Shown: piece by piece, positions 1-64,000 of the stretch
How the letters are laid out: the number at the start of each line of letters is the position of its first letter
How positions within the stretch are numbered: the stretch's first letter is position 1
Origin: Mobula hypostoma
Lineage: Eukaryota
Reading direction: 5' to 3'
Assembly (NCBI RefSeq): GCF_963921235.1
Contig: NC_086108.1
Location: forward strand, 48,362,001 to 48,426,000
DNA length: 64,000 nucleotides
Translations under genes and position numbers: made by a program
The notes under the pieces: model-generated
Told to the model about the DNA's origin: nothing
Database searches by the model: none
The model's input: the letters and a program-made list of their open reading frames with translations, nothing else

Positions 1-1580
1 TGGAAAATGTCATTTACAAAAATTAAAAAAGGATGGAGGTCTTACTTTGCCTAATTTAAGAATGTATTATTGGGCGGTTAATATATGTTATGCGTGTTCT
101 TGGTTATATTGGACCGATAAAAAGGAACAAACATCTTGGGTTGATTTGGAATTGAAAACTGTGAAACAATTTCATTTAACTTCGTTATTAGGAGCTCCTT
201 TACCTGTACAATTAGCCAAAATTTCTATTCTAAATATAAATCCTATGATTAATCAATCATTTCGAATCTGGTACCCGTAAGTTTTTTAATCTCAAACAAT
301 TTAACATTTTTAGTTTAATTTATCAAAACTATTTATTTAAACCTTCACTTAGTGATCCTACCTTTTCTCTTTGGAGGAATAAAGGATTTTTTTCCTTTAT
401 GGACTTGTTTCAAGAAGGTTGATTGATGTCCTTTCAGAAATTAGTAACTAAATACTCTCTCTCATATTCATGTTTTTTGCAATATCTTCAGTTCAGACAT
501 TTCTTACAAGAATATTTAAGTAATTTTCCATATATACAAGACTCTGACATGTTAGACATTATTTTACAAATGAACCCTTTAGTGAAAGGTTTTATTGGGA
601 AAATTTATAATTTACTATTACAACAGGATAATTATCCTTTACTTAAGATTAAGCAAGATTGGGAAAGAGAACTTAATATGACCTTGATAACAGAGGATTG
701 GTTGAGAAATTTGAAGCTGGTTAACTCTTCTTCGATTTGTGCCAGTCATTCTGTAATTCAATTTAAAATTGTACATCGTTATTATTTGACAAAGGAGAGA
801 TTGTCTAAAATATTTCCTAATGTAAATAGTCAGTGTGATAGATGCAAAACTGAGATAGCTACATTGACACATACGTTTTGGTCATGTTCTGTATTGAAAC
901 AGTTTTGGAAATCTGTTTTTTCTACAATCTCTAAAGCTTTAAAAATCAATTTACAACCTAATAAATTGACAGTTTTATTTGGTATAATTCCTCAACATAT
1001 TCATGGTATTTCTATATCTGACCAATACATAATTGCATTTGTCACATTATTGGCTAGAATGGAAAGATGCCTCTGCTCCCACTTTGATACAATGGTTCTC
1101 TCAGGTGATGTTATGTCTTAGTTTGGAAAAAATTAGAAGTCGAACTTTTGATCCTAAATTTGACTTCGAGAAAAGGTGGGGTTCTTTTGCCTGTTATTAT
1201 CATTTGACTTGAGTTAATAAAGATGGTCCTTTTCTGATGCTTGGGTATATGGATTTGGTTGGCAGTTTGATGTCTTTTTTTTTAATGGAAGCTTGTATGG
1301 CGCATAGCTCCGGGTTCGTGCTCCAAATGTTTTTTTTTCCCTTTTTTTAGTTATTAGGGGTTTTCTCTGTTTTAGTTAGTAGGTGTTCTTTTTTTTCTTT
1401 CTTTCCTTTTTTCCATAGCTTTAATACTTTGTTTTTTTGATTATTATTGATATACTGTTTAGCCTGGTTGATAGTTTAACTCTTACTCTACATATAGATA
1501 TGTTATCTTGATTATTTTGATGTATTTTTCTCTCTTGTTGATTTTCAATAATAATTAATAAAAATATTTAAAAGGAAAAG
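1..1580 (+). mobile_element. L1-clade LINE 3' portion (degenerate ORF2 C-terminus plus T-rich 3' UTR)
   Basis: GGLTLPNLRMYYWA post-RT motif; C-terminal Cys/His motif CDRCKTEIATLTHTFWSC (ORF 423..1121); frameshifts and stops; ends AATAAAAATATTTAAAAGGAAAAG. Confidence 0.85.
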
Positions 1581-1812
1581 AATCTGTGGAATTCTCTGCC
1601 CAATGAAGCAGTGGAGGCTACCTCAGTAAATATAATTAAGACAAGATTGGATAGATTTTTGCTTAGTAGGGGAATTAAGTGTTATTGGGAAAAGGCAGGT
1701 AAGTGGAGATGAGTCCATGGCCAAATCAGTCATGATCTTATTTACTGGTGGAGCAGGTTTGACAAGCCAGATAACCTATTCCTGCTCCTATTTCTTATGT
1801 TCTGACGTTTAT
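1581..1812 (+). mobile_element. CR1 LINE 3' end
   Basis: NLWNSLP..AVEA.S...KTRLDRF ORF2 tail and a CR1-type 3' UTR ending tcttatgttct; same family as 20030..20390 and 27790..28030. Confidence 0.8.
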
Positions 1813-3950
1813 GGGTTTGATGTCCATTTATGCAGAGGGGAAGATGCTATTCCCGAATCGTATGCAGAGGGGAAAATGTGATTCCCGAATTGCTGAGTGT
1901 GTGCCTTTAGGCTTCTGTACCTCCTTCCCAAAGGTGACAATGAGAAAAGGGCATGCCCTAGGTGATAGGGGTCCTTAATAATGGACATCGCCTTTCGGTG
2001 GCACCTCTCCTTGAAGATGTCTGGGATAATATGGAGGCTAGTATCCAAGATGCAGCTGACTAATTTTACAAAGTTCTGTAGCTTCTTTTGGTCCTGTGCA
2101 GTAGCATCCCCATACCAGGCAGTGATGCAGCCTGTCAGAATACTCTCTATGGTACATCATCTATAGAAATTTTTGAGAGTTAGTCAGATAACTAACTAAA
2201 TCTGCTCAAACTCCTAGTGAAATATAGCCACTGTCTTGCCTTCTTTATAGCTGCATTGATATGTTGGGACCAGGTAGATCCTCTGAGATCTTGACACCCA
2301 GGAATGAGAAATTGCTCACTCTCTCCACTTCTGATCCCTCATTGGGACTGGTTCATGTTCTCTCATCTCACCCTTCCTGAAGTGCTTACTGACTTTGAGT
2401 TCAAGGTTGTTGCTGCAACACCACTCATCTAGCTGGTATATCTCACTCCTGTATGTCCTCTCATCTCCATCTGAGTTTCTACCAACAATAGTTGTACCAT
2501 CAGCAAATTTGTAGGTGGTATTTGAGCTATTCCTAGCCACACAGTCATGGGTGTAGAGGGAGTAGAGCAGTGGGTTAAGCACACACCCCTGAGGTATACC
2601 AGTGTTGATTGTCAATGAGGAGGAGATATTATCACCAATCCATACAGGTTGTGGTTTTCCAGTTAGGAAGTCAAGGATCCACTTGCAGAGGGAGGTACAG
2701 GAGCCCAGGTTCTGTAGCTTATTGATTAAGACTGTAGGGATGATGGTGTTAAATGCTGAATATAGTCAAAGAACAGCATCCTGACATGGGTGTTTGTATT
2801 GTCCAGATGATCCAAGGCCATCTGCAGAGCCACTGAGATTGTGTACACCTAGGCTCATTGTGGTGATGGACATTGCAGTGAGTCCAGGTCCTTGTTGAGG
2901 CAGGACTTGATTTTAGTCATGACCAACCATCTGAAGCATTTCATTATCGTAGATGTGAGTGCTAGTGGGCAATAGTCATTAAGGCAGCTCACACTTCTCT
3001 TCTTAGGCACTGGTATAATTGCTGACTGTTTGAAACAGGTGGGAACTTCTGAACAGTGAGAGTTGAAAATGTCCTTGAATACCCCTTCCAGTTGGTTGGC
3101 ACAAGTTTTCACTGCCTTACCAGGTACTCCATCAGGGCCTGCCACCTTGTGAGGGTTCACCCTTCTTAAAGACAGCCTGGCATTGGCCTCTGAGACAGAG
3201 ATCACAGGGTCATCGGGTGCAGCAGGGATCTTCAAGCTGTAGTTATATTCTCCAATTCAAAGTGAGCATAGTAGGTGTTGAGCTCATCTGGTAGTGAAGC
3301 ATCGCTGCCATTCATGCTGTTGGGTTTCACTTTGTAGGAAGTAATGTCTTGCAAATCCTGCCAGAGTTGATGTGCATCTGATGTTACCTCCAACCTCGCT
3401 CAGAATTGTTTCTTCACTTTTGAAATAGCCTTCCACAAGTCATACCTGGTTTTCTTATACAGACCTGAGTCACCAGACTTAAATGCCACAATCTAGCCCT
3501 CTGTAGATGACGAACCTCCTGGTTCATCCACAGCTTTTGGTTTGGGGACGTAGAGTAAGGTTTCATGGCACACACTCATTCACACAGGTTTGCATGAAGT
3601 CAGTAAAAGCTGCTGCATACTCATCCAGGTTCAAAGATAGATCCCGGAATACAGCCCAGTCCACCGATTCAAGGCAGTCCTGTGCTTCCCTTGGCCACAC
3701 CTTCTTAGTCCTCACTATTGGTACTAGACTTCAGTCTCTGCCTATACTCAGGGAGTATAGAAGTACAGTCAGGTGATCAGACTTTCCGAAGAGTGGGGAT
3801 GGAAAAGCATGGTGGGCACTCTAAATAGTACTATAACAGTGGTGCAGTGTGTTGTTTCCTCTGGTACTACGAGTGATTTGTTGATGGTAATTATTTAGTG
3901 ACTTTTTCAAGCTGGCCTGGTTAAAATCCCCCAAAATAATGGTGAAGACT
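1813..3950 (-). mobile_element. Rex1/Babar-type non-LTR retrotransposon remnant (APE + RT)
   Basis: Minus-strand ORF pieces GDFNQA...GKSDH (APE end), [46 protein letters not shown]; multiple stops and frameshifts. Confidence 0.85.
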
Positions 3951-4965
3951 GTCATCATTATCTGATTTTTCATGAACAGCATGCAGATTAGTGCTCTTTT
4001 TCAAACTGCAACTTGACTTTTTAGCTTCTTCTCTTCCCTGAGCAGTCCATTTTTTGTCATCTGCCCAACGTGCTCTCTGTATGTGTCCAGCTTTGTTGCA
4101 TTTGCTGCAAGTTTCACCTTTAAATCTGCATTTGTTTGGTGTAATTGAGCCCCTGCCACAAAGATAATACTATTTGCTTAGACAGGCTGGTTTCTGTTTA
4201 GTTGGTGCATTTTTGTTCACGCTCACTTTCATTCTTGACTGCAACTCAATTGCATCTCTGCGATTTCCATTGAAACAACAATTTCAACTGCTCTTTTAAA
4301 TGTAAGTTGTGTTTCAGTTAGGAGCTATTTCTGAATGCTTTCTTTTAAGATTCCACAAGCTAAACTATCTCTCAGTGCATCATTAAGCCCATTACTGAAC
4401 TGACAATCTCTTCAATTCAGCCACCTACGCTGAAGTGAACTCCCCTTCTTTTTGATTTGGCTTATAAACCAAAACTGCTCTGCAATCAACAATGGCTTTG
4501 GTTCTAAATGTTCTGCATTACTTTGACAATCAGCAAATCTCATTTCTGCTGGTCTGATTGAAGCAGTTAAACTTTGAAGCAAAGTAGTATGCCCTTAAAC
4601 CTAATGAACTTAGCAAAATTGGTACTTGTTTCTCATTGTCTATTTCATTTGTTTCAAAATATTCTTGAATTATCTCAGAATACATATTTCAGCTATCTTT
4701 TGTGTAACCAAATGTAATTTTTTCCCAACATAGCCAGCCATTTCTGTTTTTTGTTAATGATTATTATCACCTGTATGAACTTGTGAATTCCTCCATTTAT
4801 TACCTTTTTTAATCAATCATGACTTCCCTTCCAAAGAACACATACTGCATTGTTTTATTTTTAAACTTAACTTTCCTCGCTGCATTTTTTTTTAGTTCAA
4901 ACGTATCGCTGCATTTCAAGTCGGCAGGTGGCTCAAGTTTATTTTTTAAAATTCCTCATCACCAA
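3951..4965 (-). mobile_element. Gypsy-type LTR retrotransposon internal remnant (PBS + degenerate gag)
   Basis: Minus strand reads LNDALRDSLACGILKESIQK*LLTETQLTFKRAVEIVVSME, then zinc-knuckle-like LCGRG...CRFKGETCSKCNKAGH; PBS-like TGGTGATGAGGA directly after the LTR. Confidence 0.75.
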
Positions 4966-5190
4966 TGTTTCAAAACATTAAATTAATTCAGAGGAAGGCA
5001 TGGGAGTCCGAAATGCAGGTCTAACTTCATGTTTAAGCGAGGCGCGCACATATTACATAGTAGCGTGATGATGTGTGCAATGCATATATGTATACATAAA
5101 ACTCAATTAATTATTTAAGCAAACAAAAAATGCTTAATCAACAGCATATTTACAAGATTACTCAAATATTACTGAAATATTAAGTACACA
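4966..5190 (-). mobile_element. 5' LTR of the Gypsy remnant (~225 bp)
   Basis: Minus strand begins TGTG and ends AACA, immediately followed by TTGGTGATGAGG (PBS-like). Confidence 0.65.
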
Positions 5191-5387
5191 ATTCAGCCCT
5201 CCAACATGTGATGTATTGAACTTTAGCTGGATTCTATACCTGATTTTGTATGCTTTTAACAGTGTTTCAATGAACATAATATAAATGAATTCCATGTTAA
5301 AGTTATGTATAAATTAATTACTGTAGAACATAGCAAGGATACAAATCCATCTCAGAGAGTACTATGAACCTTTTTTTTTTATTGCAG

Positions 5388-5563
5388 TTCCCCCAAATAT
5401 CATGGGAGAGGAGCAAAATGTCTCAGTTGCCATCAACCAAGGTGTTGTGCTGAAGTGTCAAAGCAATGCAATCCCTCCTCCAATGCTCAACTGGCTGAAA
5501 GATGGAAAGCCGCTGTTCAAGAAGCCAGGCCTCACTGTTTCCGATGACGGAAGTACCCTGCAG
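5388..5563 (+). CDS. HMCN1: Hemicentin-1 exon (window exon 1), N-terminal half of an Ig I-set domain: (V)PPNIMGEEQNVSVAINQGVVLKCQSNAIPPPMLNWLKDGKPLFKKPGLTVSDDGSTLQ
   Basis: Poly-T tract + ttgcag acceptor; CAG|gtaagt donor; phase 1 to 0; VPP..C..G/A.PPP..W.KDG hemicentin Ig signature; resembles human HMCN1 as I recall it. Confidence 0.92.
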
Positions 5564-6531
5564 GTAAGTTACAACAATGTTACCTACATATATATGCGAC
5601 TGTAGCTTTACCTTTGTAACAGATGATTTGTAATAGATTTTTTCTTGCACAGAGTTGCACTGATTATGACATTCTAAATAAGTCAAAATGACATCAAGGA
5701 AGGCTCTTCATATTAGGTTATCATTTTACCTCAGTGGTCTTACTTGAAGAAAAATGCTGGAGTAAATATGAATAAGTGACTGATATTTTCACCGAGCTTG
5801 GGTAGAACCACTGAACATGCCCTGAGGCGTAAAAAAATTGAGACATTGAGTCAAATTCATAAGAATAATATCTATTTATTTAAAATCTTTACAAAACAAA
5901 TATGCTGTAGTTTTAAGTTTTAACTATTGCTATGAGTTGCAATAAATAAACCTCAAATTATCTAAGGAATTACTGGAGGATAACAAACTGTAGAAGCACA
6001 ATACATGTACTGGAGTGTGATAATGGTTAGATTTTACCCAACAGTTTTAGGTTTTTGGTATTGCATAGTGTTTTTTTTTTTGTGGGGCACATGGTCCAGG
6101 GAAACCTGAGTGAACATTCGTTCTTTTTAGTTTTTGAGGTTCTTTTTAAATTTACTTTTTAGCTGGTTCCGCTCAACATTGTGGGCGAAGGGCGTCTCTC
6201 TGTGCTGTACTGTTCTATGTTAACAGGACAAGCATTGTGAAGTCCATAAAGTAAATTTGATTAAAATATTGTGACATCAACTACACAAAGACAAAGAAGG
6301 GTGTTAGTGTGGCTGAATTTGATGCTATATTATATACAGTAAAAGGAAAAGAAAGAATGGATTAAGGGCAAAAACATTAATTTAAAAAATTCAGAACTTA
6401 ACATTTTTAGCATGAAAATAAGAGCAGGTGTTGGCCATCAAGCCCTCCCTGCCATGGGAGAAGAGAAACCATCCTAACACCTACCTTGTCAATCTCCCTT
6501 AGGACCTTGGATGCTTGAATAAGGCTCTGTT

Positions 6532-7482
6532 TGTCATAAGGTGGTGGCTGAGAACGGACCCAAGTGCAAGACATAGACACTGAAGTACTAGGGACAGGAC
6601 TAGGATAAAGGGTGAGGGCTAGGACATGGACACGAAAACAGGAACCCGGAACAGGACTGGACAAGAGAGCTAGGAGCCCGGGCTTGGACTCCGAGCCAGA
6701 GACTGGACAAGGACCCAGAATCTGGGTCTTGCCTCTGGCTCGGATCCCAGAACTAGGCAAGGACGTGACTAGGCTGGCAGGTAGGACGTGACTGGAGTCT
6801 TCAGACTTGAGGCGAGGCTGGAGACCAGAGACTTGAGGCGAGGCTTGAGATCTCGAAGCTTTGCTTGGGGCGAGGCTTGGCTAGAGACTCAAGGTGAGAC
6901 TCAGCTAGAGACTCGAGGCGAGGCGAGGCTAGAGACTTGTGGTCTTGAAGCTCCTCTTAGGCAGGGCACGGTACTCCTGGGCAGGGTGCAGTACTCTACC
7001 CGATGGAGGCAAGGGACAGGAAGGGACAGGACCCACCGCAGGGTAACGGCAATCTGGCCTGACTTACCCGATGGAGGCAAGAGACTTGAAGGGACAGAAC
7101 AAACCACAGGGTAACGGCAAGACGGCCTGGCTTACCCGACGGAAGCAAAGGACAGGAAGGGACAGAACCAACCACAGGGTAACAGCAAGACGGCTAGGTA
7201 CAAGGTGGCTCCAAGACAAGACTTCAGGTGAGGCGAGGCGAGGCGAGGCTTCAGGCGAGGAAACAGAAGGCAGGGGAAGGGATACAAGGAGTAAGGACAA
7301 GAACAATCCAGCAGCCATGCCCTGGTCTCTGGAGATATTTATGCAGCCAGACCCAACGAGAATCAGCTGCCTCAATTAGTGCTCCTCAGGAACAGAAACA
7401 GGGTAGACCGGAAAACCTGGAGCAAGGGTCAATGGACCGGACGGTGAACCGGAATGTGGACTTCACGGACCGCACCATGACA
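6532..7482 (-). mobile_element. Solo LTR (Gypsy-like), 951 bp, inserted in a minus-strand CR1 remnant
   Basis: Termini TGTCAT...ATGACA; perfect 5-bp TSD CTGTT (6527-6531 and 7483-7487); CR1 sequence resumes on both sides; orientation inferred from a GCACTTGGGTCC...TGACA 3' end. Confidence 0.85.
6805..7200. repeat. Internal tandem repeats of the solo LTR: short GAGAC(TC)GAGGCGAGGC units, then three ~68-bp units TACCCGATGGAGGCAA...CAGGGTAACGGCAA
   Basis: Directly visible; the 68-bp units start near 6997, 7066 and 7133. Confidence 0.8.
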
Positions 7483-7770
7483 CTGTTGAACTCTAATAAA
7501 TATTGGCCAAACCTATTTAGTTTCTTCTGGCAGGCTAACCCTCTCATCCCAGTAATTAGCTTGATGAATCTCCCTTGTATTGCCTCAAATATTACTGCAT
7601 ATGTTGTCAGATATGGGGAACAAAACTTTATCCATATTTGCAAGTAAGGTCTCACTAACAATCTATACAATTGCAACAAAACCCCCCTTTTTTTAACTGC
7701 AACCTCTTCACAGTGAATGCCAAAATGCTGTTGCCTTCTGAAATATTTGTTGGACCTGCCTGATAGCTTC
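7483..7770 (-). mobile_element. CR1 LINE remnant (host of the solo LTR; also ~6440..6531)
   Basis: ORF 7386..7679 LQLYRLLVRPYLQ..IKFCSPY...EAIQGRFIKLI, typical CR1 ORF2 C-terminal region. Confidence 0.75.
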
Positions 7771-8044
7771 TTGTGAATTATATTGAGAAATCTATAAAAT
7801 CTTTGATAATTAAAATACTAAGGGGGTGAAATTATCTCTGTTGATTGTAATTTATCAATACAAAATGTTTATTACTTATGATATCACTGAAATGTTGTTA
7901 AATTGTAATGTACAACTTTGGGTTTAGTCTGAATGTACAGTGCAGATTGCAGCTTAGTGACATCAAGAGGATTATACAAAGCCGATGCTGTACTCTGCGA
8001 TTCAACAGTAACTTTTGAAGTTAAATGAAGTTGAGAGGTATAGA

Positions 8045-8250
8045 TAGTTATTTAAGATGAGAGGTAGACCATTCAAAGGACATGTGTGGGGCAAGTTTTT
8101 TTTCATGCAGAGAGTAGTGTGTGCCTGGAATATGCTGAATGGAGTGGTGGCAGACATGGATACGATAGAGGCAATTAAGTGACTCTTAAATAGGCACGTG
8201 AAACTGTAGAGAATGGAAGGATGTAGACCATGTTCAGACATTAGCTTAAT
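8045..8250 (+). mobile_element. CR1 3' fragment
   Basis: FKMRGRPFKG..FF..RVVCAWNML pattern. Confidence 0.6.
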
Positions 8251-8256
8251 TAGTTC

Positions 8257-8915
8257 AGCATCAATAGATCTGGGGTTGAGAGGATGAACGGCTTTAAGTT
8301 CCTCGGCATATACATCAACAAGGATCTCGTGTGGTCTGTACACACCAGCTGTGTGGTGAGAAAAACACAACAGCACCTCTTTCACCTCAGATGGTTGAGG
8401 AAGTTTGGTATGGCCCCCAAATCCCAAGAACTTTCTACAGGGGCACGATTGAGAGCATCCTGACTGGCTGCATCACTGCCTGGTATGGGAACTCTACCTC
8501 CCTTAATCGCAGGACTCTGCAGAAAGTGGTGCGGACAGCCCAGCACATCTGCAGATGTGAACTTCCCATGATTCAGGATATTTACAAAGACAAGTGTGTA
8601 AGAAAGGCCCGAAGGATTATCAGGGACCCGAGTCATCCCAACCACAAACTGTTCCAGCTGCTACCATCTGGGAAACGGTACTGCAGCATAAAAGCCAGGA
8701 CCAACAGGCTCCGGGACAGCTTCTTCCACCAGGCCATCAGACTGATTAATTCATGCTGATACAATTGTATTTCTGTGTTATATTGACTGTCCTGATGTAC
8801 ATACTATTTATTACAAATTACTATTGCACATTGCACATTTAGATGGAGAAGTAACGTAAAGATTTTTACTCCTCATGTATGTGAAGGATGTAAGTAATGA
8901 AGTCAATTCGATTCA
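8257..8915 (+). mobile_element. Rex1/Babar 3' end
   Basis: ORF 8331..8759 FYRGTIESILTGCITAWYG...LLPSGKRY..IKARTNRLRDSFFHQAIRL; short-repeat tail caattcgattcaa. Confidence 0.85.
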
Positions 8916-9389
8916 ACGTAATAGGTTGATGCCTGTACCTGTGGTGTACTGTTCTATGTTCTCACTCCCGCATTTCCTGTTTATCATGCATGTGCATTTA
9001 CTGTGGTACTATTTCTGCTTCAGAACAGTAAGTGTTATTAGTCTCTGTTATGTTGAGAGTGAATTATAAGTTGATATTTTTTAAATGGATTTCTTTACAC
9101 TTGCTTTTTGCTCGCAAATGCTGTTACTTCTGAATGTGAGCTGCTACTATATGTCAGCTTGAAGGACTGCAATTTTAGGACCTTCACTCAAGCCCTTAAC
9201 TAACTGACCATTTGCTGGCACTCTGTGTTTCAGTACATTCTACCACTGGGTTCTCGTGAGATCCATTTCTTCCAAAATATTAACTTTTTTCATAATATAT
9301 ACTGTAAGTACAATTGGGATATGAATTGTTCTTACATTCATTGTACATCCTTTCAGTACTTTATCTTACAATGCATCAGTACCACTCAT

Positions 9390-10330
9390 GTTGCCTCTTT
9401 AAACAATGCTATCATGTGAATTGTTTCAGAGGTAATGTGCTGGAGTTACAAAGGATGACCCTGGTTTTGTTCCTGTGCAACATTCCATTCAGTTGGATTT
9501 TACTGCACCGCCTGCCTTTGATGAAAAATGCCTGTGGAAAATCCCCTTTGACCACAAGCCCACCAGACCGTGTTGGAGAAGAAGATGGTGGCCAGGTTCC
9601 ATGCCTCTTTGCAGGAACTGACATGCAAACCCCAAGCCCTTGCTTGGCTGGTAGTGAGAGGGGCCCTTCCCGTCTGATCCTTTGTGCACAGTTAGGACTG
9701 CAGTCCCACTGACTGCTAACTTCGGGATGCCTGCAGTGCGGATGAGATGGTTGTCTATCTTTTCATGCACTGTTTATTTCCCAGTGAGGCCTACAAAAGG
9801 GTGCGGTTGTCCTTCCAGAGGTTCAGCTCAAGCGGTGCATGACAGGTGACCCTGTGATCTATGGTTTGTTCCCAGGGAAACATCCAGACACAAGCACTGA
9901 TGAATTTTGGTGTTTTAATCTGCGGTTCTTTTAGAAGTCAGGAACGAGGCATAAAACTTGTTGCTTCATAATTGTTTTATTAAGTGTTGATAGAACAGCG
10001 GAACGGCAGCAGAAAGCTTATAGATAAGAGAGTAAGAAGATTGTGATTAAGATGGTGCTGTTTTGTGTTTAGCTACTGTATATCCATAAAGAAAATAAAG
10101 AATTTATTCATATCTATGGATAAGGATAAACCAACTATTTAGATCCAGCAGCGCCATGTGATTCTGGAATGCTATGGTGGAAAACACATTTTGCTCTGCC
10201 AAGCCTCGTTAGCCTTCTAGTATAAGGGGATGCCCACAAGAAACATTCCTGTTCAGTGCATGCCAATGTATATGCTGAGAGATACATTGGAGCTTAGTCT
10301 AGCGAATGCAAAGGGAAGTGTCTCAGGCCC
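9390..10330 (+). mobile_element. Old Tx1-like (L1 clade) ORF2 C-terminal remnant, interrupted by an insert at 9898..10150
   Basis: Degenerate ALAWLVVRGALPV...C...E.V.YLF.HC...VIYGLFPGKHPDT before the insert; YMLRDTLEL.LANAKG after it. Confidence 0.55.
9898..10150 (-). mobile_element. Small solo-LTR-like insert
   Basis: TG...CA ends; near-TSD GCAC/GCGC; minus-strand AATAAA near 9975; splits the Tx1 remnant. Confidence 0.4.
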
Positions 10331-12139
10331 TGTAGCCACTGGGTATTAGGACATTAGGACCATGTAACAGCCCAATGCCACAGCTCCATCTTAATGAGGT
10401 TTATTCTGTGTCAAACCACAATTTATTTCAAAAGGGATAATGGAGCTGCAAGTCCAAAAGTTAATTACTCTGTTAGCATATTGAAATTGTTACTGTTTTT
10501 ACTTTTACTTGGTGGGACTAGGTAAGAGTAAGAGTTCGGCACGGATTAGAAGGGCCGAGATGGTCTGTTTCCATGCTGTAATTGTTATATGGTTATATGG
10601 TTAATAATAGTTTAATTGTAGTTAATGTAAATTGAGTTTTGAACAGGTTTTAGATTTTAGTTTATTCTTATTTTTACATTTTACATTTTATATTTTATAT
10701 TTTTGAACTGTTTTTGAATGTCAAGGATATTCAGCAATATTTATATTTCCTTGTCATTTTAATGGCCAACAAAGCTTTGGTTGGGCCGATATGAGGTATC
10801 AAAGCTGCGTGATAATTTATTTTGGTGGGCATGGGTGTCCCCACTTCTTTATTATTCTAGACCCCACTGCTGCAGCCTGGAACAACTCAGATCAACAAGG
10901 AAGAACTTTCACATTATGGGCAATATTTCACATCACCCAATTCAAGACAATTCCATTCAATTGATCACATCATTTAGTGACTGATACAAAAACTGAGATG
11001 TACTTTGGAAAGCAGCTATTTATTTTGGCTCAATTTATGGGTGAATAAAAGCCATTCCAAGTATTGTGAATGGCTAGCCAACTATTTTCAAAGGGGCTTG
11101 TTGATATTTATATCCAGTAGGAAGTTGCTATTAACAGGTCTGAGACAAATGTATGATTCATCTCAAACATCCAGTAGTTCTCTCTTTCCTGTCTTCAGTT
11201 TACATCCTGTTCTTGATTCATGATATTCTGATTGGTTTAGGAGGTTCACCATTTCTTTCCTGTTCACTCACATTGTAGGTGCCCTGGTATGATTGATGGA
11301 ATATCAGCAATTCTCAACCTCAGCTATTTGTCTCCAAAAAAATATCTCAAACTTGATTGCATTGGGGGACATGCTACTAATAATAGGTTGTCTAAAATTA
11401 AATTATGGCATATTGTTAGAGATGTCTTTGGTCTTTGTTCTGATGCATTTCAAAAGGTTTCCAATCAATTACCTGAGATTAACCTTCTCAAAAGTGGCAT
11501 TGTTAAAGCAAAGTTGAAATATTTTAAATGAACAGCCATGAAAGATGTAAGGGGGTTCTGTGTTCCGAGAATTGATTGTATATTCATTATTGATATAAGA
11601 TCTTGGAAATACGATATTTGAAATTATTCTGTATTTAGCCAAATAGTAGCTTCTTGCCTAAGTTACAACCTAATTGCAACTTCATTCTATCTCCCAGTCT
11701 GAACTCAAGGGATCCATACAAGAATGTAGTTTATCCACTGTGATGGGAATTCCTGCCTAATTTCTTGGGCTTCTTTACATTTTATAATTATTCATTTTTC
11801 AGGATCTGGGCCAGCATTTATTGCCCATCTCAATTTTGTATTGATGGGAAAACCTTGAATGGCAAGAATAGATAGCACTGAAGTAATATTTGTGATACAC
11901 TTCTACACCAGGAATGCTATTTGTCCCTCATGATCCCATGACTGAATGTTGTCTCATTTGTACAGAATGATAGTATTGGCTAATCATTTGCTGAGGAGAT
12001 AGAAATACAATAGAAAACTGTGCACTAGATAGCGAACATGTGAATTTATGACAGAAGGAAGGTCTTTCATGAAGCAACTGGAGTTTTTAAGGCTGTAATT
12101 ACTATCTTGAGGAATTCCTGAAATAACATGACTGACTTC

Positions 12140-15100
12140 TAGTCCGTGAGCCAGGACCATCTGGGGGGAATAACTCTTATAGTGATTTTTGGCAAGGTTA
12201 TTACCCCTAGTGCTAGAAAATATGTGATAGCATTGCAGCAGTGGCAGCTTTCTGTGTATATCAGAACTGATATCATAACTAACAAGATGATTGTACAAGT
12301 CACTTCTTTGGTCATGAAACTCAAATCTTTCATGCTACCTGGTGGAGTTACACTCCTGCAAGGTTCTACAAGGAAGCACATTCGTAGGAAACTGGAATCG
12401 GAGCTGGGCAATTCAGTAAATATATTTCCAGATGACAAAGGAAAATTGTTAATGGTTCCTGAAAGTGTCTCATTAAGGGACGTTATCTTGGAAAATCAAA
12501 CTCTACAGAGGGAACTCAAAGTTTGGAGGGCCAAGGCAACCAATTTCGACAAGATCATAGATCATCACATATCAGATCAATCATGAGACAGGAGATGACT
12601 GTGACTCCCTGACCATTCCATCCATCAGATGTGAAAGACAGTGCTCATACCTCCATACCGGATCAACTAGAGCAGTTTCTTGTTGGATTGCTCACTGGAA
12701 ATCCTGACACCAAGACTCAAACACAGAGGGTCACTGCTCTGGTTCAGTCATTTAGTCAGGACATAATATATGCTGTGACATGTGGTCAACATAAACCACC
12801 AAAGCACCTTCTGCTTCCTTATGCAGTAAAAACACTGACGGGTAACACTGAGCTCATCCAAACACTGAACAGGCTTGGGCATGGGGTGTCTCACTCCCAA
12901 CTTGAAGAGAATGACACTGCTTTGTGTCCCCAAAAGATAGCAACAGCCTCCAATCAGGGAGTTATATTTCCAGCCTCCATCAAGTCTCACGTCTTCACCA
13001 GTCTTGCATGGGACAATATCGATAGACTTGAGGAAACCCTCACTGGAAAGGGTACATCACATAGAATCAATGGCATAGTAGTACAGGCCAATGTCTATGG
13101 ACCACATCTGCCAAGAGCTGAGCTTCCACACATTGAAAAACTGAAGCAGAGATCAGTCACCATTGAGGACCAAGAACTGGAAGTGTATGTAGCAGGTGCA
13201 CATGTGGGCCCACAGCCTTTCCCCACCAGGGAACACTGTGTCCAGGAAACCAAGAAAGCTGCTCTTCCTGCCTGCAGGTGTGGACACTTGCATGGCAAAC
13301 AGATCCAGAGAATTAGACAATCCCAAGCTGGACTGGTTTTACTATCAACACCAGGGACCAAGAACCAATCTCACAAGATATTGTTGGGTATCTGCCAACC
13401 ATCAATTCACCAGCCACAGAGTTGACCACAGTATCTGAAATCCTGAACCAATCAGAGCTAATCAGGAGGGAACTTCATCTAGAAACAATTGTGGCAGTCA
13501 TGGATCAAGCACTCTATGCAAAAGCCACTGAAATTGCCTGGAAGCACAAAGAGCGCTTCTCCAACATTCTTCTCAGGATGGGGACATTCCATACCATATG
13601 TAATGCCTTAGCCATCCTAGGAAAGTGATTTCAGGATGCTGGTCTAAAGGACGTATGCATAGAGGCTGGAATTGTCACAGAGGGGTCCATCAATGGAGTC
13701 CTTGATGGTAAACACTACAGTCGTGCTGTCAGGGTCCACAAGTACATCTATGAAGCACTGATGAGACTCGCATGGGCAGAGTTCACTCCATGGGTTGAGG
13801 ACAACGTTCCAGAGAGGAATGAGATGATCAAATCATTCTTAGACCATGTGAACGACATGGCCAATGACTTGAACCAACAGAAGTTGAACAATCTGCTGCA
13901 AAGTCCACTCTTAGCTGAGCTGATAACCCTGTAGACAGACATTCTGGAACACCTCCGTCACAACAATGGAGAGCGATTCGCATTCTGCATATCATACATT
14001 AGCATGGAAGAGAACGGGTACTTGGGCTTCTGCACACCTCTCGTGAGGGGGTCTGGGAGTTGCACCTCCATGCTATAAGAACCATGATCCCATGGTGCTT
14101 TTCCTATGATAAGATGAATTATGCCAGGTACCTGTCCCCTTACTTTGCTCAGATGATGAACCTCCCAGAGAAGAATCCTTCTGTGTATGAGGCCTTCAAG
14201 ACAGGTCAATTCTCAGTGCAGCTGTCAGGTAACAACCCCTTTGGGCAGGTCCCTGTGGACCAGGCTATTGAAGCCACAGTGAACAAAGACCAGCACCCGA
14301 TGCCGGCCTGGATCTACCGGCCTGTAACTGTCCAGAAAAATGTTTACTCCCAAGATGTATGTGTGTTGCAAATGGCCTCAGGTGTATTGACATGTGTGGA
14401 CTGGCAGACTGTGAGAACCAGGCATCCACCTCAGAGAGTGTGGAAAGTTCAGATGAAGATGTGGAAGATGTGGAAAATTATTATGATAATTAATAGGTTA
14501 TGAAAGTATGGAAAACAAAGTATGGAAAGCAGCCTTAGATTAAATATATTTATTTTATAACCAAATGGATCCTAGGTTATGGTCGTGTGGAACTCCACGT
14601 TTGAATTATTGTACAGTAATTCTATATGCTATGACAAAAGCTTAAGATTGTTTTGATTTGATACAACAATATGGAAAATATCATGACATTGATAAAACTC
14701 CAGAAATCTCTCCAAATGAGGTTTTTTACCTTTGGGGGGGTGGGGTAATTTTCTGCTGTACTAATGTTAATGTGGAATATATACAAAAAGTGATTACTTA
14801 TTTGAGTTCCTGAATAAATTCTCTACAAATCCATGTGGTAATATGTGTCCTATGGTTTTTATTGACATTTCCAAAATAAAAAACAGAAAAATATTTTTCT
14901 AAAAACGAAATGATTCACTTTACTGAAATTGGGAACTGTACTGGGAGTGCCACCAATGACATAGTTTTCAATGTAGAATTTTATAACATTTGATGAAAAG
15001 TGCTTGAACTCAGCTATCATTGTGACAAATTTCAATGTTAACGATCACTGATGACAAAATACCACTAGCTTGAATATATATGTTGTACTTTATACTGGCC

Positions 15101-15281
15101 ACTTTTCAGAAATGCTTATTTTAGGGTAGTGTTATAAAATGCATGATGGCACACGTAAAGCTACCACTGATGCAATGCTATCACATATTTTCTAACTCTA
15201 GAGAAATATACCTTGCCAAAAATCACTATGAGCATTATTCCCCTCAGATAGTACCAACCAACCCGACTGGCTCACAGACTA
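12140..15281 (+). mobile_element. Academ-type (AcademX-like) DNA transposon, internally deleted and degenerate
   Basis: 5'-TAG...CTA-3' termini; ~125-140-bp imperfect TIRs (12140-12263, 15144-15281); 3-bp TSD TTC; fragmented transposase with AWDNID, MDQALYAKA, RMGTFH, YARYL, VDQAIEATVNKD; C-terminal CXC domain. Confidence 0.8.
12264..14493 (+). pseudogene. Academ-type DDE transposase pseudogene with C-terminal CXC (tesmin/CRC-like) domain
   Basis: ORF pieces 12146..12586, 12631..13425, 13422..13628 and 14060..14290 join through frameshifts and stops; 14290..14493 reads PAPDAGLDLPACNCPEKCLLPRCMCVANGLRCIDMCGLADCEN, then an acidic tail and stop. Confidence 0.75.
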
Positions 15282-15941
15282 TTCCCACAATAGTGTCCAT
15301 TTTCCTTTCTGTACAGCATGGTGCTGATTATTGTATAGTTTTTATTCAAAGGTTTGCTGTGCTCCTTGATGTCACACTTAGTGAAATGGTGCCTGCTGTT
15401 AAAGGTAGTCACTCTGAGCTGACCTTTGGAATTTGTCTCGAGGTCCTTGCTTTAGATTAAGACTGCAGTGAGATCTGGAACTGAGATGCACTAGTGGAGC
15501 CCAAACCTACCTTCGGTGGGCACATTGTTGGTGACTAAGCGTTGGTTGCTTCCAGCACTTTGCGAGTGAATGAGAGAAGATTGAATAGGGGTAATTAGCA
15601 GGTTTGAAGTTGCCCTGTTTTTTGTGAGCAGTTGGTAACTGCAGCATTTTCCACGTTATTGGGTAACTGTCATGCCAACTGTTGCATGTTCATTATGCCC
15701 AATACTTATTTACCAATTGGTCTGGTAAAGGCATTTTCCAAGTTAAAGGGAGCATAGACGCACATTCATTGATTTTATCGTGTTTCTTTGTATCTATTGT
15801 GAATGACCGTAAGAAAGTGAATCTCAGTATGTACTTTGATATTAAATTTTCTTTGGACTTTTGAACTTCGTGCAGGAAGAGGCAATAATAAAATGCAAAA
15901 TGATATCAGGCACTAATAAATAAGGACCAAATAATTTAACC

Positions 15942-16025
15942 CAGTACTGATGAAAGGTTTCGATCTAAAATGTCAACTATCCATTTTCCTCCTGACCTGC
16001 TGAGTTCCTCCAGCATTTGGTGTAC
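15942..16025 (+). mobile_element. Penelope-like element terminus fragment with a degenerate hammerhead core
   Basis: CAGTA-CTGATGA-AAGG...-AAAAT-GTC-AACTA followed by cctgacctgctgagttcctccagcatt, the same repeat as at 48510 and 62400. Confidence 0.55.
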
Positions 16026-16046
16026 CGCACCAAATAATTTAAGATG

Positions 16047-16975
16047 CAGTGAATCCTGGTTAGTGGGACAGGTGCTTATCTGGGAAACTCTTAGAGAACA
16101 AAAATTAATCGAGAAAATAGCCCGGATTTCCTTTGTTTATTTGAGACACTATGTTGCTTAATTGGGACAGGAGACTGTTGCCAAACAGTTTTTAACTAGC
16201 GTCAGATGCTTGCACCTTGTGTGACCATTATAGACTAAATGCTTAGCGAGAACAGTTTTTAAAAAGCATTAGTTTTGCTTGTTTGTGTTCAAGATGTAGT
16301 GATTATTGTCACTAATAATTGGTGAGAAATAAGCAGTAAGACAGTTCAGAACTGTTTTGCGTACTGCGGTTTCAAGATTTCAGACTTGGATATGCAAGAA
16401 ACTGCCAGGAGTGAAAATGAGGCGATTTCATTACTTCAGCAAGTTGAGAACCATGAAGAATTTTAAGGTATTGACAGTGTTACAATGAAAATAAAGTCTT
16501 GGAGGATGCAACAGTTTCTAACCAGCACCAGTCGTGTGCACTTGTGCTGCTGTGAGACACTACACCCTGCTTAGAGCAACATTTTATTAAATAGCTTCAA
16601 TTGCGTGTGCTTGTGTTATGCTATTCATTTGGGCTGACTGATACTGAATTTAAAGAGCAGTGATTTTTAACGCTACTTCATGCAGGAAGGCAATGAAGGC
16701 AGTCCACTATCTGTGCTAGATGTCTGTGCTAATTTTGTTCATTTACAGTCCATCAAAAGAACACGGCAGACTCACTGGATGAATGAATCCGTCAATACCT
16801 GTTAGGAACTAATACACAGTTTTATAGTACTGTAGTAACATTAGTAGTGTTATAATTTGTTCTGTACTTCATAATTTATGACTCACTTGAACAGTAGGTT
16901 TTAAAACTATTTCCATAAAACTAATTGGGCCAAATGCAATGGTCTCAATGTGTCCCAATTAATTGGAATCTGCTG
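16047..16975. mobile_element. Tigger/pogo-like (Tc1/mariner) non-autonomous element
   Basis: Imperfect ~24-bp TIRs CAGTGAATCCTGGTTAGTGGGACA and TGTCCCAATTAATTGGAATCTGCTG; TG flanks compatible with a decayed TA TSD; internal ~60-bp duplicated segment. Confidence 0.6.
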
Positions 16976-17265
16976 TGTTTGTAAAAGAATAAATAAAATT
17001 TCACTGCATTTGACATAAATGTTCAGGTTGGTGAGAGAAGGCTCCAGTAAATTGAGGCACTGATCCTCAAACCCCCTGAAAAGTTCCTGACTTTGACACT
17101 ATCGCCTGCATTTGAAAAAAGTCAGTTATTGGGAAATGTAGAAGCAAGAAACTTACGTTATCTGACAAGCTAACATAACATTAATGTGCTTCAGTATAAG
17201 TATCAAATTTATTAAAAAAGGAAGCTCATTCCAAATATGAAATATATTTTTCCCTTATCTCTCAG

Positions 17266-17362
17266 ATTGAATCTACACAAGTCCTGGATACAGGACGTTA
17301 CACATGTGAAGCCATAAACATAGCTGGTAAAACAGAAAAGAACTACAATTTAAACATTTTGG
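17266..17362 (+). CDS. HMCN1: Hemicentin-1 exon 2: IESTQVLDTGRYTCEAINIAGKTEKNYNLNIL
   Basis: ctctcag acceptor, G|gtaagc donor, phase 0 to 1; DTGRYTC Ig F-strand motif; too short for the ORF track. Confidence 0.92.
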
Positions 17363-17941
17363 GTAAGCTGCTTTCCTACTGCTCAAGTATGCTTAAGAAC
17401 ATCCATAAATTATTGTAAGTAGCATTTGTGTACAACTTGTAAGTAGATTACTATTCCGTTTCATTTCCAGTATCATTGGGTAATATTTTCATAGTATCAG
17501 AATTCCTCCACTGCTGTCTGCAGAGTAGGTTTTTTTTGTCACATTCACATTCCTGCAACCATTGAATTAAAAGAGTGACTGTGGTTTATCCAGTGAGTAA
17601 TTACAAGCTCCAGAAAAATCCTTGCCATATTATGGGAATCACGTGGACTGAGAATGACAGAAGCCTATTTCAGCAACAGGAAATTCCCACCAAGAAAGTG
17701 TAGAGACTGGAATAGACTTACTGCTTCTGAATGTGGCTGGTGAGAGGAGAGACTTGGCTGCTGGCACCTCACCATGTTGTCAAGCATTGTCTTGATATCA
17801 CAGGGCTGTCACACTCACCTCAACTGTGCAAGAAATTGGAGAAGGAAATGTTCAACTTTATTGCATTGGAGAATGTTGGGTTAGTCTAGAGCTCAGCGAC
17901 TTTTCTTTTGTAAAGCTGAAGTTTTATTTTTTTATTTAGAA

Positions 17942-18021
17942 CATGGGTTCTCAGCCTTTTTTATGCCGTGGACCTATACCATTAAGCAAGGGGTCTGTTG
18001 TCGCCAGGTTGGGAACACCTG
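17942..18021. mobile_element. 80-bp hAT-type MITE
   Basis: TIRs CATGGGTTCTCAGCC and GGTTGGGAACACCTG; flanks ATTTAGAA and ATTTGGAG (6/8 match, 8-bp TSD). Confidence 0.6.
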
Positions 18022-18029
18022 ATTTGGAG

Positions 18030-18280
18030 ATATTTTATTCAGGTATTCAACAGGGTAACAGGCCCTTCAGTCCAACAAGTCCATGTTGCCTAATTACATC
18101 CATGTGACAATTATCCTACTAACCAGCACTTCTTTGGAATGTGGGAGGAAACTGGAGCACCCGGAAGAAACCCATGGAGTCACGGGGAGAACGTACAAAC
18201 TCCTTGTAGACACCATTGGAATTGAACCATGGTTGCTGGCACTACAGTAGCATTGTGCTAACCATTACTGTACCACCTCG
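18030..18280 (-). mobile_element. V-SINE (HE1-like), tRNA-derived
   Basis: tRNA-like A/B-box head (GGTTAGCAC...GGTTCAATTCC); V-core GGGTTTCTTCCGGGTGCTCCAGTTTCCTCCCACA; CR1-like tail GAAGGGCCTGTT. Confidence 0.8.
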
Positions 18281-19384
18281 ACGGAGGTATTAACCAGTCC
18301 AATGGTACAGTTTAATTTATACTGCAGATCTCAAATGAAATGGGTGAACAAGCTTTTAATCCAATTGCTAATGGCTGTGCTTCCACATTACTATGTGTGA
18401 AGCTGGCCAAAAATATCCACATTGCTGAGAGCTTGATATTATAATTCCAGGAGGCTACAAGGATGATTAGCGTGGGAAATTGAACATTCAGACTAGTGAA
18501 CTTACTCTTCTGTGGTTAAATTTCAAGAACATTGTGGGGATAATGTAACAGGCAATTTTACTTTTATGTCTGGCTGGACAATCTTTCACTCAGGAATTCT
18601 CGATCTGAAGAATGGTGCCAAAAAGTAAAGGGGCTCCTGTTTTCTGGCATCTTTTAACTTAGCTAAATTTGTCATTTTGACCCAAGGATTAAAGCTCATT
18701 CAAAATGAACCATGAATTGATGCATCTCAGCAACCTCATCCAGAATACACTTTTATGTGTTCCCATTGTCAGTTTACTTTCTTCTGTACCAAGTATTAAA
18801 CTGATACATGGTTGATATATTTGGGATGATGAGATTAGTAGTGTAATTGAATTAAAATGCTACATTTGCCAGTCATTAATGCTGATTCTACTAAATTTCA
18901 TGTGAAATTCACAGGAGATTAAAAAGTAGTTAAAAAGATTGTTGCTTTAACAATTTAGCAATATAGCTCTTAATTTTGGACAATTTCTCACAAAGTGATT
19001 ATTCTGAAACATATGAGAAATGTTAAGACACTGTAGATCAGTAAATAATTGGCCAGAAGCCTCCTGAAAATTAAGAGTTCATTTCAGTTCAGGCTAATAA
19101 AATTGTAGAACATGTTCCAAGCACTTTTGACTGGGGCCAGTTGAAGCTACTTCGTTTAATAGGAATTGAACTTAATAATGAAATCTGAAGTTATTTCTAC
19201 ATTAAACACTTCAATTAAATTCACTTTATAGGCATTTTATCCATGCATCAGACTAGAATTGTTCACGATTAGTTCACCTCTTTGTACATTTAACATCTTC
19301 ACCCTATATGCAGTTTAAGTTAACAAGTATCTACGTTTACATAACTGTTCTGTAAAATTAACCTAATTATATTTGATTGTTTAG

Positions 19385-19507
19385 TTCCACCCAGTATTCA
19401 AGGATCAAATGAATTATCCAAGATGACAGTCATAGAAGGAAACTTAATCAGCTTAATTTGTGAATCCAGTGGTATTCCACCACCAAGTTTGATGTGGAAG
19501 AAGAATG
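19385..19507 (+). CDS. HMCN1: Hemicentin-1 exon 3: (V)PPSIQGSNELSKMTVIEGNLISLICESSGIPPPSLMWKKN(G)
   Basis: tttag acceptor, G|gtgagt donor, phase 1 to 1; TVIEGNLISL.CESSGIPPP resembles HMCN1. Confidence 0.92.
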
Positions 19508-20029
19508 GTGAGTGACTAAAACTTGGTTGAAGTAGTTGTGTACCATTAATATAATGTATAAGTATCAGATGCTGTTAGATAACACCCAAGTGATCACTAA
19601 AATCCAGCAACTTGTGTCTTTATTTTTTTAAACTGACTTGTAACTTACAGTAACAACATGTTGTCACCATACTATAAATTCCTATAAAGGTTATGGGATT
19701 TATTTGCCAATCTCATTTGTTGGCATTGGCACACCTACCCCTTAGCTGCTTCTGTCCAGGAGTAGACCAGCTTCCTTGGTGCCATTGCTCCCGGTTGCCA
19801 CTGGTATCACATTGATGCTGTCTGGAAAAGACCCTTCCCAAGCATCGTTGTTTTTGAGCAAAGCTCATTACAGACAGTTTGCAACAACATTGCCTCTGAA
19901 TTGAAGAAAGATCTGATACTGCAGCTGCAATTTGTTGCCAGGACACAGCCAGTGTCTGGATGTATCAAGTTGTTGTACTATCCTATTGCAATCTGGTGCA
20001 TCATAGCTCTGATCCTATTGTGCATTATA

Positions 20030-20390
20030 ATCCAAGATTGAATGGCTTGTCTTATGAAGAGCGTTTTGTGGTGGGAGAGTTTAAGACCAGAGAACACAGC
20101 CTCAGAATAGAGGGATGTCCTTTTAGAATGGAGATGAGGATGAATTTCTTTTGCCAGAGAGTGGTGAATCTGTGGAATTCTTTGCCAGAAGCAGCTGTGA
20201 AGGGCAAGTCTTTTGTATATTTAAGGCAGAGGTTGATACATTCTTGGTTGGTCAGGGCATGAAGGGATATGGGGAGAAGGCAGGGAATTGGGGCTGAGAG
20301 GAATATTGAAACAGCCATGATGAAATGGCAGAGCAGACTCAAAGGGCCAAATGGCCTAATTCTGCTCCTGTATTTTACGGTCTTATGATC
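20030..20390 (+). mobile_element. CR1 3' end
   Basis: LSYEER...TREHSLRIEG..FF.QRVVNLWNSLPE; 3' UTR ending ggtcttatg. Confidence 0.85.
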
Positions 20391-20719
20391 CAGAGGTGGT
20401 AAACATTAATCCAATTCTAAGTGACTGTATCACAGGGAGGTTTGTGTTGCTTCCAGGTGCTCGTTGCAGAAATGTAATCATCCATTTTGTTTTGAAGTTG
20501 TTACATCCATGGGACTCTGGCTTGAAAATCCCTGTCCAGCAGAGGTGAGCACATCTGATGTGAGAGCAGCATATTCAGGGCTTCAGTTTTTAAAAATTGA
20601 CTTGTTAAGAAGATTTGGAAGTGTAAACAGATTTGTTTCTCATTTGTTACCAATGTATCTGCTACATTAGTATTCAGCTTTTATTGTGTTAGTGGAGCTT
20701 TACTTGTACAGTTCTCCCG

Positions 20720-21500
20720 ACCTTTGGATTGTAGATTATGGAACGGCTTTTGGGAACCAAGAAAAGTGAATAATTTGGTGCAAGGTACTCAATATCTGTC
20801 TTGCCATTGGAATCACAATGTCTATGTGCTCAGTGCAATTAAGTTTCTGGTCAATGACAAATTCAAAATATTGCTGGTTGGAGACTTTGTGATGATAATG
20901 CCATTGACTATCAAGAGGAGATGGTTAGAATCTATGTGTGAAGAAGATCTTTGCTGGGCACTTGTTTGTCAGATGTATTACTTGCATTTATTAGATCAGG
21001 TCAGAATGTCATTGAGGTCCTGTCTGTAGAATTTTCTCTGAAATACTGAAAAGTATTGAACATTGTGCCAATCTTTACTGAACATCCCAATTTCTAATCT
21101 AATGCTGAGAGGTCATTAGTGGAGTGGCTGAAGGTACGAGTCCAGAAAACTGTTCAGAGGAACTCTTGCAAGAATGTCCTGGGGCTGGTATACTGATTCC
21201 TAAGGACCATCTCCTTTATTGCAAGGTATGACACCAGCCAAAGGAGCATTTCAACATTGGCTCTCGTTGTCTTCAACTTTATGAGGATTCCTAGATGAAT
21301 ATTTAGTCAAATGCTGCCTTGTTGTTAAAAACAGTCAACTTCACTTTGGCCCTTTCATCTATTTCTGGACAAAAGCTTTGACAAGTTTTGAAACCAGGCA
21401 GTCTCGGCAAAATCCAAGCTGGGTCACAGGTAACTTTATGCTTCTTGGCAGCATTATCAATTACATTTTCCACTGCTTTTTAGACTCTGCTGATGAACAA
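20720..21500 (-). mobile_element. Ancient CR1/L2-like RT remnant
   Basis: Minus-strand traces of an LD.KAAFD..W.....KL and S.VPQ.S motif; highly decayed. Confidence 0.4.
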
Positions 21501-22319
21501 GCCTAGCCTGATGTTGATTAGCCTGATCTTACTTGTCCTATATTTTTGTACTGTCACAGCTGTCTCTTCCCAATGCCATTACATTGCTTGTTTGATAAGC
21601 TTCTCTGACCTATGCAGAGAGTACATTTTTTCTTCTTTAGTCCTCCTCTGCCAAGCAGTCCTGCTCTTTATTGGCTGAAAATTGCATTTCCTGCTCTGTG
21701 CAGTATTAGCCTTTTACAATTTTCACACCAGATCATAATCTCCGTTCTGACTTTCCCCACTTGCTCCAGCCACAATACACTTTCTTCTTCAGAAGTGTGG
21801 AATGGGTTTAATAATAAATGAGTGAAGTTCACCACAGTAACATTTGGGCCACTTGCTGAGTAGTAAGTCATTCAACAGTGCAGTCTGCACACAGCTGCCA
21901 TACAAATGAGCAGACAGCATGAAGATAGTTTCCAATGCAGGCTTCAAGCAATGGATGTTGGTTAATCATATAGTACAGATTCTGTGGTGTTTTAAAGAGA
22001 TTTAACCAATTTAGCCTCTTAAATACTTGGAAGTAGTTTCATGGCCTCTTTGAGACTAGGCCAACATAAAAATTTGCTGACACACCAGGTTTCAGTTTCA
22101 ACTTTAAAGAGCTTCTTTTGAATTGAATAAACATTTGTTCATACCCAGCACTGAAATCTTGTTCCTATTACAGCACTTTGCAGTTGTTAGTAATGACAAA
22201 TTGTCCAATTTGCCAATGTAGATGTTTTCCATTTCACCTCATTGGAATGTCAGGCGTGCAGTGAAGAAGTTTCCACTATCGTATGAAATTTTAAAATCAA
22301 AAACCATTGTTTAGGTTGG

Positions 22320-22512
22320 AAATGTGAAACAAAAATAAACGCTGAAAAGACCTGGCATGTCAGGCAGAATCTGTGGAAAGGGAAACAGTTAATATTTCAG
22401 GTTGAAGATCCTTCGTTGATGAGTTCTGATAAAGGGTCCAAGATGTGAAAAGTGGACTCTTTCTGTTTCTACAGATGCTGCCTGACCTGCTTAGCTTTCC
22501 AGCATTTTTGTT
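22320..22512. mobile_element. Palindromic pair of Penelope-like termini
   Basis: Left arm gctgaaaa...tcaggcagaatctgtggaaag is the approximate reverse complement of right arm tttctacagatgctgcctgacctgcttagctttccagc; degenerate CTGATAA...GAAA core. Confidence 0.55.
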
Positions 22513-22795
22513 TAAACTAATATTATTTTCCAGTTTGTTCTTTCATCACCTGTTTCCAGTTTGCCAATCCTCTCTGTGCATTAATGAGTATTAAGAGGTG
22601 ATTCATAGCTTCAAGAAGACACATTTCAAAGGGCAAAGGTTTACAAAGGTGTATATGAATTCTGTAGTTCTAATATTCTCTTTAATATCACTAATAGAAC
22701 TTGATGATGTTGTGTGAAACTAAATAATGAAGGTACTAAGGTATTACCACAGTGTTTTTCACTGAACCTATTTTGTTAATTGTTCTTACTTGTAG

Positions 22796-22957
22796 GCTCT
22801 GTATTGCTGAATGATCTGAATGGACAAGTTCGCATTGTCTCAGGTGGGCGACAGTTGCAGATCTCCAATGCTAAACAATCAGACAGTGCATCCTACACTT
22901 GTGTGGCATCCAATATTGCTGGAACTGCAACGAAAGAATACGTGCTGGAAGTCTATG
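22796..22957 (+). CDS. HMCN1: Hemicentin-1 exon 4: (G)SVLLNDLNGQVRIVSGGRQLQISNAKQSDSASYTCVASNIAGTATKEYVLEVY
   Basis: ttgtag acceptor, G|gtatgc donor, phase 1 to 1; within ORF 22780..22992. Confidence 0.92.
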
Positions 22958-23869
22958 GTATGCAATTGATCATTACCGTAATGGAATTTTAATATATTCA
23001 ATTTCTTCCAATTATTAATTATCTAACAATTGATATATAGGGATATTACTGCCATTATCTTTAATGTTTGCCAAAAGTGAATCAAACTGGAAAGGTAAAG
23101 GAATAATAATCTTTCATATTGATTGAAGGCGCACATCCACTTACACTTACTTATTAGTAAATGAGGAGACTCTTGACAGACTTATGGACCATTGAAGTGA
23201 AATTCTTTGCTTCCTATTGACATTTATTTTATCTTTTCTTGACGAGTGTAACAAAAGGATAGTGTTCAATAAATAGAAAATGAATTCCTGTGATTCAAAC
23301 TAGAGCTCTGTCTTATCCACATTAAGTGGAAACATCTGCATTGAGCATTCAGAATCATTTGGCAGTGAACAACAGGTTTAAGGATTTTATTAGCTTGGTT
23401 TGCTACCTCAGACATAATTGATCCTTTGGTATGTGCTAAGTATGCCTCTTATCAACTGAACACAAAATGATTTTATAGTTTTTGATCCATGTTTAATTCC
23501 AAGTAGGATAAATTATTGTATGTTGTCTCTAATAAATGTTTGTTTTTCTCAATCTTTATTCCCTTTCTGAAGAACATTTAAAACAATTTTACATTGGTGC
23601 ACTGCAGCTAACATCAGATAAAATTAATTTTCATTTATAATTAGATGTCAGTTTGTGAAAGGTTCCATAATGGCCAAATGGCTAAAAAGCCTAGCCAGTA
23701 AGCAAGGAGTTAAAACTGACCTTCCTATGCCTGGGCTAGCTAGTGCATAACATAGTTACAATTCCTTGCAGTGATTTTTTTTTATGTGTGCTATGAAGAA
23801 TGATTTGAAGAATGGTAATAGAATTTTCAAAATTTATTGCAGGCAAGGGAATTGTAAGGTCCAGCCTAA

Positions 23870-24200
23870 CCTCACTTGCCATTCTCTTGGTACATAGCTC
23901 TGTAGGTTGATCATCCCACTGAGCCTCCACTGCCTTCTTGGTTAGAGAGTTCCAAAGATTCACAAGCAGTTGGGTGAAGTCACAAAAATTTGAGATTTTG
24001 ACCCCTGGTTCTCGATGCTCCAATCTGAGAACTAACATCTCCACTAATACCCTGTCAAGGCCCATCAGAACTTTGGACATTTCAATAAGATTTCCTCCCA
24101 TTTTGTGTGCTCCATCTAAACATCCTTCCTCCTTATATCCTTGTCCTTACCCATTCAATCAACCTGTCTATCTCCCCAAAGCTTCTCTGTACATTGCCTC
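23870..24200 (-). mobile_element. CR1 3' fragment
   Basis: ORF 23736..24101 GNLIEMSKVLMGLDRV...LVNLWNSLTKKAVEA. Confidence 0.7.
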
Positions 24201-25338
24201 TTCAGATTTGTATTATCAGCCAGTCCAGATACCTCACTCATATCTTCATCCAACTCATTTATATAGGTTGTGAATAGTGGGGTTCCCCATTGCACAGCCC
24301 ATTTACTTCATTATTCTCTGCACTCCATCCATTAATTAATTTTAATTCCTTACTATGATGTTACTCCAATAACTTATGCTCTAATTTTGTGTAATGATGT
24401 ATTGAAGGTATTTTGAATATTCGCAAGTTCTATTTGAGATTTCTTGGCTTGATAACCATACATGCACTGAAAATTACAGCAAATAAAGTTTGCCACCTTC
24501 CCTATGAAACATAGGATAATTATCCTTTTGGAATGATCTCTTATAATTGTCATTAAGTGGCTGTGTCTTATACTTTCATTTTCATTCTCAATTTGCAAAA
24601 AAATATTCTGATTGTCATTCACATGAGGAGAATTTAAATATTCTGTGTGAATCAACAAAATAACCACAAATGATAGATTGATGAGTGAACAGCACTTGCA
24701 TCTCATTTTGATTGACAATTGTTCTCTTTATTTCTGTTTATTGATATTTTAAAAACCTTAAGCCCTAAGCCCTAGCTGTAAGTACAGCTGGATAGTGTCC
24801 TGTAATATTATACACCCAGAACTGGAAATTATATTGGTGAGCTGGTCACACACGCTGGTTGAACAGTGTTCAGAATAAAATGTTTTAGAGTTTTACCCAT
24901 GCTAAGTTTGTCTTTACTAAGAACAAACATAACACTGACCATTTATGACTGATACATCTTACAAAAAAATGTAACAATTTATTCAAAATGGGTTATACAT
25001 TTTTGAGTTAAGTACATCGACAGAAGTATTTTTGTTTTAATAGTTGTCTTTACTGAACTATAAAAAATAAAGAAACTAACATGCTGAAAGTAAAATAAAC
25101 ATCTCTATGAAATAAAAATAGTTAGAGCAAATTGAATGTTTTTTCTCTCCTTTCTACCTCTGTTCTAGTATTGTACTTTATATTCTGTAGGGTCTTCAGT
25201 TGCTTCTATTTTGAAAGGCAACATCTCTCAAACAATAAATTAAATTAAAACATTGAAGAAAGAAAACTGAAGACAGCTAAGTAAATATAACAATAATCAT
25301 GTTTTCTCTTTAGAGTTTAATTTGTTTTCACTTGACAG

Positions 25339-25620
25339 CCCGACCAATCATTCACAACAGCAGAAGTTATCCAACAGAAGTGATTGTTATCCGAAGAAAT
25401 GATGTTACCTTAGAATGCAAAGCCCAAGGGATTCCCCAACCTGCACTGACATGGCTGAAAGATGACCGCCCCCTTGTGAATGACAGAGGAGTGACCATTT
25501 TGAATGGTGGACAGCTACTGCAGATTAAGGATGCACATGTTTACCATACGGGGCGGTACACATGTGTGGCTGTGAATGTAGCAGGACAAGTTGAGAAGAA
25601 ATATGACCTCAACGTACATG
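25339..25620 (+). CDS. HMCN1: Hemicentin-1 exon 5, a complete Ig domain in one exon: (A)RPIIHNSRSYPTEVIVIRRNDVTLECKAQG...GRYTCVAVNVAGQVEKKYDLNVH
   Basis: ttgacag acceptor; ends CATG|gcaagt (GC donor), the only boundary giving the phase 1 required by the next exon; ORF 25332..25628. Confidence 0.9.
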
Positions 25621-26199
25621 GCAAGTAATATAGTTCATCTTTTGGCTAAACTGGAATGGACAAATTATTTCCCAATTCTTGGTTACAGGTTCCCACTAGC
25701 AGGGAAAGAAATAGATTCTGCCTAAGTGTTACATTTCCCAGGGTTCCTTGCTGTGCAGCCAGGGAGTTTTGTCAGTACAAACTCTTTCATCTGTACTCTT
25801 TTCCTCATATTGTAGTTTGATATTTAAAGTATGAGGGTTAGTCCTCTGGGTCAGCTGGTTAGTATTTGGCTTTCTGGATATGTCAATTACATATTATTCA
25901 CTATCTATTTGTCTGCAATTTTCTCTAAAATTGAGAGCAAAAGCTGATTTGAATCTCCTCAGCTTCATCAATACTTTCAGATTGAACTCAGTGGTTGACA
26001 AACATTATTGGCTGTTGAGACACCAATTAAGAGAACATTAAAGGAATTTAGTCTGACTGCAAAATCAGATCTAACAAGGGATAACCCTGGAACCAATGTG
26101 TGTGCATTTCTGCCAAAGGTTTAGATTAAATGTCCAGGCAATAATTATATAATTCAAATAATCTAATTGGAACTGTAAAACTTTCCTCAAATGGAATGC

Positions 26200-28030
26200 C
26201 ATCACCATTTTTTAAAATAAAAATCCAATCTTGCAGCTATGCTGAACAGTGAAAGGGAAACTGAGTGGAGTCCAAGCAAAGGGATGAGATTGGAGGGACT
26301 CACCTCAACGACATGGAGATGAGTTTTACAGCAATATTACAGAGCACATTACAGCAACATAGAGGTAGTAATGAAGGACAAAGAAAGGGTGGATGAACTT
26401 AATAAATATTTGGTGTCAGTCTTCACTGTGGAAGACAACAGCACAATGCTAGAAATTTGAGGGTCAGGGGCCAGAACTGAGTGTAGTTGCTATTACTAGG
26501 GAGAAGGCGCTTGGGAAGCTGGAAGGTCTGAAGGTAGATAAGTCACCTGGACCAGACGGACTACACCCCAGGGTTCTGAAAGAGTTAGCTGAAGAGATTG
26601 AGAAGACATTAGTAGTGATATTTTAAGAATTAATAGATTCTGGTGTGGTTCCAGAGGACTGGAAAATTGCTAATGTCACTTTACTCTTTAAGAAAAAATG
26701 GAGGCAAAATAAAAGAAGTTACAGGCCAGTTAGCCCGATTTCAATGCTCAAGAAGATGTTGGAGTCAATTATTAAGGATGAGGTTTCAGGGTACTTGGAG
26801 GTGCATGATAAAGTAGGCTGAAGTTAGCATAGCTTCCTTAAGAGGAAATCTTGCCTCACAAGTCTGTTGATATTCTTTAAGGAAATAACAGGCAGCATAG
26901 ACAAAGGAGAGTCAGTGGATGTTGTTTACTTGGATTTTCAGAAGGCCTTTAACAAGGTTCAGCACATGAGAACAAGATAAGAGCCCAAAGCATTACAGGA
27001 AAGACTCTAACATGGATAGAAGATTAGCTGCCTGGCAGGAGGCAAAGAGTGGGAATAACAAGGGCCTTTTCTGCTTGGCTGCTGGTGACTAGTGGTGTTC
27101 TGCAGGGGTCAGTGTTAGGAACCCTTCTTTCCATGTTATATGTCAGTGATGTGGATGATGGAATTGATGGCTTTGTGGCTAAGTTTGTGGATGTTACAAA
27201 GATGTGGGGGTGTTGTATTGCGATAGCACTGAGTCTGCAGAAGGATGGAAAAAGATTAGGAAATGGGCAAACTGTACTGTCATGCACTTTGGTAGAAAGA
27301 ATAAAGGCATTAGATTATTTTACAAACAGAGAGAAGCAAAGGGACTTGGGGTCCTCATGCAGGATTCCTTAAAAGTGGACTTACAGAGTGAGTCAATGGT
27401 AAGTAAGTTAAATGCAATGTTAGCATTCATTTTGAAATAACTAGAATATAAGCAAGCATGTAACGCCAAGGCATTATAGGACATTGGTCAGACTGCACTT
27501 GGAGTAATGTGAGTAGTTTTGGGCCCCTTATCTGAAAAAAGACACGACGGCATTGGACAGAGTCCAAAAAGATTCAGGAAAATGATTCCAGGAATGAAAG
27601 GGTTAACATAAGAGGAGCGTTTGATAGCTTGTAGACTGTACTCGCCAGAGTTCAGAAGAATGACAGGGAATCTTATTAAAACCTATTGAATATTGAAAGG
27701 CCTTGATGGAGTGGATGTGGAGAAGATGTTTCCTATGATGAGGGATTCTAGGGCCAGAGGGCACAACCTCAGATTAGAGGGATGTCTCTTTAGCCAAAGG
27801 GTGATGAATCTGTGGAATTCATTGCCACAGTTTGCTGTGGAGGCCAAGTCATTGGGTATACTTAAAGTGGAGGTTGATAGGTTCTTGATTAGTAAGGGCA
27901 TTAAAGGTTATGGGAACAAGGCAGGGGAATGGAGGAGTGAGAGATAATAAATCAGCCATGATCAAATAGCAAAGCAGATGCAATGGGCCAAATGGCCTAA
28001 TTCTTATCCTGTGTCTTATAGTCTTATTAA
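26200..28030 (+). mobile_element. CR1 LINE (RT region to 3' end), degenerate
   Basis: KSPGPDGLHPRVLKELAEEI, DWKIANVT, VYLDFQKAFNKV, SGVLQGSVLG, KFVDVTK, NLWNSLPQ; tail tcttatagtcttat. Confidence 0.9.
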
Positions 28031-28343
28031 TCAATCCTTGTCTCCTTTCACAGGATTTTGAAAACAAATTGTATTTTGAAAGCAAAGATATTAAAAAGAA
28101 AGATGGAAACATTTTAATGACAATATCTTAGAAATAATGAATTACTTATCTACATAATTTTGACCATGATCTTCAGTAAATGCTGATTATTAGTTCACAT
28201 AATTCTAACTCAGTTTCAAAGATGTTTAAAGAGTGGTATCTTTCACTGTTGATCAGTAAGACAAGTCTATCTGGATTTTGTAATGACATCTTTATTGCAT
28301 AAATATAACTTTTATCACACGGTCTTCATGTTCTTTCTCTTAG

Positions 28344-28511
28344 TGCCACCAAGTATTAGTGGAGCCTTGGGAGTACCAGAGAATGTCAGTGTTCTGGTTA
28401 AAAATCCAGTTATATTGATCTGTGAAGCTTCAGGCATTCCACTTCCATCAATCACATGGCTAAAAGATGGACAGCCAATCAGTCTGAGCAATGCTTTGAG
28501 AATACTCTCAG
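28344..28511 (+). CDS. HMCN1: Hemicentin-1 exon 6: (V)PPSISGALGVPENVSVLVKNPVILICEASGIPLPSITWLKDGQPISLSNALRILS(G)
   Basis: ctcttag acceptor, G|gtaagc donor, phase 1 to 1. Confidence 0.92.
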
Positions 28512-28959
28512 GTAAGCTTTGTATCACAAAGCAGTACTTGCATGTTTTTACAAAAGATTAGGCATTAAGGCTAATTTGAAGTTTGACATGAATCTTAACA
28601 GCAGAACTGTACCATTTTTGCATGCACCAGTAAATGCTCGGCAATAAAGTGCCATCACTTTTCCATGATATTGAAATGGTGTGAGCAAACCATTCATTTT
28701 GTGAACAATAGAGAGAAATCTGTACAAAGCCCTGATCTGGCCAGCTTCTTCATCGGTCTAGCACAATTCTTTTGTCCGCTATTAGATTTACTACCAATCT
28801 TGCTGTAACTTCAGCCTCTACCAGATTCACTGAAGCAGATTTATTGTAAAATAATCCTAACAAGATTTTAGGTATTTCTTTCAAGAAATTGATAACAAAG
28901 TTAAATTCTAGGATTGCTTCTGTGGATCAGACAACAGCAAATGGAGGCAGAGCGAAAGC

Positions 28960-31090
28960 AGTAATGTACTAGCATAATATCATCGGCAAGCAACATGAAG
29001 GATGTAATGATGAAATGGTATGATTAAGAAGAGCCAACATGGATTTATGAAAGAAAAGTCATGATTGACTAGTGTGCTGGTGTTTTTTTTAAGGATATGG
29101 CCAGTAGTTACAGCTATAGAGAAGCAGTGGATATAGTGAATTTGGATTTTGATACAGCTTTTAATAAAGTCCCACACAAGAGAGCGGAGAATTGTGCATT
29201 TGGATCCTTGATTTCCTCACTAGCAGACCCCAGTCAGTTGGATTGGCAACATCTCAACATCTCCTCCGCGATCTCCATCATCTCAGGTGCACCACAAGGC
29301 TGTGTGCTTAGCTCTCTGCTCTACTAACTTCACACTTGTGACTATGTGGCTAAGCATGGTACCAATCTCATATTCAAGTTTACTGATGACACCACTGTCG
29401 TAGGACAAATCAAAGGTGGTGATGAATCAGCATATAGGAAAGAGATTTAAAGTCTGACTGACTGAGTGATGCTATAACAGCAACCTCTCACTCAGTGTCA
29501 GCAAGACCAAGGAGCTGATTATTGACTTCATGAGGAAGAAAATAGATGTCCATGAGCCAGACCTCATTTGGGGGATCAGAGGTGGAGGGGGTCAGGAACT
29601 TTAAATTCCTCAGTGCTATCATTTCAGAGGACCTGTCCTGGGCCCAGCACATAAGTGCAATTGCGAAGACACTCAACAGTGCCTATCCTTCCTTAGGAGT
29701 TTGCAAAGATTTGGCATGACATCTAAAACTTTGACAAACTTCGACAAACTTCTGTAGCTGTGTAGTGGTGAGTATATTGACTGGCTGCATCACAGCCTGG
29801 TATGGAGACACCAACGTTTTTGAATGGAAAATCCTACAAAAAGTAGTGGATATAGCTCAGTCAATCACAGGTAAAGCTCTCCTCACCATTGAGCATATCT
29901 ACACAAAGCATTATTGCGGGAAAGCAGCATCCATAGTCAAGGACTCCACCATGCTCTCTTCTCAGTGCTGCCATCAGGAAGAAGGTACAGGAGCCTTAGG
30001 ACTCACACCACCAGGTTCAGGAACAGTTATTACTCCTCAACCATCAGGCTCTTGAACCAGTGGGGATAACTTCACTTGACCTATCACTGAACAGCTCCTA
30101 CAACCTATGGACTCACTTTCAAGGACTCTTCATCATATGTTCTTCAGATATTTATTGCTTATTTGGTTGTTTATGTTATTTCTTTCTTTTTGTATGTGCA
30201 TAGTTTGTTGTCTTTTGCACACTGATTGAACAAAAGACAAATGGTCTTTTACTGATTCTGTTATTTTATTATGGATTTATAGAGTATGCCCACAAGAAAA
30301 TGAATCTTGGGATTGTATATGGTAACATATATGTACTTTGATAATACATTTACTTTGGACTTTGAACTTAGAACAAGGACAAAGCAAACAGAAATAGAGA
30401 TAACATGATGATATTAATTGAGAGTTGGTTGTTGGACAGAAACCAAAGGATGGGAATAAACGGATTCTTCCAGGTTGGCCATCTGTGACTGGTAGGATAC
30501 CATATGGATCTGTAGCTAGGGCTCCGCTATTCACAATCAACATTAGTGTTTTGGCTGAGGGGATCAAATGTCGTAGTCCCATACTTGCTGATGATTCAAC
30601 GCGTTGGGATTTGTGAGGAGGAAGGAGGATGTAAAGAGGCTTCATATTTTGTAAATGGGCAAGAATTGTGGCATATGTAATATAATGTGGAAAAAATGGG
30701 AAACTATCCATTTTGGTGTACAAACAGGAAAGCATCTACCAAAAATTTAAATGGGACGAGACTGAGTGATGTTAAATTTCAAACAGTCATTGTTCACAGG
30801 TTGCTAAAAGCCAGGAAGTTATTAGGACGCAATGGTTGCCTTTAATAGGAGATGACTGATGTGCAGGAATAAAGATATCTTATTGCAGTTATGCAGGGTA
30901 TTGATGAGACCGCACCTGAAGAATTGTTTACAGTGTGGGTCTCCTGATATGAAAAAGGATACATTTGCCATTGAGAGAGTGTAGTGAAAATTCCCTCGAT
31001 AGCATAGCATGGGGTGGAACATAAACCGTTACCTAGATAAATAGCAGGGCAGGCTTGAAAGGCCTTCTGTTTCCCTCCTGCTCCCTTTTT
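28960..31090 (+). mobile_element. CR1 RT remnant split by a Rex1/Babar insertion
   Basis: SQHGFMKEKS*LT..VNLDFDTAFNKVPH before 29191; IESWLLDRNQR...SVTG.IPYGS..LADD after 30370. Confidence 0.7.
29192..30369 (+). mobile_element. Rex1/Babar 3' half inserted in CR1
   Basis: LCIWILDFLTSRPQS, GAPQGCVLSSLLY, KFTDDT, SILTGCITAWYG; tail tttactttggactttgaactt; possible AGAA duplication at the junctions. Confidence 0.8.
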
Positions 31091-31255
31091 AATGTTGTTT
31101 CTTCTGTCTTAAAGTTTAGTCAGAATTATTTTGGAGACTCCACTTCAACATTGTTAGAAAGTCTGCGATATGTGCTACATTCTGCTATATTGCATTTATT
31201 TTTGTGGTTGTAATGGCTGACTTTAAGTAACATTTGACATTTTATTTTCCAATAG

Positions 31256-31369
31256 GAGGTCGCATACTACGCTTGATTCATGCAGCAGAGGAAAATTCTG
31301 GACTGTATTCCTGTGTGGTCACAAATGCTGCAGGGGAAGAGATCAAAAGCTTTGACCTCAACGTCTTAG
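31256..31369 (+). CDS. HMCN1: Hemicentin-1 exon 7: (G)GRILRLIHAAEENSGLYSCVVTNAAGEEIKSFDLNVL
   Basis: caatag acceptor, G|gtatga donor, phase 1 to 1. Confidence 0.92.
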
Positions 31370-31524
31370 GTATGAGAGCAAAAATAATTCAACAAATCAA
31401 CTTCCACTTACTTGCCTCCTGATCACACTGCAAAACCTGTCAGTGACAATATAAATCAAACAAACCTTCATGGTATTGTGAAAATGGGGTAACAGCCAAA
31501 TGTTTAAACATTTACCAGTGCTTG

Positions 31525-31634
31525 TGGGAGGAGTGGCGCCCCACACAGCCTTTCGAACTGTGCCTTGTAAGGCATGAAAATGCCCGACGCTGGCCTCTCA
31601 AGTCTGAGTCGACATCATCATCATCATCATCATC
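31525..31634 (+). mobile_element. 110-bp 5'-truncated non-LTR retroelement with an (ATC)7 tail
   Basis: Perfect 11-bp TSD ACCAGTGCTTG (31514-31524 and 31635-31645); ATC microsatellite tail at 31614-31634. Confidence 0.8.
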
Positions 31635-32363
31635 ACCAGTGCTTGAACCATGCTTGGAAAACGTCATCCCACTTATGTGAGATGATGCTCCAGGAATGTT
31701 GCCTCCTTATGAAAGCTCGACTGTTCGGGCTTCATTTTCAATAACATAAAAAAAATTCAAGGCTCATTTTTCATTGTCATTTTTTAGTTTCATCGGAGCT
31801 GCTGAACTACCAGGATTCCTTTCTACAAATCAATTATACATTGGGATGGATGCTTTAGTCAGTACTTACGAAATGATACTCACCATTCACTGCATTGGCA
31901 ATTAATAACAAAGTTGTTTTGGGCTCTTGCACAAAGATATTCAGGGTCAGGCATTTGCCCCCCTATAGCAACCTCAACCTGGCATCTGTGAGTAGGGTAA
32001 GAATAGCAAGCCCTGACAATCCAATGGATTGAAAACTCTTCCAAGAGACTGGGAGAGTATAAACTAGAAAATATATGTAGGAATTAGAAATTAGATTACT
32101 GTAAATCAGGAGACATTAAGTTAAGCCTCTTCAGCTGGGTGGATGAAATCATACACATACATGAAAAGATGAAGTTCCAAGAAATGTTGCTTCCTTGACC
32201 AAAATTACCAAATATATTTATTCAATTAATACGATGAGGAAACCTTGCTCCGAGCAATTTGACTGCTGTATTTGCCAACAGGTCAGCAATTTATGAAGAG
32301 ATATAAAGTGTTTCTATTTGCTGCACTATAGTATTTAATTCCATTACTCTTGTCTGTAAATAG

Positions 32364-32450
32364 TACCACCCAGCATAGTTAATGAAGATAAGATAGAAGA
32401 TGCGAAAGTCAAGGAGAATCAGAGTATTACACTCTCTTGTGAGGTTTCAG
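32364..32450 (+). CDS. HMCN1: Hemicentin-1 exon 8: (V)PPSIVNEDKIEDAKVKENQSITLSCEVS(G)
   Basis: aaatag acceptor, CAG|gtaagc donor, phase 1 to 1; not in the ORF track. Confidence 0.9.
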
Positions 32451-32960
32451 GTAAGCACACAAACGATTCTGAGATGAGCTGCTTGTTAACCTGGCTGGTA
32501 AAAGTTATGATTTATGTGTGATGCCGGTGCACGAGTACACGCTGAACAACATTCTGAGCATGTGAAGCAGAGGCATGAAGAATGTTTGTGGCATCTTTTA
32601 GAATTATGTATGTGTTATGCAGCCAAAGCCTTGCAGAGACGTTACATTCCCATGTGCACCCCACATAAAGGATGAAAAATTATTATGATTGTAATATTCC
32701 AGTCCACACAGCCAGTTCATTTATTTCTATGTTAGAAACATGTGAATAAGCTTTTTTTTTTAACTGATGGCAAAACTAGGCATTTTCTTTTCAGCTAATC
32801 CATCCAACATTCCACAAAAGTATCACTGTATATTGTTAGGAATTAATATACTAATAGTTTTAAGTAAATGTCTATATATGTAGATGTGCTACTGCTGTTT
32901 GATCAAAGATAATAATTACATGTACTACTAATCATTTACAAAGCTCTTTTTCATGAAAAG

Positions 32961-33149
32961 GTAATCCGGTTCCACAAATAAAATGGCTGAAAGATGGTGA
33001 ACTTCTGACTGAAGATCAGCATCAGATCCTCTCCAGTGGGCGTTTTCTACAGATTGAAAAGGCACATGTGTCTGACACCGGTCGATATACTTGCATAGCC
33101 TTTAACACAGCAGGACGCAAGAACAAGAACTTCAACCTAAATGTGCTAG
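32961..33149 (+). CDS. HMCN1: Hemicentin-1 exon 9: (G)NPVPQIKWLKDGELLTEDQHQILSSGRFLQIEKAHVSDTGRYTCIAFNTAGRKNKNFNLNVL
   Basis: Weak tcatgaaaag acceptor, G|gttggt donor, phase 1 to 1; completes the Ig domain begun in exon 8. Confidence 0.9.
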
Positions 33150-33374
33150 GTTGGTACACTTAACACAGTTCCTCGAATTTTAAACCCACTAGACAAGATA
33201 AAACTTCCCTAGATTTCTAGGTATCTATGCATTTGAACTTCTCAGAGTGAAGGCATTTAATTAAAAGAGTGCCTTGTTGTCACCAGTCATCTGACATTGG
33301 TACTTAAGCAATTTTGATATAACTCAAGCTCATATATGTGTCAGAAAGTGTTTGTTTGTTTCTTTCTTTCTTTC

Positions 33375-33595
33375 TTTGTTTATTGAGATACAGCATGGAT
33401 TAGGCCCTTCAAGCTGGGCTGCCCAGCAACCCCCGATTTAGTCGTAGCTTAATCATGGGACACTTTACAATGACCAATTAACCTATCAACTGGTATGTCT
33501 TTAAACTGTGGGAGGAAACTGGAGCACCCAGAGGAAACCCACGTGGTCACAGGGAGAATGTACAAGCTCCTTACAAACAACAGTTGGAATTGATG
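33375..33595 (-). mobile_element. V-SINE (HE1-like), 5'-truncated
   Basis: V-core tgtgggaggaaactggagcacccagaggaaaccc; CR1-like tail next to a (TTTC)n tract. Confidence 0.75.
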
Positions 33596-35021
33596 ACTCT
33601 GACTTTTCATTTCTAAAGAGCAAAGTAGGGATTAGTCATTAACTGGGTACACTATTCAGGTAAATAGTTTTTATAGAATGAGAATGATGAAATTTTACTT
33701 TGAACAGAGCTTTGGCCTACAAGTAGTAGGTCTGCAACGCCTAAAACTATTGGACATTATGATCTTGTTCTATTGGACCTAAAGTATTATTGTCAAATCT
33801 ACCAGAATCTGGATTGCATTTCTCAGCTCTGCTTCTTGGAGCCCATGAGATTGAAGCATCACATTGCTGGCTGCTGCCCAGGTAACAAGTTCCAGACGTT
33901 GTCTCCAGTGCCCCCATTCCCTTCTCCCTGCTGCAGTAGGAGAGGGTGATGGTGGGAAAGATGTTGAAAAGTGAAGGTATGAACAGAAAAGTAGAGGTCC
34001 GGAAATGAGAGTTTAGGAGTTGAGAACTTGGGGAGGGGGCTATGGAATGGAGATTGATGGTTTGGGCTTTGGGAAATGGGGCTGGGACCTCAGGTAACCA
34101 TGGAGATAAGGTTCTAAGGAAGGACATGAGGATGAGCTTTGAGTGAGGGTTGAAAAGTCCAACAACAGGAGAGATGGGTACTGGGATGGAAGATGAGGAA
34201 ACAGGAACTCAAGGACGGAAACTGATGAAAACTGAAGCTTTACCTGCCCCTGATTTTGTTTATCACTGCCAGAAAACTGAGGATCTTGCACAGTGATTGC
34301 TAGTGTACAGGCAAAGTTACTCAGCCATACGAGAGCATCTGCAGTCTTTTGCTTCAGGACAACTGTCATTTGACCAGTAATATATCCAACCAGTATAGGC
34401 ACAGTAGTTTGAGGTTTTCTCTTGTGTCTGTGTTGTGAAGATGGGAAGAACCTAGGAAACAAGAAATTTACTCTGTTCTTAACTGTACAAAGCTTATCAC
34501 AATGCAAAAAAGGCCTGTCAAACATAATGTTCTGTTGACAAGGTAGGCAGTTGGGACATTCTAGATTGTGCTAAATTTTCACGAGGACCATCCAGCTTAC
34601 CTGCATTGGCCCACAAATGCTGTATGTAGCCACCCTATATGTGTTCATGGCTTGACTTCAGCACTCCAGTGATGTCAGTGTTCTTCGTGTCCTTAAGTAA
34701 TACCCTAAAATAATGAGTTAGTGTGGGAAGTTAAAATGTTTGATTAAAGATAAATGTAACATCTGATGAGATTTCAGGAATCATTAAGGAACCATTTTGA
34801 TGGCACCTATAATATTTTTCTGCTATAAAATATATTCAACATTTATTTTTAATTCTACCATAGCTAGAGCTTGAATGAAAAGCAGAAAATGCTGGAAAAA
34901 TTCAGCAGGTCTGACATCATCTGTGGAGAGAGAAACAAGTCAACAATTTGGTTTTGAGACCTTTCTTCCGAGTTTGAATCAGTTTAAAAACTTATTTTCA
35001 GTTTCCTTGTTCACCATTTAG

Positions 35022-35195
35022 TGTCTCCTAAAATTCCTGGCGTTGACAGACAAGGCATTCCAGAGGAAGTCACAGTTATTCTGAATAACCCCATCTCCCT
35101 TGTGTGTGAGGCACAATCATACCCACCTGCAATTATCACCTGGCTTAAAGATGGAGCACCTTTCGAATCCAACAATCATGTGCAGATTCTTCCAG
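35022..35195 (+). CDS. HMCN1: Hemicentin-1 exon 10: (V)SPKIPGVDRQGIPEEVTVILNNPISLVCEAQSYPPAIITWLKDGAPFESNNHVQILP(G)
   Basis: catttag acceptor, G|gtaaat donor, phase 1 to 1. Confidence 0.92.
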
Positions 35196-36421
35196 GTAAA
35201 TAAAAGAATATTAGAACCAAGTTTATAATTATATCACGCAAATTATTAAATCATGCAGAGCAGGTGAGTTGGAATAATGATCCCCAAGGAGCTGAATGCC
35301 ACTTGCTTTTGTTTTGATAGGTAACTATAGGTAGATGTTTAATTTTTCGACTCTAATGGGAAATACTCAAGGCTTGCTTCAGGTGGTGGCTCTCAACTTA
35401 GTCACAAGCTCTTGGTTTAAGCTTCCTTTTATGGCCAGAGTGCTTGAGCCATACTTTTTATTGGTTCCAAGGGCTTCTCTGCTTCTTAAAGATTAGAGTG
35501 AATGACAAATATTCCAGATCATGACGACAGCTAGCTGATAATTCCATAGGGAACTGCCTACTAACTGTAGTGTGTGAATCAGCACGTTTCAGTTTGTGAG
35601 TTAGGAACTTGTTGTAGCTCCTACGCTTGTTTATGTGATCTCCCACTTGCTGCTGAGCTCAAGACGGACTCTAGAGATAATGGGTATCAGGCTGGATTGA
35701 GTTTTCAGTATAATTTAAAAAATCTTTCAGTTAGTTTTATTTGTCTTTGATTATCAGAGGCATTCAAAAAACAGTTAACAATACCTCAATACAAGCTCTA
35801 CTTCCCAGTACAGCCATGGCAGTGAGACCTGGAGAACAGTTTAATTTGTGGGGCTGTAAAACATTAGTTTTGTCATAGGAATGGAGTAAAGCTGATGGCG
35901 ATGGGTTTGATAAGTGGGCCAGATCAAATTCACATTGTACCAGTATCAGTGTATGGCTTCTAGAGAGCAACGTGCCATTCTGCAGTGTAGCCATCATCTC
36001 AGAGGTTTGAGCTCTAAAACATTCTGAACACTTAACTTGGTCATACAGCCAAACCATCCTTTTGGCATCCCCTTCAAAAAATTTCTGCCGGATCAATTGG
36101 CCCTTTATCGACCAAGTTCAGATGATTGGTGAAGTTGTTGGCTCTAAGCTGGCACACCCAAGTGAAAAACATTAACAATTCTGAAGTTCAGTTAAGCAGT
36201 TTGTTTACTGAATATTATTCACTAGTATTTCATTTCAGAAATAATATAACCCATTATCATACCCAAGTCAGCATTCTGGTAGATTTCATACATGGAAGAC
36301 AGGAGGTCCCTGTCCTGTATTGTTGTGATTGGTTCATGCTGAATCTTCGCACTAATCAAGTCATGACTTTCACTGATTACAATATACTCAGATATTCCCC
36401 TGTTCTTCTTCCTAATGTCAG

Positions 36422-36535
36422 GCGGGCGAACGCTTCAAATTCTCAAAGCTCAGGAGAAGGATGCTGGAAGATATACTTGTATTGCTACTAATGAGGCTGG
36501 AGAAATGCTAAAAAATTATGAAGTGAAGGTCTACA
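36422..36535 (+). CDS. HMCN1: Hemicentin-1 exon 11: (G)[37 protein letters not shown]
   Basis: tgtcag acceptor, A|gtaagt donor, phase 1 to 1. Confidence 0.92.
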
Positions 36536-36700
36536 GTAAGTGTTTACAATGTGGATCACTTATTCTGAAAAACTGTGACAGACCTAATAGGTTAGCAAGC
36601 AGTCAATACAGTAAATAAGATCATGTTGAATTTTGCTGGTGTCCACTTTATTCAGGAAGCTGGGTGTATAATGACTTGCTGTTCCATTTAATTTTCCTAG

Positions 36701-36846
36701 TTCCTCCTACTATCAACAAAGATGATATCCCGGATTTTGGTCTGTCACCGAAAGAAGTTAAGATAAAAGTAAACAGCACCCTGACTCTCGAGTGTGAATC
36801 TTACGCAATTCCAGCAGCCACACTTCACTGGTACAAAGATGGACAG
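36701..36846 (+). CDS. HMCN1: Hemicentin-1 exon 12: (I)[48 protein letters not shown]
   Basis: ttcctag acceptor, CAG|gtgtgt donor, phase 1 to 0; [23 protein letters not shown] resembles HMCN1. Confidence 0.92.
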
Positions 36847-38346
36847 GTGTGTTTAGCCCTTCATGTATAATACTGAATGAATGTTTAAAATGATGGTCTT
36901 GCACGATAGGAGAATGTGTTTGTACTGCAGTTTGCATTGTCCAGAGCACAATTGTGTTAACCATTCAAGTACCACAATGAACAGCAGCAGATTAATAATT
37001 TCATGAAATCTGAAAGACCGATTATCTTGCTTTTCTTAAATGACTTATCAGAACCTTGAAAGAACCTGAGCCCTGATACTTTAGGTGATGTGGTGTATTT
37101 ATCTTCATAGCAATTGAGGATGGAATAGAATAAGTAAACCCTAAATTTCATTGATGTTGTCAAAGTGGGATCTGCCCATCCCTTTATCTTGACAGGAATC
37201 CTAGTTCCGGGATCAAAGATTGCAGATGGATTAAAATATAAATAAGTGGAGAGGAGTTGATTGAATACTAGAGGTGGTAGAAAGCACAGGCTTTTGAATT
37301 GAGAATGAAGCAACTAGAACAATTTTGTATTCATCCAGCAAAGAGCCAGCATAGACAAGAGGAGGGTGAATAGTGATAGAAACATCATAGTTTTTCAAAG
37401 TTTGATGAAATGATCCCCAGTTATAAGTAATAATTTGAAAATCATACTGTGTGTGATTGCTGAAACATAATATTCTATTATTCTTTATGAATCAAGTAAC
37501 ACTTATCATTGATTAAAGTAGTGCAAGAAGAAATCCAATTCACCCCTTTCACATCCACTGCTCCACCACCAGCTCTCTGTGCCTGCAGGGCATCCTGTCT
37601 ACACACTGCACTTCAGCAATTCACTGCCTTCTCTGCATCTTCAACCACCAAACAGGGCAAGAAAATTATTGACACAGGACACTACACCCAGTTCTTGCTC
37701 AGTCTTGATCCCAGACTATATATGAGTTAATGTTCATAAAAGCCTTGCCACAATCTCTTATTACCTGACATTAATATAGACAAACGTACAGACTTTGTTG
37801 GCAAGGCATACATCTGTTCCATGTTTAAATCGCTTGAGAAGGTGGAGAGGAGCTGCCTTTTTGAACTGCTGCAGTTCCCTTCAAGTTACATGCCATCCGA
37901 AATTAGAAATACATCACTACTGCTTTGTCACTACTAGGTCAAAGGTTTGGATCTCCCCAGGTAGGGTCACTCAATAGCTCGGCTGCACCTTCTCATAGAC
38001 AGTCAGGGCTGAACAATAACTGCTGGTCTTGTTAAAAAGTACTGTGTACTTATTTAGGTTATGGCCAAATTAGAAGTGTTTCAGGCATGGCTCTAATGCA
38101 TAGAGTAGTCATATATTCTCGGACTGCCATTAGAAAAATTGATGGAATGGGTGCCTTCAGAGAAGAGAAGAAATTCAAATTGTGTTAGTAAGACATAGTC
38201 TCTGCTTCCAATCATACCACATTTCAGCAAATGTACAGATCAAATTGCATTCTTTGTATTTCTGAGATTGCTTCTGGTAAATAAATAAAGATCAAGCACT
38301 CTGAATTTTTTTATTGGAAGAAAAAGTCAAATCTTTCAATTTCAAG

Positions 38347-38497
38347 CCTCTGCAGAAAGATGAGCACAACACCATCACAGCAAACACCAGGATTATTCAA
38401 ATCAAGAATGCCCAGATTTCAGATACAGGACGGTATACTTGTGTGGCCACCAATATTGCTGGAGAGGACGAGAAAGATTATGATGTAAATGTTCAAG
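38347..38497 (+). CDS. HMCN1: Hemicentin-1 exon 13: PLQKDEHNTITANTRIIQIKNAQISDTGRYTCVATNIAGEDEKDYDVNVQ
   Basis: tttcaag acceptor (an alternative in-frame ctgcag lies 9 nt downstream), G|gttaga donor, phase 0 to 1. Confidence 0.88.
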
Positions 38498-38721
38498 GTT
38501 AGATTGCATTATTTGCTTACTCCTAAATGTGTTTTGTGTTGCAGTGATCCTTTTAAGTAAATCTCCATTATTTTCATCTTTACTACAAGTTATCATTTTT
38601 GCTTATTAGATATCTGTTCAATGGTTGTTTTTATCCTTTTATCACAGAGAAATAACTTAATATGGAGATTTGTAACAAAGCACATTTTTAATATCTGTTT
38701 GTTTTTTAATCCTCAATTTAG

Positions 38722-38928
38722 TTCCGCCAAGTTTTGTGAAACCAGAAAATAGCTATGATATAACTGGAAATACACTGGAAGGGAGCAGGACAGTTGTTTT
38801 CAAGGATGTAGTCATTAACAACCCCATCTCCTTGTATTGTGAGACAAATGCTATCCCACCACCATCTCTCACTTGGTACAAAGACAGCATGCCATTGACA
38901 TCTAATAGTCATGTTCAGATACTGCCAG
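38722..38928 (+). CDS. HMCN1: Hemicentin-1 exon 14: (V)PPSFVKPENSYDITGNTLEGSRTVVFKDVVINNPISLYCETNAIPPPSLTWYKDSMPLTSNSHVQILP(G)
   Basis: atttag acceptor, G|gtatgt donor, phase 1 to 1; KDV.INNPISLYCETNA resembles HMCN1. Confidence 0.92.
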
Positions 38929-39469
38929 GTATGTATTATTGTCATAGACCGAGGGAATCAAAACCCTCTTTATATGAAATCTTATGATAGCTGCAATCAA
39001 ACCATTATGTTGGTTAGTACACGTACCATGAAATTTTAATGCAGATCACTCGTTATAATTATTTTGCTAATATTTGAGAATAAATATTTTGTTTTGTGGC
39101 TACATCCAAAAATGCAGGGAAGTTAATGTTAGAGTTAATATATATGTTTGTGAATTTCATGATTTTTTTTATTATCGTGGCAATTCTTCATCACGGCAGG
39201 AGAACTCTCATTTAGCACAATTGACAATCTGAATTACTTTGGCAAATCAAGCCCATTATGAACATGTGGTGAAATAGGACCCACAGGGTGGAAATTCTCT
39301 CACCACCAGGGTAAATCTTGAACTTGTATGATTTTTATCAAACAAATTCCAGCACGTATTCCTTGCCGTATAATGACCCGCATCAATTACTGTAGGTTCT
39401 CCATCTCACTGCTGTGTCCAAGCAAGGTTCTCTCCTTCCTGTGTCTTCTGCTAACATTGCTTCATTTTC

Positions 39470-41650
39470 CATAAGACCAGAAGACATAGAAGCTGAATTA
39501 AGCCATTTAGCCCATCGAGTCTGCTCCACCATTTAACCACGGCTGATCCTTTTTCTCCCCTCCTCAGCCCCACTCCCCAGCCTTTTCCCAATAACAATTG
39601 ATGCCATGTCCAATCAAAAACCTGTCAAGCTCTGCCTTAAATACACCCAACGACCTGGCCTCCACAGCTGCCTGTGGTAATAAATTCCATAAATTAACCA
39701 CCCGCTGTTTAGAGAAATTTCTCTGCATCTCTGTTTTAAATGGACGCCCCTATATCCTGAGGCTGTGCCCACTTGTCCTAGACTCCCCCATCATGGGAAA
39801 CACCCTTTCCACATCTACTCTGTCCAGGCCTTTCAACGTTCAAAAGGTTTCAATGAGATCCCCCCTCAACCTTCTAAATTTCAGTGAGTACAGACCCAGA
39901 GCCATCAATCGTTCCTCATATGATAACTCTTCATTCCCGGAAACATCCTTGTGAACCTCCTTTGGACCCTCTCCAATGCTAGCATATCTTTTCTTAGATG
40001 AGGAGCCCAAATCTGTTCACAATACTTAAGGTGAGGTCCAACCATTACTTTATAAACCCTCAGCATCACATCCTAGCTCTTATATTCTAGACCTCTTGAA
40101 ATGAATGCTAACATTACATTTGCCTTCCTCACCACCAACCCTCCCTGCAAGTTAGACTTTAGGGTGTTATGCACATGGATTCTAAGTAGTCCCAAGTCTA
40201 CCTAAGACCTTCTGCAGCCTGTTTCCTCAGCACCACCTGCCCCTCCTCCAACCTTTGTATCATCTGCAAACTTGGCGACAAAGCCATCTATTCCATCATC
40301 TAAGTCATCGATATACAGCATAAAAAGTAGCAGTCCCAACACTGAACCTACAGAACACCACTGGTCTCTGACAGCCAAACAGAAAAGGATCCTTTTATTC
40401 CCACTCGCTACCTCCTATCAATCAGCCAGTGCTCCAACCATTCCAGTAACTTTCCTGTAATGCCATGGGCTCTTAGCTTGGTAAGCAGCTTCATGTGTGG
40501 CACTATATGAAAGGCCTTCAGAAAATCCAAATATACAACATCCCCTTTATCTATTCTACTTGTAATCTTCTCAAAGAAAACCAAAAGGTTCGTCAGGCAA
40601 GATTTTTCCTTAAGGAAACTATGCTGACTTTGTCCTATTTTGTCCTCTGTCTCCATAACCTCATCCTTAACAATTGACTCCAACATCTTCCCAACCACTG
40701 AGGTCAGGATAACTGGTCTATAATTTCCTCTCTGCTGCCTTCCTCCTGTCTTAAAGAGTGGAGTGACATTTCTAATTTTCCAGTCCCCTGGCACCATGCC
40801 AGGATCCAATGATTTTTGGAAAATCATTTTTAATGCTTCCATAATCTCTACCGCTACCAATTTCAGAACCCTAGAGTGCAGTTCATCTGACCCGAGTGAC
40901 TTATGTGCCCTTAGGTCTTTCAGCTTTTTGAGCACTTTCTCCCTTGTAATAGTAACTGCACTCACTTCTCTTCCCTCTCACCCTTCACCATCTGGCACAT
41001 TGCTAGTGTCTTCCACAGTGAAGATTGATGCAAAATACTCATTTAGTTCATCTGCTATCCCCTTGGCCTCCGTTATTATTTCTCTGGCCTCATTTTCTAG
41101 CGGTCCTATATCCACTCTCATCTCTCTTTTATTTTTTACATACTTGAGAAAGCTTTTACTATCAACTTTGATATTGTTTGCTAGCTTACTTTCATATTTT
41201 ATCTTTTCTCTCCTAATGATCCTTTTAGTTGCTCTCCATAGGGTTTTAAAAGCTTCCCAATCCTCTGTCTTCCCACTAATTTTTGCTTTGTTGCATACCC
41301 TTGCTTTTGCTTTTACATTAGCTTTGACTTCCCTTGCCGGTCACAGTTGTACTATTTTGCCATTTGAGTATTTCTTTGTTTTTGGAATACATCTATCCTG
41401 CACCTTCCTCATTTTTCCTAGAAACTCATGCTATTGCTGTTCTGCTGTCATCCCTGCCAGCATCTCCTTCCAATTTACTTTGGCCAACTCCTCTCTCATA
41501 TCATTGTAATTTCCCTTACTCCATTGAAATACTGCTTCATCAGACCTTACTTTCTCCCTATCGAATTTCAAGTTGAACTCAATCATATCGTGATCACTGC
41601 CTCCTAAGGTTAGGGTTATTTTATCTTAAGCCCCCTAATCACCTCCCCAT
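39470..41650 (-). mobile_element. CR1 LINE, ~2.2 kb (end of APE, RT, 3' UTR)
   Basis: GGSDHDMIEF; ORF 40408..40965 ELHSRVLK...DWKIRNVTPLFK.G....NYRPV.LTSVVGK...VYLDFLKAF; 3' tail tctatgtcttctggtcttatgg on the minus strand. Confidence 0.9.
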
Positions 41651-42980
41651 TCTGTCCCACTCTGTCTCCCTGTATCTGCCAAACTATCTGCTACACCCTC
41701 CCATGAAGCCCCTGCAGTTGTATTAACATTCAGTCATACCACCCCCCCACCAAATGACAAGCTTTATTGCATGAGATTGAAATCTTCAAGCATTTCCTCC
41801 AATTTTATTCACTTTATTTACTGCACGCAGAGTGCTCTCCTCCAGCTAGGAACAAACATCTCTAGACCTTCTTGTGGTTTGCCTGTTGGACTGATACTGC
41901 TTGACTTGTGACTATATGATTTTTTAAAATTTTATTTCAAATTCCAGTATTTGCAGTCTCATACTTTCCAAACCTGCTGGGATTCCAAAACGGCAGAAAA
42001 TCAAGGCACTTCCTCTTTTTTTTTGTACTGATTCCTTGCAGTTTTGATTTAATATAATTTCAGTTCCACTGTTAATAGCTATTAACATTGACCACTGAGG
42101 CAAAGAAATTATTGTAAGTTTGGCATTTCTTGCCCAGTAGCCAATGGTGGACATCTGGAGACCATCAAAGTTGCTGCAATAATGCAAGATCTTCTTGCTT
42201 GGCTAAACTTGATAAAGTTTTGATTATACCTTACAGTAAAGATTTCATCCTTTGTATGAAATGTCAATTCATTACAACTGCACAGTGTAAGAAATGCAAA
42301 AATATGAGTTTATGTTCATACCCAGTTATCCCTTCTTGAAATAAGATAATCATGTACTCCCCCAAAGATTTGCTACACAGCTGCCAACCGTGAGAAGTTC
42401 TCAAATGTAATTAGTTTCTGGTTTATGTTAGGACTCTTTTAAACTTCTTCCTCTAATGCCATATGGGAGAGGGTATAGAGGGAGAAATAGGGGAGTAGGA
42501 ATGGTATTACAAGCTGAATTACCAAAAGTGTGCATTCAGAATGCAGAATACCTGTGAACAACACCATATGCAATCGATTGGACTTTACAAAACATGAGCT
42601 AAAATTGCAGCTCATAACAGAACCTGGGGGGGACAGGCTTGATTCGGTGCTGCCGACACCCCCTGCCATTGTTCACGTGGCTGGAGATGAGCTCTATTGT
42701 AGTTAACTGTGGATTTATGGTGTAAGTTTTGGTCTCTTTTATAGCGTGATTATGATACTATTTGTGCTTGCTATCTTGTGTGTGCTTTTTGCTGTGTGAC
42801 TGTTGGTACTGTGTTTTCCACCTTGACCCCAGAGTGAGGCTGTTTTGTTTGGCTGTATTCATAGGTGTTCATGTGTGGTTGAATGACGATTAAATTTGAA
42901 TTGAATGGAATTGAATTCCTACCATCATCCTCATATTATGAAAAAAGAGATAACATTAATTTGTGCTTTTTACCCATTAG

Positions 42981-43094
42981 GAGGACGTGTTCTACAGATA
43001 CCCAGAGCACAAGTTGAGGATGCTGGCAGATACATATGCGTGGCAACGAACGAAGCAGGCGAAGATTCTATTCAGTATGAACTGAGGGTTATGA
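42981..43094 (+). CDS. HMCN1: Hemicentin-1 exon 15: (G)[37 protein letters not shown]
   Basis: cattag acceptor, A|gtgagt donor, phase 1 to 1. Confidence 0.92.
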
Positions 43095-45294
43095 GTGAGT
43101 ATCATAGATCAGCCAAGTCGATCAATTTCACAACACAATCACGCCTAATTCGCGTTTTAATGGAACTTTAACCCTTTGTTTTATGGTCTGCTGCTGGAAG
43201 ACTCTGCAGTTCATGAGGCCCAAAGTGCCTTGAAGTCTGCAGGGTCTTTCCTTTGCACATTTCACGATGGCAGAGCACCTAAAGGAAACTGGGCACATCT
43301 CAGGTCACCAGCAGGAAACAGATTAAATATGTGGAATAGATTAAGGGTGGGGGTTGGAAGTAGAGGGAGAGAGTGAAATTAGTTTTAATGAGGGGATTGT
43401 GAAAAGGCATGGCTGTCTGGACTGGGGAAGAGTGTGATTGGCTGCTGGGTGTTGAGCGAGGGTGGGGCAGCAGATTGAAGATGGGGAGAATGGTAGGGCA
43501 GGACCTAAAGTTTGGGTGACAGAGGGGAAAGATTCAAGCTGAGACTCATTTGTATTGCAGGGACATGATCAGAATGCTGGAGCCCAGGGTCTTGCTCCTA
43601 TTGTGTATTCCAGATAGAAGTCTATCATAAAGAGCTATTGTAGAGGGTAAGTCAGGAGGACCTAGATGGGGCAGATTCTGGGTGCAGAACTCCACCTTCC
43701 CACAGTAGCAGGTCCCTTTTGGTTTACAATGAGGCTGAGCACATATAGACTGGGGAGGTCTGTCTCTGCGTGAGAGGTTTATGCTGTCTATTGATGGGCT
43801 GTTCTGTGCATTTTGTGATCAAAATCCCTGGGGATTTGGAAGAACTATTGCAGAAAACAGAAGAGTGATGTTGGAAGCTTGAATAAATGCAGAAAGCTGT
43901 AAGTTTTCCACAGGTCAGAAACATCAGAACTGAGAAGGGTTAGAAATCAAACATGGTTTTAGCATTTAAAACATCTCAAGAGGGACAAAGGTAAGGTGAA
44001 CCTTTCCTAGGCTCAGGGAATCAAGAACTTGAGGATGTACGTTTTGGGTGAGAGGGGAGAGATTCAGTAGGAACTGGAGGGTCATCAGATGGTGGGCATC
44101 TGGAAAGTGACACCAACGGAAGTGGTTTAGCAATGCCAGGATTGGTGCACCTTTAAAGGGATTCAAGCCAAATGCAGCTTAGCTTGGACTGTTTCCATGC
44201 ATCTATTTGAGAAGGTGATAGAACAGGTGGAAAGTCTTCGTAAAGGTACAGACCAAAAGTCACTGAAGATTACAAGTGATGGTGGTATTGACTTTGAGAG
44301 GGTAACAAGGGTTTCTCGGACGCAGCTGATCTGTCTTAAGGAGACGTAGAGATAAAGGGGAGCATGAAAATCAAAACATTGTAGATATTTGAAACCTGAA
44401 ACAAAAGCAAAATATACTGTAAATACCCAGCAGGTCAGGCAACATCTATAGAGAGAATAAAACAAAGTTAATATAACAGATTGATAACCTTTCTTCAGAA
44501 CTAGCCAGTATTCAAACAAGCTGGAAAGACTGCTTCTCCAAAATCATCAAATTCACTGTAAAATCATGAAGGAGATAATATGTGACATTAGAAGCAGAAG
44601 TGCTGTTTCTTGAGCTTCTTCGGGCTTTGCTGGAACAGTATGAGAAGATAAGTACAGAGGGTAGACTGGCAGTAGGATGGAGGGTTATATTCTGTACAAG
44701 CAGTGTTATCAATAAAGTTCAGTTGAATATCCTGCAGACTGGCATCCTGGTGTGCTGTGCACTATCCCTTAATAACAAACACAACAACAACGGGTTAGGT
44801 CTATTATAGACTGAATGGAGAAAAACTGTGGACCTTGTAAAACTATTATTAAGTCTATATTTTGTTGTTGAAAATACTTTTTGAGTTAACTCATTCCTAC
44901 ATATTATAGTGTAGCACCATGTTATCCAATGCCTAGGCCAATGCATTTAAAAAAAAATCATGGGTAAATCTCTTCCCTTCATCTCTCTTGTGGTCACAGT
45001 CATCAATGTAAGTTATGTGCCTGACAGAAGGTACACTGTGACGAATAAACCAAACACATGGCCAGCAATTGAAGGGGTGCTATTTTACTGGAAACTAGAA
45101 ATTCCACATGTATCACAAATTTTGATTAGCTTAGGTCAATCTTTATGATGTCAAGAATGTCTCTTTTGGGAACTTGAGTGCCATCTGTAATTTATATAAG
45201 GCTGAAATTGGAACAGAAAGTTTCATTGCTTCACACAAAGAGTTCAAAAGATATTGCTGATCAATTATTCTCTTCATTTTGCTTCTCCACCCAG

Positions 45295-45482
45295 CTCCTC
45301 CTACTATTAAACGGGCTGACAATGATTTACCCGAAGACATCATTGTGCTGGTGAATAAAACTGCCATGTTGGACTGCATGGTCAGTGGAACACCCACTCC
45401 CAATATCACCTGGCTCAAGGATGGCCAGCAATTACGAGCAAGTGGTCCCAACCAACTCCTGTCCAATGGACGAACTCTTCAG
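45295..45482 (+). CDS. HMCN1: Hemicentin-1 exon 16: (T)PPTIKRADNDLPEDIIVLVNKTAMLDCMVSGTPTPNITWLKDGQQLRASGPNQLLSNGRTLQ
   Basis: cacccag acceptor, CAG|gtgttg donor, phase 1 to 0. Confidence 0.92.
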
Positions 45483-46079
45483 GTGTTGTTAATCTTCTGT
45501 CTAATGGGTCGGTGTTAAAACAGTTCGTAGCTAAAATCAAGAATTTGGTTACTCCCAGTATCTTCAGAAGAATCACTATTCAGAGAGTGGGATCGTCCCC
45601 ACAAGATTCAAAGGATTGGTACATTTTTCAGTGTGGAGTTGAATCCTATAGATGTTGTGTGCCAGATTTCCTGACTTTGTTCCTTGCTTGAGCTGTAATA
45701 CTGTTCCTTTATCAGCCTGTGAATCCAAGTTAGGGAGGGAAAGTGCACACAAGGTTAAGATTGGAAGATGCCTTAATCTGGACATTATTTCACAGCTGAT
45801 AGGACTTGGCCACAATATCTTTCATAATTCATTGATCTGATGCCAGTCTCCATTAAGATTTCTAATGTCTTGGAAACAAGCGATGAGATATCTCTTTTGA
45901 AGGAAAGGTGAGAAAACTGAAGGAAAAGTAGTTGGACAGAGAATTAATTATCAAACACATTGCTGAAAAGTACTGTGACTACCTACTGTACAAAGTAATT
46001 CGTAAAGGTAAATAATATTTCTGTGTCATTGTACAAGTTATTAAGGTCTTACTGATTATGTTATTGCTCTTACCAACAG

Positions 46080-46176
46080 ATTCTCAATGCTCAAGTGTCA
46101 GATACTGGCAGGTATATTTGCCTTGCAGAAAACATAGCTGGAAATACCGAAAAATACTTCAATTTAAATGTCCATG
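46080..46176 (+). CDS. HMCN1: Hemicentin-1 exon 17: ILNAQVSDTGRYICLAENIAGNTEKYFNLNVH
   Basis: caacag acceptor, G|gtgagt donor, phase 0 to 1; not in the ORF track. Confidence 0.92.
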
Positions 46177-46406
46177 GTGAGTGATACCAATACTAAACAG
46201 CAATTTTAGTTGCACTGAGAAAATCAGAAACCCCATGATATAGTTTCTAAAATAGTTTGTATTACCACAGATGCCATGGAAATGGTATAAATGATCACCA
46301 AAGACTAAGTTGGGCCCTGACATTCAACAAGCTAACCTAAGTTGTCTTCTTTTGTATTTCATGAAGAAAACTTTGAAATATAATTGAAATTCACTTTCTT
46401 CAATAG

Positions 46407-46568
46407 TGCCTCCCAGTATCATGGGCATCAACCCAGAGAACATGACTGTTGTGATAAATAACTTCTTCTCTTTGACGTGTGAAGCCACAGCTTTCCCACC
46501 ACCCAGCCTTAGCTGGCTTAAGGACGGGAAGCCTCTACGTTCCAACACCAACGTTCTTATTTTGCCTG
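46407..46568 (+). CDS. HMCN1: Hemicentin-1 exon 18: (V)PPSIMGINPENMTVVINNFFSLTCEATAFPPPSLSWLKDGKPLRSNTNVLILP(G)
   Basis: caatag acceptor, G|gtagga donor, phase 1 to 1. Confidence 0.92.
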
Positions 46569-46669
46569 GTAGGAAGCTGATTCATTTTGTGGAATTTTCT
46601 TTTGAATCTTTCATTAATGAGCCAATTGGTTGATCCTGTTGCTAAGACAGGAACCGAATACACTCACCA

Positions 46670-47010
46670 CTATCAGAATCAGGTATCTTACTAATGTTTT
46701 ATATGATGTGAAATGTGTTATTTTTCAGCAGCACTATGGTGCAATTCATATCATTACTATAAATTGCAGAACAAATAATGCAAAAAAATGGAACAATGAT
46801 ACAGTATTCATGGGCTATTCAGAAATCTGACGGTGGAGGGGATAAACCTGTTCCTAAAACATTGTATGTGAGTTTTCAGAGTCCTGTAGCTCCCCCTGAC
46901 AGTAATACAAGAACAGGGCATGTCTGGGAACATGAGGGTCCTTAATGTTGAATGCTGAGTCACCATCTCTTGAAGATGCCCTCAATGACGGGGAGAGTTG
47001 TGACCGTGTT
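46670..47010 (-). mobile_element. Rex1/Babar 3' end fragment
   Basis: Minus strand IKDP.....LL.SGG.YRTLKTH...FRN.F.P pattern with a ctgattctgat tail. Confidence 0.6.
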
Positions 47011-47359
47011 ACACATGTCTCGCATTCTGCTCAACACAATGTATATTCCTGCAAAGCAGCCACCACATTTATAGAGTACCTGAATTCTTTGGTGTTTGTC
47101 ACTAGCACTCTGTTATTCAAAGGAAACACAACCCCACTGACAGCCAGGGATTGAGTAGTGCTTTCTAAAAATATAATTATAAAAAATAAAAATATAATTT
47201 AGCTATCAGAGTGGAGATGGTATTTATGCGTGTTGAAGAAGTAGAATCTGCCCAACTTGATGTTCCATTATACATCATTCATAGCATCATGCATGGAATC
47301 CACAATAGTCAATGAGCCACACAAACAGACCATCTGGTCCACTCCTTCCCTGCCAACCA

Positions 47360-47670
47360 TTAGCGGTTAGCATCACGCTTTACAGCGCCAGTGACCGGAA
47401 AATCTGTGTTCAGCTCCCACCACGGATGGTATGGAGTTTGTACGTTCTCCACATGACAGTTTAGGTTTCCTCTGAGTGCTCCAGTTTCCTCCCATGTTCC
47501 AACAGACGTAGGGGTAAGAGCTAGTAAGTTGTGGGCATGCAATGTCAGCACCGGAAGCATAGCGACACTTGCAGGCTGCCGCTAGCACATTCCCAGACTG
47601 TGTTGATCATTGACGCAAACAATGTATTTCACCTTATGTTTCAATGTAGACAAATAATAAAGCTAATCTC
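47360..47670 (+). mobile_element. V-SINE with a non-CR1-type 3' tail
   Basis: tRNA-like head GCGGTTAGCATCACGC; V-core gtttcctctgagtgctccagtttcctccca; tail ...tatttcaccttatgtttcaatgtagacaaataataaagctaatct. Confidence 0.75.
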
Positions 47671-47976
47671 CCAGCATAGTCATCAATGTTGTGGTGATTC
47701 AAGTGCTAGGCAGTTCTGTGCTAAGTGTTGTCAGTGACTTTGCTTCCATCACCCTTTCAGGTAATGTATTCCACTATCTGGGTGAAGAAGGGTCCCCTCT
47801 AAATCTCTGTCTCTTACTCTAAATCTGTATCCTGGGGAGGGTGAAGTGCTTAGCATGTTCCTGTGGTTTTTCATTGACCTAAATGTGTATAATACCCACA
47901 GAATCTATCCTGTGAGTTCTCGGGTTTGATGAACAGTGAGATCTGTTTCTGATTTTGAAATCCTCTTGTCTCTCAG

Positions 47977-48090
47977 GAGGCCGGACTGTTCAGTTGCCTC
48001 GGGCTAAGCTCTCAGACGGAGGAAAATACACGTGTTTGGCCATGAATCAAGCAGGAGGGGCTGAAAAGCAGATTTATCTCACAGTTTATG
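47977..48090 (+). CDS. HMCN1: Hemicentin-1 exon 19: (G)GRTVQLPRAKLSDGGKYTCLAMNQAGGAEKQIYLTVY
   Basis: tctcag acceptor, G|gttagt donor, phase 1 to 1; not in the ORF track. Confidence 0.92.
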
Positions 48091-48509
48091 GTTAGTATAC
48101 ATCAGGACAAACAGAATTGGGTGTAGTGGCACCAAAAAGATGAAAGACAGCAATAGTAATTTATAAAGTTTTCATCAGAAACACGTAATACTGCACAGGA
48201 AACAGTACTGCCCAGGTGAAGTACCCTTTAAAAAGGAAATGAATGAAGCAAGGTCTGCGAAAATGGAATGTTGATCTAGGAATTATTGTTTCAGGGAAAC
48301 ACCAGGCCCCAATTAGGAAGAACAGGGGCCAGAAGGTAAAGGTGGGATCCTAAACGAATGCTTTTCATTGGTTCTCTTCAAGGAAACAGACTGTTTTCCT
48401 GGAGGATTCAATAAACGGGAAGGTGAAAGCCTTCGTAAATAAATAGCAGGTACTCAAAGCCTTAGGGAGCTTAAACTCACCGGAGACAGGTGAGATTTAT
48501 CCCAGGCTC

Positions 48510-48890
48510 ACAAGAGACGCTGCAGATGCTAGAAATCTTGCACAGCACACACAAATGGCAGGAGGAACTCAGCAAGTCAGGCAGCATCCAAGGAGAGAAA
48601 TAAACAGTTGATATTTCAGGCCGAGACCCTGCATCAGGACTGGAAAGAAAGGAGACAGAATCCGGAGTAAGAAGATGGGTGGGGGGTGGTGGTGGTGGAG
48701 GAGGAGAACATGCTAGCAGGAGGCAGGAAGGGAGAGGACGTTAGAAGCTGGGAGATGGTAGGTAGAAAAGTTAAGGTACTGAAGAAGAAGGAATCTAATA
48801 CTAGAGGGCAGTGGGCAAGGGGATAAAAGGAAGGAGTTGGCGAGCCATAGTAAGGTGATGGGCAGATCATAAGGGCAGAGCAAGGGAAGA
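48510..48890 (-). mobile_element. Penelope-like element terminal repeat with a hammerhead-like core (48605..48642)
   Basis: Minus strand: pyrimidine-rich tract, then CAGTC-CTGATGC-AGGGTCTCGGCCT-GAAAT-ATC-AACTG, then gatgctgcctgacttgctgagttcctcc; homologous to 62400..62770. Confidence 0.65.
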
Positions 48891-48899
48891 AAAGGAACC

Positions 48900-49245
48900 T
48901 TCTTTATGACATGCCTTGTCGAACCAGTCTCTAGAAAAATAAACAAGTGTATTAGTGTGGGCAATACAGTAGATATGGTTAAATGGACTTCAACTGGGCC
49001 TTTGGCAGGGTCTCACATGACAAGTCTGTTCAGAAAGCGAGGGCTGATGGGATTCAGAGCATATTGGTAAATTAGATCCATAATTGACTCAGGAACACGA
49101 GACACAGGGTGATATTAGAAGGTTGGATATGTGTGGGATCCAGTAACTGGTGGTGATCCACAGGGATCTGCTGGGACCCTTACTGTCTGTAATTTAAAGG
49201 AATGATGTGGATGTGGGATGCATGACCTGTAAGTATGCAGATAAA
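48900..49245 (+). mobile_element. CR1 RT fragment
   Basis: CLVEP..VDMV.MDFNWAFGRVSH...VTGGDPQGS.LGP pattern. Confidence 0.55.
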
Positions 49246-52200
49246 AGGATTATCTGTTGTTATTTTACTGTAAATCAACTGGAACCAGACAGTAAATTTG
49301 TTTCAAATGTTTCAATTTAAACAAAAGAAATCCCAAAGACGCCTGTGTTGTGTAGTTTCAAATTGTATGTTATGTATCTTTTAGATGTTGTGATACATTT
49401 GATAAATTGACAAATGGAATTGGGCACTCTAGCTCTGAGGAAGGGAAAATTGTTCTGGCACAGGCGCTTACATTGGAAAGAGGTTGTGTTTCCACTAAGA
49501 TGACCATACTGGCATATTTAATATCCTCAAAAGATTAGTTAAACTGAATCACAGAATGTTGGGATGACAGATACACATTTGGTAAACAATAAATTATCTA
49601 GTGTCTGTTACACGAAGGTTGTGATAGTCTGTGTAGTTCACTGTTTTTGCTTCATTTTTTTTGAGGAGTCAGAAGAAATTTCCAAGGTCTTCCAGAAACC
49701 AGCCATGAGTTTTGCCCTGAGACATCACTGTTACCTGCAGAAAGTTGTACCTGTGCTCATGTCTAATGAATGGGTGGGGTATGTTTCCAGCATCGAGAGA
49801 TACCATAGCAGTTAATTGTTGTAAAGATGGAAATGAGTGGAGATGTAATGTTACAGATCCCGCTGATTCTCAGCCAGTCATTCCACTGGAGCATTGAACC
49901 TGTGAATTTCCATAAGGTTTATGCAATTACAGCTGGAATGGTGAACGCTGGCTGAAAACAAGGTTTGGAATTCTTATACGTATTTATAGAAAAAGATAAA
50001 CATATATAAATTCTTATTTATAACATTAAAGGGTAAGTATTGAAGCTACATTCTTTGCATATAATTATTTTTCAATTCTTGGCTATCCAGAAGAATCCAG
50101 ACTAATTGAACAACATTGAGTCCAATAGATTTTTGTTTGGAAAAATTTCTGTCATCTCTGGGTAGCATAGCTAGGAAATAGAACTGAGCTGCAGTTTAGT
50201 AAAGATAAAGGTGATGGGTTGAATAGGTTCAGTGGGCAAACTCTTGTTGCAGTGTTCCCATCATCAATGGGTAAGGAATTCCAATCATGGGAAAATTAAC
50301 TGAGGATTACCTTGTTATTAGGATGGTTGATGGCATTCCCACTTTTAAAGCATTGTCATGAAGAAGGAACACAGGTATCAATATCTTGAGTTTAATGCTT
50401 TTAAAATGAAAAAGCTCTATTGCCATATTACAAACCGTGTCTAACACACAGCTAATCAAAATAGCTCATTGCTTGTATAACTGGCAAAAATTGTATTTAT
50501 TGCATTATTAGTAGCTTTAAGTTTCTTGTAAGTAAATTACTTGTACCGACTTGCTAATGTTTTGTTGCTTTGCAATTGATAATGCAAAATATTACTGTAA
50601 AATTTGTGTTGTTTCCGAGCGACAGTGTTCCCATTCATAAAACACCTAAAGATGTCAGCAAACTTGTTCAGCTATTGCTATGCATGAGGATAGATGTGAT
50701 CAACAGATTTGAATTCGTCAACTATACTTAAAACTACAAAATTCAGCAGAATTTTTATCTATTATAAAAGATTTGTTTAAAACCTGCTTCATTTAATCGC
50801 TCTTTTCTTCCACTTAACCTTAAACCAAACAGTCCAATCTAACCATCAATTTTCATTTGCCCAATTCATCTTATGACTGACCACAACCATGATATATATA
50901 CCAGTGAACTCAAGCTCAACTAAATACTTGTTGACCCTATTTATTTTATATAGTGAAGTTTGTTTAATTCATTTTGAATTAATAACTTTGTCAGTTACAT
51001 TTTAATACACTCAAACTTCCGATCAGTTGTTATAATTATGAAGACTGAAGCCTAAATTATTTCAGATAAATATCTGTAAGTTTGGCCAGCAATTCGTTTC
51101 AATGATTTTTCAATCATACAAATACTTATCAATTTTTGGCTAATTTTTAATCAAATTGTTAAATGCTCATATAGTCTTAATTTGTATATGTACATTAAAT
51201 GAGTTGTTTCATTGTGGCTTTGTACAGAGAATTGAACTTTGGTAATTTTAGTCTGTATTTTGTTGATACGTTTGAAGAACTGTCACTGCGTCATTGGAAT
51301 ATCAGCATTTTTAAACAGTATTTTCATTTTACTTTACGGCCCACACAAGCACTATAATGAAAACTATCCCACAAATCTGGTTTGGAGAGCAGAAGTAACA
51401 CCTTATGGTTTTAATATTACCCTGTAATAGAATATCGTCCATCTGGCTTTGGATCCACAGTAATGAAGTGCAGTTAGATTTGCTCTTTTTACAAACTGTT
51501 GACAATCTGCATGCGACTGGCCCAATTCCAACTCTTGTCAAGAGGTCCGTCTCAGTTTAAATAAACACCATGAAGCTGGACATAAACATTCTACATAATA
51601 GAAGTTGTTAATTATCAGAGGTGCTATAAGGTAAAGGCTGGTCATTCTATCATCTGTACACTGACAGAACACTCAGAGAAATGCACTTTAAAGCTTTGTC
51701 CATGTATGGATCAACTCTTTGTTTCACCCTTAATGCTTCTCTGTGAACACAGAATATGGTTTAGTTTAGTCTCTTGTGTTTATATTGATAGGGAAGTCGC
51801 TTGTCGCATATAGACAGTCATTATTTAACCCACATAACTGAACTGAGTACTCTATAAATATTCCTGCAGATTGTAAAGTGTTTTAAATAGTTTATTAGTC
51901 CCATCTGATCTACCTGTCACAGGCCATCGTAGTGGGAAAATCAGCATGCACCATCTAATCCATCAACACGTTCATATAGTTTCAGGATTCTGTATTGTTA
52001 TATATAAATGATAATGCAGCAATGGGGAGAGCCAAATCTTCAAGGGAAAGAAACTTCTTGCCACATCTGTAATCAATACCGATTCCCTGATTTACCCTCT
52101 AGACCCTCCATTCTAACAGACTTTCAGAACCTTATATTTTTTCTTCTCATTCTTGTAAAGTTCAAAGGGTGAATACAATCCTACTCAATCTGTCTTTGGA

Positions 52201-52422
52201 GGACAGTGCTTGAACCTAGGAATCAACCTAATAAACGTTTGTCGCACCACATCCATGCAACGTATTTCAGCTTTGAAAACCCAAACTACACACTGCATTG
52301 TTTCAGTTGCATAGTCACACTTATAATTCAGTCCCATCACAGTGAATGCCCCCAGGCTGTTTGCTTTGGAATACTACATCTCAATGAACAGTGGCTATAT
52401 TGTCAATGGAATTGAAGACTAA

Positions 52423-52901
52423 AGGCTGATTTATACTTGTGCGTATGGGCTACGCCGTAGGTCTGATTTATACTTTTGCGTAGCCCTACGCCGTAGTGAG
52501 CATGCGTAGTTGTGTCTGCGTCTCTCTGGAATTCACCGCCAAAGCGCTGGTTGGCGGTGGGGTTTCTATGCCACTGTGTTGAGTTTCTTCGTGAGAGACA
52601 TGGACGAGGAAATGCATTTCAAATATGTTCGGATGTTGGCAGGTGGATTTGACAATTTGGTTCATCGTCTCCAACCATTTATTTCGCATCAGTGTACAGA
52701 CATGGCGGAGAAAAGCAACCGGAAATGCGTAGGGGGAAATGCGATGCTACCAAGCAGACCAATCACAATTGTTGCAGTCTGCGTCGCTGCGACGCGTAAG
52801 TTACATTTTTGAGGCAGTGCATGTCACCCTATGGCGTAGGGTACGGCGTAGAGTACGCAGTACCTTCGGCGTACATTTGACGCACAAGTATAAATCAGCT
52901 T
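52423..52901 (+). mobile_element. PIF/Harbinger non-autonomous element 1 (479 bp)
   Basis: 22-bp TIRs AGGCTGATTTATACTTGTGCGT (21/22 match); TAA TSDs; internal [27 protein letters not shown] resembling a Harbinger transposase N-terminal motif. Confidence 0.85.
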
Positions 52902-52904
52902 TAA

Positions 52905-53749
52905 GGCTACGTCCACACTAGACCGGATAATTTTGAAAATGCCGGTTTCGCATAAAAATGATAGGCATCCACGCTAGGCGTTTTTCAGAATGCCTCTGTC
53001 CACATTAAAACGGATATTTGGGCAAATCTCCTCCTACTGGGCATGCGCAGGACACACAGAAAAGAAGCAAAGAGGAAACGGTATACTTGGTGTGCGTTTG
53101 TCCAGTTACAGACTAGAAAAACTTAAAAGGAAAGACTTGGTGCGTGTTGTCCAGAAACATTTCCTACAGCCATAGTCTCTTCACCGATGAAAGGGACGAC
53201 AGCTACAACTAAATGCAATAAGGCTTGTTACTGGGCAAAAGTGAAATTTGCTGTTATCTCATTTGTTTGCCTTTTGCTATGTCTTTGTGTATTATTTTGC
53301 TGTGTTTAACATGTGCAATAAAACGAGTTACTGGGCAAAAGTGACAATTGCATCTATTGAATGTTTGCACAAGCAATACATTAATAAAACACCTTGTTAA
53401 ATGTATAAAACATGTCTGCATCAGTGTTATCTTGTATTTCTATACAATGTTACATTAGGCGGTTACACATCTATTGTGGTGTTGGAGGTTGCGTTCAAGA
53501 AAACAATGGAATACTGCGCTGCCCCCACCATTTGTTCCGGCACGTCATGACAGCGTTTTTAAAACTAGCCGGTTACCCCATGTACACTACAACGCCCAAC
53601 CGGCATTTTCAGATTTAAACACTCTGGAGAGTGTTTTAGAAAAGCTTCGTTTTTGGGGGAGGAAAACGCCGTTTCAGTGTGGACGGAGGGTCAAAATGAA
53701 GAGAAAAGGCTTCGGTTACGGATTTGTCTGGTCTAGTGTGGACGTGGCC
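52905..53749. mobile_element. PIF/Harbinger non-autonomous element 2 (845 bp)
   Basis: TIRs GGCTACGTCCACACTAGACCGGATAA and TTGTCTGGTCTAGTGTGGACGTGGCC (23/26 match); TAA TSDs at 52902-52904 and 53750-53752. Confidence 0.85.
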
Positions 53750-54234
53750 TAAGACTGGTAGGATTTTGGGCACGGAGGGTCATCATGAAATGAGACAACT
53801 AGAGAGAAACATTGACTAGAATATGTCTTGGCACGCTGCAGGGGCTTTATGATCTCCTGCTGCTTTTGATCTTTGTCTTCGTCCCTGCTGCAGCCTGGAG
53901 CCACTCAAACCACTGCAACAACTCCACAGTTGGAGAAGCATTTGGGGGTGGAAGGGGTGAGCAATTATTGGCATCTGGAATAATCAGTTCCTTCAGCAGT
54001 TTGCTTTTTGCAAAACAAAAATTGGTGTATTTACAGCATCTATCACCACTGGTATCCCACAGAATAGTTCTCAGTAGAAAAATGCAGGTCATTGCTATTT
54101 ACTTATTGCTTGTGGAGGTCTAATAAAGTAGTCTGCATCCAGCATGTGTTAAAATGATCATATTCCACTTTTGTTTGAGGTGCGTTGCAGAAACATCGCC
54201 TTCAGCCATCTTCAAGGTTTTTCTTTTCTTATAG

Positions 54235-54434
54235 TTCCACCAACTATAAAGGGTGCAGGGGATTCCCCTCACTCAGTCAGTGTCCGCACTGGGAATACAG
54301 CAATTCTGGAGTGTGAATCAAATGCAGTGCCACCACCCATCATCACCTGGTTTAAGAACAGCCGCCCGGTTATTGAGTCCAGCAACATTCGAACTCTGGC
54401 CAATGGCCAAAGTCTGGAGATTACAAATGCTGAG
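54235..54434 (+). CDS. HMCN1: Hemicentin-1 exon 20: (V)PPTIKGAGDSPHSVSVRTGNTAILECESNAVPPPIITWFKNSRPVIESSNIRTLANGQSLEITNAE
   Basis: cttatag acceptor, GAG|gtaagg donor, phase 1 to 0. Confidence 0.92.
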
Positions 54435-55025
54435 GTAAGGTCTTTCAAAGAGTGGAACGTGCTTCTAGATCTCACAGTCTAAACTCTCCTTTTGCAACAA
54501 TATCACATCCCACCACCAAGTAGATCCCTAATTATAGCTAGGTAACATTTAATTTTTAATTTGATAGTAAACAAGTTATAGACATTATAAAAAATTGCAA
54601 TAAAACCAATAAAGATAGAGTACTATCTAGTCATATAGCACCAAAACAAGCCCTTCAGCCCACCAAGGCCATGAAGCACATTTTGCTCTATTTCTATGAT
54701 AAACCCATGTTATCCATCACTGATCGAACCCTGATCAAGAAACCACAATCAGCAGCAGAGAGCAAACGGCTCACTTAATTCAACAGCATTGATTGGGGTG
54801 GGGGGGGGAGTAAATGGTAACAAGGATAGAAATGCAATTACCCTGTTAATTTGTTTGACTTTTCATCCAAAATGCACAGGTTAGGAATATAGCCACGTGT
54901 AAAAGATGAAACACAATATCCATCTGCTTCCAAAAATACAAATCCAGCCCTTGAACAAATTTTTTTCTCAATCTTCTGATAATATTCCTGGTGGGTCAGT
55001 CTGGAATGCCAGCCTATTTTCTAGA

Positions 55026-58000
55026 CCGGGGTGGTAAGCCTTTTTGAGACTGTGTGCCCAAACTGGCGATAGCCTTCTAAAAAAATTCTCTCGCACGCTA
55101 TAGTAATTTGAGCAGAGAATATCATTGATTAATGAATTAGTAACAATAATTATGGATTTTTAAAGAAAAAGAACAAGTCTTGTTGCTTATTTATATTTAT
55201 TCATTATTTTTCTATTAATAAAAATATAACAAACCCAGATTGAAATAAATGAAACATTTTAGAAAACATATTCAAATATCATTAATTTTAATCTTTTAAA
55301 AAGAATTGAAAAATAATATCATTTCTAAATAGTATTGTTATATATAACATAAGAAACATAAAGGTAAACTCATAAACTTTTGTGCATATCTGTAAAAGAT
55401 CAAGGAAAGGGAAATAAACACACTTCACACGCAGTGAGACTTCTGTTGCTGCACTACAATGACAAATATTTTATATCTGATTTGTATAAGTCCACTCCTA
55501 TAATAGGCTTGAGCAAGTTCATCACTGAAAACAATGACGCATAGTGTATGTCAGTAAAATACAGTTAATATTCCCATTGCAAGAATTTTCAGACAGTTAG
55601 GAGTGTCAAGAATTCCAGAGTTTCAGAACCTCATTGTCTGGATTTTCTGCTTTGATCAAATCACAAACAAATCTCTTTCAATGTCTTCTAGTTCATCTCT
55701 TAAATCAGCAAATGTTTGCCTCCAAATTGAACTGCTTTGTAAATCAATCAAATGCATTTCAAAATTAACCAAATAAATACCCTGCAACATTTCCAAATTC
55801 AGTTTGTCTAATGTTACACTATCTTCATACTTCATAAAATGTGCAGTTTCTTCAAACGATCTTAATTTTGTGAATTTTAAAGAAAATTATTTAGTAGTTG
55901 GATGGATGATACTCAAAATTCGCATTGGAAGGCTCTAGCATTTCAGGAATTTTGATATCTGTCTTGTGGTTTTTTTTAAGGATTGGGAAATATTTAAACA
56001 TGTCATCACGTTTAAATGCTTCCAGTCTGATTTCAAAGGTTCTCATATTATCAAACAAAACAAGTGTCTTGTCAGATCCTTTGTGTTTTGGTTTTCAAGT
56101 CATTTAAATGTGAGGAGAAATCTGCAAAAAAATACATGAATCCACACAACATAAATTCTTTACACGAAAATTTTCATTGCTCAGAAACAGGCAAATTTCA
56201 TTCAAACACTCAGCAATTTGTTTAAGGATAGAAAATCTTTCTTTTTCTTTTTAAATCTTTTTATTGAGTAAGTATACAAAAAAGGTAAGCCATATAAACA
56301 TTAATACAATGTTAAAGTATAATAAAATTCCAAAAGATATCAATACCAAAAAGAAAATACTACAAACAATGTAATTTAAGCATAAGAAACCAAGATAACA
56401 TAATAGTATACTAAATTTTATATATATCAATGGAAAAAAAAGAAAAAAAAACCCCCAAAAAAACCCACCGTGCAGCTAACTAAAAGCAAGGCAAAGCAAT
56501 GGGCTAACTTGAAACCAAACAGAGTTAAACTTAAAATCACGTCCTCAATCCCGACCTCCATTAAAAACAGTGAAAAAAAAACAAGAAGGGTAAATATTAC
56601 ATTAAATGAAAATATCGAATAAAAGGTCCCCAAATCTGTTCAAATTTAAATGAAGAATCATAAAGGTTACTTCTAAAAATAGAAAATCTATTAAGCCATC
56701 AAACATTGTTGTACACAAGTAGTCTTGTATAACTGCATTCACTTCACTCAGTAAATTCTGAAATTGTCTTTATTTCAAAGCATGTCCGATAATAAAAATA
56801 ATTACCTTGGTTACAATTTTCATCACTTCTTCAAGTTTCCCTCAGGTCAGCTTTTGCAGACAAAGCCTCTTCGTGCACTATACTATGCAAGCCTACCAGT
56901 AGATGTCCAACAAATTTTGCAAATAGATTGATAGCACCTGCCTCATTTCCAGTCATGCTGGGTACACCGTCAGTTGTCATGGAAACTGTTGTTGAAAGGT
57001 TAACTTGTCGACCAGACCATTATTTTGCTACTGCCTTACATATTTCAATCCCTGGGGTGTGTTCAGGTAATGGTATTGGGTTAATCAGTAATTTGCATAT
57101 TTCATTGTCCCTTACAAAATCAAGCAATAATAGCTAGCCTAGCTGATGAATTAGTGTTCTCAAGGCAAATGGAAAGACATTTAAATAAGCCGATATCTCT
57201 TGTTAGTTTTTCCGCTATGTTTGTTCCCGTCATTAATATTCTTTTATTCTGTTGCTGCTCAATGGCAAAACCTTAATGCACTGATTTTTTTTTGGTGGAA
57301 AGCTTTCAAAAAGGAAAGGAGCACACTCTAGCCATGATTCTATAATATACTGTCCATTCAGTGATTTTCCACGTTAAGCAATAAACTTGAGACTTTAAAA
57401 TTAAGAGCAACTAAGTTTGAACTACGTGAATTAAATGTCATCAAAATATTTGACTGCATTTTTTTTGTTGTTGCTGATTTCTTGGGAAATGTGTTCTTTT
57501 TTTGTTTTTGTTCACTTTTATCATAAAGCCATTTATGAAGAGTTTCGTAATGCCATTTCTCATGAGGAAGTCCTGCACACCCACTGTGTAGGATCGTAAG
57601 ATGCATTATCTTTATTACCCTTTTTGATTACACGCTCGAAAATCTTTGCTGCTTCTCCCGTCATTTGAATATTTTTGTTAGTTTGCTGAACAATCTGAAA
57701 AGGGTTAACAATTTCAAAATATCTCACCAATTAACTTAAATAACAGTTTTACTTATAAAGTAAAATGTTTATTGAAAAAGTTATTTATTCATGGAGGCAC
57801 TAAGCTACATACACTCTTTACCATTACTATCATTGGATATCCGTTGTTCACTCACAAACAACAGAAGAAAAAATGTAAGCAGAGCAAAACCCATGTCAAC
57901 TGGCCCAACCATTTACTATTCAAATACTGTTGTGTACACCCAGTCCTGTGAGGATTTCAAAATAACATCACATATTCTCACAGCTGTCTAGTTGGTGTAA

Positions 58001-58210
58001 AGCCAGCGCAAGACAGTTCCTGTGAAAACACTTCACTGCTCTTGGGTTGTGAGAAATCATTTGCTGCTTCTTTGGCAGTAAAGATAATCATTATGTATCT
58101 TTATTATGAGTGTGGCTTAAAGAATCAAAAGGCAACACTGCATGCCGTGTGCTTACAAAGCTTTTGCATGTGCCACCTTTAGCGTGCATGCCATATGCTT
58201 GCCACCTCTG
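55026..58210 (-). mobile_element. hAT (Charlie/SPIN-like) DNA transposon with degenerate transposase
   Basis: TIRs CCGGGGTGGTAAGC and GCTTGCCACCTCTG; minus-strand motifs TTDGVPSMTG, HSIVHEEALSAK, LLVYNNV*WLNR and C-terminal QQQKSH; left flank contains TCTAGA, but the TSD is not preserved on the right. Confidence 0.8.
56239..56678 (-). mobile_element. L1 3' fragment (440 bp) nested in the hAT transposase
   Basis: Perfect 11-bp TSD ATAGAAAATCT (56228-56238 and 56679-56689); ORF2 end FRSNLYDSSFKFEQIWGPFIRYFHLM*; AATAAAAAGATTTAAAAAGAAAAAG terminus. Confidence 0.85.
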
Positions 58211-58651
58211 GAGATGCTACATACCAAAGTGATTAGAAAACAGCTTTTTTCTTAAAATTTTTATTCTGTTCTGGATTGCACAGAGGATGCTCATCAGAAA
58301 GTGGGCTGTGATTGTTGAATTGTGCCTTTTATTAATGAATAGCTTATTTTTCATCGTCACTTTGTAATCAACCATGAAAAGGACACCTAATAGAAAATAG
58401 GATATACTGTTTAGTTGTCCAAAGTTCATTGGTTATTATTGTTTGCTTTCTTTTCGATTACTACCCATCATACTTTCTTGTCAGAAGTTCCAGGCGCATT
58501 TAAGCTTTTCCTATACATGATCAGTAACTACAGAGTGATATAGTTACTGCAATTTTAAAATGTTATATCGGTTTCCACTATGATCTACAATAATTTAGTG
58601 CTTAAGGATCAGCTTTTAAAATCATTTTGAAGTTCTTTCGTTCCCAGAATC

Positions 58652-58930
58652 TATCAGGCCTTTACAGTCTACACCCAGCTAACAGGCGTCGATTGCTGAT
58701 CACCTACAATCTATTTAAACCCAATTCTCAGCCACAGTTCACTCATCAAGCCAGCTAGCCTCAGCTCCTAGGCTTCAGTTACCTTGTTACCTTGCTGTGT
58801 TAAGTGTCTTTACTCTCTTGTTTTGTGGCCTTTCATGTTATTTTGTGGTTTATTATTACAGTTACCACATCCCGCTAATTCATCTCTGCTGCTCTGCATT
58901 TGGATCAAGCCTCCTCTACATGTCCTGACA
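58652..58930 (+). mobile_element. Short solo-LTR-like element
   Basis: TATCAGG...CCTGACA near-inverted termini; TATTTAAA box; CTGCATTTGGATC near the 3' end; no TSD found. Confidence 0.45.
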
Positions 58931-59798
58931 GGCTTTCTCAGTGGTGGCTTTTAACTGCCGTGTTTAAAAGCCAATACTGAAGCTAGATGTGCAGAGGTTA
59001 TATATTTAAAATCATGCATTCCAGTAATTTCATTAGCATTCCAAAAGAAATCAGGCATTTTCCTGGGTTTTATTGAAAGGAATTTTAGACATTTGATTGC
59101 TCCATGATTAGATTTTTATGTATGAAATTTGAACTTGGCAGTCATGGAAAACCAATAGCTACCTTCTATGAGTCAAGGAAATGAGGGTGGAAATTCCATA
59201 GTGGGGGGAAAAAATGTAGGAAAGTGGTTAAAGCAATTGTTGACAGGTGGTCAATTCAGTCTGTGAGTTTTGCAAGACATATTCAAGTGAAAACAGGCAC
59301 AATCTTTATACCAACTGTCCTCAAGGCAGGGATTCAACATGTAAAATCTAGAGCTGTGTTAGTAATCAACCTCCGTATTGCAGACGCTGTTTCTGATATC
59401 CATTATACATCTTCTTTTCACTAATTAGATCTTTTTAATCCCAAATATTTTGCATTTTGTAACATTTTAATACATTCTCAGTTGCAATCCTTCTTTAAAG
59501 AAAAATACAGTTAAATTTGTTCTTTCAGATTTACCAAAATATATGGAGATCAACTTCAAAGCATGAAACTTACATTACTGGAATAATAGCACAGCTGGAA
59601 AGCCGGTTTGAAGAGCATGTCTTTATGTCTTCCATAATGTATAACTAAATTTGTATTCTGTAGCATTAAATTGTTATCCATTTGAATAGCCACAGAGCCC
59701 TCTTTGAGACTAATTTATGTGAGTTATTAATCCCCAAAATACTAAACTATTTTCAATTTTTTCTTTTGAAAATTTCTATCTTTCTTTTATTTTCTTAG

Positions 59799-59880
59799 GT
59801 TTCAGACACAGGCCAATATGTCTGTAAAGCCACAAACATTGCTGGGCAAGTGAATAAGAATTTCCACCTCAATGTACATG
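59799..59880 (+). CDS. HMCN1: Hemicentin-1 exon 21: VSDTGQYVCKATNIAGQVNKNFHLNVH
   Basis: Long pyrimidine tract + ttcttag acceptor, G|gtaagt donor, phase 0 to 1. Confidence 0.92.
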
Positions 59881-59964
59881 GTAAGTTTGTTTTGAAGATG
59901 TATAGTTTATGTCGACGTGGAGTATACATCTAATCAAAATCCAACATTGTTTCCTGTTTAATAT

Positions 59965-60390
59965 GAAAGATACTCAGCAGGTCAGGCAACATTTGTGGAG
60001 GGAGAATAACTGGGAAAATTCAGAACTAGGAAAAATCCAAAATAAAACATGAAAGAGGGAGACAGATAGAGAGGAGATAGGAGAAAGGAAAAGGTCAATG
60101 TTAAGATGAACGGGGGGGGGGCAGGGGGTGCACAGTGTTTGCTGAAAGAGGATGGCAAGGGCCAGTGAATAACAAGAGCTTTGTAAAGATTCAGTAGGTC
60201 AGGAAAAATCTGTAAAGAAGGAAACAGCTGATAATTTTATGTTAATGACCTTCCTTCAGGCATTCAGTTCTGATGGGAAATTGTTGACCCTCACTTAGTT
60301 CCTCTCTCCAAAAATGCTACCTAACCTGATTTTTTTTTCTGTCATTCAGCTTTTATGTCAGGTTTGCAGCATCTGCCACTTATTTTTGCT
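59965..60390. mobile_element. Decayed Penelope-like termini in both orientations
   Basis: ctcagcaggtcaggcaacatttgtggag (minus-type) twice, and ttctgatg...atgctacctaacctg...gcagcatctg (plus-type). Confidence 0.45.
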
Positions 60391-62399
60391 TTTGTTACGT
60401 CAGGAGAAGGTGTATATTGGACAAGAAACACGAAATCTGAAATTACTGCATGCAGAAAATGTGGGGTGCAAGACATCCTTGTGAGAATGTCTGATGTTGA
60501 AAGACCGTTAACACCCAATGACCCCAGGTTACATCACTGATGATGTGTCCCAGTGCATCCTAGGATGTATTTCAGCATCTTGACATCTTATGTGTTAATT
60601 ATAACAACTTGGATGCAAATAAGAGTTATTTATTTGGAGTATATTTGCACAGCTGTAGGTTTCCTTATCACTGAGGTGTCACCTCCCATTTTCTCCCTTA
60701 AGCTACAAACTATCCAGACAGCTGCAGAGTGTGTGCCCACACCCACTTCATTCCTTTATGTTTGAATTTCCACTCCTTCATCAAAATCTCTTCCTTCCCT
60801 AAATAAACCAACCATATGACCTTCCTCCTGGCTTCAAAAGTCCACTTCCACTAAAAAAAAAGGAACATATTGGACAGGCTAGACTACCTCATAAACAACC
60901 AAATCCTTTGAAGTGTCGTTCAAACATTGAAGTTGGTCTCTTAGGCACAAGATCCCACAAGGTGAAGTCAAAAGGCAAACTAAAGATAATTTAATATCCT
61001 GTTCCAAGAGCAGTACTTCCAACAGTGGAGCACACTTCATATTATACTAAATGGAGTTCTATAATGTACAAATCGTTTCCTGCATGGCACTCGAGTATCA
61101 GGCTAAGAAATGATTTGTTTAAAGCCTTTCATGATCTTGGTCATCCCGTGGAGGAGACAAAAGTTCTGAAATTATTATATAGGACAAAGTGAAAACTAAT
61201 ATGCATGTGGCCGGATTATGCAAACTGGGGAGACATGTGGTTCAATAATCTGTACTTCTCTTTAGGCAATGCTTAAATTTGTCTTGCTCCAAACCACCAT
61301 GGAAACTATCTGCACTTGGGAAAATTCTGCATATTTTTACATTCATTGGAGCAGGAGACCTGGCCGGTATTTCACCTCATGCAAAAGATAGCACAGCTAT
61401 TCAGTAGGATCCATGCATCTCTCTTCTACCTGCATTGTATTCTGTGTTGCACATTTATTATGACAACAAGTCACATGTGTGGTGGCGTGGTAAAAGCAAA
61501 GGGAATAAGTTGCGTATTTGTGCTTTATTCTGGGGCCCATCGGGTGACATATCTTTTGTTGATGGTTTAATCGCATTGCTTCAAGATTGTATATTTTGCT
61601 AGTTGCTAATAAAAGGCAGACTACAGTTCTTCGACGTTTTGGAACATTATTATTGGATTGATCAGAGGGCGCATCGTACAAGGATAACAACCACCCCATG
61701 CTAGGTTGCCAGTAGCCGCATTGGTTTGTTTGAGTTGAGGGTACACATTCATGAAATTGCACAAGTGCGCTTCTGGAAATCTCTTCATAAAGAAAAAATT
61801 CATAACTCCAAAGACTGGGGGAAATTGCTGAAGAGTTCTTCTATATTGAGTGCTTCTCTGAAAAGAGGGTGACACACTATTCTTTATTGCAAAAAAAATC
61901 ATAATCACGTGCCCCAGAGAGTTTGTGACATTAAAGTGAAAATGTTTGTAAATCTGGGAATACCTGTACCTCCAACAGTACAAGACTTCCGCAGTACTGC
62001 ACTGCACTTTTATCCTGCGGTAGTAAACTCAGCTTCTGGAGGATTACTTCAACTTCTGAGCTCAACACCACAAAATAAATGCTCAGCCGTCTTGAATGAG
62101 CAACCCTCTGGCTCAGGAACATGTGTTTTGTTAGGACCAATGCCAACATGTGAGTCCTCTCTCCTTCAACATCCACATTCTCCATGCCCTGAGGGTATCT
62201 CTGTGCATGTGAGGTGCTTAGAAGAAACCTAAGTTAGAAAATTATTAGGAACAATTGCAAAAATTCAAGACCCAACTTTTTGACTTCTTCCCTGGCACTT
62301 CAAATGGTGACAGAAGGAGCTCAGTGCCAGAATCAGGGATATGGAAAATTGTTACTTCACAGCTATTTGCAGAAGCAGAATTATTATTGTCATTTTTTG

Positions 62400-63345
62400 T
62401 TTGTTTTGCTTTTCCCTCTCCTTCCCTCTTCTATTCTCCACTCTGGCCTTGTACCTGTTCTCCTCCTTTGTCTCTCACCTCCCCCAAGTGCCCCTCTTCC
62501 TTCCCTTTCTCCCACAGTCCACTCTCCTCTCCTATCAGATTCCTAGTTCACCAGCCCTTCAACCTTCCCAACCATCTGGTTTCACCTTTCACCTTCACGC
62601 TAGTCCTCCTTCCCCTCCCCCATCTACTTATTCCAGTGTCTTCCTCCTTCCTTTCCAGAACTGAAGAAAGGTCTTGCCCTGAAACGTCGACTGTTTATTT
62701 ATTTTCATAGATGCTGCCTGAACTGCTGAATTCCTCCAGCATTTTGTGTGTGTTGCTCTCTAGATTGCCACAAATGTATTTGATTGTACTGCTTCTACAA
62801 ATGTACTGTGGAGAGCATTCTGACTGGCTGCATCATCATCTAGTGTGGGGTAGTAGGGGGTTTACCACACAAGATCGAAGTAAATTGCAGAGACTTGTAA
62901 AATTAGTCAGTTCTCTCATGGCTACCAGCCTCTGTAGTATCTAAGACATCTTCAAGGAGCACTGTCTATCATTAAGGATTGCCACCACCCAGGGCATGCC
63001 CTCTTCACACTATTACCATCAGGTAGGAGGTACAGAAGCCTGAAGGCGCACAGTCAGTGATTCAGGAACAGCTTCTTCCCCTCTGCCATCTGCTTTCTAA
63101 AGGACATTGAACCCTGCGACACTACCTCACTACATTTTTATTTCTGTTATTTTGCTCTACTTGTTTTAATTTAACTATTTAATAGATATACATACATATA
63201 TACACACACACTTAATGTAACTTCATATTTATTTACCTTGTATTTCATTGTACTGCTGCTGTAAGGTTAACAAATTTCACGACATAAGCTGGTGATATTA
63301 AATCTGATTCTGATTTCCAGCATCTCCAGAATCTCTTGTGTTTAT
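62400..63345 (+). mobile_element. Penelope-like terminal repeat with a hammerhead-like core (62656..62693), split by a Rex1/Babar 3' fragment (~62768..63311)
   Basis: CAGAA-CTGAAGA-AAGG.TCTTGC.CCT-GAAAC-GTC-GACTG, then gatgctgcctgaactgctgaattcctccagc; the Penelope tail gatttccagcatct resumes after the Rex1 tail aatctgattct; the Rex1 part reads ESILTGCIII*...LPSGRRYRSLKAH. Confidence 0.7.
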
Positions 63346-63982
63346 TGTCATTATTGTTTCCCCAGATGAGCGCACCTGATACTGCACATTCATGTGGTAC
63401 ATTTGAAGAACATCATTGACACTGGCATTCTTTTCTCAGCATTTTGAAGATATTAAATACTGCTAAGGAATGTCATCAGAGCATAAAATTATACACTGTG
63501 TGGTGCTTCTATTCCCATTAAAGCAGGTGTTGCTTTCTTTTTAAAGAACCATACCTGTGGTGGCCAGATGTCTCTCTAACTTTACCCAATGTGCCATGTA
63601 ATTCAGTACTGTCTGAAATTAGCTGCTCCCAACCATCGCAGGAGTTGATTTCACCCCTCCAGATTAAACTGGGTGAAATTAATCCAGCTCATAACTTTGT
63701 GTGAATGCATGTCTTTGTGTACACATTTATTATAATGTATGTTTTTGCCACTTTCAAGAGTAGATGATTGATCTTTCCCCAACGTAGTTTAATGTCAAAC
63801 TGTATCACGGCAAGAACTTCAATCATAAGTATCTCTGAACGTGCAAAAGGTGAGGCTCAAGGCACATTAATAGGCTTGCAATTCTTGGTCAGTTTTCAGT
63901 GCAGCTTTGTTATACTCAGTATTTGCCAGTGAAAAAACAATATAATTCTACATCATTCACAACTGTTCTATTTCTCATGCAG

Positions 63983-64000
63983 TCCCACCCAGAATTGAAG
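63983..64000 (+). CDS. HMCN1: Hemicentin-1 exon 22, partial and running off the window: (V)PPRIE(G)
   Basis: tttctcatgcag acceptor followed by TC CCA CCC AGA ATT GAA G; phase 1 as required by exon 21. Confidence 0.75.

Follow-up and report, generated by a model that had tools for sequence, protein, structure and literature searches.

Which kind of transposon occupies an intron in the genome of this jawed, non-teleost vertebrate, probably a ray, and how did it come to be there? In the 64-kb stretch of DNA analysed here (the window), a first-pass annotation had placed a transposon within a vertebrate intron, and we find this intron to be that of hemicentin-1. The matched parts of the neighbouring exons, both on the plus strand, lie upstream at 5402..5566, followed by a GT donor, and downstream at 17263..17358, with an AG acceptor right before; they match consecutive residues of protein P0159 (487-548, then 547-576) and also match P0158. 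No second copy of the element was found within the 64-kb window. Contamination or misassembly was ruled out by contigs of run X1 (possibly the source sample), which span both junctions with 0 differences; contamination is further countered by the location of the teleost proteins on contigs of 34-46 Mb.

The element measures 3,142 bp (12140-15281), with TAG..CTA termini and TTC duplicated on both sides. Both junctions, TTC-TAG at 12137-12142 and CTA-TTC at 15279-15284, are read directly in the sequence, as the annotation had stated, and the three bases of the left target-site duplication (TSD; 12137..12139, plus strand) recur identically on the right (15282..15284, plus strand). The imperfect terminal inverted repeats (TIRs) of about 125 bp are likewise real. 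The left TIR comprises a terminal 15-bp block beginning with TAG (12140..12154, plus strand), which is complementary to 15267-15281 at 14/15 positions and resembles the ends of relatives L005-L029, and an inner block (12155..12257, plus strand), whose bases 12156-12257 match 15151-15252 at 85/102 positions. The right TIR (15151..15281, minus strand) is of the short-end type and consists of the inner block 15151-15252, a spacer and the terminal block 15267-15281 ending in CTA. A chance palindrome was ruled out by the best inverted-repeat score of 112 bits versus at most 26.5 bits across 100 doublet shuffles of the region.

What had been overlooked is that the repeats (~115-130 bp) are bipartite and unequal, the right end exceeding the left by 13 bp. 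Relatives have long and short ends, whose lengths differ by 9-10 bp in four of the five related families. The right-end anchor offset is 60 versus 58-59 for short ends in relatives, and the left-end anchor offset is 47 versus 69 for long ends in the L005 family; the left spacer preceding the inner block falls 22 bp short of that in the relatives' long ends. The annotation had proposed examining the ends and TSDs of other copies, and of the 14 related loci for which both ends could be seen, 12 show a 3-bp duplication and TAG..CTA. Among these loci, L011 has none, L020 looks chimeric, and L028 and L029 are probably one insertion.

Between the TIRs, we found a broken frame whose five pieces together hold 730 in-register codons; it is interrupted by four stops (12610, 13314, 13626 and 13932), three frameshifts (~12550, ~13278 and ~14010) and an out-of-frame deletion joint (~14290). 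The transposase-like frame of about 700 aa that had been annotated is thus real; however, it is less than half of a protein of ~1,570 aa, of which the element keeps residues 223-906 and 1497-1568, so that the DDE core survives along with the Cys-rich tail. At the first deletion joint (12250..12257, plus strand), the TIR abuts codon 223 of the reference, and the tblastn match of P0001 begins at residue 223 and base 12257. Missing at this joint is ~1 kb with the promoter region, the start codon and the first 222 residues; in relatives L008 and L014, the TIR match stops at 146 and the coding match starts at 1116-1118. The transposase pseudogene (12257..14290, plus strand) corresponds to residues 223-906 in the reference of 1,569 aa and covers a DDE core of the RNase H type that is interrupted by a large helical insertion. 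Its candidate catalytic codons, suggested earlier in the motifs AWDNID, VMDQAL and QAIEATVN, are D at 13012, D at 13503 and E at 14270. They map to conserved positions of alignment A2, D35 and D202 (invariant in 62/62 rows) and E456 (at least 90%), which are predicted to lie on strand 1, on strand 4 and on the helix past the insertion of the RNase H fold.

At the second deletion joint (14288..14293, plus strand), residues 907-1496 (~1.77 kb) are gone, that is, the transposase end and the whole FEN1/XPG-type nuclease. Five contigs per side in run X1 have loose ends at 14290 and run into the deleted part, and host-species contigs extend into the nuclease part that is absent from the element. The remaining C-terminal Cys-rich (CXC/TCR-like) domain and acidic tail (14293..14490, plus strand; residues ~1497-1568) match residues 1497-1568 of P0001 at 69% and PF03638 with an E-value of 0.0012 (19.5 bits, under the cut-off of 23.5). 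An AT-rich 3' non-coding segment with high summed contig depth follows (14491..15150, plus strand). An autonomous AcademX element has an intact ORF with a start codon and a nuclease; in the element, start and nuclease are missing, and it is therefore non-autonomous. We conclude that this copy of an AcademX-type cut-and-paste transposon is dead and has suffered two deletions.

The copy differs from the family majority mostly by 2-7%, and its flanks differ by 0.2-3% between the host and a close relative, which is below the divergence of the copy. Along its end branch, the window copy departs 29 times from the residue shared by four intact proteins, over 311 such columns. A per-site test covered 25 codons from the 40 of 314 rows listed; 15 replacement codons had another letter in the collapsed contigs of run X1; 13 of these agree with perch and none favours the window. 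The end branch of the window copy (0.09) thus reflects decay. The proposal of a fairly recent invader is weak in view of this divergence, the four stops, the three frameshifts and the double deletion. The element is inert DNA within the intron and shows no sign of serving the host; co-option was ruled out by the neutral decay pattern.

The nearest named proteins, among the matches listed, come from five teleosts (80-86.5% amino acid identity): the eel Synaphobranchus kaupii (P0064; 383/443, 86.5%), the perch Perca fluviatilis (P0134/P0135; 549/661, 83%), the minnow Phoxinus phoxinus (P0169; 292/361), the alewife Alosa pseudoharengus (P0213; 187/233) and the seabream Sparus aurata (P0133; 214/267). 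Long open frames persist in perch and eel. Lower identities were observed for snow crab (63-67%) and for cnidarians, a mollusc, amphioxus and a sea spider (45-54%), and a second fish Academ lineage (Cirrhinus, Epinephelus) stands at 48-49%. Named chondrichthyan proteins were absent among the matches listed (best 120 of 175; best 120 of 386). The species of the window itself carries undeleted copies and an abundant derivative of ~1.3 kb. In nine organisms (A-I), 0.09-0.34 of the element's words are present. The contig comparison covered organisms A, B and J. For organism B, none of the contigs listed spans a junction, and at site 12892 the letter is that of the window and the depth that of a single copy, which hints weakly at a shared insertion; run X21 of organism J yielded 2 partial reads and is uninformative, as even the abundant flanking repeats are missing there. 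The superfamily had been described as rarely reported in vertebrates, which is overstated because Academ is on record in teleosts: it is tabulated for zebrafish, medaka and stickleback (PMC4746887), and an amniote-age Academ fossil is listed for human (PMC9004415). We found no relevant literature on Academ in shark, and the main text of PMC7070016 mentions neither Academ nor cartilaginous fishes.

In quick tree searches, the window copy and the teleost members form one clade (SH-aLRT 99). The path from the window copy to eel is 0.13-0.14, including the 0.09 of its own end branch, which leaves ~0.04-0.05 changes per site after decay. For the host gene hemicentin, a single gene that evolves moderately fast, the path to teleosts is 0.67-0.72; the teleosts used for it, goby and goodeid, differ from those compared for the element. 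The host hemicentin exons are 65-66% identical to the proteins of these two fishes (goby 454/685, goodeid 466/723), and in the hemicentin tree the host falls outside this teleost pair. The similarity of the element thus far exceeds that of the host gene, as measured at the protein level with one host gene. We consider it likely that a transfer involving bony-fish and cartilaginous-fish lineages took place. Neither a pair of the window copy with eel nor a clade of the teleosts alone was rejected, and the transfer may thus have run in either direction. Academ is also named as having the highest per-copy transfer rate (PMC12400950).

Could vertical inheritance from the ancestor shared by cartilaginous and bony fishes, with purifying selection on active copies preserving the similarity, explain these data instead? 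Academ is old in vertebrates, as the human fossil and the second fish lineage indicate, and cartilaginous fishes evolve slowly. Furthermore, the teleost rows as a clade without the window copy were not rejected (p-AU 0.46); the branching order by itself therefore fits the host tree. We nevertheless regard vertical inheritance as unlikely, as the corrected path to the eel is much shorter than that of the host gene, and as the perch and minnow copies are 94% identical whereas goby and goodeid hemicentin are 80% identical.

The horizontal acquisition from a marine invertebrate that had been suggested holds up as far as some transfer is concerned. A recent direct transfer from such a donor into the window's lineage would suit the many more distant relatives that are invertebrate among the matches listed, and an invertebrate carrier nearer than the teleosts is conceivable, as no species is assigned to the sister rows P0001 and P0008 or to most rows with 65-80% identity. 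However, every named match above 70% among the matches listed is a teleost, a clade of the window copy and snow crab was rejected (p-AU 3.7e-12), and the copy is decayed and doubly deleted. An invertebrate donor is thus unsupported, and we consider this route very unlikely.

The folds were predicted on relatives of the window copy (P0064 and L003). The model of the eel protein P0064 (pLDDT 82) has an RNase H fold; in a structural comparison, it comes closest to the transposase of the P element (Z 9.4, rmsd 4.7, 276 aligned), followed by integrases and Hermes. RAG1 and Transib are absent among the 50 rows listed in this comparison, which excludes nothing, and Foldseek gave no match for the DDE model at E<=0.001. 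The C-terminal frame of L003 was modelled with a pLDDT of 83, and all seven Foldseek matches at E<=0.001 are 5'-nucleases (XRN1/XRN2/FEN1/T5). The acidic motifs of the family are invariant or almost so in alignment A3; the second nuclease of AcademX is thus found at the family level. In AcademX, this nuclease is of the XPG type. The Pfam scan gave no family over the cut-off in six window fragments or seven related proteins, none of which contained a helicase family; one relative matches DUF6589 weakly (E 0.0098). A PDB sequence search with P0001 gave no match. In an Atlas search, the C-terminal part retrieved eukaryotic clusters as well as a TCR-bearing one, whereas nothing of use came back with the N-terminal part.

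Full-length relatives measure 5.43-5.48 kb and are filled by one frame of ~1,570 aa. TAG..CTA termini, long TIRs and a Cys-rich C-terminal domain are Academ traits. By these diagnostic features, the element is almost certainly an AcademX-type Academ transposon, in agreement with the annotated superfamily. That it is merely Academ-like and falls within a different DDE superfamily (P, hAT, Kolobok-like) or an unnamed one, as the P element fold match and the lack of Pfam families might suggest, is extremely unlikely given the 3-bp TSD (8 bp in P and hAT), the TAG termini, the 5.5-kb length, the fused 5'-nuclease with CXC tail and the weak DUF6589 match. Kapitonov and Jurka in 2010 and Kojima in 2020 are said to be the sources for the AcademX lineage. 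The lineage is also treated in PMC10045372 and PMC4455052; bivalve Academ elements are given a mean length of 5,565 bp (PMC10294476), and an Academ RNase H domain without a Pfam match is described in PMC5751038.

Our explanation as a whole, a non-autonomous and now inert AcademX-type copy of a family that moved across fish lineages, is probably correct; it builds on the ends, the 3-bp duplication, the two deletions, the DDE and 5'-nuclease folds of relatives and the nesting among teleost copies. The parent of ~5.5 kb would have encoded a single protein of ~1,570 aa with an N-terminal part, a DDE transposase, a FEN1/XPG-type nuclease and a CXC tail. This protein would bind the long and the short end, excise the element and join it over a 3-base staggered cut, with the nuclease probably trimming any flaps or overhangs left where element and target meet. 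Between bony-fish and cartilaginous-fish lineages, the family probably passed horizontally, directly or via an unsampled carrier. Deletion derivatives would then have arisen and been mobilised in trans, and one of them presumably inserted into the hemicentin-1 intron and decayed neutrally. More tentatively, one AcademX lineage might have hopped repeatedly among fishes, both between cartilaginous and bony fishes and between teleost orders, by pairing long and short bipartite ends one helical turn apart (the 9-10 bp above) and completing the junctions with the fused nuclease.

These results add a little-studied transposon superfamily to what is probably a cartilaginous-fish genome. They also point to a likely transfer between lineages separated by the deepest divergence of jawed fishes. 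Horizontal transfers are common in fishes, and the transfer alone is thus unsurprising. The better use is mechanistic, as a DDE transposase joined to a 5'-nuclease, unequal ends and long open frames in perch and eel come together here. If the proposed end pairing and nuclease role are true, the near-intact fish copies make the mechanism testable in vertebrate cells, and the loss of 22 bp of spacer in the window copy is a natural end mutant. In the literature searched, nothing was found on Academ with XPG or with asymmetric TIRs and a spacer. Cartilaginous fishes, in the form of the elephant shark, are reported to be poor in DNA transposons (PMC6817897).

Compared to known systems, AcademX is closest: it shares the 3-bp TSD, the DDE transposase, to which full-length relatives add a second nuclease, and the length of ~5.5 kb, as well as the Academ traits TAG..CTA and Cys-rich tail. 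In contrast to AcademX, the window copy has no start and no nuclease, and its host is a non-teleost vertebrate, for which no report of the lineage was found in the literature searched. Drosophila P element transposase (PDB 6p5a) and Hermes are ~9% identical; they have no fused 5'-nuclease and differ in TSD length. AcademH has the superfamily in common, but was rejected: AcademX is described with a nuclease and a 3-4-bp TSD and AcademH with a helicase and a 9-10-bp TSD (PMC10045372), whereas here the TSD is 3 bp, helicases are absent from the proteins scanned and the C-terminal half of relatives is predicted to fold as a nuclease. The teleost members, at 80-86.5% identity, have longer open frames and are filed as hypothetical or uncharacterised proteins rather than as transposases. 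Lastly, Academ elements of Lepidoptera and parasitoid wasps have likewise moved between distant hosts (Zhang 2016, cited in PMC5704228), these being insects there and fishes here.

The element, an AcademX-type DNA transposon copy, occupies 12140-15281 (3,142 bp), is flanked by TTC on each side and has the termini TAG (left) and CTA (right). In its terminal inverted repeats (TIRs), 14/15 positions match in the terminal block and 85/102 are identical in the inner block; the right TIR has 13 additional bases between the blocks compared to the left. The inverted-repeat score is 112 bits compared to a maximum of 26.5 in 100 shuffles. The duplication, ends and imperfect TIRs of the first-pass annotation are thus confirmed. 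Contigs of sequencing run X1 span both junctions with 0 differences; we thus consider the assembly sound here, with the caveat that X1 is possibly the source sample. The surrounding Ig I-set exons are on the + strand and colinear with hemicentin-1 (one match is named Hemicentin-1); about 20 lie within 5381-59885, of which 15 were translated and are stop-free. As exons 5402-5566 and 17263-17358 code for consecutive hemicentin-1 residues, the element is intronic and oriented as the gene. Very high-copy repeats, probably SINE/LINE pieces, lie at 15854-17095 in the interval that separates the element from the following exon; in X1 their summed depth reaches 4e5. Fragments of LINE reverse transcriptase lie at 423-1121 (+), 1809-3256 (-), 8002-8759 and 40408-41340 (-), two of them with zf-RVT and RVT_1 matches.

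TAG termini and an XPG nuclease are known Academ traits. The coding frame of the element contains four stops and three frameshifts. A protein search with its 270-aa frame yielded 175 relatives of greater length, many of them 1,550-1,590 aa. Of the ~1,570-aa relative P0001, residues 223-906 and 1497-1568 are retained, which reveals two deletions: one removed ~1 kb downstream of the left TIR together with the start codon, the other ~1.77 kb from the middle. Among the three acids previously proposed as catalytic, the first two are invariant in an alignment of 62 relatives and the third nearly so, in line with that proposal. In the model of the eel protein (Synaphobranchus kaupii; pLDDT 82), the strands are ordered as in RNase H, and ~220 residues form a helical insertion. 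When the model was compared to 48,161 chains, one chain had Z of at least 8; the best match is P element transposase (Z 9.4, rmsd 4.7, 276 aligned), followed by integrases and Hermes. Foldseek found no match to the eel DDE model at E<=0.001. The missing central part, modelled from the related locus L003 (pLDDT 83), matches XRN1/2, FEN1 and T5 flap nuclease, which make up 7/7 Foldseek matches at E<=0.001. The C-terminal tail of the element is CXC-like, with a score under the Pfam cut-off. In the perch model P0135 (Perca fluviatilis), the last ~110 residues are unlike the family C-terminus and are perhaps from another nested element. The DDE fold, the second nuclease in L003 and the 3-bp target-site duplication (TSD) fit AcademX, which according to PMC10045372 combines a 3-bp duplication with a DDE transposase and an additional nuclease. 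We conclude that the element is real and its Academ assignment right, and that the copy is dead and ordinary.

Both ends are visible in 14 of 41 related loci, and 12 of these 14 have a 3-bp duplication. Locus L011 has no TSD, two short (symmetric) ends and inverted arms of ~680 bp; L020 looks chimeric, and L028 and L029 are probably a single insertion. Apparently full-length relatives measure 5.43-5.48 kb (L005, L008, L014, L026) or 6.19 kb (L010). The relatives' ends are bipartite, and long and short ends differ by 9-10 bp in the L005, L008, L018 and L028 families: in three families the left end exceeds the right by 9-10 bp, and visual inspection of the printed L018 ends shows the right to be 10 bp longer than the left. 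In the window copy, the right end belongs to the short type (offset 60 vs 58-59 in relatives), and the left end falls 22 bp short of a long end (offset 47 vs 69). As placed in the L018 long end, the joint would fit a deletion between two ACC triplets. The WLWD01 records (L012, L017, L019, L020, L025) contain a recurrent internally deleted derivative of ~3.4 kb, parallel to the window form.

The first-pass annotation had proposed to assess copies and their divergence. In X1, summed depth, which indicates orders of magnitude only and gives no copy number, is 6-14 in unique flanks and exon, 105-137 in the 5' coding part (12542-13162), 5,260 in the left TIR bin and 7,200-11,600 at 13991-14818. Deletion joints 12250->14064 (X1, X5) and 12253->14043 (X1, X5, X15) define a ~1.3-kb derivative. 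Depth in X1 does not drop at 14290; the central deletion is thus common to most high-depth copies. At this position, five contigs per side extend into the nuclease region that the window copy lacks, which shows that undeleted copies are present. Among 12 listed interior pieces of the host species (organism A), divergence from the window copy is 2.4-7.2% in 11 and 12.7% in one, whereas flanks of a close relative (organism B) differ from the window at 8/621, 16/541 and 1/657 positions. As organism B also carries the family, the transposition wave probably predates the A/B split; it is still readable without being recent, and the earlier description as a fairly recent invader is weak.

In-register amino-acid identity to the window is 383/443 for eel, 549/661 for perch, 589/718 for P0001, 292/361 for minnow (Phoxinus phoxinus), 187/233 for alewife (Alosa pseudoharengus) and 214/267 for seabream (Sparus aurata), compared to 63-67% for snow crab, 61% for an amphipod and 45-54% for cnidarians, a mollusc, amphioxus and a sea spider. 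In quick trees (44 and 15 rows), the window groups with five teleosts and unnamed rows (support 99). Two further fish proteins (P0094, P0117; Cirrhinus, Epinephelus) have 48-49% identity to the window and 81% to each other; they fall outside the window clade among invertebrate rows and, by these comparisons, form a second Academ-type lineage in teleosts. The tree distance between the window and eel is 0.13-0.14, and the end branch of the window measures 0.09-0.095. The window departs 29 times at 311 columns fixed among four intact proteins; in 25 codons (from the 40 listed of 314 rows) there are 10 silent changes and 15 residue replacements, and for the latter the perch residue is encoded by the majority letter in 13 cases and by the window letter in 0. 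The end branch thus reflects decay. Distances of the host gene to teleosts are far larger (0.67-0.72). The identity of its 15 exons is 73% with sturgeon, 65-66% with each of two teleosts, seal and partridge, and 47% with hagfish, and its tree pairs the two teleosts to the exclusion of the window (support 100), a placement consistent with a cartilaginous fish. Horizontal transfer, as previously suggested, is therefore likely, but its marine invertebrate source is not supported, as grouping the window with snow crab is rejected (p-AU 3.7e-12). Neither teleost monophyly (p-AU 0.46) nor window plus eel (p-AU 0.19) is rejected. Transfer among fish lineages is the best reading, based on proteins and one host gene.

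In a search of main texts, which covered few subscription journals and no Repbase Reports, we found no paper that describes Academ from a shark or ray, and none that links it to XPG or to asymmetric ends. Zebrafish, medaka and stickleback have table entries for Academ, which makes up 0.01-0.02% of their genomes (PMC4746887), and the human genome contains an Academ fossil of amniote age (PMC9004415); the superfamily is thus not as rarely reported in vertebrates as had been claimed. The element is of interest because it was probably transferred between cartilaginous and bony fish, and for its long/short end architecture. Academ is also described as abundant in bivalves (mean length 5,565 bp; PMC10294476) and as transferred between insects (PMC5704228). 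Its rate of 638.9 transfers per million copies exceeds those of mariner and hAT (PMC12400950), and ray-finned fishes are described as a hotspot of horizontal transfer (PMC7070016).
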